A stretch of DNA of 64,000 nucleotides from Octopus vulgaris (Eukaryota): the NCBI GenBank assembly GCA_951406725.2, contig OX597819.1, positions 100,998,001 to 101,062,000 on the forward strand, in the 5' to 3' direction. This document shows positions 1 through 64,000 of the stretch, one piece after another. The translations under genes were made by a program, and so were the position numbers. Below the pieces are notes generated by a model, which was not told the origin of the DNA, did no database searches, and saw only the letters and a list, made by a program, of their open reading frames with translations. Every line of letters begins with the position of its first letter. The first letter of the stretch is position 1.

Positions 1-12
1 GCAAAATGTTGT

Positions 13-15
<3 letters not shown>

Positions 16-54
<39 letters not shown>

Positions 55-55
55 T

Positions 56-132
<77 letters not shown>
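16..132. repeat. Compound (TA)n/(GATA)n microsatellite
   Basis: Direct reading; representative of dozens of (TA)n, (CA)n, (GA)n and (GATA)n tracts in the window. Confidence 0.95.
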
Positions 133-134
<2 letters not shown>

Positions 135-1641
135 TGTATGCATGCGTACGTAAATACAAACATACACACATACTTATATGCATGCATTCAAACGTGCGTA
201 CATACATAGATGCATACATCCATACATACATGTATGCATAGATATAAAGCGGTTTCTCTGTCATTGTATTGTATCCAGTTATAGAGTGACGGTTCGGCTC
301 CGAAGTCTGATTTATATATCTCTAATTAATTCCTGTGACTACCGATAACAGTGAGGAATAATTAAAACAAATTAATCGAAATGGAACTATGAACATTTTG
401 AGATATGTGTTAAGTAGGACGGAGAAACAAGAGTATACAGCCGTTATATGATATGGGTATAAGAAAGAACTGGAGAAAAGAAAAATTAAGCCCGTAACTG
501 GGTAATTAACTATTTAGTAAAAAACTAATGATGATTATATTGCTAAAGGAACGAAAAGCGAAAGTTCATTTCATTTGTACAAGGTGAAAGAGACTGGGTA
601 AATCTCTGATATTATAGAGATAATTCAAAATGTATTACAAGAGATGTAAACAATGTAAAGAATAAACAGAATTCAGAGAAACAAAAGAATTAATAAATAT
701 ATGCACGAAATATAGAAAAAGTCGTATAAATGAGCGAACAATGATCATGTGTGTGTGCGTTTGTATGTATACATGTATGCTTGTATGTGTGTACGTTTAC
801 ACACACACACACATACATATATATATGTATATATATATATGTGTGTGTAGATAGATATAGATAGATAGATAGATATATAAGTACATACATACATACATAC
901 ATACATGTATGCACGTATTGGAAAGAGAAACAGACAATATTGACAATGAATCGAAATTTCACAGTATATTATTTCAATTAAGTTTCGCATTAATTGTAAA
1001 AACCGCTTATCACTTGACATCATAAGCGCCATGTCTTCTCTCCTTTTTTCCTAATTATGAACAAAATGTCTACTTCCTATATCGTACAATTCCACGGAAA
1101 TTTAGAAGTATTTAACTTTATATAATAACATTTATCAACAACGTTCGTTTTATCGTTGGTATTTCCTTTATGACTAGTTTTTATTAAGATCTATTTTATT
1201 GCAAAGCTAAACACTTTGATCATTGATAAACTGTGACGATGACGGTAATGATGATGATGATGATGATGATGAGGATGATGATGATGATGATTATGATAGC
1301 CGTAATGATGATGATGATTGTGATGATAATAAGGGTGATTCAGCCAATAATATTGACGTATGCTTTTGAGCAATATTTGTATCTGTTATCTAGATTAGTG
1401 TAATCTGTGTGTAAGAATGTGTGCGTGTGTGTTTGGGGATACGTGAGTGTGTGTATTGGGTGGGGATGTTATGTATGTGTTTATCAGAGTGAGTGTAGAT
1501 GTACAACTTTAAAGTGATAAATAAGAATGGTATGTAGGCTAAGAAATGCGAGTGCGTGTATGAGTGTGAGAGTGTAAGTGCGTATATATAGGTACACTCG
1601 CATATACACATACGTATCCGTATATATATATATATATGAAC

Positions 1642-1673
<32 letters not shown>

Positions 1674-1714
1674 ATTTATGTATCTCTATCTCTTTCTCTC
1701 TCTCCCTCTCTATA

Positions 1715-1790
<76 letters not shown>

Positions 1791-2321
1791 GTATGTATAT
1801 ATATACACACATATACATGGATACATATATGTATATGTGTGCGTGTGTGTGTGTATTGATTTCTGTGTGTTTGCGAGTGTGTATTTCACTAAATACACGA
1901 ATATGTTCAAGTTTGATTTCATCTTTTTTACGTTACTTTTTTGATGTTACTTTTTACTTTTGTTTAACTGCTTGTTTAGGACAATAAAATACCTAAGTTC
2001 CTACACGATGGCCCTTGAACTTCACGAACCCATTCTATTTTGTTTTGCTTTTGTTTTGCTATTTATACTTGTGTAGACTTTCCAGCCGTACTTTTCTTCT
2101 ATAATCTTTGCTATAAAACTGAATCATACAAAATTCAAGAATCAAACCGTTACATTGCTGAGACTAGTATAACAGTCCCACGTAAGACAAGCCTGCATTT
2201 GTAAGACACACCATAAAACAAAGTTGCAATAACACTAGTGGCGAATGCTAACATATTCCACACAAAAGCAGAATATCAATTCCGGAAAACTGGCATAATC
2301 ACGGACTCCAGGGAAAATGTC

Positions 2322-2490
2322 AAGCGGTGGTTTGTCCGTCTTTATGTTCTGACTTCAAACCCCACCCGAGGTCGACTTTGATTTTCCTCATCCTTCCTGG
2401 GTCAATGAAATAAATATCAGTAGTGAACTGGTGTCGACGCAATCGACTTACTTCCTCCCTAAATATTTCAGGGTTAATTATCGAAAGCGT
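2322..2490 (+). mobile_element. Decayed SINE family B copy
   Basis: ccgaggtcgactttgattttcctcatccttcctgggtcaatgaaa matches the family B core at 10868. Confidence 0.6.
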
Positions 2491-2917
2491 ACTCTTATGG
2501 AAAAGTAAAACAGACATGAGCACAAACTACCGAAAATCACCACGTAGCTACTGATATGATAAAATAATTAAGAAATAGGGATTAAATTTTAACAAATCTG
2601 AGGTGAGTGTTCATGTAAAAGAGTGACGGAAAAAAAGCTTTTGGTGGCACAACATGCAGGAATTCACCACAGACGGCAGCCGTGTCAAATTTTTGAAAAT
2701 TAGACGTGTAAGTTCTAGAAACGTTAAATATAGGACAATATGGTTTTAAACCAACTGTAAAAAAATGAAAAGAAAAAACAAAACTCCAGTAAAATGATAA
2801 AACCTGGATGTAATAGTTCATTTAACGAATGAACAGGCAAAAAGAAATGTTGAGGAGTGAGAGATGCGATTCATTTAAATACATCCCTGACGCTTCTATC
2901 ACATATATGAATATATG

Positions 2918-2962
<45 letters not shown>

Positions 2963-3046
2963 GTATATGAGTATGTGCGTATGTGTGTATGTATGTATAT
3001 AAGCAAATGTGATTATATATATAAATATATATAATGTGTCTGCTAC

Positions 3047-3091
3047 TCTAGGCCGATGAAGGACAACGATCCTGAAACACGCGTCCCTAGA
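3047..3091 (+). ncRNA. Minimal type I hammerhead ribozyme motif (U4C core)
   Basis: tctagg-CCGATGA-agga caacga tcct-GAAA-cacgcg-TC-cctaga: 6-bp stem I, 4-bp stem II, GUC site. Confidence 0.75.
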
Positions 3092-3341
3092 TGCAGCTTC
3101 GGCAGCCGGGGGTGTTTGTCTCCCCTTCGTAAATGTATATAAGGACACAGGGAAAAATGTGTCAAAGCCATCAGGAGGCGTTCGATGCTTCCTAGGGCTA
3201 TACAGCGGTGGTGTACCCCCTACTGTCACGTTCTTGTTAGATTGACAGTATACAACCATTCTATATATATATGTATATATATATGTGTGTATATATAGAG
3301 AGAGACAGACAGACAGACAGACAGAAAGAGAAAGAGAGGTA

Positions 3342-3690
3342 GGCGTGGATGGGTGATAACAACCTTGCTTCCCTACCACATGTGCAGTCCCACTACATAG
3401 CACCTTGGGATGCTGTCGTTTGTGCGGATTTGGTAGACGGAAACTAAAAGAAGCCCACCGTGTATATATGTGTGTGTGTTTGTGTGTATGTGCGTGTGTG
3501 TTTTTGTCCCACAATCACTACTTGACAACTAGTGTCGGTGTTTTTACCTCTGCAAATTAGAGGATCGGCAAAAGATACAGATAGAATAAGCAGTAAGCTT
3601 TTAACAAATATCCTAGGGTCGATTTGTTCGGTTAAAACCATCATAAGGCGGTACTCAAGTATGGCGACGAGGAAATGAATGAAACGAGAT
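3342..3690 (+). mobile_element. Diverged SINE family A copy
   Basis: ggatttggtagacggaaactaaaagaagccc, internal (TG)n, and 3' half gatagaataagcagtaagc...gggtcgatttg match the 21350 copy. Confidence 0.8.
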
Positions 3691-3869
3691 GATAAAACAA
3701 TGCAAGAATATGTACGTATGTATGTATGATGTATGTATGTATGTATTTATATATATATACATATATACCTATATATATATACATATATATATATACGTTT
3801 ATATATATACATATACATATATACATATACATATACATATATATACGTCTATATATATACATATACATA

Positions 3870-3917
<48 letters not shown>

Positions 3918-4110
3918 TTTATATACACACACACACATATATATATATACATACACGAATACGCATGCATTCATGCATTTATGTATGTATGTGTGTGTAT
4001 ATATATCTATATATACTTATATATTTATGTATACATATACATATATATATATATATATATATAAATATATATATACATTAATATATATACATGTAATGTG
4101 TATATGTATG

Positions 4111-4155
<45 letters not shown>

Positions 4156-4871
4156 TATATAGCTATCTAACTATAAACCCGCGCATAAACACACAGCAAA
4201 GAGGAAGAACATAAATTACTAGTAGAAAAAAATAACTTTAATCCAGCGTTATCCTTTCCTAGTTACTGTTCTTAAACGCCCTTTCCCTCAGCCCACACCC
4301 ATCACACGCACACATTAACACAAACTCACTCAAATACATACACATACTTAATATACTAATATGTAAACATACTTTTATGTTTACACATACATATGGTATT
4401 TTGAGCAAAGCACGGAATGAAATTAAAAGGTTTTGACTTAGGTCAAAGTTGAGATTATATTCAAATAACCGAATTGCCTATCTGATAAATAATCTGGAAA
4501 AAGTTCAAACAATTCTGGGATATCATGACATATAATAAACCCTTTTTTTTTATCCTTTTCGTGGCCAGCAAAAGGTCAAATAATCGTAAAAAATATAGGG
4601 AAAGATAATAGTGGATGAGAGTGAGTGACTGACAATCAGCCCGTCAGACACAGAGATAAATAAATCTTGGGAGAGATAAATAAATGGACACAGACACACA
4701 GACACACACACATATACACACACGCAAGCACACATAAGCACACACACATACATACACATACAGGCACACACATATTTATATAGATATATATACACATATC
4801 TACACATATATATATATACACATATATGCACATACAGGCACACTCACATGTATATACATACACGCACACAT

Positions 4872-4965
<94 letters not shown>

Positions 4966-5880
4966 TTTTTTTTTCACTTTATCAGTTTCAGCTGGAAGCT
5001 GTGGCCGTGCTGGGGTAACCAGCTTTTTTTACACTGTTAATATTGAGAGCCTGATACGTGGCATTTGGTGAGTAAGGGACTTTGACGTTGCTACCCTCAT
5101 TTGCGCCTCCTGCTGAGAGGTAGATTCATCTGAGACTCTAGACAGAAAGAGATCCAGTTTTGATTTGAAAACATCTACATCCACTCAGGCTCTTTGGGCC
5201 GCTGAAACCCGTTCACTTGCAGTAACTAGTCCTGAAGCGCAACGGCATTGCTGGGATTTTTGGCACTGTGCAGTGTCGACCTGTCCTTGAATCTGTGTAG
5301 CTTTCTATGACAAAATTTGGCACAATATCTTCCAGGACCTTTCGGATGTATATTATTGCATATCTCTCTCGTCTTCCCTCCAGGAAGTAGAGTATTAGCT
5401 GTTTCAACCTTTCCCAGTAGCTGAGCTGTTGCAATGAAACGGTCTTCTTTGTGAAGATTCGCTGAATTGCTTCAAGGTCCGCTGTAAATTTTACATTGTG
5501 GGGTGACCATAGCTGGGAGCAGTAGTCTAAGCGGCTGACGGCGAATGTCCTCCAGTGGATCATCATGGTTCTGAAGGTTCTCAGGACCCAACCAACCAGC
5601 TGTCTGTATTTTGACACCATCTTAGTAATGTGCACTTGGAAAGTGGTGCCATCATACATGTCGATCCTCAGGTCCCACATTGATTTAGATTCTGGGATTG
5701 TAATCCCCCGTGGGCCAGAGTATCCTGTAAGTTCTACGTTCAATTTTGGTTGCTGGTAGCGCAGGGCTTCGAACTTTCCAACATTAAACTGCATATTATT
5801 ATCCTCAGCCCATCTGTAAATTCAGTCCAACTCCAGCTGCAGTAACGCAACGCCGGTAGGGTTTTGTATTTCTGCGAAAC
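4966..5880 (-). pseudogene. 5'-truncated CR1-group LINE: RT thumb/C-terminus plus 3' tail
   Basis: ORF 5213-5794 (MQFNVGKF...RLDYCSQLWSP...LEAIQR...LSYWERLKQL...RRER), then FKSKLDLFLSRV in another frame and a short 3' UTR ending in an A-run. Confidence 0.85.
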
Positions 5881-5978
5881 TACATAAACTACATATGTAT
5901 ACACGAACAAATCGATCCTTTCAAATTACGTTAAATATGATACTTATTCCATCATACTCTTTTTACCGAGCTGCTAGG

Positions 5979-6255
5979 TTAGACAGAAAAGGGAAAAGTA
6001 AACTAAAACAAGACGTAAACACACCTGACTGTAAAAGGAGACAAAAACACGATAGAAGCATCATACCCAGCCGATTGTTTCCTCCTTTGGTTTCCGGGAC
6101 CTCTTAGTGGTTCCTCGCCTTAACCACTAAGGTGTCTCGGTAAACAACTGATGAGAAAAGCGGCTGTGGATTTTGCTTGTATTGTGTTTTCGTCTCCTTT
6201 TTCCGTCCGGCATGTTTTCGACCAGTTTTCGTCTACTTCTCCCTTTTCTGTCTAA
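5979..6255. repeat. Imperfect fold-back, 134-bp arms with 9-nt loop
   Basis: Arms 5979-6112 and 6122-6255 align ungapped as reverse complements; apex cttagtggtt-cctcgcctt-aaccactaag. Confidence 0.9.
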
Positions 6256-6261
6256 ACTTTG

Positions 6262-6292
<31 letters not shown>

Positions 6293-7764
6293 ATTCCTGG
6301 GAGACATTTGCTGTATCTGCTCTCGATTTGAGACTGAAATGATCTTAGCGCTTTCTGCCAATGATGCACATTCAAGCAATACTCAGCAGCCTTAATCTCG
6401 TAAAGATTATGGCGTCCATTTAGGTCATGCACAGCTACAGTTTTTTTCCTTTTTAGTGTATATTCTTCCAATGCAGGCTCCCATGCATCTCCTGAAAAAA
6501 ACCTAACTGTTTAGTTATTTTTGTTGTGATGGTTCTCTTTCTCCCCCTCTCTTCACACATCTTTTTTTTCTGTTTTTCGCCGCACATACATCCACACACA
6601 AAACACAAACGCAAAGATGCATTCGTAAATATGTACACACCACCTGCCATTTATTCAATCAAAGCTTCGAAATCTGTACACCTGTGCGGCTACAGCAAGA
6701 TGCAGTTGGTCAGGCCAGGTAAGACCTCACAAGATAAATAGAACTGACGATGCAAAATCACTATATAAGCAACATTCGCAGTTTAGCTATGACCATCCGG
6801 ATCTTAGGCACACCAAAAAATACATCATCCAACTTGCCCTTGTTGAAGATAGGATACCTCGTAGATTAATTCATATTGTAGAACAATATGGCAACTGGTA
6901 GTCTACAAAATCCCGTTCGTTATAAAACAACATTGAATTTTAAAAGAGAAAACACGAAAGAAAGAGAAATATGGTAGTTGATAAATAATTATGAGACATA
7001 AAAGTAAATAAAGAAAGTTACATTCCTAAATAACCGATAGAAGAAAAACGGAGAAACCAACCGGCTCTTTATCATCTTTTTCTGTGAACCCACCCAGCTC
7101 ACTGGTTTAGCTATAATTTTACTTTATGTCCGTTCAGTCAGTCATTCACCAGCTTTTGTAAACGATACCTTTTATTTTGATATTCAGCAATAACAAAATA
7201 CCGCCACCCGCCTTTTAATCACTTTCTCCTGTCTTTTATTTATTAGCTGGTCATTCGGATGTGTGAGTCTACGAGTGTATATATACAAACAGGCTCACAC
7301 ACACATACACAATTTCTCTCTCACTCTCTCCCTCTCTCTCTCTCTCTATCTACCTATCAATCTATTTATATCTCTCTCTCATTCACACACAGTCTCGTAC
7401 ACACATACACACTGACACAGAGATATACACACACATTCTGAGGAATGATGGGGTCACAGTCCTTAGTATTTGTAAATTTTGGCAAAGTGGGATTGGACAT
7501 TTATTAGGTTTTGCATCCCTATCATATCATTCGCACCTTTGTCATCATGGTTTCCTATTTCATACAGGAAGCAACGCTTGTTATACATGTTATTGTTGCT
7601 TCAATTCTTTCTAATGGATGGAGGGCGGTTAAGAAAATGACTCATAATGCTGTGTTTGATATCTGTAGCTTCTATAACTACCCTCCCTATTTCTTCGTTC
7701 TTTTGAAATCAAATAAACAACTATAAAATATAAATTCAAAGCAAAAGAAATACTACAAAATGTT

Positions 7765-8347
7765 ATTTCCTACTCTAAGAACAAGGACCGAAACTCTGGG
7801 GGAGGGGCCAGTCGATTGTATCAACCCCAGAACGCAACTGGTATTTAATTTATCGACCACCTAAAGGATGAAAGGCAAATTAGACCTCAGTGGAATTTGA
7901 ACTCAGAACTTAAAGAAAGACGAAATACCTATTTCTTTACTACCCACAAGGGGCTAATCATAGAGTGGACAAACAAGGAAAGACAAAGAGACTAGGTTAA
8001 TTACATCGACTTCAGTGCGTAACTGGTACTTAATTTATCGACCCCGAAAGGATGAAAGGCAAAGTCGACCTCGGCGGAATTTGAACTCACAACGTAACGG
8101 CTGACGAAATACATATTTCTTTACGACCCCCAAGGGGCTAAATACAGAGAGGGGACAAACAAGGACAGACAAACGGATTAAGTCGATTACATCGACCCCA
8201 GTGCGTAACTGGTACTTCATTTATCGACCCCGAAAGGATGAAAGCCAAAGTCGACCTCGGCGGAATTTGAACTCGGAACGTAGCGGCAGACGAAATACCG
8301 CTAAGCATTTCGCCCGGCGTGCTAACGTTTCTGCCAGCTCGCCGCCT
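7765..8347 (-). mobile_element. SINE family B with three tandem internal units
   Basis: tRNA-like head ggcggcgagctggcagaaacgttagc...gagttcaaattcc at the 8347 end; core gtcgactttgcctttcatcctttcggggtcgataaa occurs three times. Confidence 0.9.
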
Positions 8348-8439
8348 TGAGAAAAAATGCTAAAATTATATCACTGATGATACCGACGATAATAGGACTG
8401 ATCATATATTCTGAGCACACATATTAAAGACGGAATTCG

Positions 8440-8960
8440 AACGCCCTTTAGCGATTTATTGAAGGTTTTACAAAATATCTAAGACTAGTCTGGCACACAC
8501 GGTGAATTGTATCGATACGTGTTATGTATTCAGCGTGACGTGTAATGGATATTTGAAAAGAAAAGAAAGAAAAACAATGTTGATTGGTTGTCCAATAAAT
8601 AGTCCTAACTTCTAGGCCATCTGCTGCATTCAATTATATTACCGACAAATGTGTAGAATTCGTCCAATTGTAAATATATTTTATGAATGCAAACCAATAC
8701 AGTCACATGTGCAAAGAACAAACATCGTCAAAATAAAGATTTTAAAAATATCAACGAAATAAAAGGTAACTCAGATTGAATTCTAATAACATTTTCTAAA
8801 AGTTCGTCTTAATTTTCAGTATTTCACTCTGCTACCAAAATGTGTGCCAATCTCCAATCACAGACGTCAAATGTTGATTAATGATGAAATTCCGCCATTA
8901 TAAACATTTTTATGTGTCTGTATTTTTTAATTGTTTAGTTCCGAAATTAAAATTTTCTTT
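8440..8960 (-). pseudogene. Possible ancient Polinton-type protein-primed DNA polymerase B remnant
   Basis: ITRIDTIHRVCQTSLRYF resembles the ID..TIAS.C...FR motif; similar to 39150-39640; very degenerate. Confidence 0.25.
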
Positions 8961-9388
8961 AAAAAGAAATAAATATGTTGGTATAAATTATAGAAAACTA
9001 AAAGTTCAAAAAATGCTGTGTCAAGTGTCATCTGATTCATCAGTAGAGAATGAGTTTAATCGAGTACGTAACACTTAAATTTTGGTTCAAAATCTGCCTG
9101 GAATGAGATAACACCATATCTTTTATTGCTTTACACGACATTCCGTCTCTTCATGGATTGTTTCAAGCGATTTTTATCACACATACTGTGCTTCAATGTA
9201 CCATTGTCTGCTATAGATAATTTCGGGTAACTTTCGAATACTACAGACTTGGAATCTTTTCATCTCTATACCTGTATATCTGCCACAAAATTCAATTTAT
9301 ATATCGTTACACTTATAATTAATGTGTGAGTGTGTGTGCGTGTGTGCGTGCGTGTGCATGTATGTCTATTTGATCGTTCAACATTTAC

Positions 9389-9428
<40 letters not shown>

Positions 9429-9961
9429 GCAATACAAATGTATTACTTGCCAGTAAAATAAAGCACCGTAAAGGTAGAAGTATAAATATAGAGTAGTCGT
9501 ATAAAAAGGCACCAATATTAACTAGAAAAAGCAGTCGATACATTTACGACGCTATAGAAAAGGTTCACTGCGTATATACTGGCAAAGACGTATGAGTGCA
9601 ACAAAAATGAAAGGAAGTACATTAGATAAATGGGCAACCCAGAATCGGATAATCCAGTACCTAGGTTTCGGGCTCTTCAAATACGATTGTCAACGTAAAA
9701 TTGATTAGTCTTCATCAGTTGGATTTACCTGGACAATATTTCAAATGTTGCAACATCAATGACTGAGAACTGTGAAAAGTTTTCAATGAAAAATATGACA
9801 TTGCAATACAAATGTATTACTTTGCAGTAAAATAAATCCCCGTAAATGTTGAAGTATAAATATAGAGTAGTGGTACAACAATACACCAATATTAACTGGA
9901 AATAGCAGTCGATACTTTTACGACGCTATAGAAAAAAAGCTTCACTGGGTATATACTGGCA
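9429..9961 (-). mobile_element. Partial tandem (about 374-nt period) PLE pseudo-LTR or retrozyme-like unit
   Basis: Direct repeats of about 155 bp at 9429-9584 and 9803-9961 flank an HHR; abuts (TA)n. Confidence 0.7.
9651..9726 (-). ncRNA. Type I hammerhead ribozyme motif, partly decayed stems
   Basis: Minus strand aatccaa-CTGATGA-agactaatcaa...ttgaagagccc-GAAA-cctagg-TA-ctggatt; palindromic stem III ACCTAGGT. Confidence 0.7.
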
Positions 9962-10867
9962 CTACTCTCTCTCTCTCTCTCTCTCCGAACCGAGTAGCAA
10001 ACAGATTCAGCCTGGAGATCCCACTCATGTGAAACTCGAGTTACAGTACACATATTCATTTTCAAAATAAAGAATAAAACACGTAACCGTGTATGTGTGT
10101 GTGTGTGTTTGTATGTATCTCTGTGTGTTGTATGCATGTGTGTGAGCGTCTGGGTGCATGTGTGCCTGTTTGTTGGTAAAAATGATAAATATTACACGCA
10201 TACACCTGTACCTATTTCTGGGACCTCTTCATGCATTATTGAAAAAGCTCACATAAATTGAACCAATATTATAGGTTCATAGCATTATTCATTGTGTGCC
10301 ATTCTTGTTGGTGAACATCAAACAATATATATACATGTATGCACGCACACACGCGCGCGTGCGCACATACACACCACACATACACACACACACACAAATA
10401 TATACACACTTCTATATGCATGTATAAATCTACGAAAATATGCGTGTGTGTATGGTACTGTGAATGTTTTTCCAGTTTACCTACATGCAGTAGTGCAACC
10501 TCGGCATTTATCTCATTATTTACCTTACTTCAGTGAGAATACTAGCTGTGAGAGCACTCGTCGCTTCTGTCGATCTGCTTAGAATAGGCGCTAAACCACC
10601 ACCGTTAAAACCGTTAAAAAATATAGTAAGAGGGGTTTTATAATATTGTCTTTAATACGCTCCAAAAGACAAGATGTTCGCTTTTGGAATGCTTTCAACC
10701 AAATATTTGCTCTATCAGGGACACAAAGCACAAAAACTCTTTGCTCTTTTATACATACATATATACATACATGCACGTATATACATATATGTATGTCTGT
10801 ATAGAGAGATATTTGTTTAATTTGAGTATGTGTATATGAGTTTGCGTGTCGTGGCTATATGTATTTT

Positions 10868-11100
10868 GGCGGCGAGCTGGCAGAAACGTTAGCACGCCGG
10901 GCGAAATGCGCAGCCGTATTTCGTCTGTCGTTACGTTCCGAGTTCAAATTCCGCCGAGGTCGACTTTGCCTTTCATCCTTTCGGGGTCGATAAATAAAGC
11001 ACCAGTTACGCACTGGGGTCGATATAATAGACTTAATCCCTTTGTCTGTCTGTCCTTATTTGTCCCCTCTATGTTTGGCCCCTTGTGGGTAGTAAAGAAA
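10868..11100 (+). mobile_element. SINE family B, single unit
   Basis: Head with A/B-box-like motifs (tggcagaaacgtt, gagttcaaattcc) and conserved core. Confidence 0.9.
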
Positions 11101-11329
11101 TATATATGTATTTTAGTATATACCTCTGTGTATGTATATATGTGATAAGTACGTGTTGTGCTCCCTTTGTAAATCTAACGCGTGAGTATTTCTGTATGTC
11201 TCAATACTATTATGTAAGATGAAATGTTCCTATATTCATGTCTATTTGCAATTATAGGCCAGTGTTTATGTGTATATGCACCTGTGTTGATGCATGTGTA
11301 ATCGTATATTCTCAGTGAAATATCCTTTC

Positions 11330-11528
11330 TGCTATAAGGCACAAATTCTGATATTTTAGGAGAGAGAGACCTTGTCAATTGCATGGAGTCAATTGTTCTA
11401 ACGCTGCTTATTTCATTGGCTCCGAAGAATGAAAGGAGAAGACGACCACGGCGGGATTTGAACTCAGTACGTAAAGGTAGAGAAAAGCATTTTGTCCGGT
11501 TTGCTAATGATTCTACTTGCTCGCCGCC
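11330..11528 (-). mobile_element. Diverged SINE family B copy
   Basis: gacgaccacggcgggatttgaactcagtacg...ctcgccgcc is the reverse complement of the head. Confidence 0.7.
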
Positions 11529-11529
11529 A

Positions 11530-11937
11530 TGGCAGAATCGTTAGCAGGCCGGGCGAAATGCTTTAACGGTATTTCGTCTGCGTTACGTTGTGAGTTCAAA
11601 TTCCGCCGAGGTCGACTTTGCCTTTCATCCTTTCGGGATCGATAAATTAAGTACCAGTTACGCACTGGGGTCGATGTAATCGACTTAATACCTATGTCTG
11701 TCCTTGTTTGTCCCCTCTGTGTTTAGCCCCTTGTGGGTAATAAAGAAATAGGTATTTCATCTGCCGTTATGTTCTGAGTTCAAATTCCACCGAGGTCGAC
11801 TTTGCCATTCATCCTTTCCGGGTCGATAAATTAAGTACCAGTTACACACTGGTGTCGATTTAATCGACTTAATCCGTTTATATGTCCTTGTTTGTCCTCT
11901 CTGTGTTTAGTCCCTTGTGGGTAGTAAATAAATAGGT
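11530..11937 (+). mobile_element. SINE family B with two tandem units
   Basis: Core repeated at about 11610 and 11790. Confidence 0.9.
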
Positions 11938-12498
11938 ATGTTTGTGGCTTCAAAAGTGCCTGTGCGTGTGGGTAGGATAGTACTTATATGTGTTTGTCTT
12001 GGAGAGTGCATGTTTGTTATTGCATGTATTCGAGTGTGTGTGTGTGTCAGAGAAAAAGAGAAAGAGTAAGAGAGACATTATGACTGTGATAGAGTGGTTA
12101 AATGTGAATATTTGTATGTATGCTTCTAAATATCAATACAATGTGTGTATGTGTGCGCTCTGAGTGAATAAGAGTATATGTGTTTGCGTGAGAGATAGGG
12201 CGATAGATTGGATAGATAGATAGATAGATAGACAGACAGAGAGAAAGAGAGAGAGAGAGAGATAGAGTGTGTGTGTGTATGTGTGTGCGTGTGTGTGCGC
12301 ATGTGTGCGTCTGTGTGTTTGTGATAATTGGTTCCGCTCCCTAATTTATATTCAATAACACTGACATCTGTGAAATAAGTTGAGAAAAAGGAAATGGGGA
12401 AACGGGCGAAGAAATACAATGACAGAGTTCCAAGCACAAGACAAAAGCGAAATAATATATGTTCAGTGCTTCCATCTTCTCTTTGTCTGTCTGTGTGT

Positions 12499-12570
<72 letters not shown>

Positions 12571-12858
12571 ATCTGTCTATGTATCTTACGCTCGCTCATT
12601 GTCTCTCAAACTCTCTGTCTATCACTCAGTAACTCACACTCACCACTTTCCCATTTTTATTTTCATAACATATTTTTCGCAAACACACACACTCCGTCCT
12701 CTCGATATATATTAAAGTGTATTTATATTTGTATGCATATATACATACAAATATAGATACAGTCGTAGGTACTTACATACCTGCATACATGCATATAAAC
12801 TTCGTTAAACCAAAAAGCATAAACCGAAGAACAAAAAATTTTTGAATATATATATATT

Positions 12859-13560
12859 CCTCAGTCTCGGGTCAAGCGTAGACCCTCAGTCTGGGTCAAG
12901 CGTAGACCGAAAAAGGACGCTTGGCATCTGGAGTGTCAGCAAGCGCTCACAGACCTCGGCCAGTCGCGTAATGCGGTCGGTGGATGTCCCACATTGGAGT
13001 ATAATAGGGGATTAGTGGCGGCCAAGTGCGACGACCTCTTCGAGGAAACAGTTCGTCGGGGAAATCAGTTACCTGGTCGTTTTCGGAAAATTTTCGAGGA
13101 GTATAGATAACTTTCAGAAAGCCCTGGCCTGGCAATGCTGCCGAGAAGGGACGGTCTTATGATTCGACTGAAGCTCTTCAGATGCAAGTGAGTCGTCAGA
13201 AGGACCTATCCAAGACGTGCTCAAAGCTATGAAAAGTGCTCATTCTATGTGGGCGCGTTTTTGACATATAGAGCTTTATCGGACAGTTGTTGTTGCGTGT
13301 AGGATGTATCGGGTTATCGGCCGAGACCACCGTCTTTCCGCAGCCTTCTTCTGGCGTCTAGCAAAAATTGTAGTGTGTTGGACGAGTTTGAAGGGATTGA
13401 TGACAGATACTTTCCTCTTCAGTGAGGCTTTCATCGACTTTTTCAAGTTTCACATGAAAGGAAAGTGAGGGATAAGTGCTGGGCCCCAGTATTTTTGCTG
13501 AAATCTCAGTGAATGTAGGGAGTGGGGACTATGTGAATGAGGGGGGGGATCCATATGAGA
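12859..13560 (+). pseudogene. 3' remnant of a Tx1/L1-clade LINE
   Basis: Decayed zinc-knuckle region near 13200 and C-terminal (W)TSLKGLMTDTF...IDFFKFHMK, similar to 33110-33240. Confidence 0.5.
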
Positions 13561-13993
13561 GCTTCTCTCAAGTTCAATAACGCAGTATTCGCTGTTCTAA
13601 CTTAACATCCACGTTAAGCTGGATATAATGATTGCCTTTTATTATCATTCTTATTTTCCTTCAGCTGCTGTTTTTGATATTTCTTGAGGTTTAACTCTAG
13701 GCCACTTCTACATTTTATATAACCATATATAACAGCGGTGGTGCCCCAGCATGGCCGTGGCCGCGGCCTTCAGGTTAAAACATTTTTAAGGATTTAAGGA
13801 TTTATATTGATTCAGTAGTCCATCTGCGGCCATCAGAACTGTTTAGCGACTTTAGTCACAACTTCTTGGTATGTGTTCAAGATAAAAAAGGGAAAAGACA
13901 AGAAAAAACCCCCCAGTAGAATGGGATTTGAGGGGCATTTTGACAATTGTCTTTAGCAGCTATATCAAACACATCTATGTTCATTTATCTCTT

Positions 13994-13994
<1 letters not shown>

Positions 13995-14076
<82 letters not shown>

Positions 14077-14126
14077 ATGGCAACAGCAGCAGCAGCCGCA
14101 GCAACAGCAGCAGTAGCAGCAGTATC

Positions 14127-14166
<40 letters not shown>

Positions 14167-14293
14167 ATTACTATTGTTGTTTTCTGCGTAAGAGTTGTTA
14201 TGCTGGTATCAGTGGTTGCAGCTTTGATTATATTGGTGTTGGAAATGGTAACGGTATTGCTGGCGTTGCTGTTATTATTCTTGTCGTTGTTGA

Positions 14294-14348
<55 letters not shown>

Positions 14349-14365
14349 GGTGGTGGTGGTAGTGG

Positions 14366-14411
<46 letters not shown>

Positions 14412-14430
14412 GGTGGTGGTGGTGGTGTTG
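13995..14430. repeat. Compound trinucleotide array (AGT)n/(AGC)n/(GTT)n/(GGT)n
   Basis: Direct reading; the (GTT)n(GGT)n block occurs twice. Confidence 0.95.
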
Positions 14431-15007
14431 GCTATAATTATTGTTTTTCCATGAAGCAAATTTTGGCAACATGAATCCTAAGTTTCTGGCCATGAAATTA
14501 ACCAATCTACTCTCTGCTATTTCGTTCTCCTTATTTTCAACTACCTCCCACCAACACTCTCACCCGTGTCAGCAACTGTGTGGATGTAAGTCTGTATGTG
14601 TGTAAAGAAACATATAGACAAACTAAACATATTATTACATACACATAACACATACATATAAGCATGCATATTTATCCGCCGATCCTAGCTTAACGTAATG
14701 GTGTAATATTTCACTTCTACATCGTGTTCGGTATTTCCCTAATCAGAATAACCAGAATAAAAATGAGGGGATAAATATATGACCCCTGCGTATCCGATGT
14801 GTAAAGCCTAATGTCGAATACTTACATATGTTTGTGAGTGCATGTATGTGTGTTTATATAATACATATAGATGTATTTACATACATACATACATGCATAC
14901 ATATATATTTATATATAGAAATATATGTATGCATGTTTGTATGTATGTATGCATGTATGTATGTATGTAAGTCTCTTTATCTATATCTATCTATCTATAA
15001 ATCTTTC

Positions 15008-15058
<51 letters not shown>

Positions 15059-15095
15059 GAATGGAGTTGAACGACGAATTAACAAAATTCCTTTA

Positions 15096-15178
15096 TTTTC
15101 GAAATATGTTTCGAAGGCTGCATATTCCTAATTGCGAAGGAATGAGGAGTACATTATGCCGCTTTCTCATCAGGAAAA
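15096..15178 (-). ncRNA. Hammerhead motif, left-arm copy with stem III mismatch
   Basis: ttttc-CTGATGA-gaaagcggcata...tatgcagccttc-GAAA-catatt-TC-gaaaa. Confidence 0.7.
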
Positions 15179-15570
15179 GCAAGGAACTTATGTCAACATC
15201 AAAATGCACAAAAAACTTTTAGATGATTCCTCACACGGAGCCCATAGCGATAATGTGTGTCTCTTTAAAATATTCCTTTATAAGGAGTGACGTCAAAATA
15301 GTTGGATGTAGAAGATTCTAGAAGGTTCTAAAGGTTCAAGGGTTCAAACGAAGTTGGAGGAGAGAGGCATAAGAATAGGAAGGTGAAAGGGTGCAGGTCA
15401 TATGAACCCTTGAACCTTTAGAACCTTCTAGAATCTTCTACATCCAACCATTTTGACGTCACTCCTTCTAAAGGAATATTTTAAAGCGACACTCATTATC
15501 GCTATGGGCTCCGTGTGAACAATCATCTAAAAGTCTTTTGTGCATTTAAATGTTGACATAAGTTCCTTGC

Positions 15571-15653
15571 TTTTCCTGATGAGAAAGTGGCATAATGTAC
15601 TCCTCATTCCTTCGCAATTAGGAATATGCTGCCTTCGAAACATATGTCGAAAA
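15571..15653 (+). ncRNA. Type I hammerhead ribozyme with canonical core
   Basis: ttttc-CTGATGA-gaaagtggcata...tatgctgccttc-GAAA-catatg-TC-gaaaa; palindromic stem III ACATATGT; GUC site at 15646-15648. Confidence 0.85.
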
Positions 15654-16494
15654 TAAAGGAATTTTGTTAATTCGTCGTTCAACTCCATTCTTTCATATAC
15701 TTATATTTTTAAAATAAACATACAAATTTCCACACGAAAGCACGTAATCTATGCCCTAGGCGCGTAACTTCAACCGTGAGTTGATGTGAATTTGCTACCC
15801 AGGTATCGGTTAATTCGAATTATCCATAATAAGATAATTCATTCAACTACTCAAATATATATATATTATATATGTATGGGGTAATAATAGCTGTTTAGAA
15901 TTCCCTATATATATCATCTCTGTATACACGCACACACGCACGCATACGAAAAAATATATATGTAGATATATATAAGATTGTTCTACCTAAATTACTCCTT
16001 GGCATGTATTCAAGCATCCCAATTTTTATTTTCCTAGCAGAGTCCTATCAATACCATTTTTCTCTATTGTTTACACATCTGATCTATGCAATATTACTTG
16101 TTTTTTAAACATAGTGTGACCGCTTTATTTTTTTTTTCCTTTCTAATGGATATATGTTCCAGAATATATATTCCAAACGCTTCTAATATCAGCAACTGTT
16201 TAAGGCCGTTCGTCAATCTTCGGTGAAATAGTTCAATTCGCAATGATTGTGTTACTAAGACGTAGACTTACACAACACGAGATGTGTATGCAATGTTTTG
16301 ACCCTTCAAGGCCTTTGAGCCTTGAAGTCTTGTACCATACTTTGTATTTTTGAGGCTCAAGACTTTACATACATCCTTCGTATATATCATAACTTGATAT
16401 TGTGTGAACTGAGATCCGTGTTGGCAGGTCGCTTATATCAAATATAATGATTAATGTTAAACAATAATAGATTGCATAGTATGCAAACTAGTAG

Positions 16495-16900
16495 CTTCTG
16501 TGCTCTCAACCACACTCAGGAAATACAGCAAATCTGGACTCATAAGAGAATATGACAGTGTCCCAAAATGCTAGTGGTCATTCCACCATCTCATTGGCCC
16601 AATCTTTTCTCCGCTTAATGCTAGCTGGTCGAAGAAGTGGCTTCCTTCCTACTGTTCTGCCATAATAACCAAGTTTGTGGAGGCACGTGACAGCTGTTCT
16701 GGGACTGATGTAAAACTTATCTGCTATGTCAGAAGACTTGTAACTAGAATTATCCTCCACACTTCCCTTAGCAAAGAGAAGGGTCCTCTCTAATGGCCCT
16801 GGTTGATTAGGGCGAGGTGATGTGGACTCCTTTCGTTCTTTGGTTGATTGCACAATCATCCTGTTAACTGTAGAAAGCGGGATCCCACAGCTTCCTTTGT
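16495..16900 (-). pseudogene. Tc1-family transposase remnant
   Basis: LHKLGYYGRTVGRKPLLRPASIKRRKDWA...FWDTVIFSYESRF (Tc1 KPLL and FSDESRF motifs), with stops. Confidence 0.85.
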
Positions 16901-17016
16901 AGATTGCATGATTAAACAGTCACTTATAGGACCTGAAACATAAAAGTTAGAATAAGCATAAAACAATGTTTTATGGTGTGTCTATTTACTTCTGTCATAT
17001 CTTTGATGTGTGCGTG

Positions 17017-17116
<100 letters not shown>

Positions 17117-17124
17117 TATTATTG

Positions 17125-17158
<34 letters not shown>

Positions 17159-17205
17159 TAGATAGATAGTAGGTAGATAGATAGATAGATATGTATGTGT
17201 GTGTT

Positions 17206-17241
<36 letters not shown>

Positions 17242-17247
17242 GAGAGT

Positions 17248-17400
17248 AGTTTCAATTCTCAGACCTGGTGGTGAGTTGTGTTCTTCAGCAAATCACTTCA
17301 TCTCACGTTCCTCTGCGACTACTTCTCGACACCTGAGTGATACACCGTGAACCTGTTCAAGGAACGTTAATTTGATGAAGAGAATGGCCGTAGTCTAATG
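17248..17400 (+). mobile_element. Decayed SINE family C fragment
   Basis: ttgtgttcttcagcaaatcacttcatctcacgtt matches the reverse complement of 43905-43935. Confidence 0.55.
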
Positions 17401-17589
17401 ACTGAAAGTTGTAAACGAGCAAACAGATAAATTTAAACAGAGCTATTTGTTATCTTCCATATAACAACCTTGATTTATTGTGCTTAGATTTCCTGTGAAT
17501 GTGTGGGCATGTGTGTGCATATGTGATAGATATTTTTTATCTTTAATTTCTTTCAGACATGAGGCCCCTGAAAAAATCGCTCCTAATAC

Positions 17590-17885
17590 TTTATTCATAG
17601 CCAGGTGTTATTTTGTCGGTCTCTTTTGCCAAACCGTTTGTCAAGCGGAGGTGGAGAATAAACAAACACCGAGATACACGCGTGTGCAAACAAACACATA
17701 TATATATATACGTGGGCACATACATAAATGTGTGTGTGTGCGTGCTTGTTTATGTGTGCGAGTATGCCTCTTTATCTGTGTGTGTGTGTGTGTGTGTGTG
17801 TGTTAGCCAGATATATTATCCGTCGCTTTTGCCGAACCGTTTGTCAAGCGGTGGTGGGGAAAAGACACAAAAACAGACACAGCCG
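17590..17885 (-). mobile_element. Two partial SINE family A 3'-half fragments
   Basis: ttttgcc(g/a)aaccgtttgtcaagcgg(a/t)ggtgg occurs twice with the same internal deletion. Confidence 0.65.
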
Positions 17886-17912
17886 CACATGCATTCAAAG
17901 ACACACACATAT

Positions 17913-18022
<110 letters not shown>

Positions 18023-20670
18023 ATCTATAGGTGTTTACAAGCTCAAATGTGTGTGTACGTGCGTGCGTACGAGCATGTGTATGTCTATGTGCAACCATGT
18101 GTGTATGTGTATGTGTGTGTGTAATTAATTTCTAGACCAACGACTAGCAACAACGTTTCATAAAAATCTTCGATGAATATTTTGATAATGCTGCTTCTTA
18201 CGCTGACCAAGCTGCTACTTTTCCTCATGCTGTCTTTACTGGTGTTACTGCTGATGTTCCTTTCACCGGCGGTGTTGCTGCTGCTGTTGTTGTTGTTGTT
18301 GTTGTTGTTGTTGGAAACCGGACACTTTTGATCTCTACAGGAATTGGGTTCAAGAAATTTCATTGAAACACCATTTGTAATTTATTAGATGAAAGCTGTA
18401 GTGGTTGTGAAAGAGCGTTCTGATAATTATTGCTTGGCCTCCCTGGAGGTAAAAACTCAGGAAATGGTGCCGGGGTGTGTAGTTCACTGACATCTTAATT
18501 TGAAATCTTCCTTCCGATATCATGTTATACTGGAACTTCAGCTTTGTCTTTATTGATTGGTTGTCATTGCAAGTCAACTGTGATTGTTCTTTCAGATGGA
18601 TGCTCCATCTTCCTCTCCCCACTCTGTCTCTCTCCACCTCGCTCTCTTTCTGACTTTCTTTCTTCATTCTTATCTCTTATATATTCTATTTCTCTATTCC
18701 ATTTTTATCTCTTTCTTTCTCTCTTATACATACATCCAAATACAAACATGCACACACATACACATACTAGCAAACGAACTATCTCTTTCACAAGCACACA
18801 CAGACACAGACACAGACACCCACACACACCCACACACACAAGCACACACACACACACACACGCACACACACATACAAGCACACACACTGTCACGTACATG
18901 CACACATTCTCACTGTGTGTGTCTACGTTCGTTTTTACTTGTGTTTGATAATTCTTATTGAAAATCTCTATAAGGTGATTAGCTGATGTATATCCTTAAA
19001 ACTGGCAGCAAAATATCACCAACAGAGGATCGAACCTAGAGTTAGAATCTATGTTGACTTTTTAAAAATCTAGTTGTTCTTGTTAATGTATCAACGTTTT
19101 TATCATCTTTAAGATAATGAATAAAACTTACATAATATACTTACCAACTTACATATTTACTATGGGGCATAATCTAACGACAATTTTTTCCACTCTTCTC
19201 GGGTCTGGGCTGTCATTTCTGCGTTTTGGCTTTGCCTCAATATCCCGCCTACATCTATTTTAGAGAGTTCTGTCTTCCGCATCTCCTGTGAGCATAAGTT
19301 TTTTATTGAAGTCCTTTATATTCCAGATCCCTCAGTTGTTTTGAATTGTCGTCAAGACTTTTGTAAATATGTTTCATATAAGTTAGAGATGTTAGTCGTA
19401 CCGAAACCCATCTTTACCTTTGGGAAATGGTGGTCCATATTGGTCTGGCCTGAATCATTTGATCTCTCCAACAGTAGAGGCGCTATCAGGAGCCTGCTCT
19501 GCGCAGGCATCGTTCTCGGGGGTTATTGAGGTACACACCATTAACAACAAGGACTGGCCCTTGTGGTGCAATTGATACATGCGTAATTAAATGTATGAAT
19601 ATATCAATGAATGAACTTCTTTGAACTGTGACCAACATGGGCTTCGTTTCTGCTTGGGTTATTCACTTCACATATTTCTCAATTTGGTTTGAATCCATCA
19701 TAAGATAATAAGGAATTAGCGAGTAAGTATGATGACATTAGATTCTAAGGAATTTAATGTCATCATAAATATATTCAGTTTTTAGTTCGCTAATATATTT
19801 TATATTTCGTGATTTTAAATATTTTAGATTTTGAATTAATCAGGTTATTTAATGAGATCCGTAACAATATATGTAACGATGACTATTGATAAATATCCGA
19901 TTAGCGTTGCTTTTATATGTGAAATTTTGACGTATTTTGCGCAGGATTGGAGGGACTCTTGATAATTAATCCTTTTGCCATACAAAGGCTATAGCTGCTT
20001 CGACATTACAAGAAATTTTTCAAACACATCATTGCTTTTTACACCATATAAATTATTTTACCCTAATAAAGTCGCAGGGTTCATCCGCTTCTTATGAAAT
20101 ATCAATCAACTAACCTATGTATCTCTAAATCTTTGTTTCTGTATTCTTAAGGCAAGTGACAAAAAGTGTTATTTTCAGTGTGAATGAGGCACGAGAGACG
20201 TAGATTTTACCTGTACTTTTATAATTGAATTTAAGCGTTCAACCAGTCATTTCCAACGTTTTGACAGTAGTTCCCAACAGTGGTTCCCAACCCTTTTTAT
20301 TTAAATGAATTTACCCACGGGCACCTTTTTATATGCTTATCCTTACGTAAGTATATATATAATGGACTCTTCCGTCGTTACACGACGTATGAAGGTTCGA
20401 CAATTTCTTACCCAATAACCACACACACGATTTTAGAGAAGTCAAATGTTTGTGTAGACATAATCTCACTCTCCCCATCAAATCGACATTACCTGTACAT
20501 GTGCAACTGGGTGCTACATGTGAGATGTCGAAAGGATTACAGAGCAACGTGAAATGAAGTGATTTGCTCCAAAACACACACATTTATATATGTATACACA
20601 TACACACATATCTCTCTCTATATATATGTATATACACACACACATATATATATATATGTATATACACATG

Positions 20671-20702
<32 letters not shown>

Positions 20703-20840
20703 CACAACTACCTCGAACACACAAGTGCAAACAAGGGAGTCAGAGAAAGGCAGAATGCCACTTAAATCTGAACACTACTATAGAAATATTCTTTTAAAAA
20801 AACTTTTCTTCTAATTTTTCTAAATTTAATTATTTAATCG

Positions 20841-20884
20841 TTACAGTTGAAAAGGTCTCAAAATGACCGAAACCGGTACTGAAA
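20841..20884 (+). ncRNA. Minimal hammerhead motif with U3-A8 core
   Basis: ttacag-TTGAAAA-ggtc tcaaaat gacc-GAAA-ccgg-TA-ctgaaa; palindromic stem III ACCGGT. Confidence 0.65.
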
Positions 20885-21349
20885 TGTTCACTATAAAATT
20901 ATTTTAGCATTTTCTATTTTTTACTTGTTTTTTCATATATATATATATATATACATATATATACATAAATATATACACACTTCTATATATATACATATAT
21001 GTATATATTTACACATATATGTATGTGTATATAAGTATATGCATATATAACAGAATGTGTGTGGTTGTATTGTTGAGTGGACATGATTTCTTTCTTTCAG
21101 AATCCGTGTACTATATCTGTGCCTAACAATACCATCTATATGTAACCATTAGTGGCCTGAAGAGGTTGGATTCTCTGAAGTATGTTGGATTGACAGGAAA
21201 AATCTTTCAAGGTTGCCAACCATTTAGAGTATCTTTGAGAATTTTGTGTGTAGTACATATTGACAATAATATTGTAGGATAATGTCTTAATTGTGTGTGT
21301 GTTTGTATGTGTATGTGCTATGGCGTTAGCCACTACACACATATATATA

Positions 21350-21763
21350 GGCGCAGGAGTGGCTGTGTGGTAAGTAGCTTGCTAACCAACCACATGTTTC
21401 CGGGTTCAGTCCCACTGCGTGGCATCTTGGGCAAGTGTCTTCTGCTATAGCCCCGGGCCGACCAATGCCTTGTGAGTGGATTTGGTAGGCGGAAACTGAA
21501 AGAAGCCTGTCGTATATATGTATATATATATATGTATGTGTGTGTGTGTTTGTGTGTCTGTGTTTGTCCCGCTAGCATTGCTTGACAACCGATGCTGGTG
21601 TGTTTACGTCCCCGTCACTTAGCGGTTCGGCAAAAGAGACCGATAGAATAAGTACTGGGCTTACAAAGAATAAGTCCCGGGGTCGATTTGCTCGACTAAA
21701 GGCGGTGCTCCAGCATGGCCGCAGTCAAATGACTGAAACAAGTAAAAGAGTAAAGAGTAAAGA

Positions 21764-21764
<1 letters not shown>
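21350..21764 (+). mobile_element. Full-length tRNA-derived SINE family A
   Basis: A box tggctgtgtggt, B box gggttcagtccc, internal (TA)/(TG) tract, tail ccagcatggccgcagtcaaatgactgaaac(aagagta)n. Confidence 0.92.
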
Positions 21765-21802
<38 letters not shown>

Positions 21803-22424
21803 CATATCAAAGGGAAATGGAATTTAATTAAATGTAAAATATTCAATCAAAATTTACATTTCCAGTGGTCTAACGTGCAACAAAAATTAGTCAAGAAGAC
21901 TATATATTAGCTATGATCAATTACTACGTTCATGAAAGTCTAATCTGTTCGTACCATCTTCGATTACATGACTACAATACACTTAAGTCCTTCTTACGAC
22001 GATGTTCTGATGTGAAGGGAATTAGCTACTGTTTCTAACGGGTCTGGTGAAACTACAATGGTTTTCATTCACTCTTATTTTAAATTGAGAAAAAAGTAAT
22101 ATCAACCGTATTTTACTTGTGTTGAGTTAGAAGGGACGTATATTACGCTTTTAATTTTAATAAGAACAACATCGCAAAAAATACCCCAAATTTGAGCTGA
22201 TTTTTCTTCAACCAACAAACCTATACTTTAATTCATTCAGTTACGTTTTAATAACTTGAAGAGAGAAAAGAAACAGGTGAGGTTTGTGAGCTAAATAGAA
22301 ACGGTGATGGTATAACAATGAGAGAGAGAGAGAGAGAGAGAAAGAAAGAGAGATAATATAAAACGACGGGAAAGACAGATAGGAAGAAATACAGAGAAGA
22401 GATATAGGAAAAGAGGAGAAAGAG

Positions 22425-22492
<68 letters not shown>

Positions 22493-23029
22493 AAACAGAA
22501 ATAAAGAATTAGAATTATGTAGGAGGATGAAAGTATAAAAGAAATATATCAACAGAGGAAGAGAAGAGAATTAAAAGAACCAGCCACACCCCAGCCACAA
22601 TTCACCAAAAGTTGCAAATCAAAGTCGGGAGAATATGTTGGATAACGAGCTAATTAATGCCAGAAATAGCAATAGGAACCATCATAAATATGAAGAATCT
22701 TCTAGATGTGTCAAAGACACCGATATTATTTATTTTGCTTTTTTGGCTTTTGTTTTGGGTTTTGGTTTTTACGAATGAGGAATGATATGGAGAAACCCCA
22801 AATTACAAACGTTTACAATGAATGAGTTTAGATTTGTTTTGTCTTATCTTTGTGTTTTTATTGTATTTTTCTTTTGTTTTTGTTTCAGAATTTCGTCCCA
22901 AAAACGGTAATTAAGATTTAATGATCTAATATTTTAGATCACTAAATCTCAGATTTTTCCATTCCATGAGGCTGATAGTTCTGTTATTAATTTTGCTGCT
23001 GTTGCTGGTGGTGGTAGTGTTCATGACTA

Positions 23030-23098
23030 TGATGATAATGATGGTGGTGGTGGTTACGATTGTGTTGGCTGTAATGGTAACCAGGATTATAATGACGT

Positions 23099-23151
<53 letters not shown>

Positions 23152-23290
23152 AAGTTACTGGTGTTGCTGGTGGTGATGTTGCTGATGGTGATGGTGGTGT
23201 TTGTGCTGGTGGTGGTTGTAGCGGTGCTAGTGATGATCAGGATCATGATAATCCTGATGATCAGGATAATGATGAACATGATGTTGGTGG
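23030..23290. repeat. (GAT)n/(GGT)n low-complexity array
   Basis: Direct reading. Confidence 0.9.
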
Positions 23291-23710
23291 CGATTGAGAC
23301 GATTGGAAAGGGTTATAAGGATAATAATGAGTATAATCATGGCTCTCGCGAGCGAGATCTTGTAGCTTACAGGATTTATTCAGTATTTATTGTTAAATAC
23401 TGATGCATATGAGATTTGAACTCCGAACATAAAGACACAAATCTACATATAGTAATACATTTCGTTATGATTCATCAATCTGTATCATCTTAAATCATTA
23501 GCTTCTACTTTTTCCGATATGTTATCCGTTACCATGCAATGTATTCCAGTTGTATTTAACCCATCGGTTGTCCCTTGGGTAAAAATAGAGGGGGCAATTC
23601 AGCTGCATTAAAGGCCAACTCTCCGGCTTTGAAGATAAAGTTTCCCTTCCTTCCACCCGTCGTGACTGTCCTGCGGGGTCAGTGGCATAAACTACACTCC
23701 TGACTAAAAC

Positions 23711-23766
<56 letters not shown>

Positions 23767-23771
23767 AATGC

Positions 23772-23847
<76 letters not shown>

Positions 23848-23987
23848 CTATCTATCTCTCCCTCTCTCTATATATATATATATAATGAAAAAAGGGGAGA
23901 AAAGACACAAGAGGAAAACAACTACGTGAGGACGTCGTACATGGATAGTATTAATAAGACGCTCGGAGAAGGGAAGAAGGAGTGGTT

Positions 23988-24022
23988 GTTTTACGTTTCG
24001 AGCAAAGCTCTTCTTCGGAAGC
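23988..24022 (-). ncRNA. Ultra-minimal hammerhead motif (U4C core)
   Basis: gctt-CCGAAGA-a-gagc ttt gctc-GAAA-cg-TA-aaac; stem III reduced to ACGT; inside a 200-bp insert flanked by (TA)n. Confidence 0.6.
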
Positions 24023-24133
24023 GGGAGACAGGAAAGTCCATAAGAAAAAGAAGAAGGAGGAAAAAGTCGCCAACAGCTCACGTGTAATATATATATACAC
24101 ACACATTTATATATATATATACATACGCATACA

Positions 24134-24174
<41 letters not shown>

Positions 24175-26299
24175 GTACATGTGTGTGTTTTTGTGTGTGT
24201 GCATGTGTGTGTGACAGGTGTGTGCGTGCACACCAGTCTTACGATCATGAGTCCAATACTCCTAATCTCTAAGCCACGCACCTACACAGTGATCATTACC
24301 ATTACCATACCACCACTACCACCTCCTCCACCATTCACAACCACTATCGTCATCATCACAATCAACAGCAGCAGCATCTGAAAGACGGTTAATTGACAGA
24401 ATCTGTAGCGCGTGAGAAAATGTTTTGTGTCATTGGTTCTGCATCTGCACAATGAGCACAAAATCTTGCTAAGATCGACATTTCTTTTCCATCCTCTCAA
24501 AGTGGATAAATATAGTAACAATCACTTCGTCGTCCAGTTTTTCGCTTTCATTGAAGGGGTGCTAGTAAGAAGCGTTCTCAGTGTTCCCACAATCCCTTTC
24601 ACCACTGGTCTGTGGGACACTCGATGAATGTGATGACAATGACGAATGGATAAATTCATGTCTTATGGCATGAACTATGCGTCACCTACTCTCATTCATA
24701 CTATAAAAGTCTTCCTTGGTCTACCTCAGCCACAATTACTTCTTCAGCCAACTCATAATGAATCATCCCCTTCACTGCTAATATCAGGTAATGTACCCGA
24801 TCACAGCTTCATTACTATTATGTTTAGACTTATGCTCAGAGGGATACGAACTACTGAGATTTCGGATGGATTTCTGATATTGAAAAGCCTCTGGAAATAC
24901 CAAAAAGCCGTAGACATACAACTACTGAGTGTTTAGCACACCGATTAACTCCTCATCCTTAGAACTCAACATGAGAACTGTATTTCGTGCAACAACTTCT
25001 TCCTTATGTAGCAAAAAGTGGAGGGTAAGTATGATTTTACCTTTCATCCTGACCAGCCAAGAAAGGAATCTATGTTTGTGTTTTCCTTGCTATCATTTGA
25101 ACCTACATTTCTTCAAAAAACAATTTCCGTTAAATAATATATCAAGATAGGGTGGTCAGAAATGTAATGCTTTTGATCGAAAGCCTTCTTGACCCTCGTT
25201 AATCTATGTTAAACAACTTCAACAGTAGCAGATAAAACTATAGATCCCTAGGAAAAAAGTGACTGTTTGTGACAGGAAATAGAAGCACAAAATTTCAAAC
25301 ATAAAATTAATTATTTTGCCCAGAAAATCTAGGGAAGTCAAACGTTTCAGACGTAATCTTTAATTATGTTTTATGTTGCTGATATATTCCTGATATTCTC
25401 AGTAGACGCATACCACCTCAGTAGGCGCATTCGAAGCTATACCCACCAGTGGAATTGGAATGAGCATTGGAAAATAACAAATGTAAAGACAATGAGGTAA
25501 TATTTCGTATGCTTGACTTTGTCAAACTATTACTAACCTATGTATCACATTTGTTCCTTAAATATACTGGAATACTTTCAAGAATATTTCAAGAATAAAC
25601 AACTTACACCAGTATTAATTCTACCTCCTCAACAAGATACGAACCACTGTCATGTCGGCCGTTTGTTCAATGTGCTTTTAAGATGATTATCAGCTGTGTT
25701 CCAATAAATAAAATAATTACCATAAACCATTTTGTGATTTGCTAGTAAATTTTCCAGTAGTAAAATCTATTCTTCGTAAATACTTCTCTTAAAAAAACTT
25801 TCATTTTTTTTTTCATTTAATCTTTCTTTTTGCTTCTAGTTTATCGATCATTTGATTTTACTATTTTAGTCCTTTATTCATTTATTTATTCAATTTTTAT
25901 TTATTTACTTCCAATTTAATTTATTTTTAATGTGGAATTGATGTTAAATGGATGAAAATATAGCTGCCGTGTCCATGTACGTGTAATGAAGTGTATGAAC
26001 ATTTAGATGTAGTTTCTCGCTTCACTGAACAGGAAAAAACCCATAATTCTTTGCATCTGTCTCTGATGTTAAGCACATGTCCAGGTGGTAGAAGTTGTTA
26101 GTTAGTCTGGTGTGGGCCACAATTCACGTCTACATACAATAACTTTTGGTTAGACGAGGCAATCAAAGAACTATCACCTCTCACACGCAATATATTTGGC
26201 AACGAACAGCGGAGAAACGAAATACCCGGAGGTAATAAACCGAGGCTGTTATTACCACGACGGTAACTGAGTTAAGTGTGTTCACATCCGGTGACAGAT

Positions 26300-27260
26300 A
26301 ACTTTACCTTTTTATCCATAATTCAATAAAGCCTTGTCCAAGGATTTAACGTCTGTTGATTCTTATCTTCAGTGAATAACGCAGCAGATATAATGAATTT
26401 TTATGCAATGAGAAAATAATTAGAGATTCAATTCCAGTATAAGTGTAGAAACAATAAAATGATAGAAGTAGGAACGTCTGTCGAAGCCAAATTCAACAAA
26501 AGCTTTAGTTACTAAAAGTCAATGAAATGAGAGTTTTAACGAAACTGTGCATTTAAAGTTTTCAAATATTTTTCCAAAGTCTACTTGTATATATTCACAA
26601 TGCTTATGTTAGTTAAAACCATCTATCAAAAAATCACATGCCCGCAGAAACAAAAGAAGAACTGAACTATCGAAATTTAAGTTGCTGCGCTAATACTCTA
26701 GTTAATCTGTAATTTCAACCGTAGGAATAGTTGAGATGTACAGTGTTAAAATATTGTACAATTTCTCTATTATTATGTTTCTGGCCTGGCTGTAACAATG
26801 CCATCGAAAAAAACCATATTTAGTCAATATTTAGTATTTATACAAATACTTACGAGACTTCAGTGATAAAATCGAACTTTAAAAAGATATCTTTGTGAAC
26901 TGGCAAGCTAATCGCATTGTTTCGTAAACCTAGAATCAGATGCCAACATTTTCACTATCTCCATACTCAAGATTTCAACAGGATCACATACTGTTAATTT
27001 TTGGTTGAAAAAATTATTAGACCAGTTTTGGACTAATCAATGAAACACAAGAGTTAGAAGAAAAGAAACTAATAAGAATTGAAATCACAGTCTTTGACTT
27101 CTATATATTGCCATCGTTTTCCTCACTAAACACTCCTTTAGTCTGTAACTAAATACCTTCTCATATACGAAGCCTATTAAAGCAGGCTGATGCCGAATTC
27201 AACAGCTGGACCTTAAAATTACTCAGAAATTGTAGAAGAATATCTACAAAAAACATCAAG
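26300..27260 (+). pseudogene. Possible heavily decayed hAT-type transposase
   Basis: Scattered resemblance to the hAT C-terminal motif order; no open frame. Confidence 0.25.
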
Positions 27261-28245
27261 TTTTAGCTATTTATTACGTCTGATCTTCCTTGTCCAGAGT
27301 CTTTTGTTATCGTGAATAAAACAGTACAGCCCGATCTGTTTGTTTTCATTGCTGATAATAAGGTATTCCAAGTTGTTATCTTGAGAAACGAAAAAGACCG
27401 AAACATAGAAATGCTACCCCTTATATGTCTGTGTTTGTATGTATGCTTTGTGTGTGTACGCTTGTTTGTGTGAGTGTATGCTTGTATTAGATTGTGTGTA
27501 TGCGTACTTAAATAGAACAAGAAAGAGATTAAAAGCAAAGGAGCCTGAAAGCAAGAGTCAGAAATGTACATATGTTTACGCATGTATATGTTTCTTTAAG
27601 CACAAGCTGCATGTATAAATATACGTATGTTTGTTATAGTGTCTACCATCAACGCTCCAACGTTGAGCAGACATCCTGACACGAAACATCAAGAACATTA
27701 CCATTATAGCTAACGTTGATAACAACTCTGAAACAAGAAGATGAAGAGCACTATTACACACTAAGAAACAAAACTGTATTTACTCTAAACAAGTTCAGTA
27801 GCACAACTATATTCATCGTAAATGGTAAATCTGAAAGTAACTGGACTAAAGTTGTATTAAGTTATCATGTAACGTTTTGTTATCTTTATGTCGATGCATT
27901 TCTTCCTAGATTTCTGTGTCATAAGCATTAAATTTTATATAACCCCCCATTAAGCTATCATTTATCAAGCAGATGGGATTTCAAAACTTCTTAATATTTA
28001 CTTTGAATGAATCCGTTTGTCTGTAAAAACAAATATGAATATCTACTGAGAAGTTGCCACCTTTTGATAAAGTGGTAAATCTCGAGAAGAAGACAAATCT
28101 GATATTTTGGGATTAACTCTTCATCAGTGAAAAATCTTTTCATATTGGGTAAAATATTTTTCTGTTTGATGACGTGTCAGCTCCCGAAACGTCGAATTCC
28201 TATTATCACAATGCATTACAAATTTATCCTATGATCGTATACGCA

Positions 28246-28287
<42 letters not shown>

Positions 28288-28304
28288 TGATGAAAAGTAA
28301 AGAT

Positions 28305-28415
28305 GAAAAGGCAAAGATGAAAGACAATGTCAACATCGGCGGAATTCGAACATAGTGACGTAATATCACTAAGAATTCTGACATTGCGGTAACGTTTCTG
28401 CCAGCTAACCGTCTC
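28305..28415 (-). mobile_element. Decayed SINE family B head
   Basis: cggcggaattcgaacatag...aacgtttctgccagct. Confidence 0.6.
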
Positions 28416-29128
28416 TCCCTTATTCTTTGTCTCTGTCTGTGCCTCTTTTTTATACATACATTCTATATTTAGTTCGTTATGATATATGGTTTGTGCCTGA
28501 TGAATATATATCTCCGGCACTTCTCAACATATGAAACTAATAATACATAATAACAGGGTGCTGTGTGTATTAGTTAATATTTATCTCTCAACAAAAATGG
28601 AGTACTTTTTTGCTGAACTTAGAATTACGGAATAGTGGTTCTTCGCCGAGGTTTATACGAGGCTTCAGAGTTCATGTAAAGGTTTTGGTGAAAATATGTG
28701 CAATTAGATAGGCATAGTTCTATAACACACATGATGTATTTTAACAACTTTTCATACAGGTTCTGTTTACAGAATAATATAGATTTATTTACAGAAACTT
28801 AATGAGATTTTTTAAAACATGGACTGGCTATGAGGCTTTACCTGAGTTGAAGAGCAATCAAAGCTTTGCATACGCAAAACATGGTGGAGATACACTGTTA
28901 TTGATGGATAAAAACGCACAAACACACACACAAATAAACATACATACTACACGCATGTAAATATATGTGTGTGTGTGTGCGTGTGTGTGTGTATATCTAT
29001 GCATACATACATATGTATATACATATATAAACAGAGAGAGAAGATAAGAAATGGCGGCCTACTGATAAATCTATCCCTTAGAAGGTTGCATAACTTCTAA
29101 CTTATATCTTGCTTAATATATATATGTA

Positions 29129-29173
<45 letters not shown>

Positions 29174-29230
29174 TATATACAGGCCGTGCTCCAGCATGGC
29201 CACAGTTAAATGACTAAAACAAAGAGTAAA

Positions 29231-29267
<37 letters not shown>

Positions 29268-29795
29268 TAGTGTACATTTAAACACAAGAGAAACTACCTT
29301 TAACAGGTAATTTCACACGCTAGAAGCAGTCAAAACGACCAAAACCACGGTTAAGAGAAATTTCGAAGGGAAATTTACGTATTTATATAGTGTTTGTATA
29401 TAATTTTACGTATATATATATTTTACGTCTATGATTTTTAGCATTTCGAAGATCAGTTCGGCATTTTACATTTACTCGTGACTGAAACTGCGCTTTCGTG
29501 GTGAATTTGAAACATTATAACATATAATGATGAGTCACGTGTTATTTGTCTCTAAATTATTTGTTAATGTTATGGCGCGGTTACCGATGAAAATTTCGCC
29601 TAGCAAATTATTTTATTTGCTAAATAAAATTTGAAACCTAGGTATAACCGTAAAAAGAAATTACAAGGTAAAAGCTTTTATTTTTCATTTCTTTTCAAGA
29701 TTGCTCTTAAATGTGGTTTTGGTAGTTTTGACTCCTTCTTCTAGCGTGTAAAATTACCTGTTCAAATAGTTTATCTTGTGGTTAAATGTACACTA
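29268..29795. mobile_element. Element with about 105-bp imperfect terminal inverted repeats enclosing an HHR
   Basis: tagtgtacatttaaacacaagag...acacgctagaag versus cttctagcgtgt...cttgtggttaaatgtacacta; next to (TA)n. Confidence 0.8.
29578..29650 (+). ncRNA. Type I hammerhead motif (U4C core, extended stem II)
   Basis: cggtta-CCGATGA-aaattt..tagcaaat/atttgcta..aaattt-GAAA-cctagg-TA-taaccg. Confidence 0.75.
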
Positions 29796-29884
29796 TTTTT
29801 ACGCATGCTAGGCCACTGGTAGTGAAATTTCTAAAAATATTCGCTACCCTGCATACTTTACGTATATATATTTACATATATGTA

Positions 29885-29926
<42 letters not shown>

Positions 29927-30049
29927 TACATATATGTATATATATATATATTTATATATATATATAAATATATATATACTTATAGATGTATTTACGCATA
30001 CGTACGTACATACATATAAATATATATATATATATATATAAATATAAAA

Positions 30050-30103
<54 letters not shown>

Positions 30104-30999
30104 GTGTGTGTGTGTGTGTGTGTGTGGGTGTGTTCTCAGACTCTCAGAGAGCACAATGTCCTCTGCTGTTATACCGATTATATACGCAAGTCTTTCAATG
30201 GTTTGGAATGTTTGGTATAAGATAGGAAGAGACCGTGCAGCTGTTGAAATATATGGATTAGTTTTGGTGCCGTAGAATGGCGTTTGCATCTGTATAAATG
30301 AATACATGAAATTATTCATAACAGCCTAATCTACGCTTGAAGCCTATCCTTTCTATACTTATTATTCAGTTTTTTTTTTTCATTTAAATGAACTTCATTT
30401 AACTATTATATATATTTGAATGTGCGTGTGCATGTGTATATTTATGTGCACATATATATTACTTATGTATAATATTTATTCATATGTGTGTGTATGTGTG
30501 CGCGCGCGCCCGCGAGCCAAAACCGAACAAAAGCCAATAAACAAACCTATTTCTTTGACCTCACATATCTACAAAGATCTGAAACGAACCTTCACAGCAA
30601 ATTCGGTTGAGTTTTTTTGGAAGTAAACAGCTTTCTAAATGATAACCAGCACGGAATATTTCGTATAAAGGTACCAATTTGCTACCCTCTCAGAAATGAA
30701 AGTAATAACAGTCCAACAATTACAAAATTGATTGTTTTCCGATGAACCATGGGCAAGAATAAAGTTTGATTAAACCATTGAGATCCTTCGGCAGTAAAAA
30801 AAAAATTCTATAATTCATTGGGCCATACCAGAACATATTGTAGAACAAAGCAAATGATTCCCGGTAACCGACGTATAATGTAAAAGAGTAGACCAGTAGA
30901 AAGACCAAAAAACTAAGCCCAAGTAGAAAATTACCTGAATCTGTTCTGATACAAAGCTCTTCTCTCATTCATGGCAATCGCTGTGGGACGGTCGACATC

Positions 31000-33290
31000 A
31001 GATCCCCCACCCCCACCGAAGTTTGCGGAAGGAAACCACTCAATAACCTCTTAAAATGAATTAATCCTGAAACACTGATACGTTGATCGATTAATGGTGC
31101 ATGCCAAGATAGTGGACGTTCTACTAGAAATAAATATTCTCTTGGATGTGGCAGCTGTATGGCTGCAATTGAAGAGGATACTGAAATATTAGATGTGCGT
31201 CAGCTGTGCAAAAGCAAATAGATATTGTCGTGCATACGAACGGAACTCTTCAGCCAAATAAATCAGAAGAGAATCGAAGCTATTTTAAACCTAATATACT
31301 TGATAGATAGAAAGATCTAGCCTTTGCCAATAGAGGTGTGAAGGACAAGAGATTGCAAGCATGGAACCACCTAAGGGCATTTTTCCCACAGCTGAAGGCA
31401 AATGAAAGAAGGATTCATCTTGAAAAGGCGTTTAGGACAGATTCGATACAGTTTTTCATACCTTTATGAAAAATAGATTAATCTAGAATCTTAGAAAAAT
31501 CAATAAAGAAAGGTACCACTATCTAACGTTTTCGAGGTTATGATGACCTTCAAGCAATTTCCCATCATGAAACAAGAGTTTTGCGTTTTCAAAGCTAAGG
31601 CGCATGCTTTAAATCGCGCGGAAACGGAAGTTGTTCTAAGGACCACGTTGTGGTATGTAACTATACAACAAAGTGTGAGTGGCTTTTCAGCAACTTTTCA
31701 TCTGACTGCTCGAGTTAATGCAATGTTGGGCGAGATTGCAGGTTGAACTTCAAACTCTATCTTTTAGACCTGTCAACTTCCAGAAAGAGAGGTAGGGCGT
31801 GGCGAAAGTCCAATTACAACCACAGAAATAGGGAAAACCTGTTAAGTGAACGAGAGTCGAGTATCTGATTTAGATGATGTGCTTGTGACATCTTATTTTG
31901 TTTCTTAGCAGGTAACCACAACAACGGACAATAGATCGGAAGAATCTAAGTTTGCTGTGTTGCTTTCCAGTTCAGTGAACCTTGAAGCGTCAGTGTCCGT
32001 GGAAACTAGAGCCTAATGAGAGGGAATGGATTGATAATTTTTATGTCATGAGTTTCTTAAAAGGAGACGTCCATATTTTCTTCAAGAAAATTGTGAAAGC
32101 GTTGTCGCTTATTGTCGGATTTGTAGTGCAGAGACATACATCATTCGCCACAGATTTATTCACGCCTCTCATTTGGTGTGGAAGTTCTGCATATGCGGAT
32201 GAGTTACAGTCATAAAATCGGCCATCTAGTACAAGGAAGGATTGGCAATACTCTGAATACAAAGCGATCATAGGAACCAATGTGGAAAGGTCGGTAGACC
32301 TACAGCTCGGCAACAGAGTGTCTCATCTTCAGATAGAAAATAACTGGGCCCAAGTGAAGAGTTGTGTGTCGAACGTCCACATAGCATGCGCCATTTTATA
32401 CCGGCTAACTAACGTGCTTTGTTACTGTTCACGCCTGAGTGCACTTGTGTGTATACACTCCTTTTTGTGAAAATGACCCTTCCACTGGTAAGGAGATCCA
32501 TATTCCGTTCACACCCACTGCATGGAGGACTGAGTATGTCGAAGCTTATGATATGACATCTCCAGCAATTTCGAATCTGTGAAAATTTGTGGTCACTGTT
32601 CCTTAGATGCTTCCTTTCCACAAATCTTCCGAAGCAGTTTGCGGTCAATTAAATATCAACGTAGGGCACTTGACAACTGAACTGTCGTTATGCTGAACAT
32701 TATCGGGAAAAATCTGTGCATCAACAAAATCAATTGTCATGTCTGTTTCTGGAAGACTTTCTGACCAGGATCATCGTGGATAATTTCCCGAAATCCCTGT
32801 CCTATGTATGGGGCATTGTTCATTCATGATAGGCGCTATAAATTAGTCAGTGCGGTCAGCTGAGACTGTCCGTAATGAGCGCAGGGCAACGAAATCATTT
32901 TGTACGCTGGCATACATCTAGTACCTGAACATTGATGACTTGTGGAGTTATATTTGAATGATCCGAGGATCAGCTGCGTTCATGATGAAAATCATTCCAC
33001 CGCCTACATTTGATCGGGGAAACGTGGAGATTTTATGTGGTAGCACCATCGATAGAGGCTTTGAGATGTACAAGTTCTAAAAAACTAATAATCTGCACTT
33101 TTCTCTTTGGCCAATGCTTCATAAACACATCTTTCAAGGTTCTTTTGAAATGGAAAATGAGAACAGGGAAGGAAGTACAGCCTTTCCTCAAATTTGCTGA
33201 ATGGGATGTGAGTGGTGGGAATGGATCGAATAGACGTGCGTGCTCAAAGTATGGGTCTGAAAATTAGGGAGGTGCAGATAGGAGAAAGCA
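31000..33290 (+). pseudogene. Long decayed Tx1/L1-clade LINE ORF2
   Basis: SAYADE (YADD-like) near 32190; LQIENNW...ILYRLT; PLVRRSI...HPLHGGL near 32480; C-terminal FKVLLKWKMR; many stops and deletions. Confidence 0.7.
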
Positions 33291-33578
33291 CCAGTGGTCA
33301 GGGTAATCGTGGTTTTGTGGGGTTTCCACGAATTCTCTATTAGAGAATTATAGGGGAACTTTTCATTTTAAAATTATATTATGATTGTTGTTGTATATAT
33401 TATTCGTCTACACCCTTCTCAATTTTGTACCTCTGTCCTTGTAATGTTCATGTTTTGAGGTGAGCCCTAGTATCTAATCAAAAATATTATTATACGTATT
33501 GTTGCTGTTGTGGTTATCGTTGTTGTTGTTGTGGTTGATGTTGTTGTTGTTGCTCTTCTTCTTCTTCTTCTTCTTCTT

Positions 33579-33609
<31 letters not shown>

Positions 33610-33702
33610 TTATTATTATTATTATTGTTGTTGTTGTTGTTGTTGTCATCATCATCATCAATATCATCATTTTATCAACATCATCATCATCGTTAACTAT
33701 TA

Positions 33703-33919
33703 AGGTGACGAGATAGCAGAATCCTTAGCACAGCTGGGAAAAATGCTCTTAGCGGCATTTCGTCCGTCTTCACGTTCTGAGTTCAAATTCCGCCAAATTC
33801 GACTTTGCCTTTCATCCTTTCGGGATCGTTGAAGTAAGTACCAGTTGCGCACTGAGGTCGATTTTATCGACTTACGTCTCCTCCCCAAAAGACATGCCTT
33901 GTACCTCTACTAGAAAGGA

Positions 33920-33920
<1 letters not shown>
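33703..33920 (+). mobile_element. SINE family B copy
   Basis: gagttcaaattccgcc...cgactttgcctttcatcctttcgggatcg; runs into (ATT)n. Confidence 0.85.
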
Positions 33921-33993
<73 letters not shown>

Positions 33994-34551
33994 GAGTGAG
34001 TGAGCAGTGCATGCCGTCAAAGTAACACTGGAGTAAAATATACGAAGCCTACTATACCCTTTATGACTACATGTCTGATAAGGGTACACGAGGCACATTC
34101 ATCACAATCATATGCGCGCGACATGGTGATCTCATATCAAGATAAACAGCATATGGCCTTGCAGGTGGGACCCAGTCAGAATTTTCTTCTGGTCAAGTAG
34201 CCCATCTCGTTCAAAACGTCCCTGAATAAGTATTTTTTAAGGATGTTAAACGAACTACCCATGTTTCCAAATTGAATTTTCCAAACCTCCAAGAATTCCT
34301 TTCGACACACGGCTATAATGCACCCCCACTACTTCTGGTCGTGATCAGAGATGCACATATCGTCAGCCACTAAGGGACATGCTCAACTTGTTAAGGTCAA
34401 ACAACTTGTTAAGGTCAAACAACGGACAAGCAAATCTGTGGTATTGAGCAGAATATTTGCTGTAGCCCATTTTTTATACCAAGACAAAACAATGTACAAA
34501 AATAACACTTCCAATCAGTTAATAATAACACTTCCAATCAGTTAAGATCAG
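33994..34551 (-). mobile_element. Complex insert inside (ATT)n, probable 3' end of a microsatellite-targeting non-LTR element
   Basis: 558 bp of complex sequence bounded on both sides by pure (ATT)n; strand and class are inferred. Confidence 0.45.
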
Positions 34552-34607
<56 letters not shown>

Positions 34608-35949
34608 CAAAAATTATAATAATGTTTTATTTGCATAATGACACGTTTCCGAGAGAGATGTACATTAGTAAATCTCCTCTATACTTGAATGTTCCTTGTA
34701 GTATCGTGACTGGATAAATAAGAAAAATAATATTCGCAGTAATTTAGTCTGAATTAGTGACGATCACCACTCAGCATTTTTCAGTATTTTGCCAATTTCT
34801 CTTTCTACTGTTCTCATTAATAATCATAATAATATTCAAAGATTAACGAGTCCAAAAATACATAGGATTAAAACGAGATTTGTATAATACTGCTACATAC
34901 TATAAGTACCCTGTTCGGCTTCGAACTCAGATCATCCATCAATACTGCAAAACAATAAAATATTATTGCAGTTCTCTGGTATCTGATGCATTTCCACGTC
35001 TTTCTTTTGATTAAATAAATGAAGTGTTTCACAGCGATTGTATTAGATATACTGAACAATAGAGTTTGTCAATAAATCTTGTTAACTAACACAGCTACAC
35101 AATGTGATTTAGAAAGAAGAAAAGACGACATCAAAATGATATATGTAGAGAGATTGATAAAGAAGTAGTAAAACAAAAAAATAACATCAGTCTATGGGTT
35201 ATGGACTATGAACATTAATCCATTCTGATCGGAGCAACAAATAATGACAAGGCTATGAGAAAGATTAAAGAATGTAAACATGTACAGAAATGCCACTAAT
35301 AGTTTAGAGAATTAAAGAACAAGTAATTTGAGTAAAGAAATAAAAAATAACACAAACAACATAGGAAAATACAGCGAAAATATCGTCCGCTATATTGTGC
35401 TGGATGCGTAACAGGAAGTTCAATGAAAATAAATCCCTGGAAACAGTTTAAACAAAATATAAAAAGGAAGAAACAAAAATGTCAAAAAGTAAGGGAAAAG
35501 TGTAATCGTTACTGTTCAGTGAAGACAAGAAAATTGTATTTTTTCAAATAGACTATTTTCCTATTGAGTGACTGTCTTAATTTGGAAAAATCCTTTGAAG
35601 AATTTGCGAGATCAGCTTAAATGAATGTTTTTTTGGCTCTGTGTTTTTTTAAGATAGATGTTTTCTTTTGTTTTGACTTCTGTCGCTTTTCCACTTTTCG
35701 CAAAACCAACCACTTTGCCGTCTCACATACATACCATCGGCACAACTAACCAAACAGCTAACCGACCGACTCTCCGTCCAACCTTTTCATCGACCAAAGA
35801 TATTTTTTTCCTCTTTCATCTTTCAATATATTTATTTTTCCTTTGACGTTTTCCTATTATTTACTATTATTATCGGAATCCCCGAGAAAAGAAAAGAAAA
35901 TAATGTTGGAAAGTGAAGCTAAGAAATAAAATAGAATTAAAAAGGCAAC

Positions 35950-35996
<47 letters not shown>

Positions 35997-36094
35997 CATA
36001 TATGCTCAGGTATAGGCAGGCGTATGTATAAACACATACACGGAAGTATATATATATACAGAAATATGTATAAAAATTTATATATCAATATGTA

Positions 36095-36176
<82 letters not shown>

Positions 36177-36313
36177 CAGTACAACATGAAAAAAATCATT
36201 GCCTGACCTATTCACATCTGCAACCTTGCAAATTTCTAAAGACTGTCTTTCAACAACACAGATTTCCTCTGTCGGAACTTTCTTTTTTTTTACTTTGAGC
36301 ATAATGCTTTCCA

Positions 36314-36927
<614 letters not shown>

Positions 36928-37324
36928 GAGAAAATGTATTGAATATGTGAGTGGTACTTGTTTTGCTTTCGTCTCTTTTATCTACAAATATACATTCTTT
37001 TGATTTTTCCTTCCGCTCTACGATTTAGTTTTGTTTTGTTTTCCTTCTTCAATATCCTCTCGTTCCATCACTGTTTTGATAGTTTAATTCGATGATATTG
37101 AATAAAATCAATATTTCTTTAACTAAATTCTAAATTGGGGCAATCATGGCGATATGAAATATCTAAAATAAAGAAACTCATGAAAATTGACTTTTAAAGA
37201 TTAAATATGCATCCATCCTGACATCTCTTCTTTTTGATATTATTCAGATTGCTGTAGAATAATCAGATTACGCTAATATATCAGTAATATGTATATTTTA
37301 CATATATTTACATATACATTATTT

Positions 37325-37605
37325 TATTCATTTACTTGTGTCAGTTATTTTGACTGCGGCCATGCTGGAGCACGACCTTTAGTCGAGCAAATTGACCACA
37401 GAACTTATTCTTTGTAAGCCTAGTACTTATTCTTTTGTTCTCTTTTGTCAAATCGCTTATATACGGGTATGTAGACACCAGCATTGGTTGTCAAGTGATG
37501 TTGGGGGGTCAAGCACAGACACACAAACATATACACAGATATCCACTCACTAAGCTTTGGTCGGCCCGAGGCTACAGCAGAAGGCACTTGCCGAAGGTGC
37601 CATGT
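37325..37605 (-). mobile_element. SINE family A with internal deletions
   Basis: tgactgcggccatgctggagcac...cttattctttgtaagcctagtacttattc...tttggtcggcccgaggcta. Confidence 0.85.
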
Positions 37606-38023
37606 CAAGTTTGAAGAAAATATCTCTTTTGCATCTTACATATTTAGTCTCTTAAATATACTGCATTTTGTGGCATTATTTCAAGCTATCCGGTCTTTTT
37701 GGCGCAAACTGCACGTGCATTTTTCTCGCGTACGCGTAGTATCGATCGCAACAGCTGATGTGCTTGCGCGTACAAATGCACGTTCCCATGGTTTTATCGA
37801 TCGCATTCTCGCCTGGAATGGATTTTTGTTATTTTTTTCAAGACTTATACACGCCCTGATACCGTCGGTATCTACATATCAAATTTGATCGCAGTCGGAT
37901 GGAGGATACCCGATATCCTAGAAGACACACACACACAGACAGACAGATATATGAAATCAACGGTCTTTTAAACAATGCACACATTCAAAGAACGCACACG
38001 TTGAAATGTAACCACCTTTCGAG

Positions 38024-38145
38024 AAAATTCTCCCCTGATGAAATACCAGTTTCAATATGAAAATTAACCAGTTTCAATATGAAAATTTAAATGACATTTA
38101 TTTAATATACCCGTTGGGTATGGAAACGGCTGTAGGATAAGATTT
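38024..38145 (+). ncRNA. Hammerhead motif with long stem II insert, weak stem I
   Basis: cc-CTGATGA-aatacc...ggtatg-GAAA-cggctg-TA-gg; tandem duplication of accagtttcaatatgaaaatt inside stem II. Confidence 0.55.
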
Positions 38146-38250
38146 TCCTTATATGGATTTGAATATCTTTGAAGATACTGAGGATTGCATGTCACTACCT
38201 CCATTTTTTTCCTTTTCTCACACATACGTAGGTACATACATACATACATA

Positions 38251-38322
<72 letters not shown>

Positions 38323-38326
38323 TATT

Positions 38327-38450
38327 CTTTTATTCTTTGTAAGCCTTGTACTTATTCTATCGGTTTCTGTAGCCGAATTTACGGGGATGTAAACATACCA
38401 ACATCGGCTGTCAAGCGATGACGGGGAACAGACTCAGCTAAACAAACACA
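38327..38450 (-). mobile_element. SINE family A 3'-half fragment
   Basis: ttattctttgtaagccttgtacttattctatcgg...tacggggatgtaaacatacca. Confidence 0.8.
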
Positions 38451-38460
38451 CGCATGTTTT

Positions 38461-38670
<210 letters not shown>

Positions 38671-38918
38671 TATCTATACACTGTGAGAGATAGGTATATA
38701 CTGAGTGTGTGAGGGAGAGAAAATCATCATAACGCCTAAGTATAGCAAAACTAATAATCAGTTTTTAGAATTGAATTCACTTCTGCTATAGAGTACAGAG
38801 TCAGGAAAGTAGAGAGCATAGGATCAATCAATGACTAAAGAACAGGAAACCTGTTATCAGTCACAAAATGAAACGGAAGTCATTACATAACTCTCGTCTT
38901 TATGTCATTCATTATTTG

Positions 38919-38961
<43 letters not shown>

Positions 38962-39002
38962 CATATGTATATAGATATATACATACATCTTTATATTTTT
39001 AT

Positions 39003-39057
<55 letters not shown>

Positions 39058-39149
39058 CACACACACATATATACATATGTATGTGAATGCGTGTGGGTAT
39101 ATGTATGCATGTATCTATCTATGCTGATATGCGTATATACAAGCAATAT

Positions 39150-39640
39150 GTTACTCTGGAATTATCCCAATGTATTTCATAGGAAATTTAAAATGTCGAT
39201 AGCATAAAAATAACTCGACGTGACTACACACGGACTGAATGTTCTGACAGTTTGAGCTGTCATGTGGTGAGAATTTGAGACTGTAAAAGTTTGATCGTTC
39301 CTCACTAAGCATGAACACAGATATGTACACATCCACTCGTAGATATTTATCCTTAAGCCAGTAGGAAGATTAAATCAAACGTCAATGAAAATCATGAAGT
39401 TCAAAAAGTTTCAGTTGTTATACAACCCGTTCGGAGGAAATCGTCCCAGTTCATGACCACATCTTACTAAAGTGACTATGCAATGACCTTAGTTTTTGTA
39501 ATAATCCACGAACTAAATTCCACGAATGCACAGTATGTACGAAAATGGATTTACATTTTTCTGTATGACGGGCTCTAAACAATGGGATTTGTCATTTCCG
39601 ATTTTGAGGTTTACAATAAATTATTACTATAGGTGATTTC
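39150..39640 (-). pseudogene. Possible ancient Polinton-type DNA polymerase B remnant
   Basis: KYLRVDVYI...NIQSVCSHVELF...KYIGIIPE resembles YC..DV.IL...TIAS.C...F...IGIIP. Confidence 0.3.
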
Positions 39641-40594
39641 GTTTTAGTAAGTTGTATGTCACGGCACAGCCTCTTACAATAATTTATCTACACATTATCA
39701 CCTTTCTAAAGTATCTTTCAGCTTGTGATTTTTTTTTTCTGCCGAAAATTATGAATGACCTGCATGTATATGTTGTATATACGTCGGGCGCCATTTTATT
39801 CTACTTTGTTTTGTTGCCTAGGTGTATGCAATGGCTGTTTTGTTAAATACGAATCTCTGCATTCTCAATGTCCAGTTACAGTATATGGTATGCCTTCATC
39901 CATCAGCTTTCGTATAGAGTAGTTTTGTTCTGTCAATTATTATTACAGAAACTCCACAATAAGAGGCTATTGAATTAGCCAAACAAAATTCTTTCATCAT
40001 GGTTTTCTCTTGTATACCAATACCAAATGAGCCAGTTAAGTGTGCGTTAGCATGTATCTGTCTATATATGCTTGCATTCATGTGTGTCTGCGTGTATGAT
40101 AAAGAAAAATCAGCCTAAGTGAATAACGAAGCATCACCTAAAAAAAGTAATGGATGTTTGACTTCAGGACAAACTTCATAGATTCTGAATCACGCAAGCA
40201 AAATCGAAAGAACATGAAAGTTTACAGGATAAAAATGTTAGATAATCAATTAAGAAACAAAATTTTGTCTTTCGAAACCAAACTGGAATATTTACACGCA
40301 AAGTAAATGGATCTAGAAAAATAAAATTTGAAATCGAAAAAACTGCTATCCATATTTTCTAAACAGAAATTTCCCTATGAGTGGCAAAAGATAGGCATCC
40401 GCATACAGTATTATGCTGCTTCAGTATTTAAATAAGAACGAGAAAAATATGTGAAATGGATTTACTTTTTATGGGAAATATATTAATCCAGTTTCAACAA
40501 TTTCTGTAGGATAATAATGAAAGATAATTAATTAACAGGTACATCTAATTCTATATTGATCAGTCCGTTTGCCTTTCCTCTCTGTAATCACCGA

Positions 40595-41006
40595 GAGACA
40601 AGTCCCGAACTCTTGGAGAGGGAGCCAGTCGATCAGATCGACCCCAGTAAGCAACTGAACTTAATTTATCAACCCCGAAAGGATAAAAGGCGAAGTCGAC
40701 AACGGTGGAATTTGAACTCAGAACGTAAAGACAGACTAAATAGCTCTATGCATTTTGCCCGGCGTGCTAACGTTTCTTATTTCTTTACAACCCACAAGTG
40801 GCTACACACAGAGGGGACAAACAAGGACAGTCGGATTAAGTCGATTATATCGACCCCAGTGCGTAAGTGGTACTTATTTAATCGACCCCGAAAGGATGAA
40901 AGGCAAAGTCGACTTCGGCGGAATTTGAAATCAGAACGTAGCGGCAGACGAAATACCTCTAGGAATTTCGCCCGGCGTGCTAACATTTCTGTCAGCTCGC
41001 TACCTT
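40595..41006 (-). mobile_element. SINE family B with two units
   Basis: Core at about 40670 and 40880; head at 41006. Confidence 0.85.
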
Positions 41007-41894
41007 AACGAATACGCCTTTATTCTGTCTGAAATAAACTCACTTCATTGACGTTTCTACTATGCTTGGGAAAGGAATGAAGATTACAACAGCTCTTGTC
41101 AACAATATAGTCGCAGACAATCAAATAAAATAATTAATATATGTTAAGATATTGCGATACGAACAAAAAATTTGCGGTATACATTTGAAAGCACGATATG
41201 ATTTCAATTTCCGAGTAAGGCCAATTCATCTCATTTCGTTAAATACCATCGAGAAAAGCATAAATATTACATGAAATGATTTTTTTAGAAGCTTCAAAAC
41301 ATGAATGAAACAAATTTCATCACGACAATGTAGTTTAAGTTTAAACCTTTCAAGTTTGACATCACAAACTACATTGATTATAATTTATACAGCCATTGTG
41401 GAGGAATAGTGGATGGAGAAAACTGTCGGAAGGACTTTTTACAGTTTTCCGAAAACTTTAAGTACCCAGGCATACTAGACTGATAAATCCATTCTGAAAA
41501 TTTAAAAGAATTTGCTTTCTAAATTTGATACGATAAGGGGAGGGAGCAAGGTCGTTATATTGGCCCCGGTATTGTTTGACTGATACTTTATTTTAAACAA
41601 TGAAAGGTAAAGTTGACCTCAACAGAATATGAATTCAAAACGTAAAGTGAGGGAAAAAATTCGCTTAGTATTTTGTTCAACGTGTTATCTCAATCTATAT
41701 TTCACTCCATATACCTATTCATGTTTGATATACACCAGAAATTTTAAGAACAACTTCAAGTCAGTCCATGGTACTGATGACGATCAATAAGATACAAAAT
41801 AAATTTCATCCATTCAGGCAGTCACTTGTGTCCAGGTTTTTACCAACGCTGAGCTCATCTCGTTGTTAGATGTCTTGTACTGCGACCTTAAAAG

Positions 41895-42515
41895 AAATTG
41901 CGGCAAGTCTTCCTTTTGTACCCACCCAACACCCCTTTTTAATTTTTTTTTTTCCACACAAACCCCAGTTTTCGGCTACAGAAAATACGAATCGGCAAAA
42001 ATCTGCATTTTAAAATTACCACCCACCTAATTTCTTCCTTTTTAACATTTTTCAGAATTTGTGTATGTGTGTGTGTGTGTTTTTCAAAATATGCGGAAAA
42101 AGACGGAGATTGTGTTTTTGAAAAAAATTTTTTAAACTTTTTTTAAGTTACGGTTTGGGTTAGGGTTTTAAGGTTAGGGTCTTAGGGTTAGGTTTAGGGT
42201 TTTAGGGTTAAGTTTAGGGTTGCGGTTTTAGGGTTAGGGTTAGGGATTTAGGGTTAAGGTTAGAGTTTTAGGTTTAGGGTTTGTGTTTTAGGGTTAGGGC
42301 TAGAGTTTTAGGGTTAGGTTGTTAGGATTAGGGTTTTAGGGTTAGGGTTAGGGTTAGGGTTAGGAAAATGAAGAAATTGGGGCGAAATTTCAAAATGTCG
42401 ATTTTTGGCAATTTTCCGGAATCTCCGTATCCGAAAACGGGGGTCTTTTGGCAAACAATTTTGTTTTAAAAGGAGAGAAAATCGTTGGGTCGGGAGGAAG
42501 CCTTTCCGAAATTGG
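41895..42515. mobile_element. Fold-back element with about 140-bp imperfect inverted ends and internal telomeric repeats
   Basis: aaccccagttttcggctac...aaaaatctgcattttaaaatt...aatttcttc versus gaagaaatt...aatttcaaaatgtcgattttt...gtatccgaaaacgggggt. Confidence 0.7.
42147..42364 (+). repeat. Degenerate interstitial (TTAGGG)n
   Basis: ttagggttagggttagggttaggg plus variants ttttaggg and ttaggt. Confidence 0.9.
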
Positions 42516-43474
42516 CCTTTTGCCGGGTGAAAGGAAATCAATACGATGTAGACACTGGTTTTACATTTCCCTTCCAAATGCTGCCACCCATTAAATGGTA
42601 ATTCTTCAAATACAAACTTTATCTGATATATAGATTGTTTAAAAAAACGAAAAACTTAAACTGAAAATAATTGAGCCCGGTGTGTATCGTTAGCCTCTGA
42701 CACTATGAGAATCTCAAAGATGAAAGATGACTGCTTAAAAGTCTTTGTAGCTTCATGTAGGTCATATGAAGTACAAAGTTTGGGGGATCTGTTATTTTTT
42801 ATTATGGTTCTTCTTGGATTTTCCTTTTTGGTAATGCTAGCCGACAAAAATAAAATAACACAAAACATTATAAAATAACAGTAAAAGTGATGAGGAGGGC
42901 CACCTCACTTGTTCTACTGTAATACTATTAATATTTCTTCCCCTACTTCCAGCTGCTATCTTTTCCTATCATCAACAAATTGGAGTATAATATAACACAG
43001 TATCTTTTCTCTTTAGGCTCCCACAAATTCTGCGTCTAGTCTCTCGTATAGTGTTATCAATTGTGCTTAGGGATGTTGTTTAAAAGCTGTGACCATATGG
43101 CATTCGTCACATTGCACAGGCCAAAACGTTTTGGCAGTTCGGGGTGGCGGCAGATGTTCAGTGTATTAAAGTAAATGTTTATTGTTGACCACTTCAGACA
43201 AACGGGGTGGTCACACGATAAGATAAAAATTAAAGAAAATAAAATTAGAATAACACGGGGTCTGGACGCATTCATTACATTTTGGTTATTTCCATTTAAT
43301 ATGGAACCAAATGGAGTTTGGTCAAATTTCAAAAAGGCCTCTACAAAAACATAATTTAATACACGCACACATACATACATTAGCACAAGCATTACAGTAA
43401 GTACAAGAATGGGTGTGTGTTTCTGTGTGTGTACATGTGTATACATACATATATACAAACATACATACACACAC

Positions 43475-43518
<44 letters not shown>

Positions 43519-43769
43519 ATACATATAATATACACATAATATACACACACACATACTTCTAGATAGATACATACATACATATATAAAATTTATTATACGA
43601 AGTTAAATCCATTCCTCCACACATTCCTATTTTATGGCCTTATTAAACTCAATACACTTATACATTTCTTCATAAGTATGATTAGTATGCAAACACAAAC
43701 ACACACACACGTACGCACACACACACACACACACATTTATATATATACATATATATAGATAGATAATAA

Positions 43770-44013
43770 ATGCGTCCTTTTAAAGCCTAGCCAGGCTCAT
43801 GGGCCCCGTTTCCCGGTTTCTATGGCGTATGTGTTCCCAAGAGGGACGGGACGCCAGTCCATCGCAGCGTTACTCATTTTTGCCAGCTGAGTGAATTGGG
43901 GCAACGTGAAATGAGGTGCTTTGCTCAAAAACAAAACGCGTCGCCCGGTCCAGGAATCGAAACCACGATCTTACGATCATGGTTCTGACACCCTAACAAC
44001 TAAGCCACGCGCC
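43770..44013 (-). mobile_element. Full-length tRNA-derived SINE family C
   Basis: Minus-strand head ggcgcgtggcttagttgttagggtgtc...ggtttcgattcctgg; fragments also near 20545 and 24230. Confidence 0.8.
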
Positions 44014-44028
44014 TGCACTATATATGTG

Positions 44029-44075
<47 letters not shown>

Positions 44076-44989
44076 ATATATGTATATATATATATACATA
44101 TATATATAAGTACTTATATATATACAAATAGATAGAACTTCATACATATGAACTTACGTACGTACGTACATAACTAGACATTTATATTTTTTATACACTT
44201 AGACACGTATGTCAATCGATGTACTAATAATACTTTATACATCTGTAGTATTCAATTTAAATGATTCCTAATGCGTATAAATTTTACACATAGTAAATAT
44301 TGAGGTTTCATCCGAGTCTTAGTTGATTTCAGAAAGTTCCGATAACTTACCAGTAAGACTCAACATCGGTGTGTATATTATTCAGTCTACACGCTTATAC
44401 TAACCATGTCTTTACATCTTCTGGTGAAAGTAGAATGTATATACATACAGTTAGCCATACTATATGTCTACATATACTTAACCAATACACAACTTTTGTG
44501 TATTTTCTGTTTTTGCAATATGAAGTTTCCTTGTCTAGAAATGATAAATATATCAAATATCAATGTTTATGTATACTGTTTATAGTTACTAGACATATAT
44601 TCCAGGTGGCATATACTATTATTTTAAACTGTTACTTTTCCATACATGCACACACAAAAATGCAATTAGAAAGTAGTACAGCTTCATTTCTGTAGAAAGC
44701 GTTTCACTTGAAACTATCTGAATTTACGCAATAAAAGAATGTTGTTTTGTGAAAGACAGTGCTCTGTCAATGGCATTTCGTTTGACAATGTTGTTGAGCT
44801 GCATTCAAAACTTTAAGAATTCAAAAATTCTTACATATTTTCACTGTTCCGATCACAAAATAGAATTTATTGCACACTTATCAAAAGATATTACCTTCTA
44901 CATAGAATTTTCAAATTTTGAATTCCATTACCGGAATTTTGGTGTATGGATTCCTATGTAACATGCAATATATAATATAATATGATATA

Positions 44990-45010
44990 TCTACATAAAT
45001 AAAGCTGAGG

Positions 45011-45051
<41 letters not shown>

Positions 45052-45270
45052 TGTCTGTATGTATGTGTGCATCACTAAAACTCAAGAACTACCCAACTGA
45101 TTTGCTTCAAATTTTACACATGCCTTACTTAGGGTCCATGCAGTTCATAGGACAAACAAATTTCAACTTCTTGCCTAATGCGAGCCCGAAGAAATCTCTG
45201 ATCGTTTACACTATTTCAGTATTTTGTGTCAAAAGTGAAAAATAACATCTCTTTTGTAATGTAAGATAAT
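44990..45270 (+). mobile_element. Possible 5' part of a non-autonomous Helitron
   Basis: A|TCtacataaataaag start, (TG)n/ctgt tract, then caactgatttgcttcaaatttt; no CTAG end seen. Confidence 0.35.
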
Positions 45271-45279
45271 ATGTTACGT

Positions 45280-45884
45280 TCCCGTAACATAGCGGTTCGG
45301 CAAAAGGGACCGATAGAATAAGTACTGGGCTTACAAAGTATAAGTCCTGGGGTCGATTTGCTTGACTAAAGGCAGTGCACCAGCATGGCCACAGTCAAAT
45401 AAAGGAAACAAGTGAAAGATTGAAAGAGCCTCAGGTCGACCAAAGACTTGCGAGTGGATTTCGTACACGGAAAATGAAAGATTGTCGTATATATGTATAT
45501 ATCTTTATATATAAAACCAAAGTTGTGTGTCTGTCTCCTACGATTTAGATTCCTAACTACTCCCATATGTTGCGGTGCAGTGTAACCAAAAGCGGGTATC
45601 TTATAGTCGTGATTCATATCGAGCCCTTCTGGGTATTAGTGCGCGTCTACGATGAATCTATGATTTAAAAAAAAATTTCCCATTTTTTAATGCCATTTTT
45701 TTGCTATTATATAAGAGAAGTAACTCTCTAAAAATGTATTATTAAATCTCAGAACGTAAAAAGCTACAGTAACACCCCCAATGTGGTTAGCCATATTGAG
45801 ATGGCTATTATATTTTACATCTCTAAAAATGCTTATATAGTTATTTCCCTTACAAACCCGAGCAACGCCGGGCGACACTGCTAG

Positions 45885-45935
<51 letters not shown>

Positions 45936-46138
45936 ATGTGTGTGTTCCTGTGTTTGTACCCTCACCATTGCATGACAACCGATATTTCTGTGTTTACATT
46001 CCCATAACTTCGGTAAAAGACACTAATAGAATAAGTACTAGTCTTACAAAGAATAAATCTTGTGGTCGATTTGTTTGGACAACAGCTGTGCTCCAGCATG
46101 GCCGCTCTCACATGACTGAAAGAAGTAAAACAATAAAA
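45280..46138 (+). mobile_element. SINE family A pieces (3' half, then a 5'-truncated copy split by a Helitron)
   Basis: 45280-45420 is a tail; 45425-45490 and 45945-46138 are the two halves of one copy. Confidence 0.75.
45502..45884 (+). mobile_element. Non-autonomous Helitron
   Basis: 5' TC, subterminal hairpin cccg-agcaacgc-cggg, 3' CTAG, inserted between A and T; homologous to 60940-61333. Confidence 0.85.
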
Positions 46139-46924
46139 AAAACTACGTCATTTAAATCCAACGCAAGAATTTCTCTGCTAATAACGTAAAGTAGATGAAA
46201 CCATGGCGACTGAAGAAGGGGTTTTTTGCTTGTGTTATTTGTCCTGTACACTATTTTTTTGTTGTTTAAGAAAAATGTCCAGTTCCTTGGGTTTGTGTCT
46301 ATGTTTTCGTTTCTCATTGTGTTCGACGATTTTTTTGTATCCTGTACTCATATATGCGTGTATATATACATGTAGAGGTAGGTACGTACATATATGTATA
46401 TATATATGCATATGTTTTATTTATTAATATATTTATATATATATATATATATATATCTGTTATTATATTCATATATCTAAATACACACACACACGCACGC
46501 ACGCGCGCACACACACAGGCGCGCACACACACACACGCGCGCACACACACAAACCATTATTTTAAGATCATCAATCCCACCACAGCATTTGCGAACAGTG
46601 ATCGCCAGGCAAGCACGGAAGAGCTGATTTTCCAACACCCAACGTTCCGCCTGCACCTGGCAGGCTTTACATCTGATCGGTCTTTTCTACGGGCATGACC
46701 CAGTGACCCGTATTTGGCTGTCTCATAGTAAACATATTCCTCCCTTTGCCTGAACCAAATATGTTTTATCCCTAGGTCTAACTCTTGACACACCTGTAAT
46801 TAGATTAGCCCATTTGCGTTTCTCTTCCCCTATTATTTGACTGTTTATGGTGGAAGGCTGAGTTATGTTCAGCATGGAATGCTTTGTAGATCCACTGCAG
46901 GATCTTTGGATTATTATTAGTTCC

Positions 46925-47090
46925 GATTCGTGACTCACTTTCAGTGCTCGCGACGCTTCATGAACCAAGACGACTTGGAAGCTTCAGTGAAGGAATTCTG
47001 TTCCTTGAAAGACAAGAAATTGTATCAGGGTTGGATCAAAAACTCGCAAAAAGGAGGTGTAACACGATGGCCTCTACGTCGAATGCTTGG
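46925..47090 (+). pseudogene. Mariner transposase C-terminal remnant
   Basis: RRFMNQDDLEASVKEFCSLKDKKLYQG...LAKR...DGLYVE. Confidence 0.65.
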
Positions 47091-47285
47091 TTAGCTTCCG
47101 TTGTAACTTGACAAATAAAGCCAATAAGTTACCAAAATTTTGGTCAATTTTCGACTCAATACAATATTATCAGGTTTTATTTGTTATTGATTATTATTTT
47201 CAGGTTAGTTCTGATCGAACAGGAGCACGAACAAACAGTTGCCATATTATGTATGAGTATGTGTGTGTGTCTGTGTGTCCGCGCG

Positions 47286-47325
<40 letters not shown>

Positions 47326-47690
47326 TCCGCTCTTTCTTTCTCTCGCTTTCTCTCTTTGCTACCTCTGTCTCTCACAGACAGTAAACTCTATAAAATCCAG
47401 CGACAGTTGCTAACGAGCTTTAAAAAATAAACAAATATATAGAGGGCACTGACAGATATTTCCAAAGATGCTGATGATATTAGTGTTGTTGTTATTGCTG
47501 ATGATGATAGTGATAATAATAGTGATGGTGGTGAGGGTGGTGGTGACGATGATGATGATAAATCCTGTTTCAGAACTGTAAACAAACAGCTGTTTTCTTT
47601 GTTAAAAATGACGCGGGAGTAATTATATATGTGTGTATGTGTGTGTGTATTTGTGTGTGAGTGTGTGCGCATGTGTATATTTGTGTGTGA

Positions 47691-47767
<77 letters not shown>

Positions 47768-47834
47768 CATACATACATATACTCTCTCTTCTGTCTGTGT
47801 CTCTCTGTCTCCGTTTCCGTCTCTCTCCCTCTCC

Positions 47835-47890
<56 letters not shown>

Positions 47891-49052
47891 GCTACAACTT
47901 AAGTGTGTATTTGAAAATACGTGAAGAAAGATTGGTTTTGGTTCAGCCGCAACTGGGACTAACAAGGGGAAAATTAGGGAAAGGCTGGGGTGGGTGCCGT
48001 CTGTGTAATGATTGACAAGAAACAAAATATGAGAACTTATTTGAGGATATTTAATGTCCATTTTGGATCCATGGTTCCCATCTACCTCTCTTTTTTTCGC
48101 TGCCTTTTTTAGTTGTATATTTTACTGTATACCTCCGGTTCCTATCCAGGATACGACACCACGACACCATCAAGGTCATTTTTGCATTTGCCAGAACCCT
48201 CTTTTTTCTTTTTTTGTATATTCTGAAAAAGACAAACAACACTCGGTTCCATTAGCAGATGACCTGGGATATAATATTTTAGTGAAAGCGAATAATGAAG
48301 AAATTTATAAACAATGAGATAGAATGAGAGAGAGAAAGGGGTGAAAGAATAGAGAGTAGCGGATAACAGCCGGGAAGAAAGTGGGAGAGACAGGAAGAAA
48401 CACAGAAACAAAAAATAAGAAGAGAAATAGAGAGAGGGGGAGGGAGAGTGAAATTGTGATTATCAGCTTCCGTTGTTTTAGTGTCTGTTTTGAATTTTGT
48501 AGTATGAGTATATTGTGCGTGTCTGAATAGGAGAGGAAGACTGAATGTACGTGTATCTACGTGAGTGTATATATATATACATATGCATGCGCGCGTGTGT
48601 GTCTGAAATTGTGTGTTTCTGTATGTGTCCATGTGTGCATGCATGCGTGTGAACGTGAGGGAATGTGTAGATGTAAGGGAAAAGACAGGGGCGTAAAATA
48701 GCTTATACGTTCTCAGTGCATAACAATGTGGTATTTTAGCCATTCTAAAGTCACATCCATCTTCAATAGCGATAAATATCATCCTTGTTAACTGGGTTTA
48801 TTTTGTTTATATATACAGTTTCAGGAGTGTTGTGGGGTTAAGAAATGTTGTAAATAGATGTGCTAACGGAGTTAACCCTGACAGAAAATCTTAAATGAAG
48901 CGCCAAAGACATCCAGATGGCAATACCCGCCGTTTCTACAAAAGGGTTAGCTTTGAATTGTAAAGTATATAATTTGATGAGGGAGATCTCACTGTATTAT
49001 TCACTCACATATCTCTTTCTCTGATTTCTTTTTATTTTTAATTTTTTTGCAG

Positions 49053-49249
49053 GCATTTATAAGGTCAATTCAGGCATCCTGCCCTTGATTGCATTCCAGA
49101 TATGATACAGCGTAAGCGGTCGAAACTACACTTCTAAAACGTCCTGTTGTTGTAACCTCCGATTCGGTAACATTGGCTTGTATCAGGAAGTAATTTTTTT
49201 ATTCATATACAGATTATGTTGGGCGTTTGTAATATTTCTATGTGGCAAG
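49053..49249 (+). other. Candidate non-coding exon
   Basis: T-rich tract plus tgcag acceptor and caag|gtaagt donor; stops in all three frames. Confidence 0.3.
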
Positions 49250-50231
49250 GTAAGTTTGTCTGTGGTGACGAAAATAAGGCCGAATCATTTCGGTATCTCG
49301 AACTCCCCCTAAAACCGGTAAATCACATGATATGAATGCACATTATTGAAGGCGAGGAGGTATTCCCGTTTGACGAAAAGCAAAAGTGATCGAGTATTCA
49401 TGTTTCACTGTTTCAATGAAGTGAGAAGAAATAGATGCGTTACATTTCTATGTTCCTTTATTTAGAATGATAATATCAAACCCTAATATTCCTGTTATAA
49501 TTCTGCATAAAATAATAATTTTCTTATTGTTTTTATTATTTGATTTTGAAATTAATTTTTTTAATTATTTTTATGCATACCAAAGTTGTTACGATCTTTT
49601 GTATTCTAGTAACTCACCGCCATAGAAAGCAATGCCAAGAACGATCATCAAGCGGATTCTTCGCCAATCATGAGGCATGCATCATCAAGTTGTTTGACTT
49701 TCCTTTGCCCAAACTCTATAGAATCACAGCGTACTATTTTTCAAATGGAGGGGAGATTATAATATACATCTATACACACATATATATATATAACATAGAG
49801 AAATCAAGTTTGTTTTTATTGGATTATACAAAATTATGAGCACTGTGTGAACATTAACGACTCTGTGTAGGTATTGAATGATTTTGTGTATATTATTTTG
49901 AACCCACTCTGAGTTGTAAGGAATAGTTGGGACTTTTAAATACATAGTTGCATATACGTCTACTTTAATAAGAATATTGCCATGGAGAAAATGGCACGCT
50001 ATAAAAATTCACCCGTCTCTAGTACAGTCGTAAGCATGAAATTTGTAGGAGCTCCACATTATATCTAGTGTATATATATCATATTTATCTCTGGCTAGAT
50101 GAAATAATAATTATTTTAGTTTATCTTACCAATTTTAAGGGGACATTAAAATATACATATATACACATATGTATATACATATAAACATATACATATATAT
50201 ACAGATACATATATAACATATTTATATCTGT

Positions 50232-50289
<58 letters not shown>

Positions 50290-50826
50290 ATATGCGGATG
50301 TAAATATGTGTGTTTGTCAAAATTTTATATCCAGTTAATGATTTGTCAATTTTGTTAGATATTCATGAATATTATATGCAAGTTAACGTTTGAAAATTTT
50401 GAACATATACGATGTTCAGTTCATGCAGAAATATCTGTGCATATAGGAATACATTGCTACGTAATATTGCACTCGTATATACATACATATCATCATAGAG
50501 ATTCTCACATACACATTCTTGTGACACACATAAAAGCAGACACATTTTGAATATGCTTTGTGTCGTTGTTAGGGATACATAGTACTATATAAATATACGC
50601 ACGCATGCCTATATATATACATATATGATTATATACACATGTATATCAACACATAAATCACAACACACACACAAACACACGCACAAACACATGACTATAT
50701 CGAGAAGAGGTGCGTAGAAATGTGTGTATATATATTTGTATATATGTACATAAATATACGTATTTATACATGTATATATATATATGCATATAAATATATA
50801 TATATATATTATATATGTATATATAT

Positions 50827-50883
<57 letters not shown>

Positions 50884-51573
50884 TGTGTGTGCACGTATCT
50901 ATATATTTACCGTGCTATATAAGTATGTTTCTATCATGTGTATGTGTGTGAGGAACAGAGAAAGTGAAAGCGAGCGTGTCAGTATGTTACCAAGAACATT
51001 TGTAAAAGAGAAAATCATGTTTATAAGGCTACATACAGAGATGTATGTGCTTTAGATCGGAATTGCATCGGACGGAGCGTGTCCTTAACAAAATATAGCG
51101 ATGAAGATAGAAGTTGAAAAAAAGTCAAAAATTGAGTAAAAATCTTTATATCAGATATATAAGGAAAACAAATAAAATTAACCTAACAATATATCCATCC
51201 ATCTACTTATCAATACACACATAATACATACATATATGTATGTATATATGCATGTATGTATGCATGCATGGATGTATGTATGTATTAATGTATATATATA
51301 TAATATACATACACAAAATTTATAGGTGTAAGCACAATGTTATATATATGTAAATACATGTATATAATTGTATTTACATGTATATAAACATATAAGTGTA
51401 TATGTATATATAAATATGTGTGTGTGCAATGTGTGTGTCTGTGCGCGTCGATGCGTGCTTGACTCTGTATGTGTGTCTGTGTTTGTGTGTGTGTGTGGGG
51501 GGGTTTGCGTATAAAATGCATAAAAGCAGAATCGTAAGATCTATTTTATTATGCTTTCTGAAATCGTCGTCGT

Positions 51574-51815
<242 letters not shown>

Positions 51816-52707
51816 AGCATCGCTGTTGATTAATTTAAAAATCTTCAAATATGATTCTTCTTGCTAGCTTTGTGAACGTTACTTGTAATAAATAGTTTTG
51901 CATTACGCTTTTTATTCAATTATTTTTATATTTCTTTCATCTCTCGAACATCAGAACTGATAATAAAATGACAAACACAAATAAAATTTTGTAAAATAAA
52001 TCATAAATTTTAAATTGAAACTAAAACTGATAAAAAACAAAAAAAAACAAAAAAAAAACAAAAAAAAAACAAATCATGCCTGAGCGAAAACCAAAACAGC
52101 ATTTTAGAATTGTTGAAAACTTTAACAAGATCGACAAAAATGACACTGATATTATGGCGGAAAATAAATAAATAAAAAATAATATTAAAAAGTTTTAAAA
52201 AATTTGATTCTTCACCAAAATCCTCAAAGAATTTCCCAGTCGTGACGACTTCAGATTTTGAGAATTATATTCTTGTTATTTATTTATGAATCTTTAGTAC
52301 TTTTGCTCTCTGCAAACATGCACGTCAATGAAATTGTTTTATATTCACTCATAACTTGCCTTTGCTTGAACTCTTAACCGCTCCTTTTCTATAGATTTTC
52401 ACACCACATTTTAGATATTTTACCCGTTGGAGACTCGGTGTTACATTTCTTTATAAGTATTATTATTACTATTATTCTTCTTATTATTATTTATCTTTAT
52501 ATAATTTTTCTGTGTGTTATTTTCTTATTGTTTTCCACATGGTGTCTTTGCGTAATGTTACTTTTCAAAGATTTTAGACTAAATGGAAATCCAAAAACAC
52601 TTGACTGAATAAATGCAATAATGAGATATTTAGTTCCATATCGCCAGACTAGGGCTCGGAAACCTTCGAGTGTCGACTTTTCTTTTCTACTTGTATATCT
52701 AAGATAT

Positions 52708-52880
52708 AGGTACAGTCGTGGCTATGTGGTAAGAAGCTTGCTTCCCAACCAAATGGTTGCGGGTTCAGTCTCACTGCATGGGACCTTGGGCAAGTGTCTT
52801 TTACTATAGCTTCAGACTGACGACAGACATGTGAATGTATTTGGTAGACAGAAAGTGAAAGAAACTCGTCTTCTATATAC
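52708..52880 (+). mobile_element. SINE family A 5' half
   Basis: gtggctatgtggtaagaagcttgcttcccaacc...gggttcagtctcactgc. Confidence 0.8.
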
Positions 52881-52936
<56 letters not shown>

Positions 52937-53094
52937 ACATACATATTTATGTATATATGAAATGTTGCATTTTTAATTACCTTTTTTTTTTCAGTTATTT
53001 AAAACTCAATTATGTATACCCTTGCATTTAATTTTGATTCCTTTTCCTTCCAGGCAACATTGGTATACAAAATTCGTACTCACAGACCTTAAGG

Positions 53095-53410
53095 AAATCA
53101 TAACAACAAAACAATATCGAGTGATATTCTTCTATGATACAAACGGGGTCAATCAGCTGCAGAAGCTATATAGATTACCATGCGGGCCTTTGATAATGGT
53201 TTTGTTGACATCAGAACTGTTCAGAGATGGTTTCAAAGATTTCGTTCAGGAGATGATAGCCTTGAAAAAGAACTAAGGGAATTCAGTCCCACTGCATTGG
53301 TTTATTCAGCATGATGGAATAAATGCTTTGGTTGAAAAAATCCGTGATCAAGGGTCCGCAAACTTTCATCAGAACTCCAAACATCTCACAAAATTGTTTC
53401 TCGACACCTC
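53095..53410 (+). pseudogene. Mariner transposase N-terminal HTH remnant
   Basis: KQYRVIFFYD / KRGQSAAEA...AFDNGFVDIRTVQRWFQRFRSGDDSLE...SHKIVSRHL; frameshifted, ends at a SINE. Confidence 0.85.
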
Positions 53411-53415
53411 AAAGG

Positions 53416-53515
53416 CTATAGCAGAAGACACTTGCCCAAGGTGCCACGCAGTGGGAGTGAACCTGGAACAATGTGGTTGGTAAACAAGCTACTTACCACA
53501 CAGCCACTCCCGCGC
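53416..53515 (-). mobile_element. SINE family A 5' part
   Basis: ctatagcagaagacacttgcccaagg...accacacagccactcccgcgcc. Confidence 0.85.
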
Positions 53516-54284
53516 CAACGCATATTTGCATATACGTTCGTAGTGGCTGTGATATTAATTGCAAATATGTATAAGTGCATGTGATTGCGTGCGTGCGTGC
53601 GTGATTGTTGTGTGTGCGTGCATGAATTCGCATGCATGTTTTCAAGTATGTGTCAGGTGTGTGTGTACATTTTTGTGTTTCGGTGTTTATTCCACCTCTC
53701 ATCGTTTGGAAAGTTTGTGTTTAATAGTATGCTAGTATGTAAATCCCCACTCTCACTTCCCTCTCTCACTCTCTATATGTGTATATGTGCGCATCTGTGC
53801 GCAATAGTGTGTGTATGTGTGCAATTTCGCACATTCTTATCCATGTGTTATTGCATTTTAATTGCCAGACTTTGTTAATATTAATTATCTCAGGCCTGTG
53901 TTTGTATGTGATGATAATAACAAAGATAAAAAAGAGAAAACAGGAACGTTTTCGTGCGTTTGCGTGCATGTAATACTATATACATTTCTCTATATGTGTT
54001 TTTATTATTTGCCTACACATTGCATGTATTTAATTGTACACCGTACTCTGTGCCTGTCTGTACCTCTGCATCAACTTGATTAAATACGTGATTCTGTATA
54101 TGTTCCCGTCCATATTTGCACGAGTTTGCATGTATACGTGAGTGTACGTTCAAATATGTGTATATATGTATTGCTTTATTTGCGTATGAGTGTATGTGAA
54201 TTTACAGTAGCGTTTCTTGCATGTTGTTCTAAATTTAAAGCATGATTGTGTGTGACGATGAAGATTTATTATATAATCATTTCT

Positions 54285-54872
54285 ATTTCTATTATAGGCA
54301 CAAGGCCTGAAAATTTGGATGGTGGGGCTAGTCGATTATATCGCCCCCAGTGTTCCAGAGGTACTTATTTCATCGACCCCAGAAGGATGTAAAGCAAATC
54401 GACCTCAGTGGAATTTAAACTCAAAACGTGAAGACAGACGAAATAGGGCTAAGATTTTCGCCCGGCGTGCTACTGATTGTGCCAGTTCACTGCCTTATAA
54501 TGATTTTAAATTTTGGGGAAGTGTTCGATTCGTACTTATTTCATTGACCCCGAATGAATAAAAGGTAAATTCATCATCGGCGTAATTCGAACTGAGAAAG
54601 TTGCGGCAGATGATATACTGCTTAGCATTTCGCCCAACTTGCTAACGATTCTGCCAGCTGCCTGCCTTAAAAGAGTTATTACATAATAGTCATTTCTCCT
54701 CTAGGCACAAAGCCTTGAAAAATTTTTGGGGGGGCTAGTCGATTACATGAACCGCAGTGCATAACTGTTACTTATTTCATTGACCCCAAAAGGATGAAAG
54801 CAAAGTCGAACTCGATGGAAATTGAAATCAGATCGTAGAAGCAGATGAAATACCGCTGGGCATTTCGCCAGC
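54285..54872 (-). mobile_element. Three consecutive diverged SINE family B copies
   Basis: Cores at about 54370, 54545 and 54780. Confidence 0.75.
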
Positions 54873-54879
54873 TCAACTC

Positions 54880-55679
54880 ATAGAGGATGGGATCAGACGT
54901 GCAACAGAAATCAACATAGAAACTTTAAGAAAAGTTTAACACAACAACACACCTTCCCCGAAAATACTACCTTACATATCCACATACAACCCCAGAAACA
55001 AAGAAGCCTTCACCATCATCACCCAGAATTTACCTATACTTCATAAGGACCCCAAACTAAAGGAAATTCTAAACATACATCAAATCATTAAAAGCTACAA
55101 ACAAACTAAATCACTTAAAAAGATTCTCACAAAGGCAAAATTGTTTTCTGAAATTACGGATGCAAAAGTTAAAAAATGTGGTAGACCGAATGTCCAAACC
55201 TGCTAGAAGGATCAGAATTCCTCTTCAAAGAGGGACAGAAATTCAAGATCAAATCTAATTTTACTTGTGCCTCTGAAAACATAATTTATGTCATAAAATG
55301 CTCGAGCTGCCACCAAGACTACGTGGGGTCCGCGGGACTATCACTCAGACGTAGATGCACACTGCATCGACAACAGATTGCATTCCCAGAATACAGAATG
55401 ATACCCTTTAGTGAGCACATTGAGAAATGCGCAAAGCAACTACTACCACAATTTCTAATCTTTCCATTTTACCAATGTGCTATCGGAACACCAACACATT
55501 TTAGACTAAACAAGGAAACATTCTTCATTGAAAAATACAAGCCCAAACTTAACCATTCCAACATACTTTTACAGAGAAATTCACTCCAAAAGAAAGGAAA
55601 AAAATTTAAGCGATTATCTCCCTTACACCGGAAGAAATCACTTATTACCTCCCCTTATCTAGAACTCTTCTCAACATAA
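54880..55679 (+). pseudogene. Penelope-like element 3' ORF: linker plus GIY-YIG endonuclease (Neptune-like)
   Basis: LPYISTYNP...KSLKKILTKAKL...KKCGRPN / FTCASENIIYVIKCSSCHQDYVG...LRRRCTLHRQQI...SEH...RLNKETFFIEKYKPKLN; one stop and a frameshift near 55190. Confidence 0.85.
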
Positions 55680-55898
55680 ACATAACGATAACTCTTCTCA
55701 ACATAACTCTTCTAAACATAACGGTCATTTCTTCTAAACTATGTCATTGTAAGGAAAAAAATTTATAACATTCTTCAGACATATTGACTCAAATATATAT
55801 TTTTTAACCTTTTAAAACAAGCCTTCTGTAGTTTTTTCCCTTTTTACTATTTTCTATATATTCAACCACGTGCTTTCACAAACCAACTTTCTCATCTC

Positions 55899-55982
<84 letters not shown>

Positions 55983-56395
55983 GGCGTATGAGTGGCTGTG
56001 TGGTAAGTAGCTTCCTTACCAACCACATGGTTCCGGGTTCAGTCTCACTGCGTGGCACCTTGGGCAAGTGTCTTCTGCTATAACCTCGGGCCCACCAAAG
56101 CCTTGTGAATTGATTTGGTAGACAGAAACTGAAAGAAGCCCGTCGTATATATGTATGTGTGTGTATATGTTTGTATGTCTGTGTTTGTCCCCCGAACATC
56201 GCTTGACAACAGATGCTGGTGTGTTTACGCCCCCGTAACTTAGCGGTTCGGCAAAATACACCGATAGAATAAGTACTAGGTTTACAAAGAATAAGTTCTG
56301 GGGTCGATTTGCTCAATTAAAAGGCGGTGCTCCAGCATGGCCACAGTCAAATGATTGAAACATGTTAGATGAGTAAAAAAAAGAGTAAAAAGAGT
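55983..56395 (+). mobile_element. Full-length SINE family A
   Basis: Colinear with the 21350 copy. Confidence 0.92.
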
Positions 56396-56559
56396 ATATA
56401 TATATAGACAGACATGCAAGAAGTAAATAGACACCTTCTTTCAGTTTCAAAATTTGTGATCAAAGCGTCTTAATGATTTTTCAGCGATGTATAATTTACA
56501 ATGTAATTATTCTTTTTCACTCCAGTTGCCATTATATTAAACATTTGCGAAGTGTAAGC

Positions 56560-56945
56560 ATGCCATGCACAAAAGTTTCAGCAGAACTGTCAGATTTCAA
56601 AAAGAGGTCGTATTGTTGGGCTATCTGAGGCTGGTCTTAGCGAAAAATCGCCGAAAATCTTCAAATTCTTCTTGTTACTGTTAATTGAATTATAGTGCAA
56701 TTCAAAAGCCAAGGAAAATAATCAACAGATTCTCGTCTCCGACGACCAAGTCACTCGGAGAGGAAGCTTCGATATTTGAAGAGAATTATTGAAAACGAAC
56801 CCTGTTCGAAGGCTTCTGTTATTGCAAAACAGCTCGAAGTTAGTCGAAGAACGTGTGTTACATATCTGCATAAGCTTGGGTATTATGGACGAGCAGCTAG
56901 AAGAAAACCACTCCTTCAACCAATTAACATTAAATAAAAGACTTT
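56560..56945 (+). pseudogene. Tc1-family transposase N-terminal remnant
   Basis: MPCTKVSAELSDF.RGRIVGLSEAGLS...YLHKLGYYGRAARRKPLLQP; same family as 16495-16900. Confidence 0.85.
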
Positions 56946-57044
56946 GAAAATTTAAGGTGTCCATTTACTTCCTGCATGTCTGTGTATGTATACACACACA
57001 CACACACACACACATTTATATATATTGTCTACGTATATTCTGGT

Positions 57045-57182
57045 CTTTGTGTCTGTGTTTATCCCACACCATCGCTTGACGACCGATGTTGATGGACATA
57101 AATCCCCGTAACTTAGCGGTTGGCAAAATGGGGCGATAGAATAAGTACTATGCTTAAAAACAATAAATCCTGGGGGCGATTT
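57045..57182 (+). mobile_element. SINE family A 3'-half fragment
   Basis: atcgcttgacgaccgatg...ccccgtaacttagcggtt...gatagaataagtacta. Confidence 0.8.
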
Positions 57183-57193
57183 ATTATTATGTG

Positions 57194-57220
<27 letters not shown>

Positions 57221-57227
<7 letters not shown>

Positions 57228-57417
57228 CAGAGGGAGAGAGAGATAAGTATATGTATTTATATATATTATATTGTATATACACTTTATATATACACAAACA
57301 ACACAGACACACAATACACACAATATTATGTCTGTGTTGTTTGTGTATATATAAAGTGTATATACAATATAATATATATGAATACATATACCTATCTCTC
57401 TCTCCCTCTGTCTCTCT
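57221..57417. repeat. Near-perfect palindrome (89-bp arms, 19-nt loop)
   Basis: 57221-57309 versus 57329-57417, two mismatches by eye. Confidence 0.9.
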
Positions 57418-57645
57418 ATCAATCTATATGTATGTATGCATGAATATATGTATGTATGCATGAATGGATATATATATATATAGTTATATATATATATATA
57501 TATATTACGGAGATGTACTCGCATAGCAAGTAATTTGATCTGAGATCGTGTGCTGAAACGAAAACAATTGCAGCGTGGGAGGTGTTTATAAGCCATTTAA
57601 GAAACACACAAAAGCCGTTCGATTCACTCCAACATTTAAGTTTAA

Positions 57646-57695
57646 TTTGTCAAAATATTTTCGTCGCTAAAATCCGCGACCTGTTCACTGACAAA
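57646..57695 (-). ncRNA. Hammerhead motif with G3-C8 swapped core
   Basis: tttgtca-GTGAACA-g-gtcgc ggatttta gcgac-GAAA-atat-TT-tgacaaa; 7-bp stem I, 5-bp stem II, palindromic AATATT. Confidence 0.65.
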
Positions 57696-57706
57696 GTCCG
57701 TGCTGC

Positions 57707-57760
<54 letters not shown>

Positions 57761-58643
57761 TCATACACACATACATAGTCTTATGTGTAGAGATGCACAT
57801 ATGGATATGTAGCTAATGTATGAATATAACATACATTGCGCGTGCAATTGTGTGTGTGAATGTGTGTGTCCGTGTGTCCGCACTTGCGAACTTTAATGTG
57901 CATGACTATCTTCACTCTGCCATCAATACTGCTACCACCACAACAATCATGAAACCATCTTCAAGGTGAGTTCAGCTGATCCTTCACCGCACACACCACT
58001 ACGAATAAGAACAACGGTAAGACCAGAAACTTCACCACCAGCATCAACACCAATAATACCGCAAGAACACCAATACCAACCCGAACGCCAACATCACAGA
58101 CACCTCCATCACTTATACGATCGCCAAAAACCCACTCCCACCATCATCGCTACTACCACCAACACCAAAACCGGCACCAACAACGTCAGCATCTTGTTTA
58201 TTCTGTGGCCTAAGACGGTCAAACTCAATATAAATGGCGGTAATATTCCCTGGACCTTAGAGGGATCCACCGGACGTGATTGTTTGATATAGCAATAATA
58301 CCTTCCCACACTTCCTTCTATGAACCCATCACACCCACACCCTAAACACCCCACTACCCTTATCACTTTCATTTTATCTTTAACTCCACAGCTGACTAAG
58401 ATTAGTCCGACCGCTTGGCAAACACCGCGGTTAATTAATCACAGAAACAAACACATACTCACACAGACGCTCAAGCTAACGATGTATGTGTATATATGTA
58501 TATATATATATATTTAAACATACATTTAGGTATTTATATATCTATATATGCATGTATGTATGTATATATATATATATATACATACACACACATAAACATA
58601 TGTAGAAACATAGATTTATACACACATATATCTAAGTATATAT

Positions 58644-58714
<71 letters not shown>

Positions 58715-59164
58715 TACCACACACATAAACAGACACACATATACATATGTAGACATAGATTTATACACTCAAATATATATAAGTATATATACAAATATAT
58801 ATGTATGTATATATATATATATATGTATATATATATTTATATATATATATATATTATTATACATATATTGCATATGTATATGCGTATGTGGGTATTTATA
58901 TATATATATATAATGTTTGCATGCCGGTATGTATATGTGTGTGTGCGTGTGTGTATGTGTGTGTGCGTCTGTGTGTGTGAGTGTATGTGTATATATATGT
59001 TTGTGTATGTGTGCGTGTGTATGTGTGTGTGGACATAACCTACGTTTACCAACGTCCGAAGACATTTATCACATATATGTGTGAACGTTTAGAAGCTGAA
59101 ATCACCGACTTGAAGGCGAGGTCAGTTGATCATTGCTTTCCCTTCTTCTGCTTCCTTTCCCACT

Positions 59165-59279
59165 TATCATCTTCATCATCATCGTCATCACCACCATCCA
59201 CCTCCTCTTCCTCCTCCTCATCATCATCAATATCATCATCATCATCACCATCACCACTACTGGCTCACCGCCACCACCA

Positions 59280-59357
<78 letters not shown>

Positions 59358-59506
59358 CAACATCATTTCCAAAACCTTCATGATCATCATTATTATCATC
59401 AATAACACTACTATCGCCTCAACCACCATCACTACAAGACCATGATTATTATCAGATATTGACCCATCTTCCTTCTCTAGAACCAGATTATTATCATCAT
59501 CATCAT

Positions 59507-59535
<29 letters not shown>
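59165..59535. repeat. (CAT)n/(ACT)n/(CAG)n compound array
   Basis: Direct reading. Confidence 0.9.
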
Positions 59536-59537
<2 letters not shown>

Positions 59538-59862
59538 GGCAATAGCAGCAATACCATTGCAGTCTCCTGCACCTCACTACCACACCACTATCACCACTGC
59601 TTCATTAATCATTACTGCCATCATCACCACTACTACGACCAATATCATTCCCATCGCGACAACCACCATCGACATTATCATCGTCGTCATCATCCGCATT
59701 CGCACCTTCCTTCTCATTATCTTCATCATGTTCACCTCAATCACCATCATCCTTCCTACCATCCTTGCTATGACCATCGTAGTCATCATCAAGTTAATCA
59801 TTTCTGCTTTGTTTTTTTTTTTATTTATATATATGTTTTGTGACAATACATATATATACATA

Positions 59863-60290
59863 GGCGCAGGAGTGGCTGTGTGGTAAGTAGCTTGCTTACC
59901 AACCACATGGTTCCGGGTTCAGTCCCACTGCGTGGGACCTTGCACAAGTGTCTTCTACTATAACCTCGGGCCGACCAAAGCCTTGTGAGTGGATTTGGTA
60001 GACGGAAACTGAAAGAAGCCTGTCGTATATATGTATATATATATAAATATATATATATATACGCGCGCGTGTGTGTGTGTGTTTGTGTGTCTGCCTTCGT
60101 CTCCCCAACATCGCTTGACAAACGATGCTGGTGTTTTTACGTCCCCGTAACTTAGCGGATCGGCAAAAGTGACGATAGAATAAGTACTAGGCTTACAAAG
60201 AATAAGTCCTGGGGTCGACTTGCTCGACTAATGGCGTTGCTCTAGCATGGCCGCAGCCAAATGACTGAAACAAGTAAAAGAATAAAAAGA
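59863..60290 (+). mobile_element. Full-length SINE family A
   Basis: Colinear with the 21350 copy. Confidence 0.92.
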
Positions 60291-60451
60291 ATAGAACATT
60301 TTGAGCTACAGTTCTTATAAGCTGTATTCTCTTGAAGGCGGAAATATTTAGCTGATATTTAATTTCAGTAAACAGAATAGTTTATTTATTAATCCTGCCC
60401 TCGGTATATCTGGTTCTATTGGCTAAATACATTTTCCTCTCACATTATTCC

Positions 60452-60676
60452 CTTTACTCTTTACTCTTTTACTTCTTTCAGTCATTTGACTGTGGCCATG
60501 CTGGAGCACCCCTTTTAGTGGAGCAAATCGACCCCAGAACTGATACTTTGCAAGTCTAGTACTTATTCCATCGGTCTCTTTTGTCGAACCGCTAAGTTAC
60601 GGGGACGTAAACACACCAACATCGGTTGTCAAGCGATGGTGGGGGGAAACCACAAATACAAAAACATATATCTATA

Positions 60677-60739
<63 letters not shown>

Positions 60740-60884
60740 ATATATATATATATATATATATATCAGCCGAAATTGCTAGGATGATCCGGTTCTTGCCTGG
60801 AGATTGAAGGCTTCGAATGTCCCGTCCGTGTTTTTTGCATCGTCTTCTTAATGTTTTACGTTCTTGCCCCAGTTTGTATTTTTG

Positions 60885-60940
<56 letters not shown>

Positions 60941-61330
60941 TAGCAGTATCACCCGGCGTTGCTCGGGTTTGTAAGGGAAATAACTATAAAGCATTTTTAG
61001 AGAGTTATAGCCAAAAAATAGCAAAAGAATGCATTAAAAATGGAAAAAAAATTATGGTAAACTTTTTTAAATCGTTGACTCATCGTAGACATTTTTAGAG
61101 AGTTACTTCCCTCATATAATAGCAAAAAATGCATTAAAATGGAAAAAAATGATGGTAAATTATTTTTAAAATCGTAGTCTCATCGTAGACGCGCGCTAAT
61201 ACCCAGAAGAGCTCGATATGAATCACGACTATAAGATACCCGGTTTTGGTTAAACTGCACCGCAAAATGTGGGAGTAGTTAGGAATCTAAATCGTAGGAG
61301 ACAGACACACAACCTTACTTTTATATATAA

Positions 61331-61388
<58 letters not shown>

Positions 61389-61548
61389 GACGGGCTTCTT
61401 TCAGTTTCTGTCTACCAAATCCGCTCACGAGGCTTTGCTCGGCCCGAGGGTATATAGTAGAAGACAGTGGCAGAAGATGCCACCCAGTGGGAGTGAACCC
61501 GGAACCATGTGGTTCGTAAGCAAGCTACTCACCACACAACCACTCCTC
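60452..61548 (-). mobile_element. SINE family A split by nested inserts
   Basis: 5' half 61387-61548 and 3' half 60452-60665; a Helitron and a 125-bp insert lie in its microsatellite. Confidence 0.8.
60940..61333 (-). mobile_element. Non-autonomous Helitron
   Basis: Minus strand TC...cccgagcaacgccggg...CTAG; internal duplication of about 100 bp. Confidence 0.85.
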
Positions 61549-63072
61549 AGAAATAATTTTAACACAATTATGAATGTTAGCAGCAGATGACTATTTTTCC
61601 TATGGCATGATCAACGTGAACCCTGTTGTCTCGGAGTAGATATCCTTTAGCTACATTCCACCGAATTTCTGTCAGGAGATCCTTGTAGAATCAAATATCG
61701 TTGAAATCGATATCGTCAAATAATTCCCCCCATGAATGATAAAAACTAACGCTGAACAGCCGATCGATTTATTCAATCAGTGAGAGGAATTTTACAATCA
61801 GTACGTTATAATTTTACTGTTTTGACGGAGATTTCAAAAACCAACTATCGTGCTCCAAATATATGATATTCTGCCCGCTTCACGTTCCGCACTAACAACA
61901 TTACCGCCATTTCTTTCTTTTTTTTTTCATTTTTACTTAATTCATTACCTCCACAACTATTCACTACTCTGTTTATTCTATATTAGCACGATTCGTGGAA
62001 ATTGCGATGTGTAAGTCAGCATATTTGAATATGTGTTTTTCCGTCTGCTGCTATATGCATCCGTCTAATATCATAATAGTGATAAATATTTAAATTTGAT
62101 AAAAATAAATCGGGGGGAAAACGAATAATGGTGATGCCTCAGTATGGCCACACACTTTATGACGTAAAATATGAAAACGTAACATCCACAGTTAAAGATA
62201 TTCCTCTTAGATTTAACTCTCCATTGATACATCATTTAAAGCATCAAATTATAAATCTCTGACATTACATTATTATATTAAACATTTTCGCTGTTCCAGC
62301 GATTTGAACACACAAATGCAATATATTCAGACCTTCCGCTCCTCTCTCTCCTGTTTTCTCTTTCTATGTCCGTGAGATGGTTGTGATCTATAAACAGTTT
62401 TGAGTGGGAACCGGAAAGGGAAGAATGAACACTTAATGCGCATGTGTACAGTCAATTCGTAAAACGGAAGAGAACAAAACGCAATCCGCATGTCAAAATA
62501 AAATGGAAGAGAGGAATAAAACAAGTTATATGATGGTGTGCATGTCACATCTGACACTACTATCACGTAGCCTTGCTGCCATTTTATTTTTGTCCTTTTT
62601 CTGCCTTTCTCTCTTACCTCCAATGGCGTTAGGCAAAATTAGATAGGTTGCAGGAAGACCGAGAATAATATTTTAAATGCTATAAATATTGTCAGTATTA
62701 CTTATAACAAAATGTATTCATATAGCTGACCACGAACATTACATACCGTCACACACTATGCACATATAACTTAGCCCGTTAGAGTTACACCTGTTTTGTA
62801 AGCAATTACTTTGCTTTAGTGGGTACATGGCACATTGTCTAATTAAAACGCTCAACACTGCAATAATCAAGCTATGTTACACGGCTTCCTCGGGAAGAGC
62901 GTACAGCTGAGGATTTCACAAGATTTCCATAAGCACATATGTTACAGCCTAGATTCGACAATTAAACGGAAGTTTTCTCAAGAAGGCCGGGAATCAATTT
63001 ATCTGAAATCAGATTGTGACCTGTAGCAACATAGAATGGGTAGATGAATTTCCTGTTAAATAATTGATTATA

Positions 63073-63590
63073 CAGGGTTAATGCAGAAAGAATGAACTGA
63101 TATCAATACACAGTATTTCAATAAGGAAAAGCAATAGAAAACTCCAGCTAAGTCACAAGTATTTACTCACAATCAACTTTTATTTCCTGTCTTACAAGTG
63201 TTCAGTGTGGTCACCACCTGCGGCACGGGCAACATCAATGTGATAAGAACATTCCTTCCAGATGCGTATCAGCATATCACGATCCACTGAGTTGATCACT
63301 TGTTATTCGATGTTTCAGGTCATCGATGTTAACAGGTAGCGGTGGAACATAAACGCGAGCTTTTACATAGCCCCACGATAAAACATCACACACGGTGAGC
63401 TCTCGGGATCTGGCAGGCCAAACAGATACGCGTCTAGGAGGAATTCTCTTATTGCATTGATGTTGCCGGGCTACAGGTAGCGGTTACATTGAACAATTGA
63501 AAGACAGAACATAAAAGTTGATTGTTAGTAAATACTCGTGACTTAAAATATTGCGTAATAGAATCGGTTCATCCTTTTTGAATGACCCTG
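63073..63590 (-). mobile_element. Internally deleted Tc1/mariner-superfamily element with both TIRs
   Basis: TA|cagggttaatgcagaaagaatgaactgat ... atcggttcatcctttttgaatgaccctg|TA; WPARSRELTVCDVLSWGYVKARVY (WPPRSPDL motif). Confidence 0.85.
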
Positions 63591-64000
63591 TATACTGAAT
63601 GGTAGAATGGTCAAGATGTCGACGTTCCGAGTTCGTTTCTACTGCGTAGCATGTGGGCCAAATGTCATGTCAAAGCCGTAATGCAACCCGTACTTCGTCA
63701 GTTAAACTGAAGAGACGGAAACAGTACATAAACGACGGAGTACAGATTTAAGTATACATACATACGTACGTTCGAACACACACATACACACACACACATA
63801 CACACATAAACACGGACACATACACACAGAGTTAAACATGCACATACAACCGCAAACATATACAGAGAGAAAGATAGACAGCCAGAAAAAATTTTTGTAC
63901 CAAAATTTGAAATAACTATCAGATTGGTAGAAGTAAAAGAGCGTTGGATGTCATGCCTAAGAATAATTTGTTATGGCTTTCTATACACTGAGTCGAAATA

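What the first reader, a model, noticed from the sequence alone, without database searches (positions are those of the whole stretch)
57505..57706. Hammerhead with reciprocal G3-C8 swap and UUU cleavage triplet
Seen: in a 200-bp insert flanked by (TA)n, the minus strand reads GUGAACA in place of CUGANGA. Stem I is a perfect 7 bp, stem II is 5 bp, followed by GAAA and AAUAUU. Two reciprocal transversions at the two tertiary-paired positions are unlikely as decay and imply selection on the fold. CUGANGA-based searches would miss this variant.
Basis: partly seen in the sequence, partly recalled or inferred. Interest (0 to 1): 0.75.

Follow-up and report, generated by a model that had tools for sequence, protein, structure and literature searches.

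The report
Swapped-core hammerhead in Penelope jumping gene
This 200-base insert is the start of an abundant Penelope-type jumping gene and carries a hammerhead RNA motif whose paired core letters are naturally swapped (G3-C8); related elements keep that pair in other ways, so it is likely still a slow self-cutting RNA, though cutting is untested.

Summary
The insert is a short copy of a Penelope-like retroelement (RT plus C-terminal GIY-YIG; at least 10,900 pattern matches; host likely an octopus). It runs from the inferred transcription start through a minimal type I hammerhead into the first 30 codons of the ORF.

G3-C8 is the family's master state, in the youngest and the oldest subfamily sampled and in three other organisms. 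In 12 related Penelope hammerheads, positions 3 and 8 always pair (C-G 8, U-A 3, G-C 1), and the G-C family is sister to C-G families. This supports selection on the fold.

The UUU triplet is not new: 24 of 56 published Penelope hammerheads have U17, and one has UUU.

Against a strict need for cleavage:
- 0 of 83 copies begin at the cut site; many begin at a cap-marked start upstream.
- A pair-broken G3·G8 sub-lineage was copied.

No natural G3-C8 was found in searchable papers, but five key papers were unreadable. This scan noted the same motif at another place in this genome.

The parts
57505..57708 (-). Short solo copy of a young Penelope-like element (family A): pLTR from near the inferred transcription start to the outer reverse-transcription start ('tail' end)
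   Evidence: 40 of 40 scored genome candidates are 100% identical over 202 bp; 14 of 30 fetched loci continue upstream into a shared 3' UTR and RT-EN ORF
57689..57695 (-). Hammerhead stem I, 5' strand
57681..57688 (-). Catalytic core G3-U4-G5-A6-A7-C8-A9 plus the extra nucleotide (G) between 9 and 10.1
   Evidence: alignment with 11 related motifs; 3-8 pair counts
57663..57680 (-). Stem II (5 bp, G10.1-C11.1) with an 8-nt loop; the loop varies between subfamilies
57653..57662 (-). G12-A13-A14-A15.1, palindromic helix III (AAUAUU) and U17; predicted cut between 57653 and 57652
   Evidence: sequence; cut position inferred from hammerhead numbering, untested
57646..57652 (-). Hammerhead stem I, 3' strand
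   Evidence: an A-to-G variant (8 of 70 arms) keeps the pair as U·G
57507..57596 (-). First 30 codons of the element's ORF (MAYKHL...)
   Evidence: in frame with the RT-EN ORF in full-length copies L322 and L324/L363
57505..57563 (-). About 57-nt 'tail' between the inner and outer 3' end points of copies (inferred two RT start sites)
   Evidence: 3' ends of 83 arms: 48 at offsets 193-202, 34 at 138-147, 1 other
57469..57504 (.). (TA)n target, left side
   Evidence: 27 of 30 copies have (TA)n at this end
57710..57760 (.). (TA)n target, right side

Best explanation
The insert is a short copy of a Penelope-like retroelement whose 5' leader holds a minimal type I hammerhead with a natural, family-wide G3-C8 pair, likely a slow ribozyme that would cut after U17 only as a dimer or with help from the element's protein. 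Shown: element identity, anatomy, master state, pairing across families, two same-strand hammerheads 4,261 nt apart in a full-length copy, and the end points of copies. Inferred: transcription starts at a capped A about 24 nt before G3. The RT starts at one of two sites just inside the ORF and copies back; starting in the first pLTR gives 145-bp or 202-bp copies like this one, inserted into (TA)n. The templates were uncut. A cut at the first hammerhead would remove the capped first 59 or so nt; a cut at the second would separate the RT start sites from the ORF body. Cleavage therefore likely acts as a slow timer that removes RNAs from the template pool, not as a step needed for insertion. The swap likely arose once from C3-G8, and U17 likely tolerated it because C17 would pair with G3.
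For: Element: RT motif YVDD, CX3CxxC linker and GIY-YIG; tandem and inverted copies. Master state: G3 with C8 in 93 of 100 listed of 6,424 matches, 98 of 100 listed of 1,945 young matches, 91 of 100 listed of 2,768 older matches, and 15 of 18 parsed (30 fetched) of the oldest subfamily sampled, 84% identical to the young one, with no G8. No differences of 3% or more at 57676-57695 in contigs of four organisms. Covariation: 12 of 12 related motifs pair at 3-8 (CG 8, UA 3, GC 1); stem II 100% paired; 0 of 500 shuffles as high. Family A is sister to the C-G families B and C (100/99), with C-G and U-A outgroups. Subfamily changes avoid structured positions (0 of 42 against 15 of 141, p = 0.017). 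Engineered C3G/G8C partly restores cleavage in a Penelope hammerhead, which was protein-assisted and not needed for insertion (PMC11167929). Start site: untemplated G before the start in 23 of 39 junctions against 10% background; 36 of 83 arms start there and 0 of 83 within 2 nt of the cut site. Predicted 3-17 mispairing is 0.98 with C17 and 0.66 with U17; a G3-C8 variant was less active with C17 than with G17 (PMC3884650, data not shown there).
Against: No cleavage data. No copy begins at the cut site, which also fits a dead ribozyme. G3·G8 copies are 121 of 2,768 older matches (4.4%), against 31 A8 and a neutral C-to-G rate of 0.15%. They include a sub-lineage with independent insertion sites and G8 in both arms of inverted pairs, so a broken pair did not stop mobilisation. 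The monomer is predicted to extend stem I by a G3·U17 wobble, and the active dimer is about 2 kcal/mol less stable than two monomers. The covariation count is not corrected for relatedness. Families C and D were retrieved with patterns that excluded G3 and C8, and three motifs (family C, L220, L221) failed the automated descriptor. The p = 0.017 depends on the 13% threshold.
Confidence: 0.68

Rival explanations
1. The hammerhead fold is kept as a structure (a binding site for the RT-EN protein, or a control of translation or folding of the 5' leader) but no longer cuts at a meaningful rate.
For: Copies come from uncut RNA. G3·G8 sources were copied. The other active family, B, has C9 in place of A9. 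Cleavage-dead mutants insert normally in vitro and no cut ends were seen in RNA-seq for the anole element. Penelope clades without hammerheads proliferate.
Against: The 3-8 pair forms in the catalytically active conformation (established knowledge, recalled), so keeping it through double changes fits catalysis best. G5, A6, G12, A13 and A14 are invariant in all 12 motifs.
Confidence: 0.24
2. The swap is a neutral accident: the pair broke in a successful master, hitchhiked, and the second change restored pairing by chance.
For: Masters can carry broken cores (G3·G8 sub-lineage). There is only one G-C origin in the tree, and the whole 202 bp is well conserved, not just the core.
Against: All 12 motifs pair, with U-A in three separate contigs. 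G3-C8 lasted from the oldest sampled subfamily to the youngest and across four organisms. No C3-G8 or G3·G8 ancestral subfamily was found.
Confidence: 0.07
3. Chance resemblance of a hairpin in a repeat to a hammerhead.
For: No Rfam hammerhead match.
Against: Homologous position after the EN-coding end and before the ORF start in related elements that have canonical cores; compensatory changes in both stems; 1 of 60 shuffles.
Confidence: 0.01

Closest known systems
Minimal type I hammerheads in pLTRs of metazoan Penelope-like elements (Cervera and de la Pena 2014, PMC4209133)
   Same: pLTR location, extra nucleotide between 9 and 10.1, G10.1-C11.1, palindromic short helix III, H17 often U (24 of 56 listed; UUU in Crassostrea), mostly solo dispersed copies, predicted dimer cleavage.
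   Different: G3-C8. The 56 listed motifs have C3-G8 (53), U3-A8 (2) or U3·G8 (1), none G3-C8. The extra nucleotide is G here; their consensus is H, with G in 1 of 56.
Natural U3-A8 hammerheads (Perreault 2011, PMC3088659; Schistosoma Cercyon elements, PMC4209133)
   Same: Natural covariation of the 3-8 pair.
   Different: U-A needs two transitions; G-C needs two transversions and reverses the purine and pyrimidine.
Poseidon element of Anolis, PAc (Frangieh 2024, PMC11167929)
   Same: Hammerhead at the pLTR-ORF junction, two internal RT start sites defining a tail, AT-rich targets, uncut RNA as template; the engineered C3G/G8C double mutant partly cuts.
   Different: There G3-C8 is a laboratory rescue and the ORF starts inside stem II. 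Here it is the wild type, the ATG lies 57 nt after the cut site, the tail is about 57 nt rather than 30-40, and the protein has a Cys linker.
Neptune/Nematis clades of EN+ Penelope-like elements (Craig 2021, bioRxiv 10.1101/2021.04.23.441226)
   Same: RT then C-terminal GIY-YIG, CX2-5CxxC linker, inverted 5'-truncated copies, microsatellite insertion.
   Different: The clade was not placed against named reference sequences here.

Membership tests
Minimal type I hammerhead of Penelope-like elements | Stems I and II around the core, open at stem I, G10.1-C11.1 | tested here: met
Minimal type I hammerhead of Penelope-like elements | Literal core consensus CUGANGA | tested here: not met
   GUGAACA; no Rfam match
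Minimal type I hammerhead of Penelope-like elements | Watson-Crick pair between 3 and 8; U4, G5, A6, A9, G12, A13, A14, A15.1-U16.1, H17 | tested here: met
Minimal type I hammerhead of Penelope-like elements | Extra nucleotide after position 9 and palindromic helix III | tested here: met
   G at 57681; AAUAUU; compare
Minimal type I hammerhead of Penelope-like elements | Present in both pLTRs of a full-length element | tested here: met
   L363: two same-strand copies 4,261 nt apart flanking the ORF
Minimal type I hammerhead of Penelope-like elements | Self-cleavage after H17 (as a dimer or protein-assisted) | not testable with these tools
   No raw RNA reads were available; copy ends show uncut templates
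EN+ Penelope-like element | Single ORF with RT and C-terminal GIY-YIG endonuclease | tested here: met
   GIY-YIG E = 2.6e-06, above the Pfam cut-off; YVDD motif; RVT_1 only weak and only in the sister family
EN+ Penelope-like element | pLTRs, tandem and inverted 5'-truncated copies, optional tail | tested here: met
Neptune/Nematis clades | CX2-5CxxC linker before the endonuclease | tested here: met
   CX3CxxC in P0001; definition
Neptune/Nematis clades | Phylogenetic placement with named clade members | not tested
   No named reference proteins were among the tool results
Non-LTR retrozyme | Tandem non-coding repeats each with a type I hammerhead | tested here: not met
   Solo copy that includes the ORF start and is dispersed in the genome

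The most novel reading that the evidence does not exclude
This is the first natural, long-lived G3-C8 hammerhead, completing a three-state (C-G, U-A, G-C) covariation of the catalytic 3-8 pair within one retroelement clade. Penelope hammerheads are tuned to be slow: the two most recently active families in this genome both carry weakening core changes (G3-C8 with U17; C9), because only uncut, capped RNA is copied. The ribozyme is then a self-limiting timer on the template rather than a processing step, and thousands of cap-marked copies record this.
Probability: 0.3. Interest if true: 0.72.

Novelty: new variant of a known kind. Interest (0 to 1): 0.5.

Why it matters
The in vivo role of Penelope hammerheads is described as still a mystery (PMC7761336). 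A natural G3-C8 core kept by a family with over 10,000 pattern matches would show in nature what was known from engineered rescue. It also means consensus-based and Rfam searches miss a whole abundant family, so some reports of 'no hammerhead' in these elements may be artefacts of the descriptor. The family offers ready-made controls (G3-C8, natural G3·G8, and sister C3-G8 with A9 or C9) and a genomic record of which RNA ends were copied, so the question of whether cleavage helps or limits transposition becomes directly testable.

Tried and rejected
- Rfam on the whole window gave only sub-threshold microRNA hits on microsatellites, and nothing for the motif.
- Pfam on the 487-aa piece found nothing; the longer ORF gave GIY-YIG.
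- SINE or MITE reading: rejected, since the sequence continues into an RT-EN ORF on both sides in longer copies.
- G3·G8 as the ancestral intermediate: not supported. The oldest subfamily sampled has no G8, G8 and C8 copies share haplotypes and age, and a small DNA tree did not resolve the order.
- G3·G8 copies on contig C16 as a segmental duplication: rejected, since their 3' flanks differ.
- 5' ends set by cleavage: 0 of 83.
- Expression: no RNA holder listed. The runs are contigs and cannot show RNA ends; whether RNA bridges the pLTR-ORF junction stays open.
- Metagenome relatives: 16 loci, 9 with a 3' flank examined; the descriptor found a motif in 5, two more were read by eye, and two had none or too little flank.
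- The first alignment of motifs was misregistered, and one pair count used a wrong column for stem II; both were redone.
- Literature searches for a natural G3-C8 found none. Lunse 2017, Przybilski and Hammann 2007, Hammann 2012, Arkhipova 2017 and Martick and Scott 2006 are not held, nor is file 1 of the Cervera supplement, and any of them may report it.

Full report
1. Observation. The minus strand at 57695-57646 has the anatomy described: 7-bp stem I, core GUGAACA with G3 at 57688 and C8 at 57683, one extra G, 5-bp stem II, GAAA, the palindrome AAUAUU and U17. (TA)n lies on both sides. A descriptor with positions 3 and 8 free finds only this site in the window and a hit in 1 of 60 block shuffles. 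The motif folds with z = -3.3, but the predicted monomer extends stem I by a G3·U17 wobble. Rfam has no hammerhead match even at E <= 10.

2. What the insert is. All 40 scored genome candidates (of 1,388) were 100% identical over 202 bp, and a downstream 21-mer has 10,936 matches. Of 30 fetched copies, 14 continue upstream into a shared 3' UTR and 27 end in (TA)n. The upstream ORF encodes an RT (YVDD), a CX3CxxC linker and a GIY-YIG endonuclease. Copies often carry an inverted 5'-truncated arm. In full-length copies the sequence continues downstream in frame: bases 57596-57507 are the first 30 codons. L363 has two same-strand hammerheads 4,261 nt apart around the ORF. This is a Penelope-like element of Neptune/Nematis type by its linker (clade not placed by tree). 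The best named protein hit is from Octopus vulgaris, so the host is likely an octopus.

3. The swap is the master state. G3 with C8 occurs in 93 of 100 listed of 6,424 matches, 98 of 100 listed of 1,945 young-loop matches and 91 of 100 listed of 2,768 older-loop matches. In the oldest subfamily sampled (84% identical to the young one), 18 of 30 loci could be parsed: 15 G3-C8, 2 A3-C8, 1 G3-U8, none G8. Contigs from four coded organisms show no difference of 3% or more at 57676-57695, though depth there is lower than downstream. No family A copy with both C3 and G8 appeared in these lists.

4. Evidence for selection on the pair. Conservation among copies is weak evidence, since they share masters and the flanks are about as conserved. 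Subfamily-defining changes do avoid structured positions (0 of 42 against 15 of 141, p = 0.017 at a 13% threshold with CpG sites left out). Independent families are stronger evidence. Three other families in this genome have homologous motifs with C3-G8; B was found through its protein, C and D through patterns that excluded G3 and C8. Among 9 metagenome relatives with a 3' flank, an automated descriptor found 5 motifs (2 C-G, 3 U-A) and two more C-G motifs were read by eye. In the 12-row alignment the 3-8 pair is Watson-Crick in all rows (CG 8, UA 3, GC 1), stem II is fully paired, and 0 of 500 shuffles reach the scores; relatedness is not corrected. On an RT-EN tree of 17 rows, family A (100/100) is sister to B and C (100/99), with C-G and U-A outgroups (family D left out, too short). 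G3-C8 is therefore most simply one derived double change.

5. Evidence against a strict need for the pair or for cleavage. G3·G8 makes up 121 of 2,768 older matches, against 31 for A8, although elsewhere in the element C-to-G runs at 0.15% and C-to-A at 1.4%. Of the 100 listed, 31 lie on contig C16 and 26 share one loop haplotype. Those checked have separate insertion sites, and five have G8 in both inverted arms, so a pair-broken source was copied. The other G8 copies sit on the same mix of haplotypes and have the same age as C8 copies; this excess is unexplained. The young, intact family B has C9 instead of A9, a change expected to slow cleavage (recalled, not from a call).

6. What the copy ends show. 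In 83 arms chosen by a downstream anchor (70 of the first 100 listed sites, all on contig C1), 3' ends fall at two points about 57 nt apart (48 and 34 arms), as expected for two internal RT start sites (compare PMC11167929). 5' ends cluster just upstream of the hammerhead (36 of 83), only 1 extends further, and none begins within 2 nt of the predicted cut. At junctions that begin at the AGAT start, the preceding base is an untemplated G in 23 of 39 (17 of 28 with flanks not derived from the element), against 10% background. Such a G is attributed to copying of the cap in L1 insertions (PMC9341517). I infer a capped start about 24 nt before G3 and uncut templates. The window's copy begins two bases into that transcript. 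Inversion junctions affect some arms, and cut RNA may simply be degraded, so this does not show absence of cleavage.

7. Mechanism. Likely a slow ribozyme needing a dimer (the palindrome gives a 6-bp intermolecular helix III; the active dimer is predicted about 2 kcal/mol less stable than two monomers) or the element's protein, as for the anole element. Cleavage at either pLTR would spoil the RNA as a template, so I favour a timer or self-limiting role over a required processing step. U17 likely made G3 tolerable: predicted 3-17 pairing is 0.98 with C17, 0.66 with U17 and 0 with A17, in line with a remark in PMC3884650. These steps are inferred. Confidence that the motif still cuts and is kept for that: about 0.68.

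8. Comparison with the literature. Minimal Penelope hammerheads, the extra nucleotide, the palindrome and natural U3-A8 are published (PMC4209133; PMC3088659). In the 56 motifs of the Cervera supplement I counted by hand 53 C3-G8, 2 U3-A8, 1 U3·G8, no G3-C8, 24 with U17, and UUU in Crassostrea. G3-C8 appears only as an engineered partial rescue in what I could read. Six searches found no natural case.

What I saw of each paper: PMC11167929, parts 1-3 of 4 of the text; PMC4209133, parts 1-2 of 4 plus supplement file 2, parts 1-2 of 3; PMC3088659, passages and section 8; bioRxiv 10.64898/2026.07.22.740005, part 1 of 5; passages only of bioRxiv 10.1101/2021.04.23.441226, PMC3884650, PMC8495972, PMC6765202, PMC6155905, PMC9341517 and PMC7761336; PMC11014351, term search with no hit. 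Lunse 2017, Przybilski and Hammann 2007, Hammann 2012, Arkhipova 2017 and Martick and Scott 2006 could not be read, so priority is uncertain.

9. Verdict. A real, old and stable core variant of a known ribozyme class in a known kind of element. The variant is probably unreported, its activity is untested, and the UUU triplet is ordinary. Interest 0.5.

Noticed in passing
window 15050-15750: An inverted pair with a hammerhead-like motif in each arm (core CUGAUGA at 15173 on minus and 15576 on plus, long stem II, GAAA); likely a fragment of another Penelope-like family.
   Followed up: partly
window 28166-28193 (+): A decayed hammerhead-like motif (UUGAUGA ... GAAA, CG, UC), resembling a canonical-core repeat family seen in L090 and L331.
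   Followed up: no
L077, L342, L365 (family B): A second young Penelope family with many open frames of about 1,310 aa and tandem copies; its hammerhead has C9 in young copies and A9 in older ones, and U17 in the youngest.
   Followed up: partly
L220:4967-5015: A related element's hammerhead appears to have the 15.1-16.1 pair reversed (U-A) with a palindromic helix III and U17, another core swap in this clade; read by eye from one contig.
   Followed up: partly
L261-L274, L351-L362 (G000 contig C16): A G3·G8 sub-lineage with separate insertion sites concentrated on one contig; C8G is about 30-fold above the neutral rate genome-wide. Unexplained.
   Followed up: partly
5' junctions of family A copies, e.g. 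L004, L010, L015, L284: Untemplated G before the start in 23 of 39 junctions, likely a copied cap marking the transcription start.
   Followed up: yes
L264, L083: Inverted pairs whose two arms belong to different subfamilies (different loop II), suggesting template switching between different RNAs or gene conversion.
   Followed up: no
L078:803 (-), L079:8853 (-): Another repeat with a canonical-core hammerhead, a 7-bp stem II with a long loop and a palindromic helix III.
   Followed up: no
window 5215-5821 (-): A 202-aa open frame that looks like the C-terminal part of a LINE reverse transcriptase (resemblance recalled, not tested).
   Followed up: no
whole window: The 150 listed Rfam matches (of 232) are sub-threshold microRNA hits on (TA)/(CA) microsatellites and should be ignored.
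   Followed up: yes
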